Below are positions 1-64,000 of a stretch of DNA of 64,000 nucleotides, in pieces; positions within the stretch are counted from its first letter, which is position 1, and each line of letters starts with the position of its first letter. The stretch covers positions 210,425-274,424 of the forward strand of contig MU619250.1 of NCBI GenBank assembly GCA_025201805.1. Direction: 5' to 3'. Under the pieces are notes generated by a model. The model searched no databases, had not been told where the DNA came from, and worked only from the letters and a program-made list of their open reading frames with translations. The stretch comes from Parasitella parasitica NRRL 2501. Lineage: Eukaryota > Fungi > Mucoromycota. The position numbers and the translations under genes were made by a program.

Positions 1-1109
1 GTATAGGATCAAGCTGTGGAGGATCCGCAATTGCCAACTGTGCAGGATCAAGTGGTGTAAAAAGATCAGATGGGGCCATGGCCATCGTCTCCATGACGAC
101 ATAAACTGGTTTATGTACACTTATATCCTTTAATAAATTTACCTCTAGAATTTGCATTCAAGAGCAAGATTTAAAGTAATATTCCAGAGAATATACAAAT
201 ATAATGAATAAATCAACATTTGTTGCTATACTATACTTATTTTTTTCTTCTTTCTCATATGGTGGCAAGCCAAAAAATGGCCTTTTCAAATGTAAATCCC
301 CCTGAAAAATCTCAAAAGAATGAGCATCCTACACTTGCCAAGGTTTTAAATGTCTCCAATTGCTTCTATTAACTCTCATTTTTGGAGCGTTTTGTTCAAA
401 CAACAAGAAACATGCTTGAAGACGTTTTAAAAAAAAGCATCTTCGTGTTGAATCAAATGGGCTTATTCTACTAGTAAAAACTTTGAAACGTTGAAAAACG
501 TTCTAAAAAAAATGGTTGTCAGTCAATGCAAGAACAAATTTTCGGTCAAATACTGTAAGTGAATAAAGCATGAGGAAACGATGCTGCTAGACTTAATTCA
601 CAGTGCTTGAAACCATAAGTTAGTTAATATAATCATATAGTGTTTGGGTTGTCGTAACATCTCAGTTGATTTGTAGTTAAAATGAGTAGATATTTATTCA
701 ATGAGAGGCTTAGAATAGTGTTCGTTTATAGCAATTTATAATTTGACGTTTGGAATGAAGGAAAAAGCCAAAAGATCACTAAAATAAACGTTTATTACAT
801 GCATCACTAATTCTAGGAGATAATGTCTCTTCTTTTATCAGCCGATGGCGCTTTGTTTTCTTTTTACTTGTGGCTAAGCGCTATGAATTAAATCTAGTAG
901 CACCTTTTTCTCATATTCTATTCACTCACAGTATTTGGCCTTGCATAGACCGACTATTACTTATTTTAATAGCCACCAGGCGGACTGCACCAGTATCTAT
1001 GTAATGATATTAAGTAATATCTGTGGTATGATAAATAATATCAGCTTTATTTTATACAGCCAACATGGTCTTAAAAAATACAAGACAGTGAAAAAAGAGA
1101 AGGGAGAGG

Positions 1110-1112
<3 letters not shown>

Positions 1113-1186
<74 letters not shown>
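1113..1186. repeat. Compound microsatellite: (GA)~20 followed by (ATAATG)n, just downstream of the SUA5 stop
   Basis: Perfect GA run at 1113-1152, then ATAATG units at about 1157-1186. These explain the spurious ERERER and SLSLSL/IIII ORFs. Confidence 0.95.
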
Positions 1187-1189
<3 letters not shown>

Positions 1190-1219
1190 TACAATATACA
1201 ATATATGTTTCTATGATCT

Positions 1220-2482
1220 TTAGACTTCTATAATCTTTGAGGCGGCTTTTCTTAATCTATTCATGACAGCCATTCCTTCTCTGTCCTCAGAAATACCTTC
1301 TACAAAGATAAGATCGACAGCACGACCATCTAAATCACGAAGGCCTTTAAACATACCACGAGCCACTTCTTCGGGATGTCCATGGCGACCCATCTGAAGA
1401 GAAACGCACTCTATATTTTCATCAGTGACAGAAATAGTCTCCCAGACAGCCGTGTCTCCATTCTGCGTAGTTCTCAACATGCCAATCTTTGATACTCCCA
1501 CACCTGATGCTTGAATTGCTCTCAACTGCTCTTTCCACGCCTGATCGAATTTTGTATCGAATAATGGGTCTACTTGCTCTTGGCGATCAATTAAAATAAC
1601 CATTGCTTCTGGCGAATAATGGCGGTATTTCATGCCAGGCGTTGTGGGTGCTGCTTCCAATTCCTTATCAACGAAATGCTTTCTGTACACTTGCAAGCCA
1701 TTCATGCTATCGACTTGTTTCAAAGCTTCGTACGTTAATCCACCGGGACGCAGAATAGCCGGAGGGTTACGAAGTCCATCTAAAACAGTGCTTTCCACAC
1801 CCACATCACAGGCACCTCCATCTAAAATCAAAGGAATACGGCCCTGGAGATCATGAAAGACATGACTTGCCAAAGTGGGTGAAGGCTTTCCAGATGAGTT
1901 GGCAGAAGGAGCTGCTAATGGAAAGCCGCAAGCCTCAATCAAACTACGGGCAACTGGATGAGAGGGGAAGCGCACTGCCACAGTGGGATGTCCACAAGTG
2001 ACAGACGTTGGGATTTTGGGCGATGCAGGCAAGATTATGGTGAGTGGACCTGGCCAATGTTGGCGGATTACTGGTAGATAGACTTCGGGAACATGGCTAT
2101 CGGGTAATATACTTTTCAGCATGTCGATTGAAGAGACATGGACAATCAGGGGATTATCCTGGGGTCTGTTTTTGGCAGCAAAAATTTTGGATACGGCTTC
2201 TGCGTTCAATGCATTTGCCGCAAGACCATATACAGTTTCTGTTGGGATACCGATAGCTTCATTCTTCCTCAGCCATTCTACAGCCTTGTCAATGGCTTCC
2301 TTATCCTCTTTGCTAGAGATAATGCTGGTGGCATTTTGCTCGGGAAACTCGGTGTTTGTAGCATTTTGAAATGTAAAGTTGTTTGAGCTCACTGGATACA
2401 CTTGCGTTTCAAACATGGTGGAAAAATATGATCGTTGGAGACAAAGATGTATAGTTGAAGCAGTCCGAAAGGGAAGCCGCAT
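1220..2482 (-). CDS. SUA5: Threonylcarbamoyl-AMP synthase Sua5 (YrdC + SUA5 domains), single exon
   Basis: Motifs PTETVYGLAANA, KNRPQDNPLIVH, WPGPLT, APSANSSGKPSPT, GVESTV, PGMKYRHYSP and AVMNRLRKAA. Confidence 0.96.
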   Translation of the reverse strand: MRLPFRTASTIHLCLQRSYFSTMFETQVYPVSSNNFTFQNATNTEFPEQNATSIISSKEDKEAIDKAVEWLRKNEAIGIPTETVYGLAANALNAEAVSKIFAAKNRPQDNPLIVHVSSIDMLKSILPDSHVPEVYLPVIRQHWPGPLTIILPASPKIPTSVTCGHPTVAVRFPSHPVARSLIEACGFPLAAPSANSSGKPSPTLASHVFHDLQGRIPLILDGGACDVGVESTVLDGLRNPPAILRPGGLTYEALKQVDSMNGLQVYRKHFVDKELEAAPTTPGMKYRHYSPEAMVILIDRQEQVDPLFDTKFDQAWKEQLRAIQASGVGVSKIGMLRTTQNGDTAVWETISVTDENIECVSLQMGRHGHPEEVARGMFKGLRDLDGRAVDLIFVEGISEDREGMAVMNRLRKAASKIIEV

Positions 2483-3840
2483 TTATCATATGTTGATAAA
2501 AAAAAAAAAAAAAAGAATGTGATCCTTTGCCTGTGAAGTTGTTACACTGGACTCTAAGCCACGAGTAGTTTGTGTAAGTCTAATGAGCATATGTATGCTA
2601 GTGGTAAACAAAATACATTGATTCAACATAAATTGAATCAACTACAAATCTGTTGCTTCAAATATAATGTTCTTGGTTTGACCGAATGCTTCTTTGCACA
2701 TCTCTTATGATATTTGTTATCATCCGTGATTCAAAGTAACATTTGGCATGACAACGTAGCACCCAGTTATTTAGACAGTTTAATTTTACAACAGGAGCAT
2801 GCTTAATTCATAACGGGCCTTAATATTTATCTTATCATTGAAAATACAGCATTTACAAGGATTGAGTAGAAAAAAAAATTGAGTTCATACGGAGGAAGCG
2901 AGAGGGAAGGCAAGGCGCATAAGACGCAAGACCTGCCCATGAAAAACGATTAAATAAAGATGAACAAGCTAATCAATCAAGCAAGATATGGAAGATCCCA
3001 TTGCTATTAAAAATACTGATAAAATCACTGCGATAAAGATTAAGGCACATATGAAGAAGCTCTCAAATTTGATGCTTATGGCCATTTTGGATTCATGTTC
3101 GGTAGTAAACTCGATGGAACCATCAAATTAAAATTATTATGCTCAAATCAAGGAATAGTTGCAAAAGCTGAAATATTTAATAAGATAAAAAAGGGCTGCA
3201 AGGTAGTTAAATTGATTATGATCAATACGCCAATGAACTTCTATAGATGAGGTTATGGATTTCTAATCTTTTACTCAAAAATTAACTACCAAGTTCAAAG
3301 CGTGGGACAACTCGAAAATCAAAAATGATATGGTGACAGTTGTATGGTGTACAACGAAAACACTTTTCAGCTAGTCATGTTATAGTATACCATTAACCGT
3401 GGAATGTTACAATGTGTAGATCAAACACAAGCATAAAAGAATGAGCACTTGCAACTTGTGAGCAGCCGACTTTTGTTCTCCTACTGTCGTACTTTTCTAA
3501 TATTCAATATTGCCGTTTTTTGATCGCTCCAAGCATATTGAGATTTCGAAACAAACACATAAAATAAATATGTTTTGGGGTTCATATGCTTTGTAACGAA
3601 AAGTACTGACTACGCTGCAACCATACGAACAGATATCTGTTTGGGATTGAAGGAACTTCTAAAATCCTAAAATCAACTAGAAAATACAGAGGACAAATTT
3701 ACATTGCTTCTCGGTAGATCTATTACCCTTTTAACCCTCCCCCCTCTTTTTACCGTGCCAGCAAGCGCAAAAGATGAACTTGAATTCTCGTGATTTTTCA
3801 AATAAAAAATTAGCTTTATCTATTCTCTTGAGCAAGACAA

Positions 3841-5382
3841 ATGCTATCCAACTCGTTTCTTAAACGTTTTCGAAAGCTCGATGCTTATGCAAAGACTTTG
3901 GACGATTTTCGAGTTCGAACAGCAACTGGTGGAACAGGTAAGTTTCCGTTTTTTTTCAAGCATATTTATTCAGTATCGCTCAACAGTAATGTTCTCGTAG
4001 TTACTTTATTGAGTGCTTTCACTATTGCTGTACTCATTCTGTTTGAAGTCATTCGATATATGACTCCAATTATGCAATCCGAAATTATTGTTGATGGTGG
4101 AATCATGGTATATGGAATTTTATGAATGGCGAATTCATGCTAAATCCTTTATTTGTTGCAGGAAAAGTTGCCTATTACCTTTGATGTTACGTTTCCACAT
4201 GTCCCTTGCTATAGTAAGTTTTTAATTTCGCTACTTTATACCGGATTAGATGTCTTACAGTGTTTATTTAGTGTTAAGTTTAGATGTCATGGATGAAAGT
4301 GGAGAGCATATTAGCGAATACGATCACGATGTATATAAAGAGAGACTGGATGCAAGTGGAAAGACAATCTTGAAAGAGAAATCCGAAGGTATTGTATTGC
4401 TACTTTGAAACGTCGTAGCCAAATCGAATAAGTACTAAGTAATTTACAAATAAAGATCTTCGTAACAAAGCAGCCAAAATGGCCATGGAAAATAATGGGG
4501 CTGTGCCTGACGATTACTGTGGACCTTGCTATGGAGCCAACATCGACGGCGTTGCCAACCCTTGTTGCAATACCTGCGAGGAAGTGCAACGTGCTTATAC
4601 CGATATGGGCTGGAGTTCCGATTCAGATAGTTTTGAACAGGTAATTTGCTAGTGTGGTGTAGCCGCCTGTTATGTGTGTTTGACTATTGTGGTAGTGTGT
4701 TAGGGAAGGATGGAAAGAGAAAACCACAGTACAATCTCGCGAGGGCTGTCGCATGCATGGCAAGCTATCTGTCAACAAATTGCGTGGCAATTTCCACTTT
4801 TCTGCTGGCCGAGCATTCAGCCAAGGAGGAAGTCATATCCACGATATGTCTTCGTTTTTACACAACGAATTCAACCAGAACTTTATGCACGAAATTCATC
4901 ATTTGCAATTTGGATCTCATGAGTACAATACGCACAAACAAAAGCGTACCAAATCAAGTGTTCTTATTAACCCACTAGACAATACAAAATGGGGCAATAT
5001 GCAAGGTATGCGAAGAGAGCGAGAAAACAAAGACTCTTGGAGGAACTAACTAATTAGAAAAAAAGCTGCCATGATGTATCAGTACTTTTTAAAGATTGTG
5101 CCTACTGAATTCGACTTTATTAGCGGTAAACAAACCCGAACATTCCAGTATTCTGTCAGTAAACAAGATCAAATCGTGCATTATGGCGGTGGATTGCCGG
5201 GCGTGTTTTTTATGCTCGATCATTCACCGATGCGCATTATATACTCTGAATCAAGGCCTACGTTTGGCAGCTTTTTGACCAGCATTTGTGGCATCATTGG
5301 TGGTGTGTTCAGCGTAGCAAGCATTATTGATAGTATCCTCTACAGAGCTGAAAAAATCTCCAAACAAAGAAAGGAAATGTAA
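3841..5382 (+). CDS. ERV46: ER-derived vesicle protein Erv46/ERGIC3. Exons 3841-3937, 4001-4107, 4162-4213, 4272-4388, 4456-4640, 4696-5005, 5066-5382
   Basis: Motifs LDAYAKTLDDFRVRTATGG, YCGPCYGA...CCNTCEEV, GNFHF, YQYFLKIVPT, PGVFF and SICGIIGGVF. All introns are GT-AG with consistent phase. Confidence 0.93.
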
Positions 5383-5850
5383 ATAATACTCCCCTAATTT
5401 ATGTCTACTTTGTGTAACTGATATTGGCGAATTCACCCGCTTTTTCGGAGCGACCCTCCACGCTCAGGTTTTACTAATACGTATTAAAATGTGTTTTGTT
5501 GGCAAAGATCAATTCAAGTCTATTTCTCTGGTTACGATGAGCAAAGAAAAAAAAAAGGGCGGAGGCTTCTTAATGTACATAAGAAAGGCATTGAATGTTC
5601 AAAGTGTTAGTTTTTTGATGCAAACTTCATGTGGATTGGCACGTATGTTAAATGCAGAGCGTGTTTTGTAGTATAATGCAATTTAGTGTGCATAGCAGTA
5701 AAAATTTAGATCCTTTACTCCATGATTCTCGGACGAAAACGCTATGACATTTCCTTCACGACATGTGAACTTGTAAAACATATAAAGCAATCATTTGCAT
5801 CTTTTCTTCTTCTTCACAACTCTTTTGTTTTCCATTTAAACATCCCAATT

Positions 5851-7292
5851 ATGACTATTACTCGTGTACACGCTCGCCAAATCTTCGATTCGCGAGGTAA
5901 TCCCACCGTCGAAGTCGAAGTCTTCACTGCTAAAGGCGTATACCGTGCTGATGTGCCTTCTGGTGCTTCAACTGGCATCCACGAAGCCCTTGAACTCCGC
6001 GACAAAAGCAAGGCTGGATATATGGGAAAGGGTATGTATGCGTTTGTTCATTACAAAAATAAATTCAGACTAATATTATATTATACATTGTGTAGGTGTT
6101 CTTGAAGCCGTTAACAACGTAGTCGATATCATTGGCCCTGCTCTTGTTAAATCGGGTCTCAATGTCGCTGACCAAAAAGCCATTGACAAATTCCTCTTGG
6201 AACTTGATGGCACCGCCAACAAGAGCAAATTTGGTGCAAATGCTCTTTTGGGTATCTCCCTCGCTGTTGCTAAGGCTGGCGCTGGCGAAAAAAATGTTCC
6301 CCTTTACGTCCATTTTGCTGATTTGGCCGGTTCTAAGCGACCTTTTGTTCTGCCTGTTCCATCTTTTAACGTCATTAACGGTGGTGAACATGCTGGCAAC
6401 AAATTGGCCATGCAAGAATTTATGATCATGCCCACTGGTGCCAAATCCTTTGCTGAAGCCATGAAAATTGGTACCGAAGTCTATCACCACTTGAAGAATG
6501 TCATCAAAGAAAAGTATGGTCAAGATGCGACTAACGTCGGCGATGAAGGTGGATTCGCTCCTAATATCCAGGACAGTGGCGAAGGCCTTGATTTGCTTGT
6601 TGCAGCTATCGAAAAGGCTGGCTACACTGGTAAAGTTAAAATTGCTATGGATTGTGCCGCAAGCGAGTTTTATATTGATGGAAAATATGATTTGGATTTC
6701 AAGAATCCCAATGCTAATCCTGAAGAACGTGTTACTGGTCAACAACTCGCTGAACTCTACAAGACTTTTGCTGAAAAGTACCCTAGTAAGTTATTTACAT
6801 CACTATGGATGCGAAAACTACTTGTATTGACGTAATCATGTTATACAAGTTGTTTCTATTGAAGATGCTTTTGATCAAGACGACTGGGAAAACTGGGCTC
6901 ATCTGTTGGAAAGCTCAAAGTTCCAATTAGTAGGCGATGATTTAACTGTTACTAATCCTAAGCGTATTGCCATGGCTGTTGAGAAAAAGGCTTGTAACGC
7001 TCTATTGTTGAAGGTCAACCAAATTGGTACCATTACCGAATCTATTCAAGCTGCCCTTGACTCTCAAGCTGCTGGTTGGGGTGTTATGGTTTCTCATAGA
7101 TCTGGTGAAACCGAAGATCACACTATTGCTGACCTTGTTGTTGGTCTCCGTACTGGTCAAATCAAGACTGGTGCTCCCTGCAGATCTGAACGTCTTTCCA
7201 AGTATAACCAACTTCTCCGCATCGAAGAAGAGCTCGGCGAGGGCAACTACATCTATGCTGGTGAAAACTTTCGTACTGCTCATCTATTATAA
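5851..7292 (+). CDS. ENO: Enolase. Exons 5851-6031, 6096-6785, 6850-7292
   Basis: Motifs [68 protein letters not shown] and [12 protein letters not shown]. Catalytic residues are intact. Confidence 0.98.
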
Positions 7293-9081
7293 ATAAGTTC
7301 AAGCCACTAAAATATACTATCGTATTGTTGTGAACAGCGAAAAACAAATCTGCTTCTGAAAGAGACATACTTGTGTAACCATAATGATGCAGGCGGATAG
7401 CTAAATCATCCAATGAAATACTACCCCTGAGCTGAGTACATATGTCAAATATTTCTATATTTAGAAATTATTGAAATTTAAATCATGTATCTAGCGTAAC
7501 AAATTTAAAATTACTATTGACTACCTGTTACCGCAAGGATGTTTCCTTTGATAGAACGTTGATTCAAGTTTTTGTCTCAGAGTATTTAAAAAACTTTAAA
7601 GGAAGATGTACTTGAAAAGAATAGTGCCTGTTAAAAATATGCAACTTTACAACTCATCCTTGTACCAGAGCCACGCACAGAGAACGTAAATGCGATAGTA
7701 ATTTATAACCATTAAAGTCTTTATGGCTTCTGATAACCCTAAAAATTTTTTGTAGAAAATCAATTTTTACATATCAAAAGCTTGTATCTCTTTTCTCTCA
7801 GCAAATGATATTGCTACAGGTAAGGCAGGCTAATTTTTAACAATTTTTCATGAAGAGCAAGAAGCACAATGTTGTTTACAAAGAGAGCAATGGCAAAAAA
7901 AAAAACATGTTGAGCTTAATGTGCCAAGGCACTTTTCAGAGTTTTTAAATAGCACTATTGTCAAATATAAAATTGTGTATTATATCCTGCAAATTGGTAA
8001 AATAGCCATATGCGGTAATATACATGTGTGATTTCTAAAGTCGTCTCCAAATAATGACATAATCACATTCAAATGCAAGTTTTATTTGATACATAACTTG
8101 TGAAACGTTCAGTTATTAGCCTGGACATCTACAAGAATTATACAATATGGTACTTGAATGCGCTAGATACAACAAGTTGCGAATTGGCAAGGATCGAAAA
8201 ACCAGCTGGATTAGGAGTGCAAAAGTATTTAAAAAAATAGTATTGGCCTTCTACAATATACCGATTACTTTTCAAGTATTTTTACAACAAGTATCGATAG
8301 TATTTGGGTTCCACAGCATTTTGTTGACATTTAACAAACAATATGAGCATTCGTGAATATTGAGCACTGTGCATTATTTCCTAGCTGCCTTCAGGTTCGA
8401 TTCCATAGAAACACGATCATTGGTTATTATATCTGAACCTCGGGATAGACAAAGCCAAGTGCTGTCCAAGTGTTGTAACAAAATCCACAAAAGTCATTTG
8501 CAAACAGATAACTATGGGCTTGGAAATAAATACACGCCACCGTTGAAAACACTTGCTCTAGATTTAGCGTTGATACATATATAGCACATTCAAGATCGAA
8601 GCAATGTGACGTTATTGCGAATTAGGAATAGATGGAGGGCTTCACAATGTGAGTAGCATATACACATATTAAAAGGACATCTAGCAAGGATACAAATCAG
8701 CATCTATCTGCACATGGAAGAAAAGCCAAACGGGTAATACCTTGTAGCCCCTTTTTATACAAATGGCATCACGATTTGTGTGATACAGATTAATTTGCAT
8801 ACAATCAATCAAATGCTGTCTTTGATATGCATATGGTAGATTGGCAAATGTAGTTGAAACTCGAGTCACATCAACTGCACAATTACTTTTACTAATAAGC
8901 TTGTCGTTTCCTTACATCTTTCTTCTGTTCATCTTCTTTTATAATAGAACACAAGGGATTTACAGATCAGCCTTTCATTCTTTATTCTTTTCGCATTTGA
9001 TACATACTCATAGTTCCTGCATCGAAGATACGATTCACTATTTTGGTTACCTTGTAGAAAAGCACCAAGCAGATTACCGCA

Positions 9082-12000
9082 ATGAGCTCAAAACAGAACG
9101 CTGCTGGAGCACCAGTTTCGAAAAAGATTAGAATGACCATGGCCTGTGAGCGTTGCAGGTAATAAGTGATTGCAGTATCTCGGATACAGAACTAATTCGT
9201 CCGCTCTTTGCTGTATAATTATAAAACAAATAGATCAAAGAAAGGTTAGTAGAAACCGTACCGTTTAGTGCTCTTCGTTAACGTTATACGTACTATAAAT
9301 AGTGAAATGTGATTTTGCTCATCCTCAATGTGCAAGATGCCAACAAGCAAAAGGTATATATAATGCACAGGAAAACATCTGTATATGGTCTCTGGACAAA
9401 AAGCCAACCATCTTTTATAGCGGAATGCTCTTACGATGGAAGTGCTACACAAGTAGATCTATTCAATCTTGTAAAGCTAAACGAAACAGTGGATATTTTG
9501 CAGAAAAGAGTTCAGTCCATAGAATCTGATATAAAGGATGTTTGCAGCAATACACAATACGTAGCGAATGAAGTTCGAATGACTCGAGCTGCTGGTGGGA
9601 ACCAATTCTCAGAAAAAAGCACAGGCGCTGATACAAATGAACAACAGCAGCAAAGAGATTATACTGCTAGTCCGACTAACAGCATCTCTAGAAGCCCCCG
9701 CATGAATAGCATGAATAGTCTTCTGGCAACATCGAATGCGCAATGGTCTTTATCACTGACACCAAAAGGGCTTCGAATCGATACAAACATCATTTCGCTG
9801 CATGACCTATACGACATTCTACTATCCGGTGTGTCACAATTTGATCTATCCAATGGAGCATGCATGCATGAACTTAGCAACAACACTGCCAATTCATCCC
9901 CACAATCTTCGAGCTCAACCTCTCACAATTCTCCGGAAAGTCCGCGACCAGAAACTGCTACTGTGTTGCGAAAAAAGCCGCTCTGGAGAACCCGACTCAA
10001 GACTTTTCCTTTGTATAGCAGCTGGGAACCTCAAGGGAAAAAGAACAGCAGCAGTCGCAATTTGGACGGTTCGCTAAAATCAGGCCATAAAAGGAGCAAC
10101 AGTGCAATACTGTCCCTCTCATCCTCAGCCTCGGCCTCGGCCTCGTCACTCCCCGAACCTATACCTAAGGAGACACTACACCGCATGATATCTATATATT
10201 GCGAGTGCTTTCTATGTCTTCCTTGTCCTGAATTGCAGCAATCTATTTTGAAAAGATTCGAGCATGGAACGCTCGATCCTTTATTGGCCAACGCAGTATT
10301 TGCATGGACAGCTCGACATGCAGCCATCTACCACAGCCTGTTTCCCGGAAAAGACCCCAACCAGGTCGGCCAAAGTTTCTTTTTGAAGGCAAAATCACTC
10401 GTCAAGGATCGCTTCATGAAGACAAGCATAGACACCATGCATAGTTTACTGATCATGTATATTTATGCCATTGGTATTCCAAGCGAACACAAGGCTGAGG
10501 TTGAATCGGAAGCATATATTTATCTTGGTTTGGCTATACGCATGTGCTTAGATCTCAAGATGAACGCAGAGTCCAGCAGCCCCAACCCGTACGACAAGGA
10601 GAGGAACAGACGCTTTTTTTGGGTGCTTTATTTTCTAGAGACACTAGGATCAATTCATTCGGATAAACCTTTTGCATTGCCACCTCGAAATATGGTGACA
10701 GTTCGATTCCCCACATTAATGGAACACGAGAAATCAGACGAAGCGAGATATCGAGTAGAATTCATGATCCAAAGATTCAAAATCACTCGCATCTATCGTA
10801 ACATCATCTACAAAACAACCAAAGAAAAGCCGTTGCTATCCCAAATCTCTGCCATCGACAAGGAGCTCGAAAATTGGAAAGCTGCACTACCATCTTACTT
10901 GAAGTACGAGACAGGAGACATTCACAGGAAACGCTGGGATTCAACTTCATTCAGGGAACAAGCTTGTATCAAGCTGAACTTTGAATACAATTTTCAGTTA
11001 TGCCAGTTGTACGGATTATTTTTTTCGAAATCTGGCACTGATGAGGATAATGGAGCAAATGAACAGCAGCAATCGGCTATTGAGGTACTGTCTAGGGAAA
11101 TCTGCCTCAAAGCTGCAAATAACACGGTGGAATTACTCGAGTGCTGGACTCAGTTGAAGCAGCTCTGGTGTCACTTTTCTTTGGAGAATCTAATGATGAC
11201 CACTATGACCTATGGAAATATCTTATCACAGGCCAATAGTGGCGAACGGGAGAATGCAACAAAGAATTTGGAAAAAATAGCAAAAATATTGTTAAATTCA
11301 CCTGTGCGACATCACAAATATGTACTTACATTGGTTGGCAAGATTAGCCTCATATTCAAGGAGATTTTGAATGCTGACCTACGAATTGATGGCAAAGTTT
11401 TACCCAGTGAAATCCCATCCAAAGGCATAGGTAGTCCAAAGCAACAGGGTGAAGATGTAACAACAGTAACTGCAGCCCATCTCCCGGCTACCGAATCAAC
11501 TTGTCCAACAAAGCAGCATCAGCAGCAACAACAGCAGCAACAGCAACTAGCGACTACGCTATTACCACCAACATCTTCTATTCCGCCTAATATTAGGCAT
11601 GGCCAACATACCAGAACTAATTCAACACCAATAGACTTGGCAGTATTAGATCAAGACATCCAACCTGTATCATTAACCAACCAATTTACTCTGACAAATT
11701 CAATATACAATATTTTTGATGTCGCATCTGCTTCATCTGTAAAATTCGACATGCACAAAGCAGAGTCGTTTTCTGAAGATATGCATTTTTCTGACTTTGT
11801 TTACACACCAACGCTATTAGACTATTCAGCTGCTGTCAACAGTGCAGGCATGTTGTCGAGTGTAGCAGCAAATAGCACCGGTGCTGTAGATTATAGCCAA
11901 CAACAACGGCAACAAGGAAAAAAGCGGGATTATACAGCGACAGTGGCGGATGACAACTGCCATTCACAGCAGCAGTATTCGCCATCTCAGCAACAACAGC

Positions 12001-12338
12001 TTCATTATGGATACAATGCTAATAACAGATCATCATCTACTTGTACAGCTAATAACAACAATTCACCAACTCAACACAGCATATCTCCGCCTACTTGGCT
12101 GGAAATGGAGCATTCCTCCTCTTCCTCAAATACCAGTGCTACCTTACCACCGTCAAACAACCCCACAGATCAACATCAGCAGTATATGCACATGAATCCC
12201 AATTTTAATGATAATAGACAGCGATATTCTACTTCTCAAGCAAATACAACGCCTTCTCAACAACAACAACAACAACAACCATCAGCATCATCATCAATGA
12301 AAAATTATTACAATAATTGCAATAATTCTTACTATTAG
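9082..12338 (+). CDS. Zn(II)2Cys6 fungal transcription factor with a fungal TF middle homology region and Gln/Ser/Asn-rich C-terminus. Exons 9082-9158, 9234-9244, 9303-9353, 9421-12338
   Basis: Splicing rebuilds C-ER-C-RSKKVK-C-DFAHPQ-C-AR-C-QQAKAE-C. The middle region has AIRMCLDLKMN and ERNRRFFWVLYFLE. Confidence 0.93.
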
Positions 12339-13001
12339 ACCCTCGTGCTCTGCTTTCATAGGATAATGTTTGGTGTATTTTTACATGGTTTTTTACCCTT
12401 TAATCAAATGCTGTAAAATCAGTCGCAGTGAGATATTTTTGCTGCCATCCTCTCAACTTGCGTCAAAAACAATAATAAAAACAACCAACATGTGTTGATT
12501 TGCATATAATGTAGATTTTCTACACCCGTATCTAGAACAAAAGCTAAAGCCTTTCTTCGGGTCAGTGTATTATGTGGTGCATTTTTGAGCCTCATGATAG
12601 AGACCTAGCAAAAATGTGCATCCGATTCTGTAAATGCGATTCAGAGCATTCAAGGCAATGCAAATTTCTCAGGTAAACATTGTGAAAAAAGGCGCATGTT
12701 TATACAAACATACAAAGGATAGTGTATGCGTAATGAGGATCATCAAGTGATTGCTTTTGCTTACATGCTCTTAGATGCGCAACACTTGAAAAAAAAATAG
12801 TTAACTTCTGTTTAATGAAAGAAACATCTCTATATAGAAAAGAATTGTTTTTTGTGTATATATAATGAAAGAGAAAAAAAAAAGGGGGGGGGGAAGTAGG
12901 CTAAGAGATGCAAATAGAGAAAAATAATAATAAAAAAGTATGCAAAATAATCTGTATGAAGAGAGAATGTATATCAATAATAATAAAAAAACCGAGTCTG
13001 T

Positions 13002-14354
13002 TTACAGTGAAATAGCCATATTGTCACGGTTGATAATGCAATTAGCGTCCTTGTATCCGAGGGAATCGATAATATTGCTCTGCTTTGCAAGCATAATACG
13101 CATGATTTCAGCTGATGAGTAGTTGACAATACCCTTGGCGATGGTGATATTATCGACAAGGCCGTTGGCATCCTTGTGCTCCACAACCAAATTCACGGCT
13201 TGGTGCTCAACAAAGTTACCCTCTACTTTGGAAATGGAGTGTGCAAAGAGGTCGTTGTCGACTTGACCATCGTGGATATCTTTGGTGATTGTACTTTCTA
13301 CATAGACTGTGCCAGCTGTGTGCAATCCGTGTAAAATCCACCATTTACGGTCCATCAATGGCTGAGGTTTAGCGACAAAGCGGGTATGGAGAGGAATCTT
13401 CTTGGTGTCAGTGACAAGAGGATCAATGATAGGCATAATGTTTTCAGGTGTGGCGCCACGTGCAATGACTGTAGTGACACCAGCTGCAGTGGCTAAATCA
13501 GCAGCTACCAATTTGGTGATCATGCCACCTGTACCAAGGGAAGAGCCAGGTGCACTGACCTTGATTTGATGTTTCAATTGCTCAATGTCATCACAGACAA
13601 GAACGGGACGAGCGTCAGGGTTGCTTCTTGGGTTGTCGGTGTAGAGACAATCGACATCAGTCATAAGGAAGAGATAATCGGCTTTGACCATGCCGGCAGC
13701 AATGGCAGAGAGTGTGTCGTTGTCGCCAAACTTGATCTCCTTGACAGAGATGGAATCATTTTCATTGATAATAGGCACAACGCCCATGTCTAAGAGTTCT
13801 TCTAAGCAGTTTACAGCATTCAGGTATTGAGAGCGCTATATTTAAAATGATATAACGTTAGTCCTTTTGCATGCGACAATGATAAAATGTTGGTTCTATA
13901 TTTACGTCAGCCAAGTCATTGCGCGTCAACAGGATTTGAGCTACAGGCTGATTGAATTGACCAAAGAGGTCATCGTACATGCTCATCAAACGCCCTTGAC
14001 CAACAGCAGCAATAGCCTTTTTAGAAAGAAAGGGTTTAGTTTATGCGTTTTTGTAAAACGAAAATGTAAGGAACTTATGCTCACATGCTTTACCTGAATG
14101 GAAGCCAATTTCTTGGGTTTTTCAGACATGTTGAGTCTTCTCAAGCCAGTACCAACAGCAGCAGAGGTTACAAGGACAACCCGATGGCCTAATCTCTTGA
14201 GCTGAATGATAGTTTCAACAATTCTCGATAGGTTGCCCAACAACGGATAATGCGAGACTTCGTCACAAATGGAAGAAGTGCCCACCTTGATAACCAAGGT
14301 CAATGAAGCTGTTGTAGGGCGGTGTGTGTTTTGAATATTACGGTAGACGACCAT
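13002..14354 (-). CDS. PRO1: Glutamate 5-kinase with C-terminal PUA domain. Exons 14354-14094, 14016-13906, 13835-13002
   Basis: Motifs [56 protein letters not shown] and KGIVNYSS. Confidence 0.95.
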
Positions 14355-14762
14355 TTTATGTGTATTTAGATAATTTTGTGATTGAAATCAGAAAGAAATG
14401 GATTGCTTTGTATTTATATTGCATTTTACATTAGGGTCTCTCACTCTTTTGACTCCCCCACCCCCAACCCCCCTTTTTCTATTTCCAAAAAGGTACAAAG
14501 CTTTGAACCTTTTTCTTTAGCGGAGCGTGTCAAATGAATAAAAAAGAAGCCCTGTGCACACAACACGCACGTAAATATATAATATGTCCCTTATAAAGTT
14601 AAAGGCTTTTTTCTTGAATGATAATGTGTATATATATAAATCTATATACGTCTGAGATCTAGCATAGAAACGTATGTAAAAGTTGTTATAGTTGTATACA
14701 TGTTGTCAAGCATTGTTAATCGATCAATCATAATATTACAATAAAAATGTGTAAAGCACACT

Positions 14763-14811
14763 GATAAAATATACTATTATGCTTGATCAAAATTGATAAC
14801 GATTTGATAAG
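14763..14811. promoter_or_regulatory. Cluster of three GATAA sites about 410-460 bp upstream of PRO1 (candidate GATA-factor element)
   Basis: GATAA at 14763, 14795 and 14806 (GATAAG). The motif is short and the DNA AT-rich, so chance occurrence is possible. Confidence 0.3.
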
Positions 14812-16499
14812 GGGACCCACATCTTTACAAAAGAGGATTAGCCAAATCACTTTCTATATCAAGCAATGATATATCGTCATTGACAAAAGCCTTGGGTTTC
14901 TTGGTTTATAGAACCCCACATAATGCCACACCATGAAAAGGGGGAGTACAGAGCCGTTTTGATCTTTAAGGGACACCCCCCACGCTAACTATTATCTCAT
15001 CAGCAAATCAAAATCCATATTGCTATGTTTCTCGGCATGTGAGCCTTTTGGCTACCTCTTTTCCTTATGCTTTACATGTTAGTAATAATGTATACCAAGG
15101 TCTCAATTGTGTAACTGTACGTATATAACCTTGAAAACTTTGTTATTATTTTACAAGTCTGTGTGAAAAGATAGTAGTACTTGACTAATAATTATTTGTT
15201 GATGAATATACCTCTAATAATGCAGCTATAAAAAATGAGGGGTGGAAAATGGTTTTAAATAAAGCACACCATCATCCACAGAAACTACACAGCAAGCATT
15301 TCAAAATATTCATGCATAACTTTATCCAACTTTTTCCGCCTTGATGAATATCTTTGCGAAAGAAGCGTTTTCAAGGGACCCACTCATGGAAAAGAATGAT
15401 GACATGAAGTGTAACACAGACGCAACTCTCTACAATATTATGGAGATTGTCGTTATTTTCCAGTCTATACATCTTATCAGAGCCATAATAAATATAATAA
15501 TCTTATACGTGTGTATCACCGCTGTGATATAGTAAATACAGCATTTGATGAAATGAATAAATTAGTTTAGCTGGAATTACAAAAGCAGTGTGAAGATCTC
15601 AAAGTCCAATCTTCCAAAATTGCATGAGATTTCGGGTTTGATCCCCCCAACACGATCAATACCCGTGACCTAACGGACATTTCGTCAGATCTTTTATGTG
15701 ATGACTTGTCATTGCATTCCTTGTTGATATAATAAACGAAACAATTATTCATGCACTAATTATTCAATTTGATATTAGCTGTTCTAGATGATCTATTTAA
15801 AATATTTTTTTTTTCGATAAAAGGTCGGATGATTGTATGTTTTACAGATATTTGCTTATTCAAATGGTGTCATTGTACACAGATTTAGTATGGGAGAGTC
15901 ACCCCTTAACAGCGCAAACAATCCTTGGAGAAACTGCCTTTAGTACATGCTAATGTTACACTGTAACCGAGAAGCCCGATCCGAAATCCTATCTACAAAA
16001 ATATTTCATGTCTTTACCTACTAAATTCAAGTTTGTGCATGTGCAGAAGTGAAGGCTTTATTGACTATTTAGTTATAATTGGATTTTCTTTTTTTATTTT
16101 TTTAAGCTACTGTCTAGATTTTGGAATGACCATAGAGTGCCATACAGTCGAGGCTTTTTACGTCACTTTTCATTTCTTTGCCACTAAGTTTATAGTTTCG
16201 GTGTACGTTTCCATAGCCTAGATTGAGTGATTTGTTAGTAACTGGACCCATATTTATAGCACACGCCGTATATATATTATAACTTGCTCATATTAACCTT
16301 TGATCATAATGACGAAACAATATGGTGCTATGCTTCTGCCATCAATATCAGCCATGTGAAACTAGCTTTCTGTAATTTTTTTTTTTTTTGAGGTTTATGA
16401 TGTTGAACAAGTCAGGCAAGTAATCATGCGCTACTATTAAATATAAGCTAAACTTACTATGCTGTGACTAATTAGTTCATACATAATCAAATCATTTCA

Positions 16500-16524
16500 N
16501 NNNNNNNNNNNNNNNNNNNNNNNN
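16500..16524. other. Assembly gap (25 N)
   Basis: Run of N characters followed by a poly-A tract. Confidence 1.
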
Positions 16525-19500
16525 AAAAAAAAAAGGCGGGAGAATCGATTTGGGGGTATTGGATGATTGAGATCATTCAAAGCAAGATGCCCAATGTGCT
16601 CTTATAATGATTTATCTTCCAAGAACCAAGGGATCATGTCAAAATTTGGTCTTCGGGTTTTTTCTTCAACGCTTGCTAAATACAGTAAATCATTTGAGGA
16701 AAATATTGGAAATAGCGTCATATTTGATTTCTAAAATAATGAAAATGTAGAGTAACTGAATATACATCGAATGTGTATGATCGAACGAAAGACTCAAAAT
16801 TATTCTTTTAAGGTAAAGCCAAGAAAACAAATACAACTTCCACTACAACTCTGTTTCACAGATGCAATAAAACTTTTTAGCTGGATTTTAGCATGAAAAC
16901 ACAACTATGTAAGATGGCATATACTCGATTGTATGTAAATCATGTATCATGCCTATATCAGAGTCTATTAGTAATTAAATTCGATTTCGAAAATATGTTG
17001 ATACGTATGGCTCACAAAACCTCACATATGGTATCCAGAAAAACGTCGGTATCAGGCGATAGGATAATTATGAAGAAGCTGCATAATCTAGTGATATAAC
17101 AGCAGTAAATTAAATCTGAAATTTTCAAAATGGGTATATCAATGGATATGCATCAATCATATTTTTACCGTTTCCCATCAATTTGAATATATTCTCTCCA
17201 AAAAGAACCAATGTGTATCATCAGAGTCTAGCATTAGTAAATACAAGTATAAGCACAAGCAGTTCATGTAATTTAAAAAAAAAAGTAGGATATGTGAGTA
17301 TACAAGAGAATAACATAATCAGAAGAATTGATGACAGATTCATCATACATAATCTGGATAACTCCAATTATCGCTTCTTACTCTATAGTACGGTATCAAA
17401 AGAGCACATTGAAAATAACGATTTTAGCATTGAGCTTTTCCCATTTTTTTATATTTATTTGCTTACTTAGTTGTTACCAAACCCAATAAATATGCTTGTC
17501 TACCATTGATATTTGCTTCCATAGGATACAATGGTCGCCACCATTTTAAACTCAGTTGTCATAGGAACTGTTCCTGATCGGATCTAAAGCCAAATACCAC
17601 TGGTTATTCCAGAATAAATAAAAGTAATTAATAGAATGTCTTGTATAAGAAACCAGCAATATGAGTCCTACTTGTTCTAAATGACGAAACTTATACATGA
17701 ATGATTCACAATTACAGTGATCAGTTGGTTCAATATAAATAGGCTTGCTCTGACTAATACTGTGTTCTAGTCTTCTTTGTCAATTGAACGCCAAACATGA
17801 TCTGATTGCATATCTATTGATTGATTCATGTGGACTAATTCTATGAATATAGACAACTTCTTATCAATCGGTCTTCGGTTTGTATTTGGAAAAGTAACAT
17901 TGTCTCTATTACCTTCTCATTTCATAGATATCGACATTTTCATTTTTTTATCTTCAAAATATTTTGACCAAATATCTGTTATTTATGAAAACCAAAGCTG
18001 TTTTTTTGCTTTACATAACTTCAATGAGATGGTATTTTTTATAATCATATCATTATCTATCCGTTCTGAAAAAATATATTAAACGTGTTGTGCCAGAGTA
18101 AAAGGCGCAGTGAAATGTTGTGTAATTGTCGAATGAAAAGAAGTAAATAAGACTTTCTCTGAATAAAAACAGATACAAAACTGAAGACTTTTATCGACAT
18201 AAGATATGATATCTATTCATACTAAAATATACCTTATTCAATGTTTATCCGCAAAACATCTAACAAGAAGTGTCAAACAATATTAAATCACAGCATTTCC
18301 AGGACAGACCTATTCTTCTGTTCAACATTGAAGGGAAGATGCGAGTAAGATGTCTCCCCGACATCCCGCGACCTGGTCTTGATGTAATCTTTGAATAAGC
18401 CTGGAACCTTGCAAGAGGTTCAATTACAAGTTGTAGCTTATTCCTTATTTGTAAAAGAATTACCAACAATTAATATCATGCTTCGTACATTATAACTATG
18501 TTAGATATGACAAATGTAGCCTTTATATGGATACAACATCACTTACTTTTGCGAAGAAGTGAGATCTACATAGAAGGGAATATGGTTTTATGTCAAAATC
18601 ATTCAGTAAAATGAACCAGCCAAAGAGCTTTACTTTTATTAGAAATACATCTTCTGGATGTATTTATATCAACCAACATTATGTGTTAACATCATAAATG
18701 TATGGCTGTAACTAAGGTTTACTATATATAGCATGTTGTGTAAATCACTGTTTTACCAACGCTTATTGGCTTTAATCCCTTGATCTGGCTACAAGCCCTA
18801 TAGCATGTTATTGATATAAAATATGGGCTTACTTATTCCATGCATTTTAAGCAATGAAAATTCTGAAAACAAGGCTGTTGAAATTCACTGAATTTTATCA
18901 CAATTTTTTTTTAAATGAATGAACAGATTCAAGGCAAAGACACGTATTAGAGATGTACGGATATTACGACTTACCTTAAATCGTTGTTAAGAGCTGAAAG
19001 CTGTTAAAGCTCGCATCTTCTCTGAAGATGTAGTGTACATGGTGTGTTTTCATAGCACCCTTTTTTAGCATGCCTCGATGAAAGCATGGTGGCGCAAGCT
19101 GTGTGAAAAGCGTAGATTCTACAACAATAACTGACCAACTCGCATTCTTGATGTTTACGACCATGGATGTCCTTTCAGTGTAATCAATTCTTTTTAATGG
19201 TGAACTACAGTACAACTCCAAACACTTTGATATAATTTCCCTTTTGCTGTTTTTGTGTCGCAGGTACCACACCCGGGGGGAATTACCTGTTTAATTATCA
19301 CTACCTTAAATTAGTTATCGTAATAAAAGTCGTTCTGTATTTAATTACAATTTAATATCTGTATACTTTTATCTTAGTTGATTTAGTAGTGTATTGGAAG
19401 GAGCACACCTGGTATTTGTTGAGGAAACCAGTTTAATGATGCCGCTGTGGAACCCTTTGTAATACTTTCATGTTAATTTTATGTCGTTCTACTGAAGAGT

Positions 19501-20270
19501 ATGAAAATACTGTTTTCAAATTGATTTGCAATTGCAAAATTCCAAGAAATGACATAAAATTGTTCACAGTACTACTTTGACTAAGCTGTAAATTTTGATG
19601 ACTGTAACTTCGTATTCATCATTAGCATATACCAAAATAGTGCAAGTAGATTGTTTGGTAAAAGAAGGAGGTATCTCGTACATTTCCATGACATATTGCA
19701 TCTATAGTAGTTTTAATCATCAATAGAATAACTGTTTTCTGAGGAAATTTCATTGAACTTCTTTACTCGATGTATATTGTAATGAGTCAAGTAGCTGCAA
19801 AAAAAAACCCCAAAACTCGCAGAAAAGTGAGATGCACATGGTAACATACTTCTCATAAAAGCGTGTTATCTTAACAGTAGCAGACTTAACGTAGCCGATA
19901 GACAGCTCCGTAAATTATCGATGTATAGCAATCATGTATGCACTTTACAAAGCCAAATTTTTTCATTTAATTCAGATAGCATTACGGTTGCTTCCAAAAA
20001 AAATTTATCAAAATGTATATCGTAAAAGCTGTACAATGTGCATCTTTTTGAATATATCGATCAGTCCTTTGACCTTTCAGCAACTGATGCATTTGATGCG
20101 GCTTCTACCGCATGTCTTGCACTAGTCACTTTTTTTTTTTTTTACCTGATCCCTAATTCAATGAATTGTCGTGTCCAGAAAAGTATGAACTGTTGCCTTT
20201 TGTCATTTGATGCAACCTGGATAATATTAACAACTGAAGGAAGCTATCTTTTTTCCAAACTGTATTCGAT

Positions 20271-23200
20271 ATGGCAGCACCACCAACAAAAATAGTTTTT
20301 CTAATTGATGAACAATCCATCCTCACATCAAAGGTCCAGCTGGATCATTTAAAGGTGTCCATCATGCGCATTCTTTTATTTTACCGTTCGCAGCAGCAAC
20401 AGGTTCTTTGGGGATATCGTTTCTTCAGTACACAAACAAGATACGCAGCCAATTCTATCCGACATTTTTATACCCTGGACAAAGACTCTTTTGCCCGCAT
20501 CGATAACGAATACCAGAAGAGAAATGCAGACCGACCTGGCACAGCAGTTATAGGGACGCCCATTATGCGTATAAAGCAAGTGCTCAAGGATGTCATTGGT
20601 GATTTTCAATGGGAAAACACTGATCTCTGCACTTCTAATCCTGCGCAAAACTACATCTTTCTTTTTACAGGATGCCCTTCTGATGAAAACGATTTGTATC
20701 GATTTTTCATTGGTTCTGCAGACCAAGAAGAGCAAGAAAGAGAGTTGGGCGAGGAAATAAACAGTACGAAATCTAGCATAGCATCTTATGAAATACCTCA
20801 GTACTTTCAAGGAGTCAAGGACAAGCTTGCTGCAACATTGCTGCAAAGCTACAATGAACGCCATATTTCATTAAACTTGATTGATACAGATTTCAAATGC
20901 GCATCCAGCAGCCCCCAAACACAGCTTATAAATCGGCTCATAAAACAGGGATTTATGTCATGGCTAGAAATGTTTGGAGGAACATATGCATTGTATCAAA
21001 TGTTGATTCGCAAAAATGACATATATGGCCACTCTTTTCTGTCTGAATTTACAAACATATTCCCTTTGCGACGACAAGCGATGGTAAATACCCACATCCC
21101 TGCTTGGAAGGGTCCCTTCAAAACCCAATTAGGCAAAACTCTCGGCAACTTTGCATTGTATTCGTCTATTCGGGGTGCTCATTATCAGCCATCGTCTTTG
21201 GCTTTTATTAGAGAAATTCGTACAGTCAATGTTGTCCATGCAAGTCAATTTTCAGTCTCATGGCTCATGAAAAGGACAGCCCAAGATGCGAACGTTGATT
21301 ACAAGTTGACTTATCAGGAGGGAGACTCTTTCAATGAGTTTAACATTATCCTCGACGAACTGTTTGCCACTCAATCCATCTTGATTGCTGATTTGGTTCC
21401 CATGGTTGGTTTTGAGAATATGGCTCGAAAGGTTTGTATCGAGCCCTATTCAAGATGCAGTGCTTCACTTCGGTTTTTAAACATTGATCAGCTTCCGTCA
21501 ACACTGAACCTAAAGAATGTAATGGTAGATCTTGATTACCCAATTGGGACGTATATGACCAGTATCAAAGTACAAATCAAATTGCCAGAGGCACCTTTAC
21601 CTGCTAAAAATCGATCGTGCAAGCTGTTTGCTGAATTACCGAATTGGATGACGAAACTCAAAATAGATGACAAGACAGCTGTAGATGAACCGCAGGCAGA
21701 AGAACAGCCCGTGAAAATACCAGTGATAGAGGTGAACTATGCCGAGAAAAACATGCTATTGCCAGTCAATGTGGATATGATGGGAAAGGCATTGAAAAAG
21801 ATTTACTTGGAAACACTGTATACCCAAAAGGTAATCTTTAATAGTAGACGGCATCAGAGCATGACATTAATGCATGTGAACCAGGATTTCATCGACACTG
21901 CAATTATAAAGATCAATAAGTGCATTGCCCATTTGCTGAAGAATGATCATAGCAGGGAGGACATCATTTCTACTATTTTTGATTACACCATGCCGTTAGC
22001 TGATCTTGATATGAAGCACCACAATGAGATCCCTAATGCCCATAATACACCTAGCAGTGGAAACTACTCGCTAGAACAAACGTATCAGTATCAATGGTGG
22101 AGGCATGTCAAATCAAGAGCTCACGTCAGCCCACATTTCGAACGCATGAACTGTGTTGCCTTGAAATTGAGGGAGTAAGTGCTGATAGCATGATATCTAG
22201 ACCTGCAATAACCAACAGAATAATAGAGCTCAACTCCAAGTGATTAATTATTGCTTTATTTGCAAGCTGATAGACAATCCCAAGCAACTTGAAATCTACA
22301 AACGAGATCCTTTTGACGAGGCACGAAATTTCTTTTCTAAAGTGGTTGTCATCTTCAGTATGAACGACGATATCTCTGACTTTTTGACTGGATTAGATTC
22401 TGAAGAAGGCACACGAGCTGCTCGAAAACGAGATCCTTGTGAGCTAAGTGATCATGCGTTTGCTCAGGTTTTAGGCAAAAGGTATGAGCTCATTTTAAGC
22501 ATTTGGAAAAAGCAGCTAATGAATTTTGTATTTTGGTAGATTTCATGAATTGTCTGATTTAGTCGCTTATTTTAAGGAATCTGCTGGAGCCGATGATATG
22601 GCATCTGCATCCTCCAGTGATTCCGAAGATGGTTTGGACGAAACTGAAGAGCAAACCCGACATCAGCCATCATCATCGAAGCGCCCTGTTTTGCAATCAC
22701 GCACTGCATCTGGTAAACCACTGACGTTTATAATAGACCAATTTGATTAACAATCTATACCTCAGATACCCGAATCGTCAAGCCTTACCATCCGCCTCAA
22801 AAGGCAGCTGCAAAACCTTCTCATTCGCTTAAACTGGAATCGAAACTAGCCAAATCCTTCCTTCCCCAAAAGATAACTAGATCTAGTAGCAATACATTAG
22901 ACCTTTTCTATAAACGCATGGTCAATGTGACGCCGAGTACCACCACCAGTAAAGAATCTCATCGTGGTGAAGCTACCAAAGAATCTATTGCGAAAATGAA
23001 ACGTGCTGCAGTTCATGGTCGACCTACAATGAAGCGAGCGGGCAGTTTTACAAAAAGTGCATTGTCGCCAAGAAGACCAAACAGAGCAGTATCCATGCTG
23101 TCCCAAGCGCCACAAGAAACAGGCACCGTTATTCTACGAAGGGACAATAGCATACCAAACCCTGAGACTACCCCCAGAACATCATTGAATCGATACCTCG

Positions 23201-23988
23201 GGACTAATCTTTTTGCAGACTATGCCGAGGCATGCTTGGTAAGCGAGAAATGAATGAAAAAAAAAAAAAAAAAAAGGCTCATTGTGATAAAGTCTCCTTC
23301 ATCCAGGACTTCGCCCACAACGTCCAGAACAGACACCAGTTATGTGCAATCCGACTATCCTCAAGCGCCAAAGACACCGCAAGGAACATCCTCTCGTTTC
23401 AGAAAGATAATGATGGACAGAACACCACAAAGGCACAATGATGAGGACGAAGGCGGCAAAGATGAGTTTAGTGTCACGCTGGATGGCCAGGAAAGTAAAC
23501 CACCTTATACACCTCGCACAGCAGCCCGAAGAGAACGAGACCGCATCGATCGATCAGAAGTTATGCACAATCCAGGTCGGAATCTCACCTTGAAGTTTGA
23601 AAACATCAAAAAGGAAGAAGAAAAAGAGAGAAACACGCTTGCCATCAAACGAAAAAGAGACATATTCGATGACGATGAGGACGACGATGACGATGGCAAT
23701 GGCGATGGCGATGACGATGGCAACGACGATCAAGAAGATGAGCAGGAGAATGTCAACCCTTCGAGTCCCGCTACAGGAACAACAACGCCATCAAGGCCGG
23801 TTGTGAAAAGATCAAAAACATTTGATTTCGACAATTTTTACAACAATGCCTTTGACACACCACCTGTTCAATTTGGTGGGCAATTGAATGGTATCGATGA
23901 TGACGACGACGATGATAGTGATGATAATGATTTGGATACAGTGCTCAATACGAGCAGTAGAAAGGGCTTTGTATCAGCATTAAAATAA
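20271..23988 (+). CDS. Treslin/TICRR-Sld3-like origin-firing factor. Exons 20271-21830, 21885-22174, 22227-22481, 22540-22712, 22766-23238, 23293-23988
   Basis: The N-terminus (KIVFLID, VLWGYRFFSTQ, VIGDFQWE, NYIFLFTGCP) resembles the remembered Treslin N-terminal domain. The spliced LKLRE|AQLQV and IYLETLY resemble the Sld3/Treslin core. The tail is disordered with many S/T-P sites. Confidence 0.78.
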
Positions 23989-24373
23989 AACAAATCACAC
24001 TAAGCCTTGCCCAATGTTGGGGATTTGTTGTGATCCAGCAATCACTCTTAACTTTGTCAATAGTATGCTCACTTCTATCGACGTTCATTGTATGGTTACG
24101 CTCTTTTGGAAATCACCTATTGCCATTGTACATGATAAATCGAAGAAAAGAGGTTCATTGATCTTGAAAATGGATTCAGGATAATCACCCCGTTTTGCTA
24201 CTGTAAATGAAATCAGCCACAAAAGGGTTCGTTTCCGGTTAGGCGAATGGATATATTTAGTGCAAACATCACATTATGCTCGAATAGTCTTGAGTTCTTT
24301 TCTTTTTCTCTCTCTTTTTTCTTCTTCTTCTTTTTCATATTCATTTACTTATATTTATTCGCATCATCACAAT

Positions 24374-26315
24374 ATGAGTTCAACTAATGGAACTGTAAAT
24401 CCATTTGCAACCGACACAACGGGAGAGCAGGCAGGGTTATATAAAGGCATTGGCGTTTCATTGGCCGTAGCTAGTGGTAATACATATTTATGTGTGTGCT
24501 ATAGCCTACGCAGTACAGTTGACCAAGTCTTTCTTTGAACAGGCATATTCATTGGCAGCAGTTTTGTATTCAAAAAGAAAGGTCTATTACAATCAATCGA
24601 AAAAAAAAAAAAAAAAACCAACATCGCCTAAAAGAATAAATTGCTGATTTTCGGTTTATTTGGTTTTGTTTGTATGTTTATAGGAGGTATTGCTGGCGAA
24701 GGCTACACCTATTTGAAATCAGCAATGTGGTGGGCTGGCATGATTCTTAGTATGTTCATTTACACAATTGAGAATTCACAGATTTTTAATACTTTGTAAT
24801 GTAGTGATTGTAGGTGAACTTTGCAACTTCATAGCCTACGCTTTTACTCAGGCTATCCTCGTTACTCCACTAGGTGCATTAAGCGTTGTGATTAGGTAAG
24901 TCATACCCACAAGACGAATACCAAAAAAAAAATACTAAATGATCTGCAGTGCTGTCCTTTCATCCATATTTTTAAAAGAGCGTCTTAGTTTTCAGGGCAA
25001 AATAGGCTGCCTTCAATGTATTTTAGGAGCCATAGTAATTGTTCTGCATGCACCCGAACAAAGTTCAGCAGATACAACGATTGAAGCATTCAAGCATTTG
25101 GTATTATCAGTCGGTAAGTCAGTAAATTTTATGCTACCTGGCATTGCATTCTAAAACGATACGTGTCCAGGTTTTTTGGTGTACAGTGGTATTGCAGTTG
25201 CAGTCTCGTTGGTGTTGGTCTTTTATTGCGGGCCAAGGTGGGGTAAAAAGAACATGCTAGTGTACATTTCTGTATGCTCCTTAATTGGATCTATCTCTGT
25301 TGTTTTTACTCAAGGGCTAGGCTCTGCTATCGTCCATTCAATCACCCAAGAAAATCAGTTTACAAACTGGTTCATTTATCTTGTTTTAGGGATTGTGGTT
25401 GTTACTCTGATAGTTGAAATAGTCTATCTAAACAAGGCGCTAAACTTGTTTAATACTGCTCTTGTTACTCCCACTTACTATGTCATCTTCACCACTATGA
25501 CTATTGTGAGCTCCATTGTCCTGTACCGAGGTTTCGATGCGTCTCCTGTCGACGTGGCGACCTGCGTTCTCGGGTTCCTGAGTATATGCTCCGGTGTTGC
25601 TCTCTTGCATAATTCGAAAAGCCAACCTTCTTCGTCTTCAGAAGACGCTGCAAAACCAAAAGATGACGATGAAAAAATTTTGCTACAGGATCAACAATTG
25701 CAGAATCAACCTCTTTCTCGAAGACGTAGCATGTTTCAAATGTTTGAAAACAACAGCGACGTGAACCTCAACAGTCAAGCTGAGCATCATGGATCAGAAA
25801 ACCCGGGTGCAGCAGACCTGTTCCCTGCTCCGTTTTCGGGCATAAGTCGTTACGCCAGCACAACAAGACGCAGCCAGTCAATCATAACCAGACATCGAAT
25901 GCAGTCTGTTGCGGATACCGGTATTCCGCCTCGTAGTCCAGCAGAAACACTAAAATCAAGACCTCATTCAAACACCACCTCGATTGGGAATGCAAGCATT
26001 GGCGAAGAGGGGTATAATCGAGAAACAAAATGGGAGCATTCAACACATACCGCTTCTAACATACAAGCGCAAAGCGACTCCAAAGATGATCTGATCTTGG
26101 ACACAGAAGATGCACAATATCAATCTCAAGACACTACTACAAAGACATTTACATCGGTGTTTAAACGAAAGCATACAGCATCATTTTCATTACCTACACA
26201 CCGAGCTCAAAATGAACTAGATCCCATCAGCAGTATGAGAATGCAGATCAATAGTGGAGAATCAGAAGATAGAAAAGGGCTAGTTGAAAATAATTGGGAT
26301 AAATCGCCAGAATAA
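24374..26315 (+). CDS. NIPA-family Mg2+ transporter (DMT superfamily), multi-exon. The exon-2 donor is not found at the poly-A at 24600-24617
   Basis: Motifs GSSFVFKKKGL, AGEGYTYLKSAMWWAGM, GELCNFIAYAF...LVTPLGALSV, YISVCSLIGSISV and YLNKALNLFNTALVTPTYYVIFTT. Confidence 0.92.
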
Positions 26316-26703
26316 GTGTATATATAAAGTGGTGGTTCGAGCAAAATCGGCCTGTTTTTTTATTAATATAATATACTACATATACATGTGCAAAAAGCGA
26401 AAATGAGCAGCACATACATTCAAGATTTGAGATTGTTCTCTTCGTAATGGCATTCCATAGCCGCTTTGGTTCAAATAATTTTTACTTTTGAGAATCGAGT
26501 AACTGGGTTTTCGTCTCGCCCGAGGCACCATTATGTTGCCTCAAAAAAGATTTATTATATACGCGATCAGTTCTGTGCTTCAACGAATACCATTACTTAA
26601 TAAATGTTCTATTCTTTGATGCAATAAAAAAAACCTAGCGCCAAGATGGCATAACAATTGGCAGCAAAGAACTTTGGCATCATGATTTATTACATATAGA
26701 TTA

Positions 26704-27805
26704 TTAGATGACTGTCTGAAGAGCTGTCAAAATAGTATCTCTCTCCTTTCTATTATCGGCAAAAAGCTGATATGCTCCGTTTTGTTGAGTTTCCAAGACA
26801 AATGCATTTGGTACAAAAGTCTCGGCATCGATATTGACATTGCTTAATCTCTTGACATTGTTCAAATCGAGCACTGCAGCAGGTTTCGGGTCCATCTCGT
26901 CACTATAAAGTGCTAAGCTCTTTCCCTTGATGGTGAAATATCTACGTCTCCAAAACTGCAATATGTTAGCCACCATCCGCCCCAAATTTGTATCCAATTT
27001 CATAAACTATGAGACTTACTGGACTTGTGCAAGGCTGTACTGATACATAACCAGAAAGAACAATATCCTTGTTCTTCTCTGCCTCTAATAGCCTCAGTTG
27101 CAATATTTTCTTTTCTTCAATCGATCGCTCTTCTTCCATCTTCTCCTTCAAAAGTCTTTCTTCTTCAAGTCTTTTAGCGGTTGCTTCCTCTTTGGCAATT
27201 CTCTCGGCCTCTTTTTCTGCAGCTTGGGCAGCCATGGCAGCAGCCTGTCTTTCTTGTTCGTCGATTCTCTTTCTTTCCGCTTCGTCTTTTTTCTGTTGCT
27301 GTTGCTGGACTAATAGCTGCTTTTGTTTTTCCTCTTCTTCCAACGGCGTTTGTTTCTGTTCAGTGGCAGTGCTATCCAGTTGTTGCCCCTTCTCTGTGAA
27401 TCTGTTGCTTGAACTAGAGACTGGAGGAGTGACAAATGTTTCATTGGCTTCTACGAACTCATCATCCTGAGCTAATAGTGTAGTATCAGTCGCTACGGTT
27501 GGACTGGTAGGCGATACAGGTGATTGCGTCGATTGTCTACGAGACAATCTTTTTTGTGAAAGAGATGCTGATGATCTGCGAGATGAAAGCTGGTTGCCAT
27601 CGCCCAACTTGAGTCTAGAGCGGATGTTGCTATCGCTCAAATCACTCAAAGTAGATGCAGTAATTTGGGCATTATGTAACTTTAAAGAAGATGCGACAGA
27701 TCTGCTGTGGACAAGCGCTCTAGCTTTTTATAAAATCCATGTCAATATATATAAGATGTTCTCGAATCTTTCTCCTTCTTGAACATTTACCTCTGCGAAC
27801 ACCAC

Positions 27806-27836
<31 letters not shown>

Positions 27837-28254
27837 TGTTGGTGTTTAATAAAAGTGAATAGACATGTATAAAGCACGAATATTTACCTCACTTTGTCTG
27901 ATACCCAAGTAATCAAAATATAACGATCTTCCACTCTTACAAAGCCATACAAAACTTCATCGCTTAGATGATTGCGAAATTCGCTAAAAATAACCATGGT
28001 GCAGATTAGTTTCCAATCCCTGGACTGAATTCGTATTGCTACCAATCTTACTCTAAACCTTCTGTGCCTTTGGAGTATAAAGATATAACATCTCTAGTAT
28101 CATTGTAACCGAGAATGAGCCTATGTTTGTGTGTGTGTGTGTTATGTTAATCTTCGCTGTTAAATACGGGTAAAATAATTTACCAATTGGTTGGCTGGTC
28201 CTCCACGATAGCGGTATAAGTTTCGAGGATACGAGGGTCGGTTAAATCACACAT
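26704..28254 (-). CDS. ADF-H (drebrin/coactosin-type) domain + coiled coil + C-terminal PH domain protein. Exons 28254-28184, 28120-28052, 27983-27888, 27804-27791, 27723-27020, 26955-26704
   Basis: The spliced N-terminus reads PTNWLILGY...VLYGFVRV...YILITWVSDKVSGVRRARALVHSRSVA. The PH domain reads LSGYVSVQ...FWRRRYFTIKGKSLALY...FADNRKERDTILTAL. Confidence 0.85.
27806..27827. repeat. (TA)n microsatellite forming the 3' end of an intron of the ADF-H/PH gene
   Basis: Seen directly. It abuts the acceptor of the 14-nt exon. Confidence 0.9.
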
Positions 28255-29140
28255 AATAGTGGTATCAAAATAGTTTATATTAAAAAAGGAAGCAGGAAAA
28301 TTGAGAATGAGAGAGAGAGAGAAGAGAGAATAACAGTTGGGGTTGAATTAAAACTGCTTACTTCTATACATACTTTATTCAAGGCACCCGTTCCTCCTGT
28401 TTAGCAACTAATTTTAGAATCAGGTCTGAAGTTGAAATCATGAGAAGTTGCAAGCGATGCCAAATACGAACTAGCTGGTCCTACAGTATACGTAGATTGC
28501 ATGTGTGTGTGTTGGTACAATAGTACATCCATCTTGACAACAAACATGAAAACGACTTTGTTACAGAAATGATCTGCAATGACAGCAATTATTATGCTGG
28601 AAATATGCAATGCAATCTAGGAGCATATACTCCGAATCCGTCATAAATCGCATCTGCATACAATAACATGGTCAAATAATGCTGCTAAATTACACACGAA
28701 CACAAACGCTTTTTCCACCAAGCCTGAAAAAAGTACAAGAATATAGCGTGTGATTCCCTGTACTCCCCCAAAGAGCACAATACTTACAGCCTTATAATGA
28801 AAGACTTTATGAAAGAGATTCGCGATTAACTGATATTTTATTTCGTTCGTTTTTGATTTACAGACTTTTCTCTTCTAAATATTTGATTAGTTGATTACTT
28901 TACTTGAACGCTATTCTTGAAATTTGAAAAATAAAGTATATACAAATGAGAAAAATAAGTGTAATATGTATAAGAAGGATGTATGAGTAGGAAAATAATA
29001 TTAAAGAAGGAAGAACGGAGAGAGAGAGAGCGAGAGAGAGCGAGAGAGAGCGAGAGAGGGATATACAAGGTGAGTGGTGTGGGTGGTATCAAATATAAAC
29101 AGTTGACATTAGCTCGGCTGCTATACATGTATATATAAAA

Positions 29141-32100
29141 CTAGAATGTTTCGTTTTGATTTGGACATTTGTTGGTTAGATGGAATCCATATTCTTCGCA
29201 ATTTTCGCAATACTGTAATATACAAAAGAGAGATTTTAAAATGCTGCATTTGTGCGTATCTTAATCGCCCAAACTTACAGGTCTACTAGGATCATCTTTA
29301 GTGAGTGTCACCGCCTTGCAACTGATCAAATCGTGGCCGTTAACTTCACAAAGTTCACAATAAGCGCTTGAATCGTCTCCTACTACGTTGTCCTTTTTGG
29401 TTGTTTGAGGCGTGTTTTTGAGGGATGATGTAGATGATGATGTTTCAATAAGGACCTTGTTCTCATCCTTGAGATCGTCCAGCTCCCTTTGCAGCTTTGT
29501 CACCAGCTTGCGTTCCTTTTCAAGAGCTTCTTCTAAATCGGCCTCTTTGAAGATCTTGGACTCGACGAGGCTTTCTAGTTCTGAAATGTCGCGATTTAGG
29601 TTTACAACCTGACGCTTTTGCTCCTTCTCTTGCTTTTCGACGCTCTCTTTGGCCTCTCGCAGTTCAGTAGCGTGTTGAATGGAGATTTGTTCCAGCTTCT
29701 TTTGATTTTGTTGCAAGAGTTTGGCAATCTTGTCGTCTTCAGCCAAGTCTTCCTTGAGCACGAGCTTGGTCAGTTCATCCTGGCTAGCTTGCTGGTGCAG
29801 TTTTTCGACCTCTTCCATGAGCTTCAAGCACTCCATTTCAGCTTGCTTGTGGGAATCCTCCAATTTGGAGTAATCTTTGGAGATCTTCTTGTTCTCTGAC
29901 TTGAGAGAAGAAATCAATTGCTGGTATTGGCCCAGGTCCTGGTTGCCTTGCTCTGCCTGTTCTTTTTGCTTCAACAACATAGCATTCTGGGCCTGCAACT
30001 TTTCAATTTCGCCACGGAATGTTTCGATTTGGAGCTGGTGCTGCTTTTCATCCACGCTGGCGCTGCTGTTTTGAGAGTTTTGCTCCTTCTCCTCTGCGAG
30101 CTCTCGTTCCAGTTTTTCCTTGGCTTCGGACAGCTTTCGCAGCTCGCTTTCAGTCTTCTTTTGGCTCTCGACAGCAGCACGTACTTCATCAAGGTATTTT
30201 GTACGGGAGGCCAGCTGATCGTCGAAATCAGCTTGAAGTCGGCCTAATTGCTCTTCAAGCTTGGTTTTTTCTTTGGCGAGCTTTTCAGTTTCTTTCGATT
30301 GATCCTTCCATGTCTCGGCTTCAGTTTTGAAAGCTTCGTGGTTCAGTTTTTCACGCTCGAGAGATTCGATCTGCTCCGTGAGTCTATTTCGTTCGCTCTC
30401 CCAGACATCTTGCAAGATGGCGTGCTTTTCTTCAGTCTCCACATTCTTCATAAGCTGTGCAATCTCTTGCTTCAATGTCTCGATTGTCGCTTGAAGCGCA
30501 TCGCGTTTGGCAGCATATTCTTCCATCTGCAGGGTACGCTCCTTTTTCAATTCTTGAATGGTCTCCTCGTAGACTTCAATGGCATCTAAACCAGCTTTGC
30601 GCAATTCCTCTCTTTCCACCTCCAACGAAGCGACTTTGCGACGTTCATCAGCCAAGCTGGCATTGAGGGCTTCACGATCGACACGGTTCATTTCGACAGA
30701 GCTTTCGTAAAGCTCAATGCTTTCCATACCAGCCACCTTCAAGTCGTCAACAGACTGTTGGAGGTTATGGATGCGTTCGCGATACTCTTGCACCAAATTA
30801 GCCTCTTTTGCCAGGTTTTCTTTGACAGTGGTGAGCTCCTTTTTGAGCTTGTCAAAAGCCTCCTTGGAAGCACAATCTTGATGTGCCAGCCATTTGGTCT
30901 CGACGTCCTTGAGCTCTTCAAGCAGACGATCCTTTTCACGCATATGACGCTCGGAGTCAGCCTTGACACGACGGATTTCTCTTTCTTTCTCTTCCACGGC
31001 ATTGCGGTGGGTTTCTACCTGTTCAGAAAGGGAAGCCAAGAACATGTCTTTGGCACGGGCGGCATCACGCAGAGAGCTCATCTTTTCGTGGACTTCTTCC
31101 ATCTCCATTTCCAGTTTCATCTGACGGTCCATGGCATCTGAATCCGAGCCAGGTTGAAAGTACTGATGCTGTGGCGACGAAGGAGACGAAGCCAGCTGCT
31201 GGTGCAGTGATTTGTTCTTTTCCAACAAGAGCTTCTCACCAGCTTGTGCAGCGGCAGTGGCGGCCTCGGCTTCTGCAACCTTGCTTTCGAGCTCGTGCAC
31301 ACGATGTTCGACAACAGACTTCTCCTTGCGAATTGTGCTGATCTCAAACAACGATCTATCTCGCTCTGTGATCAGGTTTTGCTGCTCTGCCTCTAATTCC
31401 TGGACTCTTGTTTCTAATCGCTGGATAATTTGCAGTGTTTCCTTTTGCTGGGCAGTCAATTTGTTGATTTCAGTTGTATGGTTTTCTTTGATCTCCTCTA
31501 CAATGGCCTTGTGGCCTTCTAATGTAAAGAGCTCTTCGTCGTTGGATGCATCGCCCTTCTTCTTAAGCACGAGCGACCGTTCTAAAATCTGCTCTGCTGT
31601 CTTGTTTTGAGTGTTCTCTAGCTTGAGGTATTTGTTCTCGGCTTCCAACACTTCTACACGCAATTGCAGTTGCTGTAAGCGCATGACAGTTTCGTCGGGG
31701 GCTTGCGAGATGGCTTCGCCCAAGATACGCTCTAATCTCTCCTGCGGTGATTCGTGCATCGAAGACGACGAGGTGGACGGAGATGACATTGCAAGGCCAT
31801 TGGCGTTGACGGAGGCAGAGACAGCGGACGTAGTGATTGATTTGGAAAATGCCAAATTGGCGGGAATAGGGGTTTCAGTCAACATATCATCTGACGAAGA
31901 GGATAATAAAGAGTCGTGATAATAGTCATCTGCATTATCTTGAATGCTATGGCCTGTTGGAGTCATTGCAGGTGATGGGATGCCACGACTGTAATGCGTG
32001 GGGGTCGGAGACTGAATAAACGGTTGTGATCTGCGAAGGCTATTGCGCCCAGACGACATGGACACAGGCGAGGTCAGCGGCGACTGCAGAGATGCTACAG

Positions 32101-32871
32101 AGGAGCGCACAGACAATGAAGGCGTGCGACTCTTTTTTTTGGGTTGTTTTTGTTGTTGCTGCTGCTGCTGTGATAACTGCTTTGCGGTTAATCCGATATA
32201 ACGGGCGGCTCTGGATCCATTTGAGGTCAAGGGAGCTGAACTAATGCGATTGTTGACGGGCGGAGACAACGATCTGACGGAATCGGAGTCCTCAGCCAAA
32301 ATAGTTACTTTGGAAGCTAAAACAAACAGACCAGTTTGAGCAGGGCATGAGAAATAGCGCACACTATACAAATACATTGAGAAATGTGTTGCGTTAGAAA
32401 CATGAAACATTTTGGCCAAAAAACAAAAAAAAAGGGGGGGGGGTAGAGCGAGTGATTTTCATGCATTTACCCTTTCACAGATCCATCATTCTTTCCAGAG
32501 CCAACAATATCCAGCTGAATACCAGCCCATACGCCTTCTTTAAATTCAGCTTCACCTAGAAATTTCAAGGTACCGACAATGCCCATTGAATCGACGGCAA
32601 TTCTGTCCCCAATATAAAACGGTTTAGGCCGATTCAAAGTAGGCTTGGGAGAGGTAATGATTCTGCTTTGCACATTTGATTGTTGGTGGTTGCTTTCTGG
32701 GGCGATGTATGAGCGGGAACGTGCTTTTGTCCCTGATCTTGATGGTTTGGGCATTGGAGGAGCATTTTCTGAGATTGTTTTTCTTCTTTTCAGCTCGGCA
32801 GCTGAAGGCTTTCTTGCCAGCCTTCTTGGGTTATTTGTTAAAGTTAAACCAGCGGTTGGTAACCTAGACAT
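29141..32871 (-). CDS. CLIP-170/Tip1/Bik1-like microtubule plus-end protein. Exons 32871-32471, 32363-29279, 29212-29141
   Basis: CAP-Gly domain (WAGIQLD...GKNDGSVKGVRYFSCP), a long coiled coil, two CCHC knuckles (YCELCEVNGHDLISC; YCENCEEYGFHLTNKC) and a terminal ETF*. Confidence 0.92.
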
Positions 32872-33596
32872 TTTGTTGTTCTTTTTTTTAAGGGGCAAAA
32901 GAAAAAAAGAAAGGAAAAGAAAGAGAGAGAAAAAGAGAAAAAAAGAGGGATTTTAGATATGGAAAAGGTCAGCTGTGAATGTAATGATAAATTAAAATTT
33001 GTTTGGATTTTTATCTGCACATTCAAATATATAATGAATTTTTTTTTGCACTGTGGGCTGCTCGTTGAACGGCACTGTGTAACTCATACGGAATGTGAGG
33101 TGCCCGATATATATAAACGGATTATATATAAAAAAGCTCCCCCCCCCCCTCCTCATTTTTATTTATTTTTATCTCTATAGCAACTAATGCTCTGTACAAC
33201 AAAATGGATTTAACTGCTTTTAATCACATTGAACATGGATGAGAGACCACAAAAATCCAAATATGGAACCTGTTTTATCCGGCTGATTCGCAATTTTCGT
33301 CTTTAAACCTCATGTTTCTAATGTAAACACCAATCAAGAGGTTGATCTAAATTTACAATACAATTTATTGTGTGAAATTTTCCACTATAAAGACAAGATT
33401 TTTTTTTTTTTTCCTTTTGCCTTCCTTCTTTTCTTTATTATATCATATAATACTTTTAAAAAAAATAAAAAAAAATCCCTCTACAACTTACTTATCGCAC
33501 TTCCCCTATCCTTTCATCACTCTTCCTTTTCTATATAAAAAAAAACCATCAAAAAAAACTATATAAAAATCAAAAAGAAAAAGCCGCAATTTGAAA

Positions 33597-34252
33597 ATGT
33601 CCACTCGTACTGTATCTGCTAAATCTTTCAACAACACCTCTAAGCAATCTCACTCTCATGCTGCAGCATTGAAGCCTATCGCTACTGTTTCCAAGGCTAA
33701 CAAGAACAGCCAAAATACCAACCAACAACCTACCAAGAAGAAGTTACAGGCAACCCACCATCAGAACAAGCAACAACGCCGTCATCAGAAAAAGGCAAAT
33801 GTAAATGTAGTTGTATCTGACGAAGACTCCTCTTCATCAGCATCATCGTCTTCTTCTGAAGACGACAAGCCTGTTAGAAGAAGCAAGCGCAGCAACTATC
33901 ATCAACAGCAATCAAGGTAATAATTAGATTTTTTTTGTTTATATTGCAATTTGTGTTGATGATCATCAAATTTAGTTATGTTGATCAAGTTTACGCCGGC
34001 CCTACATTCAACAATGCTCCTGCTCCAAGTGCACTTCCCATCCCTGCTTTTAATGCTCGTGGGTCTCCTATCAATTATCCTCAACCTCTCTATCACTCTG
34101 TAAATCCCTCTCTCCAACAACAATCCATGGACCTTATGAACTTGATTACTCCTCAAAAGGCCTTTACTGCTGCTTATGAGCTTGAGATGACCAACTTGGC
34201 TCTTTCCGAAATCCAACGAGGTCTTCGCTCCATGCTCAAAATTGAATCCTAA
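33597..34252 (+). CDS. PNRC/Edc1-like mRNA decapping coactivator. Exons 33597-33916, 33976-34252
   Basis: Basic disordered N-terminus, then YAGPTFNNAPAPSALPIPAF (YAGxxF + LPxP) and a C-terminal amphipathic helix IQRGLRSMLKI. Confidence 0.8.
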
Positions 34253-35933
34253 AATCCGAGGTCCATATCACTCAAGTAGAAAGAAAAACAACAGAAAGAA
34301 ACAATTTTTATATTTTAATTAGAAACAAACAACAACCAAATCTTATTTTCTGTTTGCTTCAGACGACACACACTTATCAACAACAACAACAACAACAACT
34401 ACCACAAAAAGAAGTTGAAAGAAACAAAGAAACAATTGATCGAATACCCTCTTCTTTTTTTTTACACCTACTCCTTCTCTCCCCCTTTTTTGCCTTTCTA
34501 ACATCCTTTTTGTACATACGTTTTTGTCTGTTTGTAATTATCTTGTTATTTCTTGCTCTCTTTTCTTTTTTTTTTCTTTTTTTACATTTGTATATTTGCT
34601 TTCTATCTCTTTTTTTTTCGCTTTAATTTTTTGCTTTTTTTTTCGTTTTCTATCCTTACACCTCCTTTATCTCGAATGCCATCACTCTAAATTATCATCC
34701 ATCCCGAATTTCTGACACTTTTTGTTTTTTTTTCTTTTGTTTTTTTTTTACATGCAACAACCCATTGAATCACCTGGTTTCTTGACCACCCACCCCCCAA
34801 CCCCATTTGAAACTATTTTTTTTTAGCCTTTTATCCTAGTTCATAATTTTTATGAATTAGCTTTATCCAGATTCAATGCATGTATTTTTTTTTTAATTTC
34901 TCCTCGATCAATTTAGATTTTTTTTAGTTTTTTCTCTCCACGCATCTCTGTCGATTATTTGTTTAGACATTTAGGCGATGAAAAAACAAAAAACAAAATT
35001 AGAAATCACAAAAAAAAATTATCAAATTCATTCTCTAAACCAATAAACATAAAAAAAAGATCTCAAATAGACCTTTTGGTCTGTTTAGTTCTTTTTTTGT
35101 CTCAAATATATCATTTTTAATTTGTGCAATCAGTTGATCGATTCATTTGCCAGCTATCCCAGCCATCAAACTCATTTATAGATATGACGAATTTGATGAA
35201 TTACTGTCACAACCATAGACATCTGATATGCCTTGTAAATGTTTTTTAGATCACTTGATGGGATTGTTTTTGCCTGTTAACAAAGGTTGAATAGTAATTT
35301 GCTCCAGACATTGATACTGATATCAATTGGAATTGTATCACTTTTTTCTTTCGAGTTAATCGTTATTTTATAAACAATGAACATTTGCTACAGTCCGGAA
35401 TATACGGTACTCAAAATTTGCGTGCCATAGCAACTAAATATTCGCACATTATGGCATCTACGTTGACTGCTGTGGTCAGGCAACGCCTACCTGAGATAGT
35501 TCTGTAACCTTGTTGCCCGATATATGTATTCTATCGAGCACAGCAAGCATAAATGAATGACTTGTCCACTAAAATCTCGTTTCGATGCTGTGATTACACT
35601 GGCTGCTGCTGCTGTGCTGGAGATGGAAACAAGCCTTGAGTAATATTTATATTTTAAGCATTATTATCAAAATATTTGGACAATGGATATCTTTTTTTTT
35701 TTTTTTTTTTTTTGCATATAACTGATGGAACAACAATGAAGGCCGTAAAATGCAGCGGAGATCAACAACCGCTTGACGCACTTGCTGCTTGCTGCCACAG
35801 GCAGATGCATGCTTGATTCGGTCCGGATCTCAAGATTTAGCAGCTAACTCTATTCCGGCACCCAGCAAAATGAAGGCAAGCTAAACATCTACAACCAATT
35901 AGTCCCATAACAAGATCCTCCTCTTTTCATATC

Positions 35934-37077
35934 ATGGCTGCCCAAATTTCCAAGAAGAGAAAAGTATGTAGACACATCAATACGAGAGAAAAAGAGAGGA
36001 TTCGAATTGGATAAAAAAGAGGATGGATGAATTGATTTCAGTTTTTGGAGATTGTCATAGGATGATGATAATGTAGAGGGAGGAAGGGGGAGAAACTGAA
36101 ATCAAGGGGCATATTATATATCGTCTTCAATGTCAAATACTAACATTTATCATCTATAGTTCGTAAGTGGTTTAGGTTCAATTACGCTTTAGCCAAAACG
36201 ACATGATATGGTTATTGATATGAGAATTTAGGTCGCTGACGGTGTTTTCTATGCTGAACTCAACGAGTTCTTCACTCGCGAACTCGCTGAGGATGGCTAC
36301 GCTGGTGTTGAGGTCCGTGTCACTCCTGCTCGTACCGAGTAAGTCTTCCTTTGTCTGTAGAAAAAAAAAGGGGATTTTGCATTTAACCCTCAATTAGAAT
36401 CATCATTCGTGCTACTCACACTCAAAATGTTCTTGGTGAGAAGGGTCGTCGTATCCGTGAGTTGACTACTCTTGTTCAAAAGCGCTTCAAATTCCCCGAG
36501 AACGCTGTCGAGCTCTATGCTGAACGTGTTCAAAACCGTGGTCTCTGCGCCATTGCCCAATGTGAGTCTGTCAAATTCAAGCTTCTTAACGGTTTGGCTG
36601 TCCGTCGGTAAGTTGTAGTGTTTATTTGAGCCGAAAGAAAGAGAGAGACTATGTATTGACCTGTGCCTGTATATATATATCTATAAATATACCTACAGTG
36701 CCTGTTATGGTGTCGTCCGTTTCGTTATGGAATCCGGTGCCAAGGGTTGTGAAGTTGTCGTCTCTGGTAAGGTTCGTGCTGCCCGTGCCAAGGCCATGAA
36801 GTTTGCTGATGGCTTCATGATCCACTCTGGCAACCCTGCTCGTGATTTCATTACCACTGCCGTTCGTCACGTTGATTTGCGTCAAGGTGTTTTGGGTATC
36901 AAGGTCAAGATTATGTTGGACAACGATCCTACTGGCCGCAACGGTCCTAAGCAATGTCTTCCTGACATTGTTACCATACTTGAGCCCAAGGACGAGTCCG
37001 CTATCCTTGAACCCACTGCCCAAGATTTCAGACCTGCCCCTGCTGTTGCTGCTGAGCCTGCTGCTGTCGAGGCATGA
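35934..37077 (+). CDS. RPS3: 40S ribosomal protein S3 (uS3). Exons 35934-35963, 36160-36162, 36232-36338, 36398-36607, 36699-37077
   Basis: [36 protein letters not shown]...[15 protein letters not shown]...[12 protein letters not shown], with strong codon bias. Confidence 0.98.
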
Positions 37078-37480
37078 ATAGATCCATAGCACAAAAAAAT
37101 CCCTCTTTTTTTATTATTATTAAAAAAAACTGTCTAAACAATCAAGTGTCGATAGTAGGGCTTTTTTTGGCGGTAAAATGTGATATACAACCATGTTTGA
37201 CATGTAATGAAATTCATAACAAAGAAACACTATTACCAAAAATAAAAATGTTGATACATGATCTTGCTAATCCAACTGTTTATAGTAAAAAAAAAAAACA
37301 CAGAAAGTGGACGAGCAGCTGACACTTTCTGCTACTGTACACATGTATCATCGGATTAATGCACGAATCATTTCATGAAATGATTTGAGGAGTCCTGTAT
37401 ATAGTTGCGCCACTAGTTATTTATTACTAGTTGGAAATAATCCTCCTTCTTTTCTTCTCTTTTCTCCATTGTATATTATC

Positions 37481-38035
37481 ATGCATACACAACAGGATAA
37501 TATAGATTCCTCTTCTTCATTGGTCATGGCCTCCTCGGTGTTATCCCCTCTCAACATGGGTGAGAACACTATGCTTAAAAGAAGAAAAATCAAGCCGCCA
37601 ACCTTGCCTGGTGCCTGGATTGAGGATACCAATGACGAGGACGACGACGAGCAAGACAAGGAAAATCTCCAGCAGCAATTTGTCAAGATTGTGTCTGTAG
37701 CCCCGCCTCACTTATCAGATCAAATCATAGCCACCGCTTCCAGTGCAAGCGATGAAGACATTGAATTCCTCAAGCAAACCATTGCCAATCTTCGAAAAGA
37801 ACAAGAAAAGCTGGAGGAAACCAACCACATTGTAAAAAAGAGCATTCAAATTGTCACTCGCAAAAGAATAAAAGCGCAAACCAACAGCCATTTAAAAAGG
37901 ACTCAAAAGCAACAATCCTTAGGAACAGGTGATGAGGAAGATGTTTACGTTATTGTGCAGAGTGATTTTATGCCAACTCAGGAAGAAATGAAGGCTGCTG
38001 GACTTGATGGTTGGGAGTGGGTGTCAGCATATTGA
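37481..38035 (+). CDS. Hypothetical ~184-aa protein with an acidic patch, a coiled coil and C-terminal aromatic motifs
   Basis: The first ATG in the 216-aa ORF is at 37481 after a pyrimidine-rich leader. Composition is coding-like. No family recognised. Confidence 0.7.
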   Translation: MHTQQDNIDSSSSLVMASSVLSPLNMGENTMLKRRKIKPPTLPGAWIEDTNDEDDDEQDKENLQQQFVKIVSVAPPHLSDQIIATASSASDEDIEFLKQTIANLRKEQEKLEETNHIVKKSIQIVTRKRIKAQTNSHLKRTQKQQSLGTGDEEDVYVIVQSDFMPTQEEMKAAGLDGWEWVSAY

Positions 38036-38138
38036 ATGAATCATGAGATAGCATATCCAAGCAATACATTATTGCACCACCCAATGTACAATCTTTTCTA
38101 TTTCCATATTATAGTTTAACTCAAATTATATCATATTG

Positions 38139-38141
<3 letters not shown>

Positions 38142-38168
<27 letters not shown>
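38142..38168. repeat. (TA)n microsatellite
   Basis: Seen directly. Confidence 0.9.
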
Positions 38169-38169
<1 letters not shown>

Positions 38170-39334
38170 CCACATTATCATACTCTACATACACAGATTT
38201 TACATATTAAACGATGCTAACAGACAAACACCTTGATATACATGCTTTTATACATATGCAATGTCATGCAAAATGCACAAGTTGTGCGGTGATGTGATTA
38301 GTTTATAAGAGAATACGGCCTTCACAAATGATGCTATGCTGTGGAAAATAAACTCAATCGTTATTTAGCGAAATCGAGCCTTTATATTAACTCTATTTTT
38401 AGTTTTTGTGATGCATTATACCCTATATATAATTTATTAATTGTGTCGTTAAAATTGACAATCAATGCTTGTAATTGAGTCGAGGAAATAATAATAATAA
38501 TAAAAAAAAAGTGAGTATTACGCTGAAGTGTTTGAAAGCTATTTTATAAATATAAACTGAAGTACGATTGCAAGTTATGATGAACTTGATCCACATCAAT
38601 CATCTTTTGGACGTCGAGTCGGATAGCAGTAGGAATGAATTGATGCTGCTCGAAGCAAGACGATAATGAACCTTTTAAATGCTAGCCAGCGTTATGAATA
38701 CTATGAAATGGGCAAGGCATTTGACTGTATCGAAAATGAAAAAGATTGAGGTCGAGGTTGAGTTCGGGGTAGCAGATATATCATTAATGGTAATGGCGGG
38801 ATAGGCGAATTTAAAGATGACACCCTGCCAAAACAAAGAAACTGAATCAACAACAGTTAATAAATACTTTGGGGCAACAGAGTAGATAGAAAGAACGAGC
38901 TCGACAAAAAAAAAAGAGGTTATGTCTTATGGTGTGGCATTTTGTACTTTTCAATCCATATAATGTGCCCGTTTCCAGGCGATGAAAGTAAGAGAAGCTG
39001 ATGCTATCGAGTCTTAATACTGTTGTTGACATGAATAGAAAGCTACTGTGGGCAGAAAATCGATTTCCAGTGGGGATTGAACCCAGCTGAAAGAATACCT
39101 AATCGACGATGAGAACAAGGTAGGTGCTCTAGGGGGGGGGGGATATTCTATTCTCCACAATATAAATCAAACAAAGTATCTTCAGGGCCTTTTTGAGCCT
39201 CGACTTTATCCAACTCGCCGATATGTAACTTTTGAAGAAAAAAAAATCAACGCTTTAGTAATATAAGAAAGATTTAAGGTATTTTACAGTTATTCATTGA
39301 TATCTATGGCATTTGCGTTCTTTTTTCGATGCAT

Positions 39335-40706
39335 TTATTTGCTGATCTTTTCAGTCAATTCAGGAACAGCTTTGAACAGGTCCTCAACAAGACCATAGTC
39401 AGCAACTTGGAAAATCGGAGCATCAGCATCCTTGTTGATGGCAACAATTGTCTTGGAGTCCTTCATACCAGCAAGATGTTGGATAGCACCAGAGATACCT
39501 ACAAAAATTGTGGTTAATTTAGAATTTCTATTTTTCCCACGACCAAAATCCATCATGTTCCATACCAACAGCAACGTAGAGTTCTATTTACAAAAGATAT
39601 TAGAGAATTGAAAATAGCAACATTTTTTGATCTGCACTTACCAGGAGCGACGATTTTACCAGTTTGACCAACTTGCAATGAGTTATCGACAAAGCCAGCA
39701 TCAACAGCAGCACGAGAAGCACCGACTTGATTACAATAAATGCGTTAGTCATCTTCATGTCAAAATTCTCACAAGCACGTGATGGAATATGTGTGTACCT
39801 GCAGCACCAATTTTATCAGCTAAATCATACAACAAGCTAAAGTTCTCGCCATTCTTCATGCCACGACCACCACTGATGACACGCTTAGCAGTGCCGAGGT
39901 CAGGGCGATCACTCTTTTGAATTTCCTCACTAATCCATTGAGTCAAAGCGGGCTTGTCGGCAGAAGGAGCGGGTTCCTCAGAGGCAGCTTCGCCAGAGGC
40001 AACAGCAGCTTCAAAGGCAGTACCACGGACAGTAATCACCTTGATCTTGTCATTGGATTTGACAGTAGCAATGGCATTACCTGGTGTGAAACAATTTGCA
40101 AATGTTGAATAACGCATCATCTTTTGCGTGTGTGTGTTTCCCTCCCCCCCTCTATGATTTTACTTACCAGCATAAATAGGACGAATAAATGTATCATCAC
40201 CTTCAATGCCGACAATATCGGAAACAGCAGCAACATCCATCAAGGCAGCAGCACGAGGAAAGATGTTTTTGCCAACAGCAGTATGGCCAGCAAACAAATG
40301 AGTAAAGTTAAATTGAGATTGAGCTGCAGCCAAAAGAGGGGCAACATTCTCAGGCAATGCGTTGGCATAAGCAGCATCCTTTGCAAGCAAAACCTTGGAG
40401 ATGCCAGTCAATTTTCCAACTTCCTTGGCAACAGCTTCAGGGGCGTCGCCAGCAACTAAGGCAGTAACGGAACCACCCAACTTATTGGCAGCAGTTAAAG
40501 CATTGAGAGTAGCGCCACCGATAGCACCATCTTTATGTTCAACGTATAAAAGTGTATTGGCTCCAGCGCCTGTTGCATAGAAGCGTTGAGCAAGAGTAGC
40601 ACGTGCCTATTGAGTGCAATTTTTTCAGAATAAGCCTGCACTCTGCTTAAGCCAACATGGCATTACTTACTTGAATAGCAATACGTGAGGTGGTAAAAGA
40701 AAGCAT
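39335..40706 (-). CDS. ETFA: Electron transfer flavoprotein subunit alpha, mitochondrial. Exons 40706-40671, 40606-40168, 40080-39799, 39725-39642, 39583-39566, 39498-39335
   Basis: Motifs [63 protein letters not shown] and [10 protein letters not shown]. Confidence 0.97.
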
Positions 40707-41857
40707 GTTATTGATAATGGGATATGTAGGAGAAACAAAAAGCAGAAATCCTGGGGAAAGTGGAAGTGATCAATTTAGTAGATGTAGCGTTACATCTCCG
40801 ATGTACTCTGCCAACGTCACCCATTTTCACATGGTATATGTCAAGTCAATGTACATGATAAAGGCCTCATTGAGAGCATCCATTCACCCTGAAAGATGAT
40901 CTATTGTATGTTGCATTAAATGAAAGTTAATTGGCCCCAAGAAAAATGGATTAAGTACGAAACTAGATGAGCCGATTCGTCGTTGATCGTCAAGATGCCA
41001 TGGAGATCAGTGGATTGATGTTTGTCATTCAAAAAGACTAGATCACACTTTTGCTAATTCTGAAAAATCAGTATGTGCATATAACATTTAACGGCCATCG
41101 TATAATGTAGATAGTTTTACCCATTATTTGTCAGTTTCTAGTGAAGAAAACCCAACGGTACCGTTTTAGAGTGATCCATAAACTGTTGGATTTGAAACCT
41201 GGATATTTATATTGCTTTTGTTTGTGTGCTACAAAGAAAAACACAAATACATGCATACTGAACATGAAATTCATCAATTCCCATTAACCAAAAAGTTGTT
41301 TGAACATCATAGCAGACTGAAATCAAGACAAGACAAAATGTCAACTTGCAATTTGAATCGTGTCGCTTTGACATCATTATCGATAGATCCCAAAGCTAAC
41401 AAAAGCTCATTATAATAATAGGAATCTCTCATCACTGCTGATGGCGCTAGTTTACACCACAAAAAAAAAATATTATCAAATAGCTGTGTATCTTGAAAAT
41501 TAATATAATCTGCGATTCCTTCATCAGTGGTGTTACCTTACTCGGTTCTCTTTGGAAAGTTTGAGTTCGGATAAACCTTCAATGCGTCAAGTCAGTATTA
41601 TCTTGCTGTTTTCCTGTTGCTGTAGCATCTTGTAATATGTATACAGATGAATAATAAAACGAGTATTTCAAGCCCAATATTCACATATTGGTATATTTGG
41701 CACTGTATATAAACTAATAATCACAAGATGCGATACTTGCAAAACGGCGTAAAAAAAAACTACCTAATTCGGGCGGCATGCTTTATTTCTACTCCTTCCT
41801 CTTTATTTGATAATTGTATTTTAATACTTTTTTTTTTCGTTGTTAGTTGAGTATATT

Positions 41858-43956
41858 ATGCAATCTTACAATGCAGCCATTGAAAATGTACTTCCCATGC
41901 TGAAAAAAAGGTCAAAGGCATCGTACATCGGCATGGCCATTATATGTCTTGTCATCAAGCAAGTGTATTCAGCCTATTCTGTACCAAAGCATCTGCGACG
42001 ATTTCCCAAAGTCTCATTTCTCGCTATGATCAGGTCCTTTCTTACCAAGGAAGCAGTCGCTGAACGTACAAAGCGTTTAGTAACTCCTCTTACCGATGCT
42101 GGGCATGGTTTTTATGTGGTAAGTTGCATGTCCAATGTCCTTTACCAATCCTGGAGCTCAAACTATCCATGTTTTGCAGTGTAAAATCCCTTTCACCTGG
42201 ACTGTATTTGTTACAGATCCTATTGCTGCTAAAACGCTGCTCTTAAAGACAGGTAGGTGTAGTGTAAATCAGTGTCTTTTCTCCGCAGATGATTCACCTT
42301 CTATTTAGAGTCTTTCCCAAAATCTCATGCATTCTTTGACGCTTTGGGAGACAACAGCCCTGCTGTGCAATTTTTAGGCCGGGAAAATGTCGCTGCTTCT
42401 AATGGCGAGATTTGGAGGAAGCAAAGAAAGGTATACATAAAGCCGCTATTATAGAGACATATTTTATTTTGGTATTAATGTATCTGCCATAAGATCATGA
42501 ACCCTGCTTTCCTTCGCTCTTCCCCAATTAAAACGTTTAGCAATGTTACGCACAACTTGATTGAAGCCATTGAAACTGAAAGCGATGCTGTTCCTATCGC
42601 TAATCGTATGAAGGCATTTACGATTGATGCCTTGGGGTTATCTGCATTTGGTATGTTCGAAAAAAAAAAAGATGTTGCTGTTTATATTTTAAACAAATGG
42701 ATATGATTGTAGGATTTGATTTTCAGTCTTTGAATGGTGATCCTGAAAGATGGACAGAAACATACAACATTGCTATTGCCGGCCTATTCGACCCTTTTAT
42801 CAATATCTTTATTAGATTTGATTTCTTGTTGAATTACATCTCTCCAAGTAGAAAAAGAATCAGCAAAGCAATAACCAGATTCAATAGCATGTTGGAAGAT
42901 TTAGCCAATAAAAGACGCCAAGAAATCCTAAATGGAGATACTCAAGGTGTGCCTGAAAATGAAAAAGACCTGCTTACACTCATGATCGAAGCCGATATCC
43001 GAGAAGGCTCTAAAACAACTTCAACTGAATTGAGAGTAAAACGCATGTAGATGTTATTATTCATATTTCGATTATTAATCTATATTGTAGCATAATATTG
43101 CTTTATTTTTCTTGGCAGGTAAATTGCTTGCATCGTTGGCAAACTAAGGACAGTTTTGTGTTTACTTTTTGATTATATAGGCCATGATACGACTGCTCAC
43201 ACTTTGGCTTTTTGTCTGTATAATCTAGCAAAGAATAAGGTAACACGTACATCTTTAGTATGTCGAATGGCATGCATACTAATTGCAATGAATAAAGCAT
43301 GTACAAGCAAAGGCACGCGCCGAAGTATTAGATATTTTGGGCGATGAACCCAAGGATGTCGATCCCACTATGGAAGATTTAAAGAGAATGAACTATATGA
43401 ATATGGTCATTAAAGAGGTTTGTACATGAAGCATACAAAATTACTTAAATCATAAACTAATAGATAGTGCAGAATCTTCGCAGATGTGGACCTGTAGACA
43501 AGTTACTCTCAAGAGATACAGCGGAAGATATCAATCTGAATGGAACATGGATCCCCAAAGACCAAAAAATAAGCATTGATTTTAATTCTATTCACATGAA
43601 CCCTAAGCTCTGGCATAATCCAGAGGAATTTGTTCCCGAAAGATTCGAGCAAGGAGGAGAATATGACCAGCATACAGGATTTACATGGCTTCCTTTTAGT
43701 AACGGATCAAGACAATGCATTGGCATGAATTTCAGCTTGACTGAACAAAAGGTGCTTTTGTCAATGATATGTGAGTGTGAATATATACTTAATACACACA
43801 GCATGCAAGAAAGCTAACTACTATGTTGCCGATGTAGTGAAAAAATACGAGATTGACATTGATATTGATTCGCCCCATTATCATGCTGTTGTCTTTGATA
43901 CGGCATTTACTTTTGCTCCTCAATCGCTTTACCTGAAATTCGTAAAACGTTATTAA
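41858..43956 (+). CDS. Cytochrome P450 (Mucorales CYP509-like, tentative), 10 exons
   Basis: I-helix FFLAGHDTT, ExxR (KENLRR), PERF and heme motif WLPFSNGSRQCIG. The family assignment is unverified. Confidence 0.92.
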
Positions 43957-44287
43957 CCAAGTAAATAAAAAAAAAACTATAATACTGGTCATCAAACAAC
44001 TGCGCAGGCAATTTTGTAAGTATCACAAGCGGAAAAAGTTAGCGCGCACTTGAGTATGTGGGCATTGCCCAATTAAATATTCTCGCTCCCAGGCCCGAAT
44101 ATTTCCACGATATTCGACATTCGTTACTTCATCGTTCTCAAATCTAAAGAACCTCTTATGCCTCTCACAAAACAGCTCAGATTCGGTTATCCGACTATGA
44201 ATATATAATAATAATTAATTGAGTGCAGATGATCAGCCTTCTTACCTTTTTTTCTCTCTCTCTGATCATTGGCATTATATATCCCAA

Positions 44288-46422
44288 ATGATTCTCATCA
44301 ATAGACTTATTCAAGGACTCAATACAAAGACAGATATTTTGATCAAGATATTGGGCCCAAAACTGCGTACAACGGCTGGTGTCGCAAGCCTTAGTACTGC
44401 CATTGTATTGACCCTATTTTATACTGCAATTAAATTGTATATGAAGCCGCCAAAAGAATTAAGGCATCTAATGACGATGGATTACTTTTCATTCCTGGGC
44501 TATGTGTTTAGAGATGAATTGTTTGAAAAATACTCTAATGAAATGGTAATGCCTTTATTCAAGAAGGGTGCAAATGGCATTTATGTGGTAAATATCTTAT
44601 GGGCTGATGGCACTATTCGACACATGGCAGCTCATCTGTGATATATAGAGACCTACAGTTATCGGATGGCATGTGGAGCTTGCAAACCCTCTCATTGTCA
44701 AGCACGTTCTACTAAAACCAGGTATGCGTAAATATCGCTATTAATACAAAACAGACATGCTCAACTTTTTTTCATGTATATGCTATGTATATAGAATCTA
44801 CTTTTCCCAAGGTTAAAATGGATGCAGGTATCTCAGGAACATTGATTCACAGATTCTTGGGTGGTCCAAGCATTGTGTTTCTCAGTGGTGCAGATTGGAG
44901 AAGACATAAAAAGGTAAGCGCGATAATTGCTGTAGTGTATACAATGAAGATTTTTAATACACTCTACTCTATCATAGATTGCAAACCCTGCGTTTCAGAG
45001 ATCTATGCCTGTGAAAACATTTGGCAACTTGACCCTCAAAATGTTCAAAACCATGGAAAGTGGTGGTACAAACACGATTGATGTACTTGATATATTTGAA
45101 AGATTGACTCTTGATGCCATCGGGATTGCTGGATTTGGTATGTATACGCAGATATATATGCATGTAATAGTGCATATATAGCAGGTTGTATTTGGGCTAA
45201 AGTCAACTCAACGGCATTGTATCCTGCGAACCAATATAGATTTCGATTTCAATGCTCTCGGTGACAAAAATAACAAATGGGTGTATTACTATGATTCCGT
45301 CAAACTCGGAATGGCAAGCCCTTTCTTTGTGCTCTTTCCTTCCTTCGACACCAAATGGGTGCATTGGTTCAAGAAAAGACAACAAATTCATGACAATATG
45401 ACAAAATTTAAAGAAAATCTCGACAAAATTATTACAGAAAAAAGGGCTCTTGTGGCTAGAAACGTGAGCAATGGTTCAGAATCAGAAAAGGATCTGCTTA
45501 CTCTGATGATTGAAAGTGAAATGAGTCTAGGCAGTGAGACCATGTCAAACGAAGAATTGCGTGTAAGTATTTACACATGCACTTGTACATACTCGCACAG
45601 CAGTCTAATTATGTACATTGGCAAAACATGTAGAGCAATCTCTACTTGTTCATGCTTGCAGGACATGATACATCCAGTAACACGCTAGCTTTCACTTTGT
45701 ACGAACTGGCTAAACACCCTGTAAGTCATGCATTTCTCGCAAATAGCGAATTCGTTTGTAAGCATTGTTTAATAACAAATAAAACGGTATTTAGGAGATT
45801 CAAAAGCGAGCAAGAGAGGAGGTCCTCCAAATTCTAGGAGACAGCTCTGAAGACGCAATTCCTACATTAGAGCAAACAAAGCAATTAAATTACCTACACA
45901 TGGTTATGAAGGAGACTATGAGAAGACATCCTCCTGTCTACAACACCACTGCCCGTGTGGCCACAGAAGACATCAACACGGCTGGCATTTATATCCCAAA
46001 GGGAACCGAAATGCGTCTTGATATCTACAACCTTCATCATAACCCTGATGTTTGGATGGATCCCTACAAATTCGACCCTGAAAGATTTGCTCCTGGCGGA
46101 GAAGCTGATAACCAGGAAGGAATTGCATGGATGCCCTTTTCAAACGGTGCTCGTCAATGTATTGGCATGAATTTCAGTTTAGTTGAGATGCGTGTTGTCC
46201 TCTCCATGCTATGTAAGTTGAGCTATTATTTTTTCTATTTTGAATTATCGCTTTTACTGATTTTTATTCTAACTCGCAAACTCATTAGTGAAAAAGTTCA
46301 CCTGGACATTGCCTGTTAATTCACCACACAAAGATACTCTGCAAAATAGAGGCCTTGCTTGGGGTTTGGTGATCAATAACGATAAACTTGATATTACTTT
46401 TGAAAAGAGATATCAGCCTTGA
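44288..46422 (+). CDS. Cytochrome P450 (tandem paralogue, CYP509-like, tentative), 8 exons
   Basis: FMLAGHDTS, KETMRRHPP, DPERF and WMPFSNGARQCIG. The last exon 46289-46422 ends FEKRYQP*. Confidence 0.92.
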
Positions 46423-48052
46423 ATTAATGTTTATTTTCCTGAATAAAACTTGAAGGATGCCAATACAGTCTCAGTTGTCAAATCCAAATCCTATCTGCCT
46501 GAATTGAGTTATCCACAGAAAAGTTCCAAAAACGGCTATCCACAATTCGCCTGTTTGATATCTGGATTCCCCCACTTTTCAAATAGAAAGAAAATGGTGA
46601 TAGTTGTGGACATTCAAAAGACTGGTGACAAATATTAAGTTAGAGTTGAATATTGAGAAATTGAGAGTAATTCCACTAATTGCATCTTGTTTGTTGAGTT
46701 TAATAGAGATTGTCTTCGTACTGTAAGCTCATGGTATCATTATTACCCAGATTTAGATCAAAGCAAAGAGTGATATGCTAGAAACGACTTTTCAAGGTTC
46801 AAAAGGAAAGAGCACTTTTCACCTAAAATCATTAGTATGAATAACAATTACTTGAATATTGTATTGTTTTGCAAAGAAATGTAAACTTACTGTAAATCAA
46901 ATCATCGACAAGTTTCATTTCATGGCTATTAAAAATGTGCGTTTTTGTCCCTACAACAAATATTATCGTCATAAGGGATTTTACAATGCATTACTAAGTG
47001 AATGCTGCGCAATTTAGGCTTTAATATACCTGTTTTTCATAATTTTACTAGAATTCATCCTCTTTGATGCGACTGAAGCGCTTAGAACTGCGCCAAATGA
47101 TTTCTCAGTGTTTGTGCCTATTGTCTGATGTATTTCCACCAAAAAAATAGATGATAAAAAAATCGTGGATTTTCAACAATTTTTCATGAGGGTCTACAAG
47201 CAAAAATAAATAAAAAACACAATATCTCGATTTTGACATCAAAAATGAAGTTTTGTTCTATGGTATATATTAATGGAAAATGTCCCCTTTTGCTTTAAAA
47301 ATGATATAAAACTACCATTTTAGGTAATACTTATGCAAACTTTGGACTTTCAGTCAAAAAACACATTTCTATTCAAGTGCAAATTACTCGAGAATCTTGG
47401 TGAAACATTTCTTTGAAATGCATATCAACAAATGCGCAATTGCATACTGTACTGATCCACTTATAACAATAATGAAGATTAAATTAGCACATTTTAGAGA
47501 TATTGTTGAAAAAACGATTGTCGAATCCATTTTTTTATGAAATGAAATGAATCATTCAATTCTTCACAAAGAAAGAAAGTCGGAGATTCAACTAAATTGC
47601 AGTAGCCAGCAAACATTAAGGGATATCAAATTTTAGCTGCAAGCTGTATACAAAATGCTTTGTAAAAAAGATTCCGCAGAACTAGTAGTAAAATTAAATA
47701 TATATATATAAAATTAAAGCGACAAGAAGTTTTTTAGGCTTTTAAAGCAATTTTGACCATCGAAAATAGGTGGTTGAAGTGGCTAATGAATGGCATCAAT
47801 GTTTGATCAAATCAAAATCTAAAAAAAAAGAAGAAACTACTTCAGAGGGAGCTATGCACCATTATTTGCTTGGAAACACTATGAACAGTGTATCAAGTGT
47901 TCACAGTCTCCAAACATATGATGAAAATTCTTTGAAATCAAGAAGCTGGGCTAATAATTAAACCACAAAAAAGACATCTTCATTCGGATTCTTGTAGTCA
48001 CAAACTTCACAAGGTGCATCCTTTATCATCGCTTTCTTTCCTGTGCATTATA

Positions 48053-50468
48053 ATGGAATGTTTGGAGACACAGCAGCTTTTATCAAAAACAGTATCATCA
48101 GAGAATACAACGACGAGCAAGATTGTTGGATGTCAATTCCATCAAATATCCTTCGCAGTGTCCGAACAAGGACAAATGCTAACTGTTGATCGCACACTGG
48201 AGAATCTAGAGGTGGATAAACATAATCTTATCGATGGCGTGAAGCAGGCAGTAGCCTGCTGCTCAAAAAGTCAAGAAGAATGCAATTTTTACCTAAGAAC
48301 GTCTACAAATACAGTCTATCAACTAAGCATCGATCTAAGGTTATGTCTTTTGAGAAAAGAAAAATAGTGCATACACAAGATCTGATATAATGTATATTTA
48401 GTAATAACGGACATCCTCGAAAACGATTGAAAATGAACCAAGATATGATGGCACAGCATGTGCAATCCATAAATCTGACTGCCATCGCAAGTAACATCAA
48501 CCACCTTTTAATGCATCAAGGCCTTATATTGATATCTTCAGAAACTGCCCAAAAGCTAAAAGATGGAAGATTGCAAGATGCAAGTGGGTTTTACACAGAA
48601 GACCTTGACATCACTTCACTTCAGTCTGTTGAAAACTTGCATTCAAGCTTTATGGATTTCTTTTCTTTGCAAACAAACGCTGGTTTGATTTATGGTACGA
48701 GAGATGGAACTGTCAATTGGCGAGATGTTAAATTAGAACAGGATACCTTACTATTCAAAATGGAGCAAGATGAACGAGTAGTGTTGGTAGACTTTATCCA
48801 AGCATCCAATCTAGCCGACACATTGATAGCTGTAGGAGAACACGGCACAATCATACGCTATACGCAAGCAGATCAAGGGCTAGAAATGAGACAATTCAAC
48901 TTACAAAGCCCTGTCTACTCCATTGACAAGGTGCAAGCCTTGAAATATATTGCATCAACAGGCATTGGGAGAGTATTATTACTTGATCTGAGCCAAAGTG
49001 ACAAAATAAGAACAACAAAGATGCTCAATACTTCAAACGTTAAACATTTGAGAGTGCTTGACGACGGCATCTTTGAAACCATATCTGAAATAGACGACTG
49101 CATCGTTATCAAAAGAATCAGATTTAGCGAGACACCCATATCTATTGAGAACGACGCCAAGGCCATGCAACAGCTAATAGAAGAAACGTTGCAGGAGCTG
49201 GCGCAAGAAGAAGCTTTGGTGAAATCTATGGAAATCAAAGAGAAGGTATGCGTATATTCCACCTGATATACTCTCAGATTACCAAATTCCAACTAGGAAT
49301 TGAGCGATAAGCTCGCGTCAACGAATCGCACATTGTACGCCCTTAGAAGCATCAACGACAAGCGAGAGTTGGGGCTATGCAATACTTTTGATTCGACAGG
49401 GTTTGAATTTTCTGTGCGTCCTATCACTAAATCAAATTCAAGTGAAAATTGTAGTGTCAATACACAGGCTTATCTGCGGATTTGCATCAAAAGTTCACGG
49501 TTTTTTGATCTGGAGGGATGGGATTTATCGATTCAAATGTTTCCCATCAATTCATTTATAGGTGAAACAAGGCTGATATCAGTCGTTGGTTTTGAACCGT
49601 ATTACGAAAATGGCATTGAACGTCATGTCATTTGGGAAAGGGACATAAAGCTTGATCTGGCCAAACAACAATTGCCAGCTAAAGTGAGTGCCACACTGAT
49701 TACGGCCGTGGATGACAAAAAAGAGCTTCAGTTTCCAGTTTCAGAAATGATTGTTGACGATATTCACTTTGCTACGCCGTGCAGCTCTCATATCAAATCG
49801 AGCATAGAGCGTAGAGGTCTAGATGAAATTTCAAGTCGGTTCATGCAATCATACGAGCAACAGAAACTGCATGATAGAACTGGAAGATACCCGTTTGCTC
49901 GATTGTTGCAACAACAGCAACGAACAAAACATGACCTGCCCCATCAGAAAAACGTGCATATTCGATATATAGTGTCTTCACTACGTGATGAGCAATATAG
50001 ATCAATTTTGCCCAGCATCCTATGTGAGGGTCATTCTAGCTACGCGCACGATTTCTTCCATGGCAACGCTGAGCAGGCGTTATTTACAATGGCTAGCTAC
50101 CCTGGATGTCCTATTCTTATTACTCTATCTCGAGGTAGTGTATATTGACATCCCTAGTGCGAAAAGGAAATCTTGGCTAATATAAAATGAGACTAGTCTC
50201 TCCCGATATGGTTGATTTCAGCATCCAATGCACGCACACTCCAGCGCTGTTCAAAGTGGAATCTATACTGCTGAATCGGATCCATCGTATCTTCTTGCAA
50301 GATGCAAAGATGATAGACACCAGGTTATTAAAGCCATTAGAATCGTCCATTATAGAGCTACAGCAAGCGTACCAGCAAGATAATGAAGACCCGGAATTGA
50401 GAAAGACACTCAACATATTGTGCAATCTTCATAAACAAGAACCAATTGGGTGTTTAACCTTTACATAA
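48053..50468 (+). CDS. FAAP100-like protein (Fanconi anaemia core complex-associated), tentative. Exons 48053-48339, 48402-49245, 49297-50134, 50197-50468
   Basis: The gene model is phase-consistent. Architecture is beta-rich N-terminus, coiled coil, beta-sandwich. Motifs YGTRDGTV, LIAVGEHG, MRQFNLQSPV, DLEGWDLSIQM and LPAKVSATL resemble remembered human FAAP100 segments. Confidence 0.65.
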
Positions 50469-50615
50469 ACCGAGACTGGGAAAATGTCATGTGTGTGAGT
50501 TACTCTATCGTTTCACCGACTTTTTTAAGGTTTTTTTGCATGAAATAAATTAGCTTGTCGTGCGAGTTACCTCCCTATCTCTTTCTCATTTACATTATAC
50601 ACAGTTGAAAAAAAA

Positions 50616-50875
50616 ATGTCAAATAAATTTGTAAACTACGTACTTTTTCCGGTTACAACTGTAGCGTTGATAGGAACAATTATTCGTAACCAGGCTCGTC
50701 CATCTAAAGCACACACTCAATATATAAACGATAACACACAGACACTGAATCAATGGAAGAAAAAAAACGATGGTTTAGGTGTGAATGATGTCGGCAGAAG
50801 GTAGATATCAAATTAAAGTTGTGTATGTACTGACTATTAATTGTTTTCGCTCAAAACAGCTGTGGAGGCGTATAA
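50616..50875 (+). CDS. 66-aa microprotein with an N-terminal transmembrane segment, ending DVGRSCGGV. Exons 50616-50800, 50860-50875
   Basis: A-rich start context, intron GTAGAT...TACTGAC...CAG, hydrophobic VNYVLFPVTTVALIGTII and a downstream AATAAA. Confidence 0.72.
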
Positions 50876-51223
50876 ATCCTGAGAATCTTACATTCTGTTC
50901 TTTCCGTCCATGTTGAAATAAAATAAAAACTCAAAATATTTTTTATCTTTGATTTGCGACTCGTCTGTATGCAATTCGCAAGTTAATAGTAATTTTATGA
51001 TGACTATTGCAAATATTCATTAGTACGACACTAAAAAAAAAAGTGCTCGAATTATCAGAGCAGTTGAAAATGAGATCACAATGATGGCGCACACACTAAT
51101 GATGTATAAAGTATCAAATTTAATTTATGCTCAAAGCCATATCGACTCAATCGTAATATACTCTAATTTTTTATTAAACGTAATGGTATTCCTTCAGCTG
51201 TATCGAACAACCAGAAACGTAAT

Positions 51224-52081
51224 CTAGAATTTTGCAATGACGACAACGCAGCCTACTAGTCCAAGAGATGCCAATATTCTCCAGATACTGTAAGTTCGCT
51301 TAGCCACTCCAACCAAAGCAAAATGATCAATTAGACAGGCCATGATGATCTACAGAAATTCAGATGAGTTTTACTTGAGCTTGCTGCATTTTACACAATT
51401 TTTTTACCTGCGCACAAACAAAGATACTATTGACAAATTAGCAAATACACAATAAATTAGCATGTAGATTCAAAATTGTGTACCTTAATACAGTTGCAGT
51501 GCCTAATCTTGGTACTGTTAGAATGTTGATGATGACATAGTATGCACCAAGGATACCGCCGATCCAGGCGTACCAAGGAGCAGTTCGAACATGATCACTC
51601 GGCAGTGGCCTCTTTCCAACAGTGACATCCACAGCAAAGAATATCAAACAACAAGCGACAGCCACTGAAAAGGAAATGACTGCTGAGAAGCCTCTTCCTC
51701 CGTACCGATTCAAAGTAGCATTGCAACCTTTCCTCCGAGAGATTTGGAGTGTTAAAATATACCGAAGATACAATGTTGCATCTAGTTATGTCCCTTACCT
51801 GCTTGAAAAGCGATGGCTATACCAGACAAGATCAACAGAAAACCAAAAAATATTGGTTTATCTAGTATTTTTTTCACTTTCTTTTGTACTGATTCGGCAG
51901 TCGAGGTTTTTGCTAATTGATGACCCAATTCAATGTCGTTGCAAACATCATCAGTTTCTGTTTTTGGTTGATCTTGTGTAACTACCGAGTTATGAGTCGC
52001 AGTAGATGAATCTGAATGTGCAAGATCACTTTCAATATTCTTGACTTGTACTTTGTCAGTCATGCTATCCATATTAGTCAT
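51224..52081 (-). CDS. DMT-superfamily transporter of YdcZ/DUF606 type. Exons 52081-51799, 51727-51484, 51426-51408, 51349-51224
   Basis: IAFQAGCNATL...SAVISF...PWYAWIGGILGAYYV...VPRLG...AQIIMACLIDHFALVG...R. Confidence 0.85.
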
Positions 52082-54166
52082 GGATGAAAGAAGTAACGCA
52101 GGTATATATGAGAAGAAAAAAAAAAAAAAGTGATGCTTAAACTGAGGATTTTCGGTTAGATGAGCAAGAAGTAAAATAATGTGATCCAGGCAGAAGTTAA
52201 AAAAAAAAAAAAAAAAACACACAAACTGTATTTATTTGATTTCCAAGATTGATCAGATGGGAAGAAGAAAGGGTTTTCTGTTTAGTGATTACTGGCACAA
52301 AAAGACTTTAGGAACAAGTATATCTTCCGCCCATGGGAACACTTGTTTGAAAAGTTTACCCAATATACCTTTCCACATTGAATATACGTTTGTGAAACAT
52401 ACGCATGCTCAAAAATTTAACAGTGGCAGGAAAAGGCGAAGAACCAGGCTTATTATTCTTTCAATGTCGAAAAAAATGCAATTTCTCTAAACAAAACAAA
52501 TGGAAGCAACATTTACATACTCTATTTAAGGGTTATACTTTTAGGTTAAACGTATGTGCTCAGTAAGCTGCGTAAATAGTATTTTTGAAGTCGTATATCG
52601 TATTGTTGGAATTATTGTTGATTGTAAAAGCACCCTGTATGCAGTAGAACTCATTGGATACCATATATTTTTGTCATGAAATTAAAGAGGTCAAATGGCT
52701 AGTATATAAGCAATTGTCGCAAGATAAATAGTATAGTTAAAACATAAATGTTAAAGAGTGGCATCTATACATCATGTTTAATTTAAAACTTGTGGAAATT
52801 GCAGAGAATTAATGTAGTCAGCCCCTAAATCGGAATTTGCTAATAATCTAGACCTATTCTTCTATTTGAAAAAAATCTAAAGACATCAAACTCGCCTAAC
52901 GGCAAATCAACCAAGCGACAGTGTTCCTGATTGATAGCATCATCAAATGTTTATTACAGTGTCTTGAGCAAATAAAACAATGAAACTGGCACAAAACCAT
53001 GAAATGCTTGCGATTATAGGGTCTTACTAATTGTTTCTGATTCATGGTTATTCAGATTTAGGCGTTGACATTATACCTAGAGTGCAGATATTTTACAGGT
53101 GATCGCAATATATAATAAAAGATTCAAGCATTTGATATATATGTTTATGGCTAATTACATCTCGGTTGTAAAAGCTAAAATGAAAAGACGCTAGACTTAT
53201 CGTAAACGGCTGTGATACAAATAGAAAGCATCGAATGCTTTGAGTATCAAAAATATGCCGTTGAAGAGGAGATGTTGTTATTTCATTGTTTGTACCTAAA
53301 TTCCTAGAAGTTTAATATATTCATTGTCTATGGGATCCAGTATTTTCATAATATAGGATAAGGCTAGAACAACATGCAATAAAAGTGCATGGCATGGCAT
53401 GACTAATAGTGGACACATACAAACATTCTGACGCATATGTCACCTTCATACGAAAACTTGTGGTACAGCTCCTTCTCTTCTGAACTGATCCGTATATTCT
53501 ATAAATATTGACAACAATCAAATGTTATTAGATTAATTAAATATGGCAAGATTATATTATAGATATCATATTGGATTATCATGCTATGGTCACATTGATT
53601 AAACAGTTGACATTTCTTAAGTAGATCTTTAGGTAAAAAGCGATTGAAATAACGTTAGATCGAGTCATTCTTTTTAGCTGTTATTGGTAGCACCAAGTGG
53701 TGCATTATCGTACAGGACCAGCATATGTCTTGTTTATATTTGGAAGCGTGTCATTATTATCAGAGAGCGATGAGGGATCATGATAACAATATAGTATGGA
53801 TTCATCATGGTATATATAAATATACAGGGATAGTTCATTGTTGTGCTGATCTCTACATGGCGAGGGAGCAAGAGCGCGTGTACTACAATAGCTAACCACT
53901 CAAGAAATGACATAATAATGATCTAGAGATGGGTACAGAACAACGGAAGCACTATCAAACAGAGTCTATTAATATCTACTGCCATCTTGAAGAGTCCGCA
54001 CTGAACCAATCAAAGCAACACGTCAAGTTCTCCAGGAGCACATATTGAATGCAGTATAAATGCACAGCTTTTTTTTTCTTTTCTTCACATTTGACATTTG
54101 TTTTTCTTTCTTCTTGCTCTTTCTACCTGGATAACAAAACTATACCCTATTTTTATTTGATAAACC

Positions 54167-54918
54167 ATGCAATCTAAAGCTTATATCGCCGCCTTCGCTG
54201 CCTTGATTTATCTCTTGGCTCAAGTAGATGCTGCCTGTACCTGTGACCCTAGTGATTCCACTTGTCTTCAACAGTGTGGTAAAGTGTATATATATATTGC
54301 ATTTAGTGAAATAACATCGATATTAATCCAATAATGCAGTGAGTGAAGGTCAAGGTTGTATTTCCGCATGTTCTGGCGATAACACATGTTACGACAAGTG
54401 CATCCAAGACTTCTGGCCCGGTCAGATCGAGGCTTCTTCCACAGTCTCTGAGAGCTTCGCCGCAACTGCTTCTGCTATTACTAGTGGTAGTGCTGCTGCT
54501 TCGTCTGCACCTGCTTCTGCTTCTACTGTTGTCCCCACTTCTGTTGTAGTAAGCGGTAGCTCTGCTGTTCCTTCCGCTACTGCTCTTTCTTCGATTGCTT
54601 CTGCCGCCTCTTCTGCTGTTTCCTCTATTGCAGGTGGTAAGTCCTATTTTTTTTTTTAGAAAAAAATGTCTTAGACATGTATACTGACAATACGATTATA
54701 CAGTCTCTAGCGCAATCCCAACTAGCATTGCTCCTCTCTCAAGCGCTGCTACTTTCTCACCTAACCCACCTACATCTTCTGTCGCACCTACCCAATCTAC
54801 CAGTGGAGCTAATTCCAAGCCTTTCCTGGTACCTGCTGTCGCCATTGGAGTCGCCTCTATTACAGTTATTGTTCAATTCTTCTTCTTGGCTCGCATGGGC
54901 ACCATGTTGTTCCATTAA
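54167..54918 (+). CDS. Secreted/cell-surface protein: signal peptide, 8-Cys domain, Ser/Ala/Thr stalk, GPI-like or TM tail. Exons 54167-54278, 54340-54636, 54704-54918
   Basis: MQSKAYIAAFAALIYLLAQVDA, then CTCDPSDSTCLQQCVSEGQGCISACSGDNTCYDKC, and SGA followed by a hydrophobic tail. TATAAA at about 54055. Confidence 0.85.
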
Positions 54919-55435
54919 GTTGCTTTTTTTTTTTCAACTTTTTATCTTTGTAAAAACTATAAACATATATTGGTTGATGACTTGATTAGTCAACCCCCTT
55001 TCTGTTCAGCACTATATATGAATAAAAATTACCCTTACATGAAATCAAACAATTATGTATTATTATTTAGGATCTAGGGATCCACATGCAATTTACTACT
55101 AAGCAGACAACGCTCCGAAACCCACGCTTATTTATATTATGTTGTCTAATTACCAAACCTTTTGTAAACAAAAACCTTGTGAGAATCAAAAATTATCTGA
55201 CAGTTGAGCATGAGAGATTGTTGATATTACTTTTTTGTAGTGGCACTTTATTTTTTTTCCAAAGTTTTTCTTGTCAAAGAGAAAGGAGAAAAAAGGGGTT
55301 AATAGAAGAAGTTTGCATTATATCTAGATTGATTAAGAGTTTCTGGTATTAAGGGAATATGTATAAAGTATATAAAGAAAAAGTCTAAACACGACGACAA
55401 AAAAAAAAAAAAAAAAAAAAAAAGGGAAAAGAGAT

Positions 55436-56113
55436 CTAGCTTATAATACATCGACTCTTCGATCTTGGCTTGTACGACTCAATGAATTTCAATTGCTTCT
55501 TGTTGATGGCTCCTCTACGACGTTCACGGATATATGACACTGCATCCAATGCAGGCATGCCATCTTCTATCAACGCAATGGCCACCAAAACAGGAGCTCT
55601 GGTTTTATATAAACAGAAATGTTAATTGCTAGTACATGCATACCATTGGTCCATTACAAACCTTCCTAATCCTGCCACACAATGCGTTGCAATACAGGGT
55701 AACTTTTCACCTGGTTTCTTTTCTTTTTCATCTGTCTGTTGCGCTTGGTTGTTGAATCTTGACTCAATCAACTGAAGCCACGCATCGACAATAGGTGCTG
55801 GTGGTGATTCGCCATCAGCAAACACAAAATCATGTACTTGTATGTCTTTATCGTTTAACGGCTCCTTGGGATAGGTAGCTTCACAGCAACGCACTACATC
55901 GGTTACGTTCCATCTTTCGAATTCCTACAACAATAATCAATTTCACGATCGACTCCATTATAGCATCCGTTCTGCTAATGTTACCGCAATGTATAAAGGC
56001 AGATTATTCGAACTAGGTGCATCTACGATCAGGAATCGCAAACCATTGTATTCAATGTAGGTTGGTGGGTTTATTAATGGTCTGTTTCCACCCGTGGTTC
56101 CTCGAGGATACAT
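55436..56113 (-). CDS. PTP4A: PRL (PTP4A) phosphatase. Exons 56113-55985, 55924-55662, 55598-55436
   Basis: [18 protein letters not shown]-loop [32 protein letters not shown], a polybasic tail and CAAX box CIIS. Confidence 0.93.
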
Positions 56114-57077
56114 GTTGCAAAAATATTTTTATGGGGTGAGAGGCAAGTTCTCGTTGTTGTTGATGTTTATCGGGGATTTGAATAGACAAAAAGATCACTG
56201 CTGCTTTGGCTTAGTTGTTCATCAAACAATGATAAAGAGAAAAGCTTACCGATGTATATCAATTTTGATATAAAGTACTAGACAATGAAAAAAAAAGAAG
56301 AAGAAAAATGGATAGCGAGAGCAAGAGAGAGAGAGAGAGAGATGGACGGCTGTAAATGCAAGTGTTCGTTGTTATTGCTGATGAGGATAAGAGAAAAAGA
56401 AGAGGGGAATCTACAATTATTACCAGATATTCCTTCTTAAATGAAAATAATACTTGCCTTAAAGTGCTGATCGTAGACAAGATAGTAGAAGGAAGATATA
56501 GCCTAAAAAATCATCAACCTGGATCTAACATGAAGTGAAGGAAAAAGAAAACTTCAGCGTTTCTTTCATTCTCTTCTTTTTTGGGTGTGTCTGGTCTGTT
56601 GACGACGTCGTATTGTATATATATAAACCACGGAGTACGAATGCTGGTCCTACTTGGGATACTCTATACCACCGTCTGCTTGTCCATTTGGCCTTATTAA
56701 ACAGGCTATTTTGTGATATGTTGCCTCTAAGAAGGCTATTAATATGTGCTATTGATTTATTTTAATGACTTGTATACTGGCTCTGATCAAATGCAAGTCT
56801 TTTTGGGATATTTCTTGGGGACGAATAGAAATCACTTATCTCAAACAAATCTTGTGTTGTGTTGCACTAAAATAACCCAAAAAAGAATTCCTTAAAAGTG
56901 CTCATCATAATAATGCTCATTGTTGACGACAGAAAATGGACATTTACTTCTTAAGACTAGGCTCGCTCAATATGGGGATTTATATTTAACATTGATGATT
57001 TTGTTATTCGAGTTTAATAATACGGGTATGCAACTGTTGATAAATAGTGTAGAATATTATGTATGAAGGTGTGGCAT

Positions 57078-58629
57078 TTATAACTTATAGATAAAAGTCT
57101 TGTTTTCACGATCTGTCAAGTCGTCATTGACATCAACGAAATCGTTGGTGGAGTTACTGGCAATCCTGATTTTGTTTTGTCTGGCCATGACCTGACGATT
57201 GACGAATAGAGAGACCAGGACAGCAGCGTTTGCAATACTGTAGATAATCATGCCAGTTTTGTAGATGGGTGCCTCATTTTCAAGCATCACCAAAGGACCT
57301 ACAAAGTTGCCCAATGTGAAAGCAATCATGTACATTGCGTTGTAAAAAATCTTTTTCGTGTATCCTGTGACATTGGCCGCAATGATTGTTAACAAAATAT
57401 TGTGAGTGCCTGCCATCGACCAGGCCAAAAGATAGCCCAAGAGCTTGACACCGCTTGATGGAAGAGCTGCCAAAAGTATAACACCTACTAATGACGAAGA
57501 TGTACACACAACAACAGCAAGATAAAGCTGGCCAGTTTTACGCGCTACGACAACCGCAATTATAGAAAAGATGGCAGAGACACAACCACTGCAAATCTGA
57601 AATAGGATTGATTCTTGGCTCTGCAGAAATCAAATGTTTAGTTATGTGCTTATTTTTGTTTAAATGATGCATGTTTCTACTTACTGTATATCCCATGCTC
57701 TTGACAATCAATGTATTGAATACAACGACACCGCCGGTCAGTAGATTGTTGAAAAAGCAGGCCAAGCAAACTAGCCATAGTCTCGCTTCTCGAAGAGCTT
57801 CCCATACATGATGCATTTTGATCTCCTTTACACGGACAACGCAGTTGTCTCGGGTTCTTTCCTCTACAATCAATTTTTCGTTTTCAGTGAGTCTAAACAT
57901 GTGAGATTGAGCTGTATCAGGGAGGAAAAAGAAGCACAGAATGCCAAAGAGAACGGTCAAAGCGCCCCAGATAATATATGGCCATTTCCACGAGTGGATT
58001 CCTTGAGCATTGTCAATGTAAGAGATTCCATAAGCACATGCAGCTCCAATCATTGTGCCAGTTCCATTGCTGAGCCATAGAAAGCCATACGCAGCAGATT
58101 GCTCAGATCGACGATACACTGTGTTAAGCACAATCAGCAGGCATGGATAAGTGCCTGCTTCAAATAGACCCAGAAATACACGACAGACAACCAATTGCGC
58201 AAAATTGTGACACAGAGAAGTAAGAGCCATCACAATACCCCACAAAATAAGCAAGGTGCCAAGATATTTTGAGATTGGAAACTTTTGGATCAAGTAGTTA
58301 TTTGGGAGCTGAAAACAAATGTAGCCGAGATAAAAGAAAGAGCCTAGCCAGCTGTACTGCGACCCGGTGAGATGTGTGTCTTCGATAATACCCAACACAG
58401 CAGAAATACCAAGTGTTGATTTATCTACGAATTGGATAAAGACAATAGCACCAACGAACGGAAGCAGGGTCCAGTTTATCTTTTGTACCAGCTTCTTTTC
58501 TGCCTCGCTTTTTTGAAACGGGATTTGATCGCTAGAATCACCGCTGGCGTCTCCTTTGTTGCTGTAAACACTAGCTGCTTTTTCATCAACAAATGTGTCA
58601 ACATTATTCCCCTTTTCAGCTGTAGACAT
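57078..58629 (-). CDS. MFS anion:cation symporter, allantoate permease (Dal5-like) family. Exons 58629-57685, 57620-57078
   Basis: QFVDKSTL, YSWLGSFFYLGY, RVFLGLFEAG, SWKWPYIIWG, FFFLPD, NVTGYTKK and DLTDRENKTFIYKL. Confidence 0.92.
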
Positions 58630-60102
58630 GTTTAATTGAAAAGTATAGAACTTGGAAGAGAGAAAAAAAGGAAGGGTATTAAAAGGGCTTATTTTATACT
58701 CTCAGGAACAAACAGAGTGGGTAAAAAAAAAGCTGCTATAATGATGGTTTGTAGTTACTCATTCATATCCTAAATTCGCGTACACAAATTACTCTTTATA
58801 AAACGTCAGAAACGAAATATTCACACAGATCGTTCTTTTTTCCCCGCATTGGTGGCGACAAATCAGTGTGATTTCTTGAATATAAGCTTTTGACAATATG
58901 TATTTCCCATTTGGACTCTTTGTATTGTATGAAGTCCGGATAAAATGCGTCGAAAAAGAAATACAAGAATGTATTCGAAGGATTTTCTCATCAGCTTAAA
59001 AGCTCTGTATACACAATTGAAAAAATAAAAAGACAAAAAAGGATTTGAATATGATAGCAAACGCTAGGTGTGGATCAGAAAGAAGTATGTAGAAAAGTGA
59101 AATAAGCCCCATTTATATATACAACATCATCTCCTGATGAAATTAGATGATAAAAGCCATGTACAGTTACATTATATGTACATAATTAAAGTTTGCTGGG
59201 CTATCTTACAACACAGAATTTTTTGTAGTATTTAAATGTGTTTAATGCCCATCATTGATTCATACAAGCTTTTGTCTGCATGTTGCATTATCGTAAATAT
59301 TTCCTACTGGCAGGGTACATTTCCCATCGGATTCTTATCCGATACGGAATAACTTCCAATATTGATCATTACTGTTTTCATTCATGTCAAATTCACACAC
59401 AAATATGCTTATTCTCGGATAAAACGCTCTGTTTGGATTGGAGGTGCATTCCAAAAACCATCATCTCCGGGACACCTTGTTCTTGTCATGCTTCCTCTTG
59501 TTTCTCTGAACAATCATGATTACCACATTGGCATTGTGTGCGTTTTTATGGAATTACACATCATAGCAACTGGAAAACTATATGAATCATGCGCCTTGTT
59601 ATATATCGCAGCTAAAATCGATCTGGTGTAAAACACATCTATTCTCCTATGTAGTTATTATATTTGATCAAATTCAGAGCAAATTTTTCGTATTTCAACA
59701 AATGAACAAATAATTTGATCTAAAACTTTTATCATCATTTGAGAAGAGACGAACGGGAGACATGTCCAGGACTGTCGTTTTAAGGATAAACAGAAATAGA
59801 CGGTATTACAACCACAACTTGGAGTTAATAGAAACCCAAGGTATGGCTCTCAAATCACCTGGCAACAAGGGGCTTTTTCTTTAATGGGGTTTTAAAGCTT
59901 GTGGATGTGTGTGGAACTGACTCTGTCGGCCTAATTGCATGTTACACAACACGGCCACCAAAGACTCAATGTTTGCTATCCACACTGTGGCTCTCGACTA
60001 TGGATTTATTCGTAGGGTAATTACTAGGGAGCACCGGTACTAAAATGCAATCTAAATTTTTTATCTTTAATGATATAATTTGAAATGAAATGAAAAATGT
60101 GT

Positions 60103-61457
60103 CTATTTGCTGAACCATCCAGACCACTTATTTGACTCTGGTTGTCTTGCTTCAGTCCACATGAATGTGCCTCCTCCACTGCCTCTTCCATTTCCTCGAG
60201 AATTCTCTCTAATTTGATGGATTTTGCGAATTAATGGCTCCCAAACATGTCTTTCGCCGTAATACGTATAGCCTAAACCTAAACTTGCACCTGCCAAATG
60301 TGCCTGATCACGAGATGGTTAGATACAAATACCAGTGTATCCAAAAAACAAAAAAGAAAAAAGAAAAAAAAAAAGCACAACTTACATAGTGGTCAAACAT
60401 TCTCCATTTAAGTATGATACCAGCGAGATCAAAACTCATCAAAGCAGGGAGTGCATACCTGTCAAAATATAGTGTTGAGACGATTGGGCAACTCGATATT
60501 CCGTTTTTAAATTTACCCCAGCTTGATTGGAACCATTGGCAAGAATATGAGACTGATACTGGAATTAGGATGCAGCACAGCAGTTGAAGCCACTAACCCG
60601 TAGATGGCACCACTTGCACCGAGACTAGGTAGCAACGGTCTTGAGTTGCGCAATGCCAAACTACAAGCATGACTGACCACATTAGCGCCAACGCCAATAC
60701 CCAGATACATGGCAACAAACTGTTCTCTGCCAAAGGTATCATGTACAACTCTTCCAAATGACCACAGACCCACCATGTTCAGCGCAAAATGAAACAATTC
60801 TTGATGAGAAAAGCAGCTGGTCAACAGCGTAATGTTTTGTCGGCTGCCTGGTAGATGTAGAAACCATTTCCTCATGAAGGGAGCAAGTCGAGGTATTTGC
60901 CAGCAGGCAAATACAACTGTGTTGATAGCAATCAGCCCAGCCAGGGTCTTTTCTGCCTCTGACATGCTAGCCACTTTCTCCCCTACAATCCAAACAGCTT
61001 GTTTGACATCTCGAGGCAAATTCATGGCGTTTAATCGACGGGCTAAGCTTTCCAGTAGATCCTGTCGTTTTTCAATCAGCATGTCTCTTTTCTCTCTCCA
61101 GAGATCGGCCAGGATGGATTCTTCAGTCGCTGTGCCGAAAAATGACCACTGATGGGCATGCTGGCGAAGGCGATCCCACAGCGTTTGTTGGTTTTTATCA
61201 AAGATAAGGCCAGCAGTAATAAATATGCCTGCTGTTAATGCAGTGCTGTACAAGATGGGCCCCGAGTATCTGACATGAGGAAGAGCGGGTTGTGAGGGTG
61301 GCTCAGCTTTGTTGATTGGTAATTTAATAATTGTTGAAGTGGGTACTGAAGGTCCATGTCGAGGAGGGCTGTACAAGATACGAGACGATGAGGCTAAAAA
61401 TCGACTATTCAGCAGCCTAATTGGCGCACTGCTCTTTCTTGTGAACTGTCGAAACAT
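60103..61457 (-). CDS. PCP1: Mitochondrial rhomboid protease (PARL/Pcp1). Exons 61457-60517, 60458-60386, 60303-60103
   Basis: Arg/Ser-rich presequence, FSHQELFHFALNM, catalytic SLGASGA and FDHYAHLAGA. Confidence 0.9.
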
Positions 61458-61657
61458 ACAAAGATAAAAATAAATAGAGCAAAGAGCTGCGAAGGTTTCC
61501 AATCATAGGGTTGCAAAAGAGTTTCTTTACATCCTACGGAGATCAAATAAAATGATTAGTGGTTCGTGTGTGTTTGCAATAAATCACACTCGATCACACT
61601 CGAGGCCTCTTTTTTGCTTGGAGTGCTCGTATCTTTCCTTTCACCTACTAAATACAC

Positions 61658-62537
61658 ATGTCCAGGTAACTAGAGCTGTCCAGAAGCTGGTCCACTTGAC
61701 TTTGACTCATACTTGATATTAGAAATCGTATAACAGCAGGCCCTAAATCAGTCGTTTGCCAAGAAACCGAGCTCAAGGGCGAAATCTCGATAGGTAATGA
61801 TAAAATACTGTCAGAAGCCAGTTTACCTTTACTAATTCTTCATTCCGACTCTGAATGAGTAGGCGCAGGTAAGAGACGCGAATAAAAGCCAACATTATGT
61901 ACCATAGTGTCTAAAAGAATGTCAAATCAAGGTACCGTGCTACACCCTCAATGCCGAGTCATCGCTGAGAATGGTCCTATCTATATTGGAAAAAACAACA
62001 TTATCGAAGAGAACGTCATTATATTCAACAAGTAAGCACTGCAAAGCACTGAAGTTACGTTTCTCATGACAACCATCCTTTTCGACAGAAACTCGACACC
62101 TTTGGTGATTGGAGACGATAATGAATTTGAAGTTGGATGTTGTTAGTGTCATCAATGACTCGTGCCATGGATACATTATGCTGATTACTTTTCTTTCTTC
62201 AGATGTTGAAGGCTCACGTATTGGAAATAATAACATTGTGGAATCAAGGGCTCGTATTGTAGGCAGTACCTCTGTTGGAAACTACTGTGTTATCGGATCA
62301 GCCTGTTCAACAGAGAGCAACGAAACCATTCCAGACCTCACGATTGTATACGGGGCACAGTCAAAAAGAAGAAATCAAAGTGAGCCATTAGCTGTAAAGT
62401 ACAATCTCATTATATACGATAAAGCTTTATTAATTTATACAACGTAGACTCAAGCAACCCTTCATGCCAGGCATTTAGACTATCTACGTGAAGTACTACC
62501 AAAATACAATCATCTGAAAAAACTGGAGTCATCATAA
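61658..62537 (+). CDS. DCTN6: Dynactin subunit 6 (p27). Exons 61658-61665, 61723-61793, 61863-61868, 61932-62031, 62089-62141, 62203-62393, 62448-62537
   Basis: VVCQETELKGEISIGAGTVLHPQCRVIAENGPIYIGKNNIIEE...IGDDNEFEVG...HLDYLREVLPKYNHL (left-handed beta-helix repeats). Confidence 0.92.
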
Positions 62538-62566
62538 AATACATATAAAATAAACCATTGTCATTT

Positions 62567-63999
62567 TTAGACAGTATCACACCATCCGTTCACTGGTAAA
62601 CATGATAGATATTTACAATTGGGACAGATGGTAGACAAATCAGAAGAGGTATAAAAGATACGCAAGAACACAACGTAGAGTATGATGATGACAACAAGGG
62701 CAGCGATTCTCGTAATCCAGGCAAATATGATGGTACGGCGGGATGCAGCTCTTCGATTAGGTGCAAGTAAGGCACCAAGCAATAATCCCATAATTAACCC
62801 ACCAATGTGAGCAAAATTATCAAGACCAGGCAGCAATCCCAATACTAAAGAGATGATGATGACAAATAATAACTTTACAAGTTCTCGGCCTGGGTTACGG
62901 ATATCTCTCCATTGAACAAGTAGTTCGATCACTGTGTAACCGATAATACCAAACAATGCACCTGAACATCCCATAGAAGCTGTTTCAAAGGGTCATTAGT
63001 AAAAATGGGCCGTTATAAATATATTTATATATATCGATCCATCACACTTACAAACAAGAGGTCCAGCAAGCACAGCGCTAAGGATAAAGCCCCAAATCCC
63101 CGAAACAATGTACAGAATAGCGTAGCGAATGACACCCAAAGAACGCTCAATCTCGCTGCCTGTCGAAAAATGTGTAACCAGATTCAAAAGAATATGAACG
63201 AAACCAGCATGAAGAAAGATGGGCGTAAAAAACCTAAATCCTTGACTGGGCGGTTGCCCATTGAAACCCCCAAATCCACAGACTTGCTCAATTGTACAGG
63301 TTGATTCCAGCGATCGATAGCAATTTCCCAATGTAAAACTGGCTGGGTACTGAGCAATGTCTCGCATACAAGGCACAAACTTGCTTCCCATGTTAATCAA
63401 TGCCTATGAAACTTACTATGTCAGATAATTTGTGTATGGGTGTCTCTACTTAAATTGCTAATTACCATGTAATTGGGCCCAATCATGGGATTAAATGGGT
63501 TGGTCTGGATGACACTGCCTGAGAGTGTGTTGTTCCTGATGAGTTCATATACAAAGACTCCAATCATAATCACACCAGTTACCCAAGTGAATATTGCAAA
63601 TCTGGATCCTCCGCCAAACAAGTGTTTGTATACTGTCCCTCTTTGTTTGTGTGGCATTGGCTGAGGAAAACCACGGTTGCTATTTCCAGCTTCCAAGTTG
63701 CTGTAGTCTTTCGCCTGCTGATATCCTTTTAGCTTACCCATGAAAATATCAACTCGACTTTGATCTACTGCTTGTGGTGTTGGTGTTGACGGTGGTCCAT
63801 TCATACTGTAATCAGATGATAAGTTGTTGCTATCGTTTTGATTTCTTGTTTCGTAAAGCTGTATCTCTTCTGGCTGTTCACTTGGTGGGACAAAGCCTTT
63901 GCTTAGCAGGGCCCCTGTGGCTGGGGGAGTGTTTGATGCGTTATTGTATTGATCCTCTGCACTAAATGTTGGTCCGTACACCTCTGTTTTATCATGACT
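62567..63999 (-). CDS. Secretory-pathway rhomboid protease, 5' end outside the window. Exons >63999-63466, 63403-63052, 62979-62567
   Basis: NPMIGP, GSKFVPCM, FRFFTPIFLHAGFVHILLN, catalytic MGCSGALFG, DNFAHIGG and a Cys-rich tail CPNCKYLSCLP. Confidence 0.92.
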
Positions 64000-64000
64000 G

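Follow-up and report, generated by a model that had tools for sequence, protein, structure and literature searches.

A probable Treslin/Sld3 orthologue with a vWA domain, a Ku-like barrel and an STD in a Mucorales fungus

The gene at 20271-23988 on the (+) strand of the window, the whole stretch of 64,000 nucleotides of Parasitella parasitica DNA analysed here, is most probably (at roughly 0.9) the single Treslin/TICRR-Sld3 orthologue of this Mucorales fungus, with a vWA domain, a beta-barrel, an STD and a tail in one protein. The predicted order of its parts is a vWA domain, a Ku70-like beta-barrel, a disordered linker, an all-helical STD, and a disordered, S/T-P-rich acidic tail. The Treslins of animals and plants (Treslin_N PF21854, Treslin_M PF15292, Treslin_STD PF21855) have a domain order identical to that of the fungal protein: vWA (CIT), Ku-like beta-barrel, STD and S/T-P-rich tail. 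An earlier note on this DNA had proposed a three-part architecture of CIT/vWA, Sld3 core and S/T-P tail, and the proposal is borne out by the Treslin_N match, the hhalign alignments, the predicted folds and the count of S/T-P sites.

It is worth pointing out that the protein is not of a new kind. UniProt automatically names its relatives “Treslin N-terminal domain-containing protein”, and Pfam and UniProt label fungal proteins as containing Treslin_N. Targeted searches of full texts, which paired Treslin with the terms Mucoromycota, chytrid, or Sld3 and LECA, found no paper that discusses these fungal Treslin_N proteins, and published papers describe the CIT as “not present in fungi”. The gene corrects this textbook statement; the advance is an incremental one.

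A Six-Exon Gene and Its Transcript

The 1148 codons of the gene are spread over six exons, separated by five introns that are each of the GT..AG type and 52-58 nt long. The six-exon structure had been read from the genomic letters and proved correct. A transcript contig of 3554 nt (run X1, record 1) matches the window in six collinear pieces with 0 mismatches and 0 other letters, skips exactly the five introns, including the one between 22174 and 22227, and carries a continuous frame of 1148 codons through the six exons. The gene is expressed as a spliced mRNA. Since the contig skips 22175-22226, the KLREAQLQV junction occurs in transcripts, and the string LKLREAQLQV that the 22174/22227 splice had been expected to create is present in the spliced contig. 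Intron 1 is invisible in the ORF track because it is in frame and has no stop; it is hidden within a 635-aa ORF at 20271-22178, and the 18 residues that it encodes are missing from homologues. The transcript and its parts are as follows.

20205..24006, + strand: extent of the spliced transcript contig, a minimum mRNA with a 66-nt 5' leader and 18 nt beyond the stop
20271..21830, + strand: exon 1, 520 codons (start codon, vWA/CIT, Ku-like beta-barrel, disordered linker and first STD helix, the folds as predicted)
21831..21884, + strand: intron 1, 54 nt, in frame and stop-free (homologues and transcript contig)
21885..22174, + strand: exon 2 (transcript contig)
22175..22226, + strand: intron 2, 52 nt, whose removal gives KLRE|AQLQV
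22227..22481, + strand: exon 3 (transcript contig)
22482..22539, + strand: intron 3, 58 nt (transcript contig)
22540..22712, + strand: exon 4 (transcript contig)
22713..22765, + strand: intron 4, 53 nt (transcript contig)
22766..23238, + strand: exon 5, the best conserved exon (82% versus R. arrhizus)
23239..23292, + strand: intron 5, 54 nt, containing an A19 run (transcript contig)
23293..23988, + strand: exon 6, the S/T-P-rich, acidic C-terminal tail and the stop codon

The N-Terminus: vWA (CIT) Domain and Ku-Like Beta-Barrel

The N-terminal motifs that had first drawn attention to the gene (KIVFLID, SIMRILLFY, VLWGYRFFSTQ, HFYTLDKDSF, LKDVIGDFQWENTDL and NYIFLFTGCPSDENDLYRFF) all lie within the 635-aa ORF. 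Their claimed collinearity with TICRR held up when tested on animal Treslins found by search, as the Mucorales N-terminus aligned with animal Treslin 1-450 in hhalign with a probability of 99.65% and an E-value of 4.1e-25 over 357 columns (aa 5-408). The alignment extends to residue 432 of animal Treslin and so takes in the beta-barrel. In Pfam, residues 7-120 pass the Treslin_N model well above its cut-off. The first ~410 residues are homologous to animal Treslin, although the fungal protein, unlike animal Treslin, reaches Pfam significance with Treslin_N only and not with Treslin_M or Treslin_STD.

20289..20630, + strand: Pfam Treslin_N match, aa 7-120 (PF21854, E 3.3e-11, 43.5 bits against a cut-off of 26.5)
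20271..21074, + strand: predicted vWA (CIT) domain, aa 1-268 (AF2 model, VIA, hhalign to animal Treslin)
21093..21500, + strand: predicted Ku70-like beta-barrel, the equivalent of the Treslin M-domain, aa 275-410 (VIA, Foldseek, hhalign)

The AF2 model of exon 1 is moderately confident (mean pLDDT 63.6): the vWA domain reaches a pLDDT of about 75-88, and the linker at aa 404-498 (about 95 residues) is poorly modelled, with a pLDDT below 50. The whole-chain TM of the model to Ku is low (about 0.25), owing to the way the domains are oriented. When the model was compared with solved structures by VIA, the vWA domain matched the Ku80 vWA (Z 12.2), Rpn10 (Z 11.2) and TFIIH p34 (Z 10.6), and residues 275-410 matched bacterial Ku cores (Z 11.1 and 10.8). 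Exon 1 is predicted from this model to fold as a vWA domain followed by a Ku-like beta-barrel. The CIT, a feature of the animal and plant type of Treslin, is recognised by Treslin_N, by the hhalign alignment and by vWA matches with Z of 10-13. The Ku70-like barrel, which lies N-terminal to the STD and is recognised by both VIA and hhalign, is the predicted Sld7/MTBP-binding domain; the barrel of Treslin, its M domain, is the equivalent of the domain with which Sld3 binds Sld7/MTBP.

The Sld3/Treslin Domain

The STD runs from the last part of exon 1 through exons 2 and 3 into the first part of exon 4.

21753..22600 (introns included), + strand: predicted STD, the Cdc45-binding domain

The Pfam models Sld3_STD and Treslin_STD gave no match in exons 2-6 in their correct frames or in the C-terminal part of the 635-aa ORF, a search that was run on the exon pieces one by one, and they gave none in five full-length Mucorales homologues. 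Because the Pfam models miss both the exon pieces and the homologues, the case for membership of the STD family is made by profile-profile comparison, by structure and by transitive evidence. In hhalign, the region aligns with animal Treslin_STD with a probability of 85.9% and an E-value of 5.3e-6, with KxREAQLQ placed on KVRECQLQ. A structural model was built on the closest full-length homologue, R. arrhizus P0012:272-514, and not on the window protein, which shares 69% identity with P0012 in exon 2 and 76% in exon 3. This model (pLDDT 89.4) matches yeast Sld3 (3WI3_A) with a Z of 18.9 and an rmsd of 2.9 Å over 191 aa, while the next match stands at 6.3; in Foldseek, its top 4 matches are all Sld3, with TM of 0.60-0.72. 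The STD fold of yeast Sld3 (S. cerevisiae and S. pombe; PF08639; 3WI3, 8J09, 3X37) is in this respect like that of the P0012 model. A PDB sequence search with the STD profile returned nothing, and Sld3 was found by structure comparison only. The transitive part of the evidence comes from more distant fungal relatives, which match the yeast-derived Sld3_STD and not Treslin_STD. Taken with the hhalign alignment and the P0012 model, these Sld3_STD-positive relatives place the region in the Treslin/TICRR-Sld3 family, and the Sld3 core suspected from the junction motif is supported both as homology and as a modelled fold.

The S/T-P Tail, Possible Partners and Proposed Function

About 10 S/T-P sites had been noticed in the tail, and 11 were counted in exons 5 and 6, including LSPRR, TTPR, KTPQ, YTPR and TTPSR. 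Of these, 8 fall in exon 6, where shuffling would predict 2.85 (p about 0.003). Within the tail there is a conserved block with a T-P and an S-P site; in the spliced protein the distance between the two is 23 residues.

23020..23301 (intron 5 inside), + strand: conserved tail block RAGSFTKSALSPRR..VILRR..ETTPRTSLNRYLGTNLF..ACL|SPS, a candidate Dpb11/TopBP1 docking region
23170-23175, + strand: conserved CDK-type T-P (TPRT), invariant in 14/14 Mucorales rows
23293-23298, + strand: conserved CDK-type S-P, kept in 6/12 rows reaching the site, all of them close Mucor/Rhizopus relatives

The paired CDK-type sites of yeast Sld3, T600 and S622, are 22 apart (site numbers from PMC3115804 and PMC8807876), compared with the 23 of the fungal pair. 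The conserved T-P/S-P block is, from its sequence, a candidate docking region for Dpb11/TopBP1. As to the TopBP1-type docking suggested in the earlier note, homology to the animal TDIN motif could not be demonstrated: an hhalign comparison of the Mucorales tail block with the TDIN block of animals was negative (probability 0.08), and the motif is not detectably common to the fungal tail.

By analogy with its family, the protein would be the limiting factor in origin firing, recruiting Cdc45 to MCM double hexamers once these are loaded. The all-helical STD binds Cdc45 in yeast. Phosphorylation of the T-P/S-P pair of the tail by CDK would let the BRCT protein Dpb11/Cut5/TopBP1 dock there, and a putative partner of the Sld7/MTBP type would pair with the beta-barrel. 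The gene is presumably the orthologue of yeast Sld3, an essential origin-firing factor.

There is also the possibility that the protein is a Treslin homologue by descent that has ceased to be a CDK-regulated origin-firing factor, for example one whose tail is not a dock for Dpb11/TopBP1. The tail block that lacks statistical similarity to TDIN would fit this, and so would the partner: the MTBP-like protein that had been predicted was not found when the 32.8-Mb genome was searched in six frames with the Pfam models MTBP_N, MTBP_C, Sld7_N and Sld7_C, a weak search in which narrow models and the splitting of genes into exons lower sensitivity. The same models were run on 14 control genomes, all prokaryotes, where MTBP_N, MTBP_C and Sld7_N had 0 matches and Sld7_C one sub-threshold match. 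We nevertheless consider such a loss of function improbable. No other gene of the Treslin/Sld3 type was detected in the genome, where Treslin_N has a single match and Sld3_STD none elsewhere, and to our knowledge the function of Treslin/Sld3 is essential in every eukaryote studied. The invariant T-P with an S-P 23 residues downstream in close relatives resembles the T600/S622 spacing of Sld3, no exon is better conserved than exon 5, and short linear motifs normally escape profile comparison. As for TopBP1 itself, a BRCT gene exists on contig C161 (PTCB-BRCT, 69 bits; one exon characterised) and, from its sequence, may be Dpb11/TopBP1.

Resemblance to Ku and Other vWA Proteins

The structural matches of exon 1 raise the question of whether the gene could encode some other protein with a vWA domain and a Ku-type barrel, such as a Ku70/80 paralogue or an IntS13/14- or M1AP-like protein, with which the Treslin_N match would share only the fold. 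Ku70 and Ku80, in which a vWA domain is likewise followed by a beta-barrel, are its best matches among solved structures, with Z of 11.7-12.7 for the two-domain matches in VIA and with every top match in Foldseek (E down to 3e-12). A language-model atlas search further returned clusters of Asunder/IntS13, M1AP, IntS14 and Ku at 0.91-0.93.

This reading is, however, very unlikely. The Treslin_N match exceeds its curated cut-off, the animal Treslin alignment at E 4e-25 runs across both vWA and barrel, and what follows them is an Sld3 STD, whose structural match is unique. Ku70 and Ku80 themselves sit elsewhere in the genome, at separate loci on contigs C107 and C1; their identity to the window protein is about 10-12%, and the window protein is without the C-terminal arm and SAP domain of Ku and has the STD and CDK tail after its barrel. 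PDB sequence searches with exon 1 gave no match, Ku being found by structure comparison only, and no solved Treslin N-terminus turned up; Ku is for this reason the nearest solved relative, as it is for human Treslin (Ferreira et al. 2022, PMC8807876). Among predicted structures in the ESM Atlas, the closest by shape is a plant Treslin cluster (TM 0.53 over 391 aa).

Distribution and Evolution of the Architecture

The architecture of Treslin_N with Sld3_STD is found in chytrids, Mortierellomycota, Endogonales and Mucorales. Both models score above their cut-offs (Treslin_N/Sld3_STD, in bits) in Jimgerdemannia (34.9/108.8), Bifiguratus (29/35.8), Lobosporangium (29.9/25.0) and Synchytrium (34.2/66.9). 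An artefact that merged a vWA gene with an adjacent gene for a short Sld3, or a chimeric transcript contig, might be suspected from the linker that parts barrel from STD and from the many database entries of relatives that end near residue 520, but it is hardly credible, since the single 0-mismatch contig holds the whole frame over six exons, the short database entries (about 520 aa) represent ORF fragments ending in the relatives' first intron, and the same domain order recurs in full-length annotated homologues from several Mucorales genera, chytrids, Mortierellomycota and Endogonales as well as in animal Treslins.

Ferreira et al. 2022 (PMC8807876) describe yeast Sld3 as having no vWA domain and a barrel cut down to five strands, whereas the window protein has the full vWA domain and the complete Ku-like barrel. 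The long C-terminal extension of vertebrate Treslin, about 1900 aa against about 1150 aa here, is absent from the fungal protein. Because chytrids, Mortierellomycota, Endogonales and Mucorales share Treslin_N and Sld3_STD, the vWA domain appears ancestral in fungi and lost later on the lineage to the yeasts. The view that this lineage keeps the full-length ancestral factor is thus strengthened by the same architecture in chytrids, Mortierellomycota and other Mucoromycota. That yeast Sld3 is a truncation was already inferred by Ferreira et al. 2022 (PMC8807876), and the present gene places the loss inside the fungi, after Mucoromycota diverged. The survey that had been called for was positive in Mucoromycota, chytrids and Mortierellomycota; all 96 matches of an exhaustive profile search came from Mucoromycota, Mortierellomycota, chytrids and animals, and none from Dikarya, which is weak evidence, so that the absence of the CIT in yeasts rests on the literature. 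When a nine-sequence fungal alignment and the STD region of Jimgerdemannia were used in word-index searches, nothing came back beyond the query or a near-identical sequence.

The present gene and its relatives in four early-diverging groups of fungi show that the full protein of vWA, Ku-barrel and STD is a fungal inheritance, a finding that fits the shared descent of Ku, Treslin and MTBP put forward by Ferreira et al. 2022 (PMC8807876). These fungi also offer a simpler place than human cells to study what the CIT does. One could go a step further and suppose, tentatively and at somewhat less than even odds, that early-diverging fungi run the animal and plant type of Treslin module together with an MTBP-like partner that has its own vWA and barrel, and that the vWAs of both were lost together in Dikarya/yeasts. 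If so, tractable Mucorales (Mucor, Phycomyces, Rhizopus) would be the simplest system for the role of the CIT. The closest named relatives of the window protein are those of Rhizopus.

Identity and N-terminal half

In this Mucorales fungus, Treslin/Sld3 has one orthologue, encoded at 20271-23988 (+), and its N-terminus is a complete one of the animal/plant type. Pfam Treslin_N matches residues 7-120 (E 3.3e-11) at 43.5 bits, against a curated cut-off of 26.5, and nothing else in the 32.8-Mb genome. An hhalign comparison of 19 aligned Mucorales sequences with 12 aligned animal Treslins paired window residues 5-408 with animal residues 3-432 (probability 99.65%, E 4.1e-25, 357 columns). As this span covers both domains, the CIT (the N-terminal vWA domain of animal and plant Treslins) and the M domain, a Ku70-like beta-barrel, are homologous to those of animal Treslin. 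The N-terminal motifs quoted in the earlier note are all found in the window ORF, and the collinearity with Treslin that it described proved real in the same comparison with the animal sequences.

The fold points the same way. An AlphaFold2 model of exon 1 (mean pLDDT 63.6; about 75-88 for residues 1-250, moderate for 279-402, disordered for 404-498) has only Ku70/Ku80 as its best solved-structure matches in Foldseek, with E down to 3e-12. An independent aligner divides the model into a vWA domain, residues 1-268 (Ku80 vWA Z 12.2, Rpn10 Z 11.2, TFIIH p34 Z 10.6), and a Ku-type beta-barrel, residues 275-410 (bacterial Ku Z 11.1 and 10.8), with two-domain matches to Ku70/80 at Z 11.7-12.7. In shape, the closest ESM Atlas entry is a cluster, mostly from plants, of proteins with a Treslin N-terminal domain (TM 0.53 across 391 residues). 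Human Treslin has the same architecture of vWA domain and Ku-type barrel (Ferreira et al. 2022, PMC8807876). These Ku-like matches could also be read as the mark of a paralogue of the Ku/Integrator/M1AP type; however, the genuine Ku genes of the genome sit at other loci, and this reading is poorly supported.

Gene model and transcript

The ORF track gives a 635-aa ORF and then four shorter in-frame pieces, which the earlier note had joined into six exons. Five short introns, all GT..AG, are read from the window DNA.

Introns of the Treslin/Sld3 gene
21831-21884 (+), intron 1, 54 nt
22175-22226 (+), intron 2, 52 nt
22482-22539 (+), intron 3, 58 nt
22713-22765 (+), intron 4, 53 nt
23239-23292 (+), intron 5, 54 nt

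Being in frame and stop-free, intron 1 is concealed within the 635-aa ORF; ORF-based gene calling takes it for 18 additional residues. It was recognised because annotated homologues lack those residues and many database fragments stop there: among the relatives, many entries are ORF fragments some 520 aa long, ending at the intron-1 equivalent. The coding sequence comes to 3447 nt, or 1148 codons. In the public run X1, labelled only "RNA?", a contig of 3554 nt has 0 mismatches to 20205-24006 and lacks exactly the five introns; that range without introns is 3531 nt, and the remaining 23 nt of the contig are left over from an adapter at its 5' end. The contig therefore shows a spliced transcript and confirms all six exons, including the predicted 22174/22227 junction that creates KLRE|AQLQV; a two-gene artefact is poorly supported. 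The junction of intron 5, which carries an A19 homopolymer run, was read solely from the piece table of this contig, and read placement passed over the repeat. A very acidic low-complexity stretch near the C-terminus (23650-23985, D/E runs with G/N) was matched in part by an unrelated X1 contig through low complexity, giving a spurious 202-nt 'joint'.

The Sld3/Treslin domain

The earlier note had taken LKLREAQLQV as the signature of the Sld3/Treslin domain (STD). Though the Pfam STD models match neither the window exon pieces nor five full-length Mucorales homologues, and PDB sequence searches gave no match, the presence of the domain is established by profile comparison, an exhaustive profile search of relatives and the structure model of a homologue. 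In hhalign, the Mucorales region and animal Treslin_STD segments align over 115 columns (probability 85.9%, E 5.3e-6), and the fungal motif K-x-[KR]-E-A-Q-L-Q falls opposite the animal K-V-R-E-C-Q-L-Q. The domain was modelled on the closest full-length database homologue, that of Rhizopus arrhizus (P0012:272-514; identity 69% to window exon 2 and 76% to exon 3), rather than on the window protein. The model is confident (pLDDT 89.4, pTM 0.88), and its top four Foldseek matches all belong to two crystal structures of the yeast Sld3 STD, 3WI3 and 8J09 (TM 0.60-0.72), all others falling below TM 0.26. A second aligner gives Z 18.9 to 3WI3_A (rmsd 2.9 A, 191 residues) and Z 6.3 for the next match.

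The exhaustive profile search gave 96 matches. More distant fungal relatives pass the Pfam model Sld3_STD; in four, the same chain also exceeds the curated Treslin_N cut-off.

Pfam scores of fungal relatives (Treslin_N; Sld3_STD)
Jimgerdemannia flammicorona, Endogonales: 34.9 bits; 108.8 bits
Bifiguratus adelaidae, other Mucoromycota: 29.0 bits; 35.8 bits
Lobosporangium transversale, Mortierellomycota: 29.9 bits; 25.0 bits
Synchytrium microbalum, chytrid: 34.2 bits; 66.9 bits
Cunninghamella echinulata, Mucorales: no match; 37.9 bits
Hesseltinella vesiculosa, Mucorales: 20.1 bits, below cut-off; 25.7 bits
Spizellomyces sp., chytrid: no match; 55.6 bits

Word-index searches for further relatives returned only the query or near-identical sequence; Dikarya lie beyond their reach, and the absence of the CIT in yeast is therefore taken from the literature. 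That yeast Sld3 is a truncation has been published (Ferreira et al., PMC8807876). What is added here is that early-diverging fungi keep the CIT, so that its loss falls inside the fungi. Targeted full-text searches found no paper discussing Treslin in these fungi; several relatives (Helicostylum, Thamnidium, Lobosporangium) carry the automatic UniProt name "Treslin N-terminal domain-containing protein".

The S/T-P tail and possible partners

The earlier interpretation thus stands, docking tail and partner apart. Against the roughly 10 S/T-P sites it had put in the tail, 11 are counted in exons 5 and 6; exon 6 alone has 8, where its own composition predicts 2.85 (p ~0.003). No exon is better conserved with R. 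arrhizus than exon 5 (82%), and a block in it is kept across families of Mucorales: RAGSFTKSA is followed by VILRR and TTPRTSLNR, and the T-P site of the block is invariant in 14/14 aligned sequences. In Mucor/Rhizopus-type relatives the block runs on to CL|SPS, placing a second S-P 23 residues past the T-P; yeast Sld3 has its two essential CDK sites, T600 and S622, at a spacing of 22 (PMC3115804, PMC8807876). Profile comparison showed no similarity between the tail and the block that is invariant in animals (ETPLHKQ ... EESPVK; probability 0.08), and a docking role is for this reason something we infer rather than a result. The Hesseltinella vesiculosa homologue (P0026) carries a tandem duplication of the conserved tail motif SPTTPRTRMAREFGISP at residues ~985-1030, a hint that the TP motif works as a unit.

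From what is known of the family, the STD would recruit Cdc45 to loaded MCM, the barrel would pair with a protein of the Sld7/MTBP type, and phosphorylation of the tail by CDK would switch Treslin/Sld3 on for binding to Dpb11/TopBP1. A homologue with altered function is poorly supported. A six-frame Pfam search of the genome gave no match to MTBP_N, MTBP_C, Sld7_N or Sld7_C, a negative that says little since the models are narrow, the targets intron-split and the control genomes all prokaryotic. A 339-aa exon on contig C161 of the genome (G000:C161:47366-47554 (-), that is, L005:3558-4574 (-)) strongly matches a twin BRCT domain (PTCB-BRCT, 69 bits); this gene is a candidate for Dpb11/Cut5/TopBP1, the protein to which the tail would be expected to dock.

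Neighbouring genes

The downstream neighbour is listed first, then a further ORF of the window.

24300-26315 (+), multi-exon gene for a magnesium transporter of the NIPA type (Pfam Mg_trans_NIPA: last large exon 133 bits, a small exon 38.8 bits)
29261-32419 (-), 1052-aa ORF with a CLIP1-type zinc knuckle at its end (28.2 bits), which may encode a microtubule plus-end protein like CLIP-170

Follow-up and report, generated by a model that had tools for sequence, protein, structure and literature searches.

FANCB and FAAP100 share one domain order, which is a propeller, a long coiled-coil helix, a beta-sandwich, then an alpha/beta domain, and finally a bundle of helices (bioRxiv 10.1101/854158; 10.1101/2020.05.01.072751). 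In the human complex, the long helices of the two proteins form an intermolecular coiled coil that is bound by RWD1 and RWD2 of FANCL, and a twofold hub is assembled from the sandwiches and alpha/beta domains of the pair (bioRxiv 10.1101/854158). FAAP100 was described as an orphan, with recognisable homologues in vertebrates only, in the 2025 JCI paper that established it as a Fanconi anaemia gene (PMC12126235).

FANCD2, FANCI, FANCL, and UBE2T are present in early-diverging fungi (Barua et al. 2024, PMC11061109), whereas, according to the supplement of the same study (PMC11061109), the fungal kingdom lacks FANCB and FAAP100. Homologues of FANCC and FANCE were found in Rhizopus azygosporus by Singh et al. 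using HHpred. Both parts of this pathway context are already published (PMC11061109; bioRxiv 10.1101/2022.07.05.498687). Our literature search found no paper tying FAAP100 to Mucorales, and, if an automatic 'FANCB' label that is discussed below is set aside, a fungal FAAP100-type scaffold appears not to have been reported.

The locus studied here lies in a window of 64,000 nucleotides of the pin-mould Parasitella parasitica (Mucorales), which is the whole stretch of DNA that was analysed and to which all positions refer. Reading of the sequence and its open reading frames between 47700 and 50800 gave a four-exon gene at 48053-50468 on the forward strand, with 746 codons and a stop codon at 50466-50468 (Table 1). 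The preliminary description of this DNA had proposed a four-exon gene of about 750 residues, and this was confirmed by the public run X1, in which a single 2542-nt contig matches the DNA without mismatches from 48048 to past 50600, with all three introns precisely missing. X1, the only public run with this stretch, is stored as contigs, and its labelling as RNA is conjectural; since only spliced RNA can yield an intron-free contig, the gene must be expressed and the four-exon model correct, exon 1 included. The locus is a genuine gene with a spliced transcript. A pseudogene or a gene-prediction artefact was ruled out by the spliced RNA and by the conservation of the gene.

Table 1. Positions of the exons and introns of the gene and of the domains predicted in its product (window coordinates; residue numbers are those of P0012)
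Feature	Position	Strand	Description
Exon 1	48053..48339	+	ATG at 48053; 95 codons + 2 bases; N-terminal part of the predicted beta-propeller
Intron 1	48340..48401	+	62 nt, GT..AG; absent from the RNA-derived contig
Exon 2	48402..49245	+	In-frame 48403-49245, 281 codons; predicted propeller blades and first half of the long helix
Intron 2	49246..49296	+	51 nt, GT..AG, with an in-frame stop; splits the predicted coiled-coil helix; absent from the RNA-derived contig
Exon 3	49297..50134	+	In-frame 49297-50133, 279 codons; second half of the predicted helix, beta-sandwich, and most of the alpha/beta domain
Intron 3	50135..50196	+	62 nt, GT..AG; absent from the RNA-derived contig
Exon 4	50197..50468	+	In-frame 50199-50465, 89 codons; end of the predicted alpha/beta domain and C-terminal helices
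Beta-propeller, predicted WD40-type	48053..49140	+	Exon 1 and P0012 about 1-236; strands modelled at 60-230
Long single helix, predicted coiled-coil arm	49156..49371	+	P0012 242-296, 55 residues (AlphaFold2)
Beta-sandwich, predicted	49402..49755	+	P0012 307-424 (AlphaFold2); best-conserved part of the family
Alpha/beta domain, predicted	49786..50228	+	P0012 435-561; spans intron 3; within the collinear FAAP100 alignment that reaches residue 881
C-terminal helices, predicted	50238..50438	+	P0012 565-631; placed like the helical bundle of FANCB/FAAP100

The deposited protein BD408DRAFT_411412 (P0012), a hypothetical protein of 640 residues from Parasitella parasitica, corresponds to exons 2-4 with 100% identity in each (residues 1-271 for exon 2, 272-550 for exon 3, and 552-640 for exon 4). 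It is without exon 1 and starts at the methionine at 48433 within exon 2. CEP12636.1 (P0055, 741 residues), which comes from another P. parasitica assembly, is 80% identical overall. For exon 1, the identity is 84% with residues 1-95 of CEP12636.1, which likewise begins MECLET, and 26-28% with the Thamnidium and Rhizopus homologues at their N-termini. The exons were searched singly, and the full-length tests were performed on P0012 and on the 741-residue homologue P0055. The neighbours of the gene are unrelated to it: two tandem P450 genes lie upstream and a gene for a YdcZ-type membrane protein lies downstream.

The exhaustive search of 1.84 billion representative proteins with the family profile gave 34 matches. 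All relatives with an organism given, in the profile search and in the word-indexed searches, were from Mucorales, and no family member outside this order was found among the organism-assigned matches of these searches. No named protein from outside Mucorales was thus available as a bridge sequence to animal FAAP100. Homologues occur in at least 20 genera of the order, including Mucor, Rhizopus, Thamnidium, Phycomyces, Spinellus, Absidia, Lichtheimia, Apophysomyces, Halteromyces, Blakeslea, Cunninghamella, Gongronella, Hesseltinella, Dichotomocladium, Mycotypha, Cokeromyces, Gilbertella, and Chlamydoabsidia. In the Mucorales alignment, conservation was highest in the columns of the long helix and the beta-sandwich; L253, E260, L277, N281, and L287 of the long helix (P0012 numbering) were near-invariant across the order. 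Judged by its sequence, the gene is old and kept within Mucorales and has diverged past the reach of HMMER from everything else.

The comparison with the Pfam family FANCAA (PF15146), which the preliminary description had proposed as a check, gave no match, either for each exon (E ≤ 10) or for about 35 homologues (E ≤ 1-10), where all Pfam matches were at chance level. Exon 1 gave weak beta-propeller hints in Pfam. The six-frame scan of the whole 32.8-Mb genome with PF15146 found nothing. Searches of PDB sequences by phmmer with exons 2 and 3 and with the Phycomyces homologue P0050 found nothing relevant. Four HMMER profiles were also compared with PDB sequences: A1 for the C-terminal half, A2 for the full length, A3 for the coiled coil and sandwich, and A4 for the alpha/beta domain and helices. 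At E ≤ 10, none of them detected a chain of FAAP100 or FANCB. Besides coiled-coil noise, their sole signal was a weak match, of WD40 type, between the N-terminal half and WIPI3/Atg18. By the measure of sequence comparison, the protein is an orphan.

The structural evidence consists of predicted models from shallow alignments of 12-23 Mucorales sequences. The AlphaFold2 model of P0012 (exons 2-4) was built from a 23-sequence Mucorales alignment and had a mean pLDDT of 75. The beta-rich N-terminal half, the coiled coil, and the beta-sandwich that had been read from the sequence alone were borne out by this model (Table 1), and the stretch QQLIEETLQELAQ...KLASTNRTL, which the preliminary description had quoted for the coiled coil, sits inside the long helix at 242-296. 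The five-domain architecture of FANCB and FAAP100 is present in the model of P0012; FANCB has the same layout, so the layout is common to both paralogues.

The Foldseek search of the PDB with the P0012 model showed the best matches to the chains 7kzp_P and 7kzp_Q (E = 2.9e-20 and 3.2e-20), over 655-665 columns with 14% identity and a TM score of 0.38-0.40. The next tier comprised BBS7 (E = 6.6e-11, TM 0.19), BBS9, BBS2, and 7kzp_O (E = 9.6e-10, TM 0.16). The best structure match is thus FAAP100 (E about 3e-20) and not BBS2/7/9 or an Integrator subunit, which had been named beforehand as competing families. The alignments to chains P and Q of 7KZP are collinear, with residues 47-637 of the model matched to 63/130-881 of the chain at 14-20% identity. 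This is compatible with the five segment pairings with human FAAP100 that the preliminary description proposed, which are putative. The whole-chain TM score is just 0.38-0.40 and the rmsd is 10-15 Å because the domains hang on the long helix.

The shape search of the ESM Atlas with the P0012 model placed three FAAP100 clusters on top, with TM scores of 0.51-0.56 and 466-520 residues aligned, and PF15146 was carried by 67-81% of the members of these clusters; BBS clusters reached 0.26-0.30 in this search. FAAP100 clusters again came first for the model of P0055 that the Atlas itself provides (TM 0.46-0.54). The language-model features of P0055 scored 0.94-0.95 to five PF15146 clusters, 0.89 to FANCB clusters, and 0.81 to PTHB1/BBS9. 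In all structural and feature searches on P0012 and P0055, FAAP100 was nearer than FANCB or any other family.

The identities of the 7KZP chains were inferred. Chains P and Q were taken as FAAP100 from their numbering to 881 and from the 'P100' naming; 881 is presumably the length of human FAAP100, as against 859 for FANCB. FANCAA covers 432 C-terminal residues beyond position 448 of FAAP100 (PMC12126235), and this extent agrees with chains P and Q, which run to 881, as FAAP100. Chain O was taken as FANCB by elimination, because FANCL is made up of RWD and RING domains and the other core subunits are built from helical repeats.

Compared with human FAAP100 (PF15146; 7KZP P/Q), the Parasitella protein is predicted to have the same five domains in the same order, and the alignment is collinear from the propeller to the last residues. 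It is shorter (746 residues, against 881), it has 14-20% identity in the structural alignments without any Pfam or HMMER match, and its family is detectable by sequence within Mucorales only. Like FAAP100, it co-occurs with FANCL, FANCD2, and FANCI; unlike for human FAAP100, no partner corresponding to FANCB, FANCA, or FANCG was recognised.

On the predicted models, the protein very probably belongs to the FANCB/FAAP100 family, and that it is the counterpart of FAAP100 specifically is held with fair confidence. The preliminary description had read the protein as a FAAP100 orthologue, and this reading finds support in predicted structure, where Foldseek, the ESM Atlas shape search, and the language-model features all put FAAP100 first. 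The similarity is supported as remote, structure-level homology, and we infer from the models that it reflects homology and not resemblance. In this comparison the protein would be orthologous to FAAP100 rather than to FANCB. The FAAP100 claim is computational. We consider it rather likely that the gene product belongs to the FANCB/FAAP100 scaffold family as a very diverged fungal member, is closest to FAAP100, and would serve as a hub for FANCL.

Whether the genome encodes other proteins of the Fanconi pathway had been left to a genome search by the preliminary description. FANCL, FANCD2, and FANCI are all encoded, so FANCL and FANCD2 are not missing from this fungus. FANCL was found on G000:C186 with 42.5 bits for FANCL_C (RING), 58.7 bits for FANCL_d3, and weak d1 matches in adjacent exons; FANCD2 was found on contig C64 (363 bits with the FancD2 profile) and FANCI on contig C34 (60.8 bits with FANCI_S2). 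The six-frame Pfam scan gave no matches for FANCA_CTD, Fanconi_C, and FA_FANCE and only a weak sub-threshold match for FANCF. The null scans for FANCA, FANCC, and FANCE say little and do not imply absence, since these genes are diverged in fungi and broken up into many exons. A complete BL100 trimer may exist in Parasitella.

The FANCB partner of such a trimer leads to one alternative, namely that the protein is the sole FANCB/FAAP100-type protein of Mucorales and forms a homodimeric or homotetrameric hub, either as the state before the duplication or after the loss of FANCB. This agrees with the search for a FANCB-like paralogue, in which the family profile found the gene itself alone in the 32.8-Mb genome at E ≤ 10, and with the empty PF15146 scan of the same genome. 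A diverged partner would escape this search, as human FANCB and FAAP100 share no easily detected sequence similarity and such a partner would be invisible to the family profile. In addition, as the protein is closer to FAAP100 specifically than to FANCB, the FANCB/FAAP100 duplication probably predates the animal-fungal split, in which case a FANCB partner should exist or have been lost. We regard a sole, self-pairing protein as unlikely.

According to another alternative, the protein is the fungal orthologue of FANCB, and FAAP100 merely seems closer because it is the slower-changing paralogue with the same five domains. UniRef calls the Phycomyces homologue P0050 'Fanconi anemia group B protein', and the top cluster in the P0055 feature search carries the same automatic name. 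The members of that cluster carry FANCAA (PF15146), the FAAP100 domain, so the cluster name is probably a paralogue mix-up, and the UniRef name of P0050 is probably the same mix-up. Human FANCB, the presumed chain 7kzp_O, has the paralogous five-domain layout and was matched over 628 columns, that is, over the full length, at E about 1e-9, but this is far below FAAP100: the FAAP100 chains scored ten orders of magnitude better, with TM scores of 0.38-0.40 against 0.16, and P or Q was the best chain in both FA core complex entries. The FANCB clusters (PF28312, PF28327, PF28318) reached the tenth rank in the P0055 feature search, with 0.89 against 0.95, and were absent from the ESM Atlas shape matches of the P0012 model. 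Human FANCB has a specific helical insertion that contacts FANCA. A FANCB orthologue is a rather improbable reading of these comparisons.

In the BBSome subunits BBS2, BBS7, and BBS9 (PDB 6VBU), too, a propeller precedes a coiled coil and a GAE-like beta-sandwich, as in the Parasitella protein; their C-terminal domains differ (platform/hairpin). The BBSome works in cilia and flagella, and Mucorales have neither. A BBSome subunit was rejected on the much weaker structural matches and on the lack of cilia in the organism. It is very improbable that the protein has only the layout of FAAP100 and is otherwise unrelated, of a propeller/coiled-coil/appendage-like build (BBSome-like, or an adaptor specific to Mucorales) and with no Fanconi role: BBS7, BBS9, and BBS2 do match the full-length model (E = 1e-9 to 7e-11), exon 3 alone is about as close in its weak feature matches to the BBS2 GAE (0.83) as to FAAP100 (0.82), and there is no sequence link to any FA protein, but the BBS matches have a TM score of 0.19 and an rmsd above 20-30 Å against a TM score of 0.38-0.40 for FAAP100, the BBS clusters reach TM 0.26-0.37 against 0.51-0.56 in the ESM Atlas and 0.81 against 0.95 in features, and no BBS Pfam family was found in the exons or in about 35 homologues.

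Under the FAAP100 reading, and by analogy with the human complex, the Parasitella protein would be the FAAP100-type arm of a hub that serves FANCL in this fungus. The long helix and the beta-sandwich would engage a partner, which may be a FANCB-like protein that escaped detection or another copy of the same protein. The first two RWD domains of FANCL would dock on the paired coiled coil, and the dimeric hub would position the FANCL RING ligase to monoubiquitinate FANCD2-FANCI in interstrand-crosslink repair. By this analogy, we propose that the Parasitella protein may bind FANCL and may have a role in crosslink repair. We also speculate, as a long shot, that the Mucorales ligase is built on a homomeric FAAP100-like hub of ancestral type, with a self-paired coiled coil and sandwich, together with FANCL and FANCC-FANCE(-FANCF). 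If this is true, the B/100 scaffold would be older than the animal-fungal split, and Mucorales would offer a simpler, genetically tractable core complex to study.

If the FAAP100 reading is true, the ligase scaffold, beyond the catalytic subunit alone, would be older than the animal-fungal split, and the fungal Fanconi pathway would be less 'minimal' than in published accounts. The activation of FANCL by the hub could then be studied in a fungus for which genetic tools exist, Mucor lusitanicus for instance. The DNA-repair capacity of Mucorales is of some medical relevance, as the order includes agents of mucormycosis.

Exon 1 of the FAAP100-like gene is missing from the deposited protein model, BD408DRAFT_411412 (P0012, 640 aa), which begins at the Met at 48433. 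This exon is present both in the RNA contig and in CEP12636.1, a record from another Parasitella parasitica assembly. The features of the region, together with the FANCL locus and a weak FANCF match elsewhere in the genome, are listed in the table.

Features in the window, and FANCL and FANCF matches elsewhere in the P. parasitica genome (G000)
Feature	Position	Strand	Evidence or remark
Two cytochrome P450 genes in tandem, upstream of the FAAP100-like gene	window 42697-46319	+	PF00067
Region absent from the deposited model	window 48053-48432		RNA contig, CEP12636.1
Small ORF MSNKFVNYVLFPVTTVALIGTII...	window 50616-50804	+	150 nt past the stop codon of the FAAP100-like gene
DMT_YdcZ (PF04657) gene, membrane-exporter-type domain, downstream	window 51441-52222	-	E 1.9e-15
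FANCF Pfam match, weak, sub-threshold (L013)	G000:C36:16682-17134	-	E 0.026, profile positions 2-144
FANCL gene (L001)	G000:C186 about 4370-5910	+	d1, d3, RING/FANCL_C parts

The small ORF contains a hydrophobic stretch (LFPVTTVALIGTII) and had no Pfam match, and the RNA contig from the public run X1 extends across its start. Its sequence also occurs at the C-terminus of the gene model of the Blakeslea trispora homologue (P0011), fused to it. The neighbourhood is therefore conserved in Blakeslea trispora, and the P0011 model is probably a false fusion. The P450 genes match PF00067 with E 9e-26 at 43467-43814 and with E 5e-34 at 45900-46316, and weaker exon matches precede each of these two. 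DMT_YdcZ is a family found mostly in bacteria.

The recognisable d1, d3 and RING/FANCL_C parts of FANCL were distributed across several exons. The six-frame match places include in-frame stops (TGA, TAG), as is normal for a match of this type that is broken by introns.

The Phycomyces blakesleeanus homologue (P0050, KAL0097331.1), a FANCAA-type protein, carries the automatic name 'Fanconi anemia group B protein'. An arthropod ESM Atlas cluster whose members carry PF15146, the FAAP100 family, was given the same automatic name. The FANCB name on FANCAA-type proteins looks like a mix-up of the FANCB and FAAP100 paralogues in automatic annotation.

P0012 and CEP12636.1 (P0055) were only 80% identical, although both records are labelled Parasitella parasitica. 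Such a low identity between the two proteins suggests strongly diverged strains, cryptic species or a fast-evolving gene.
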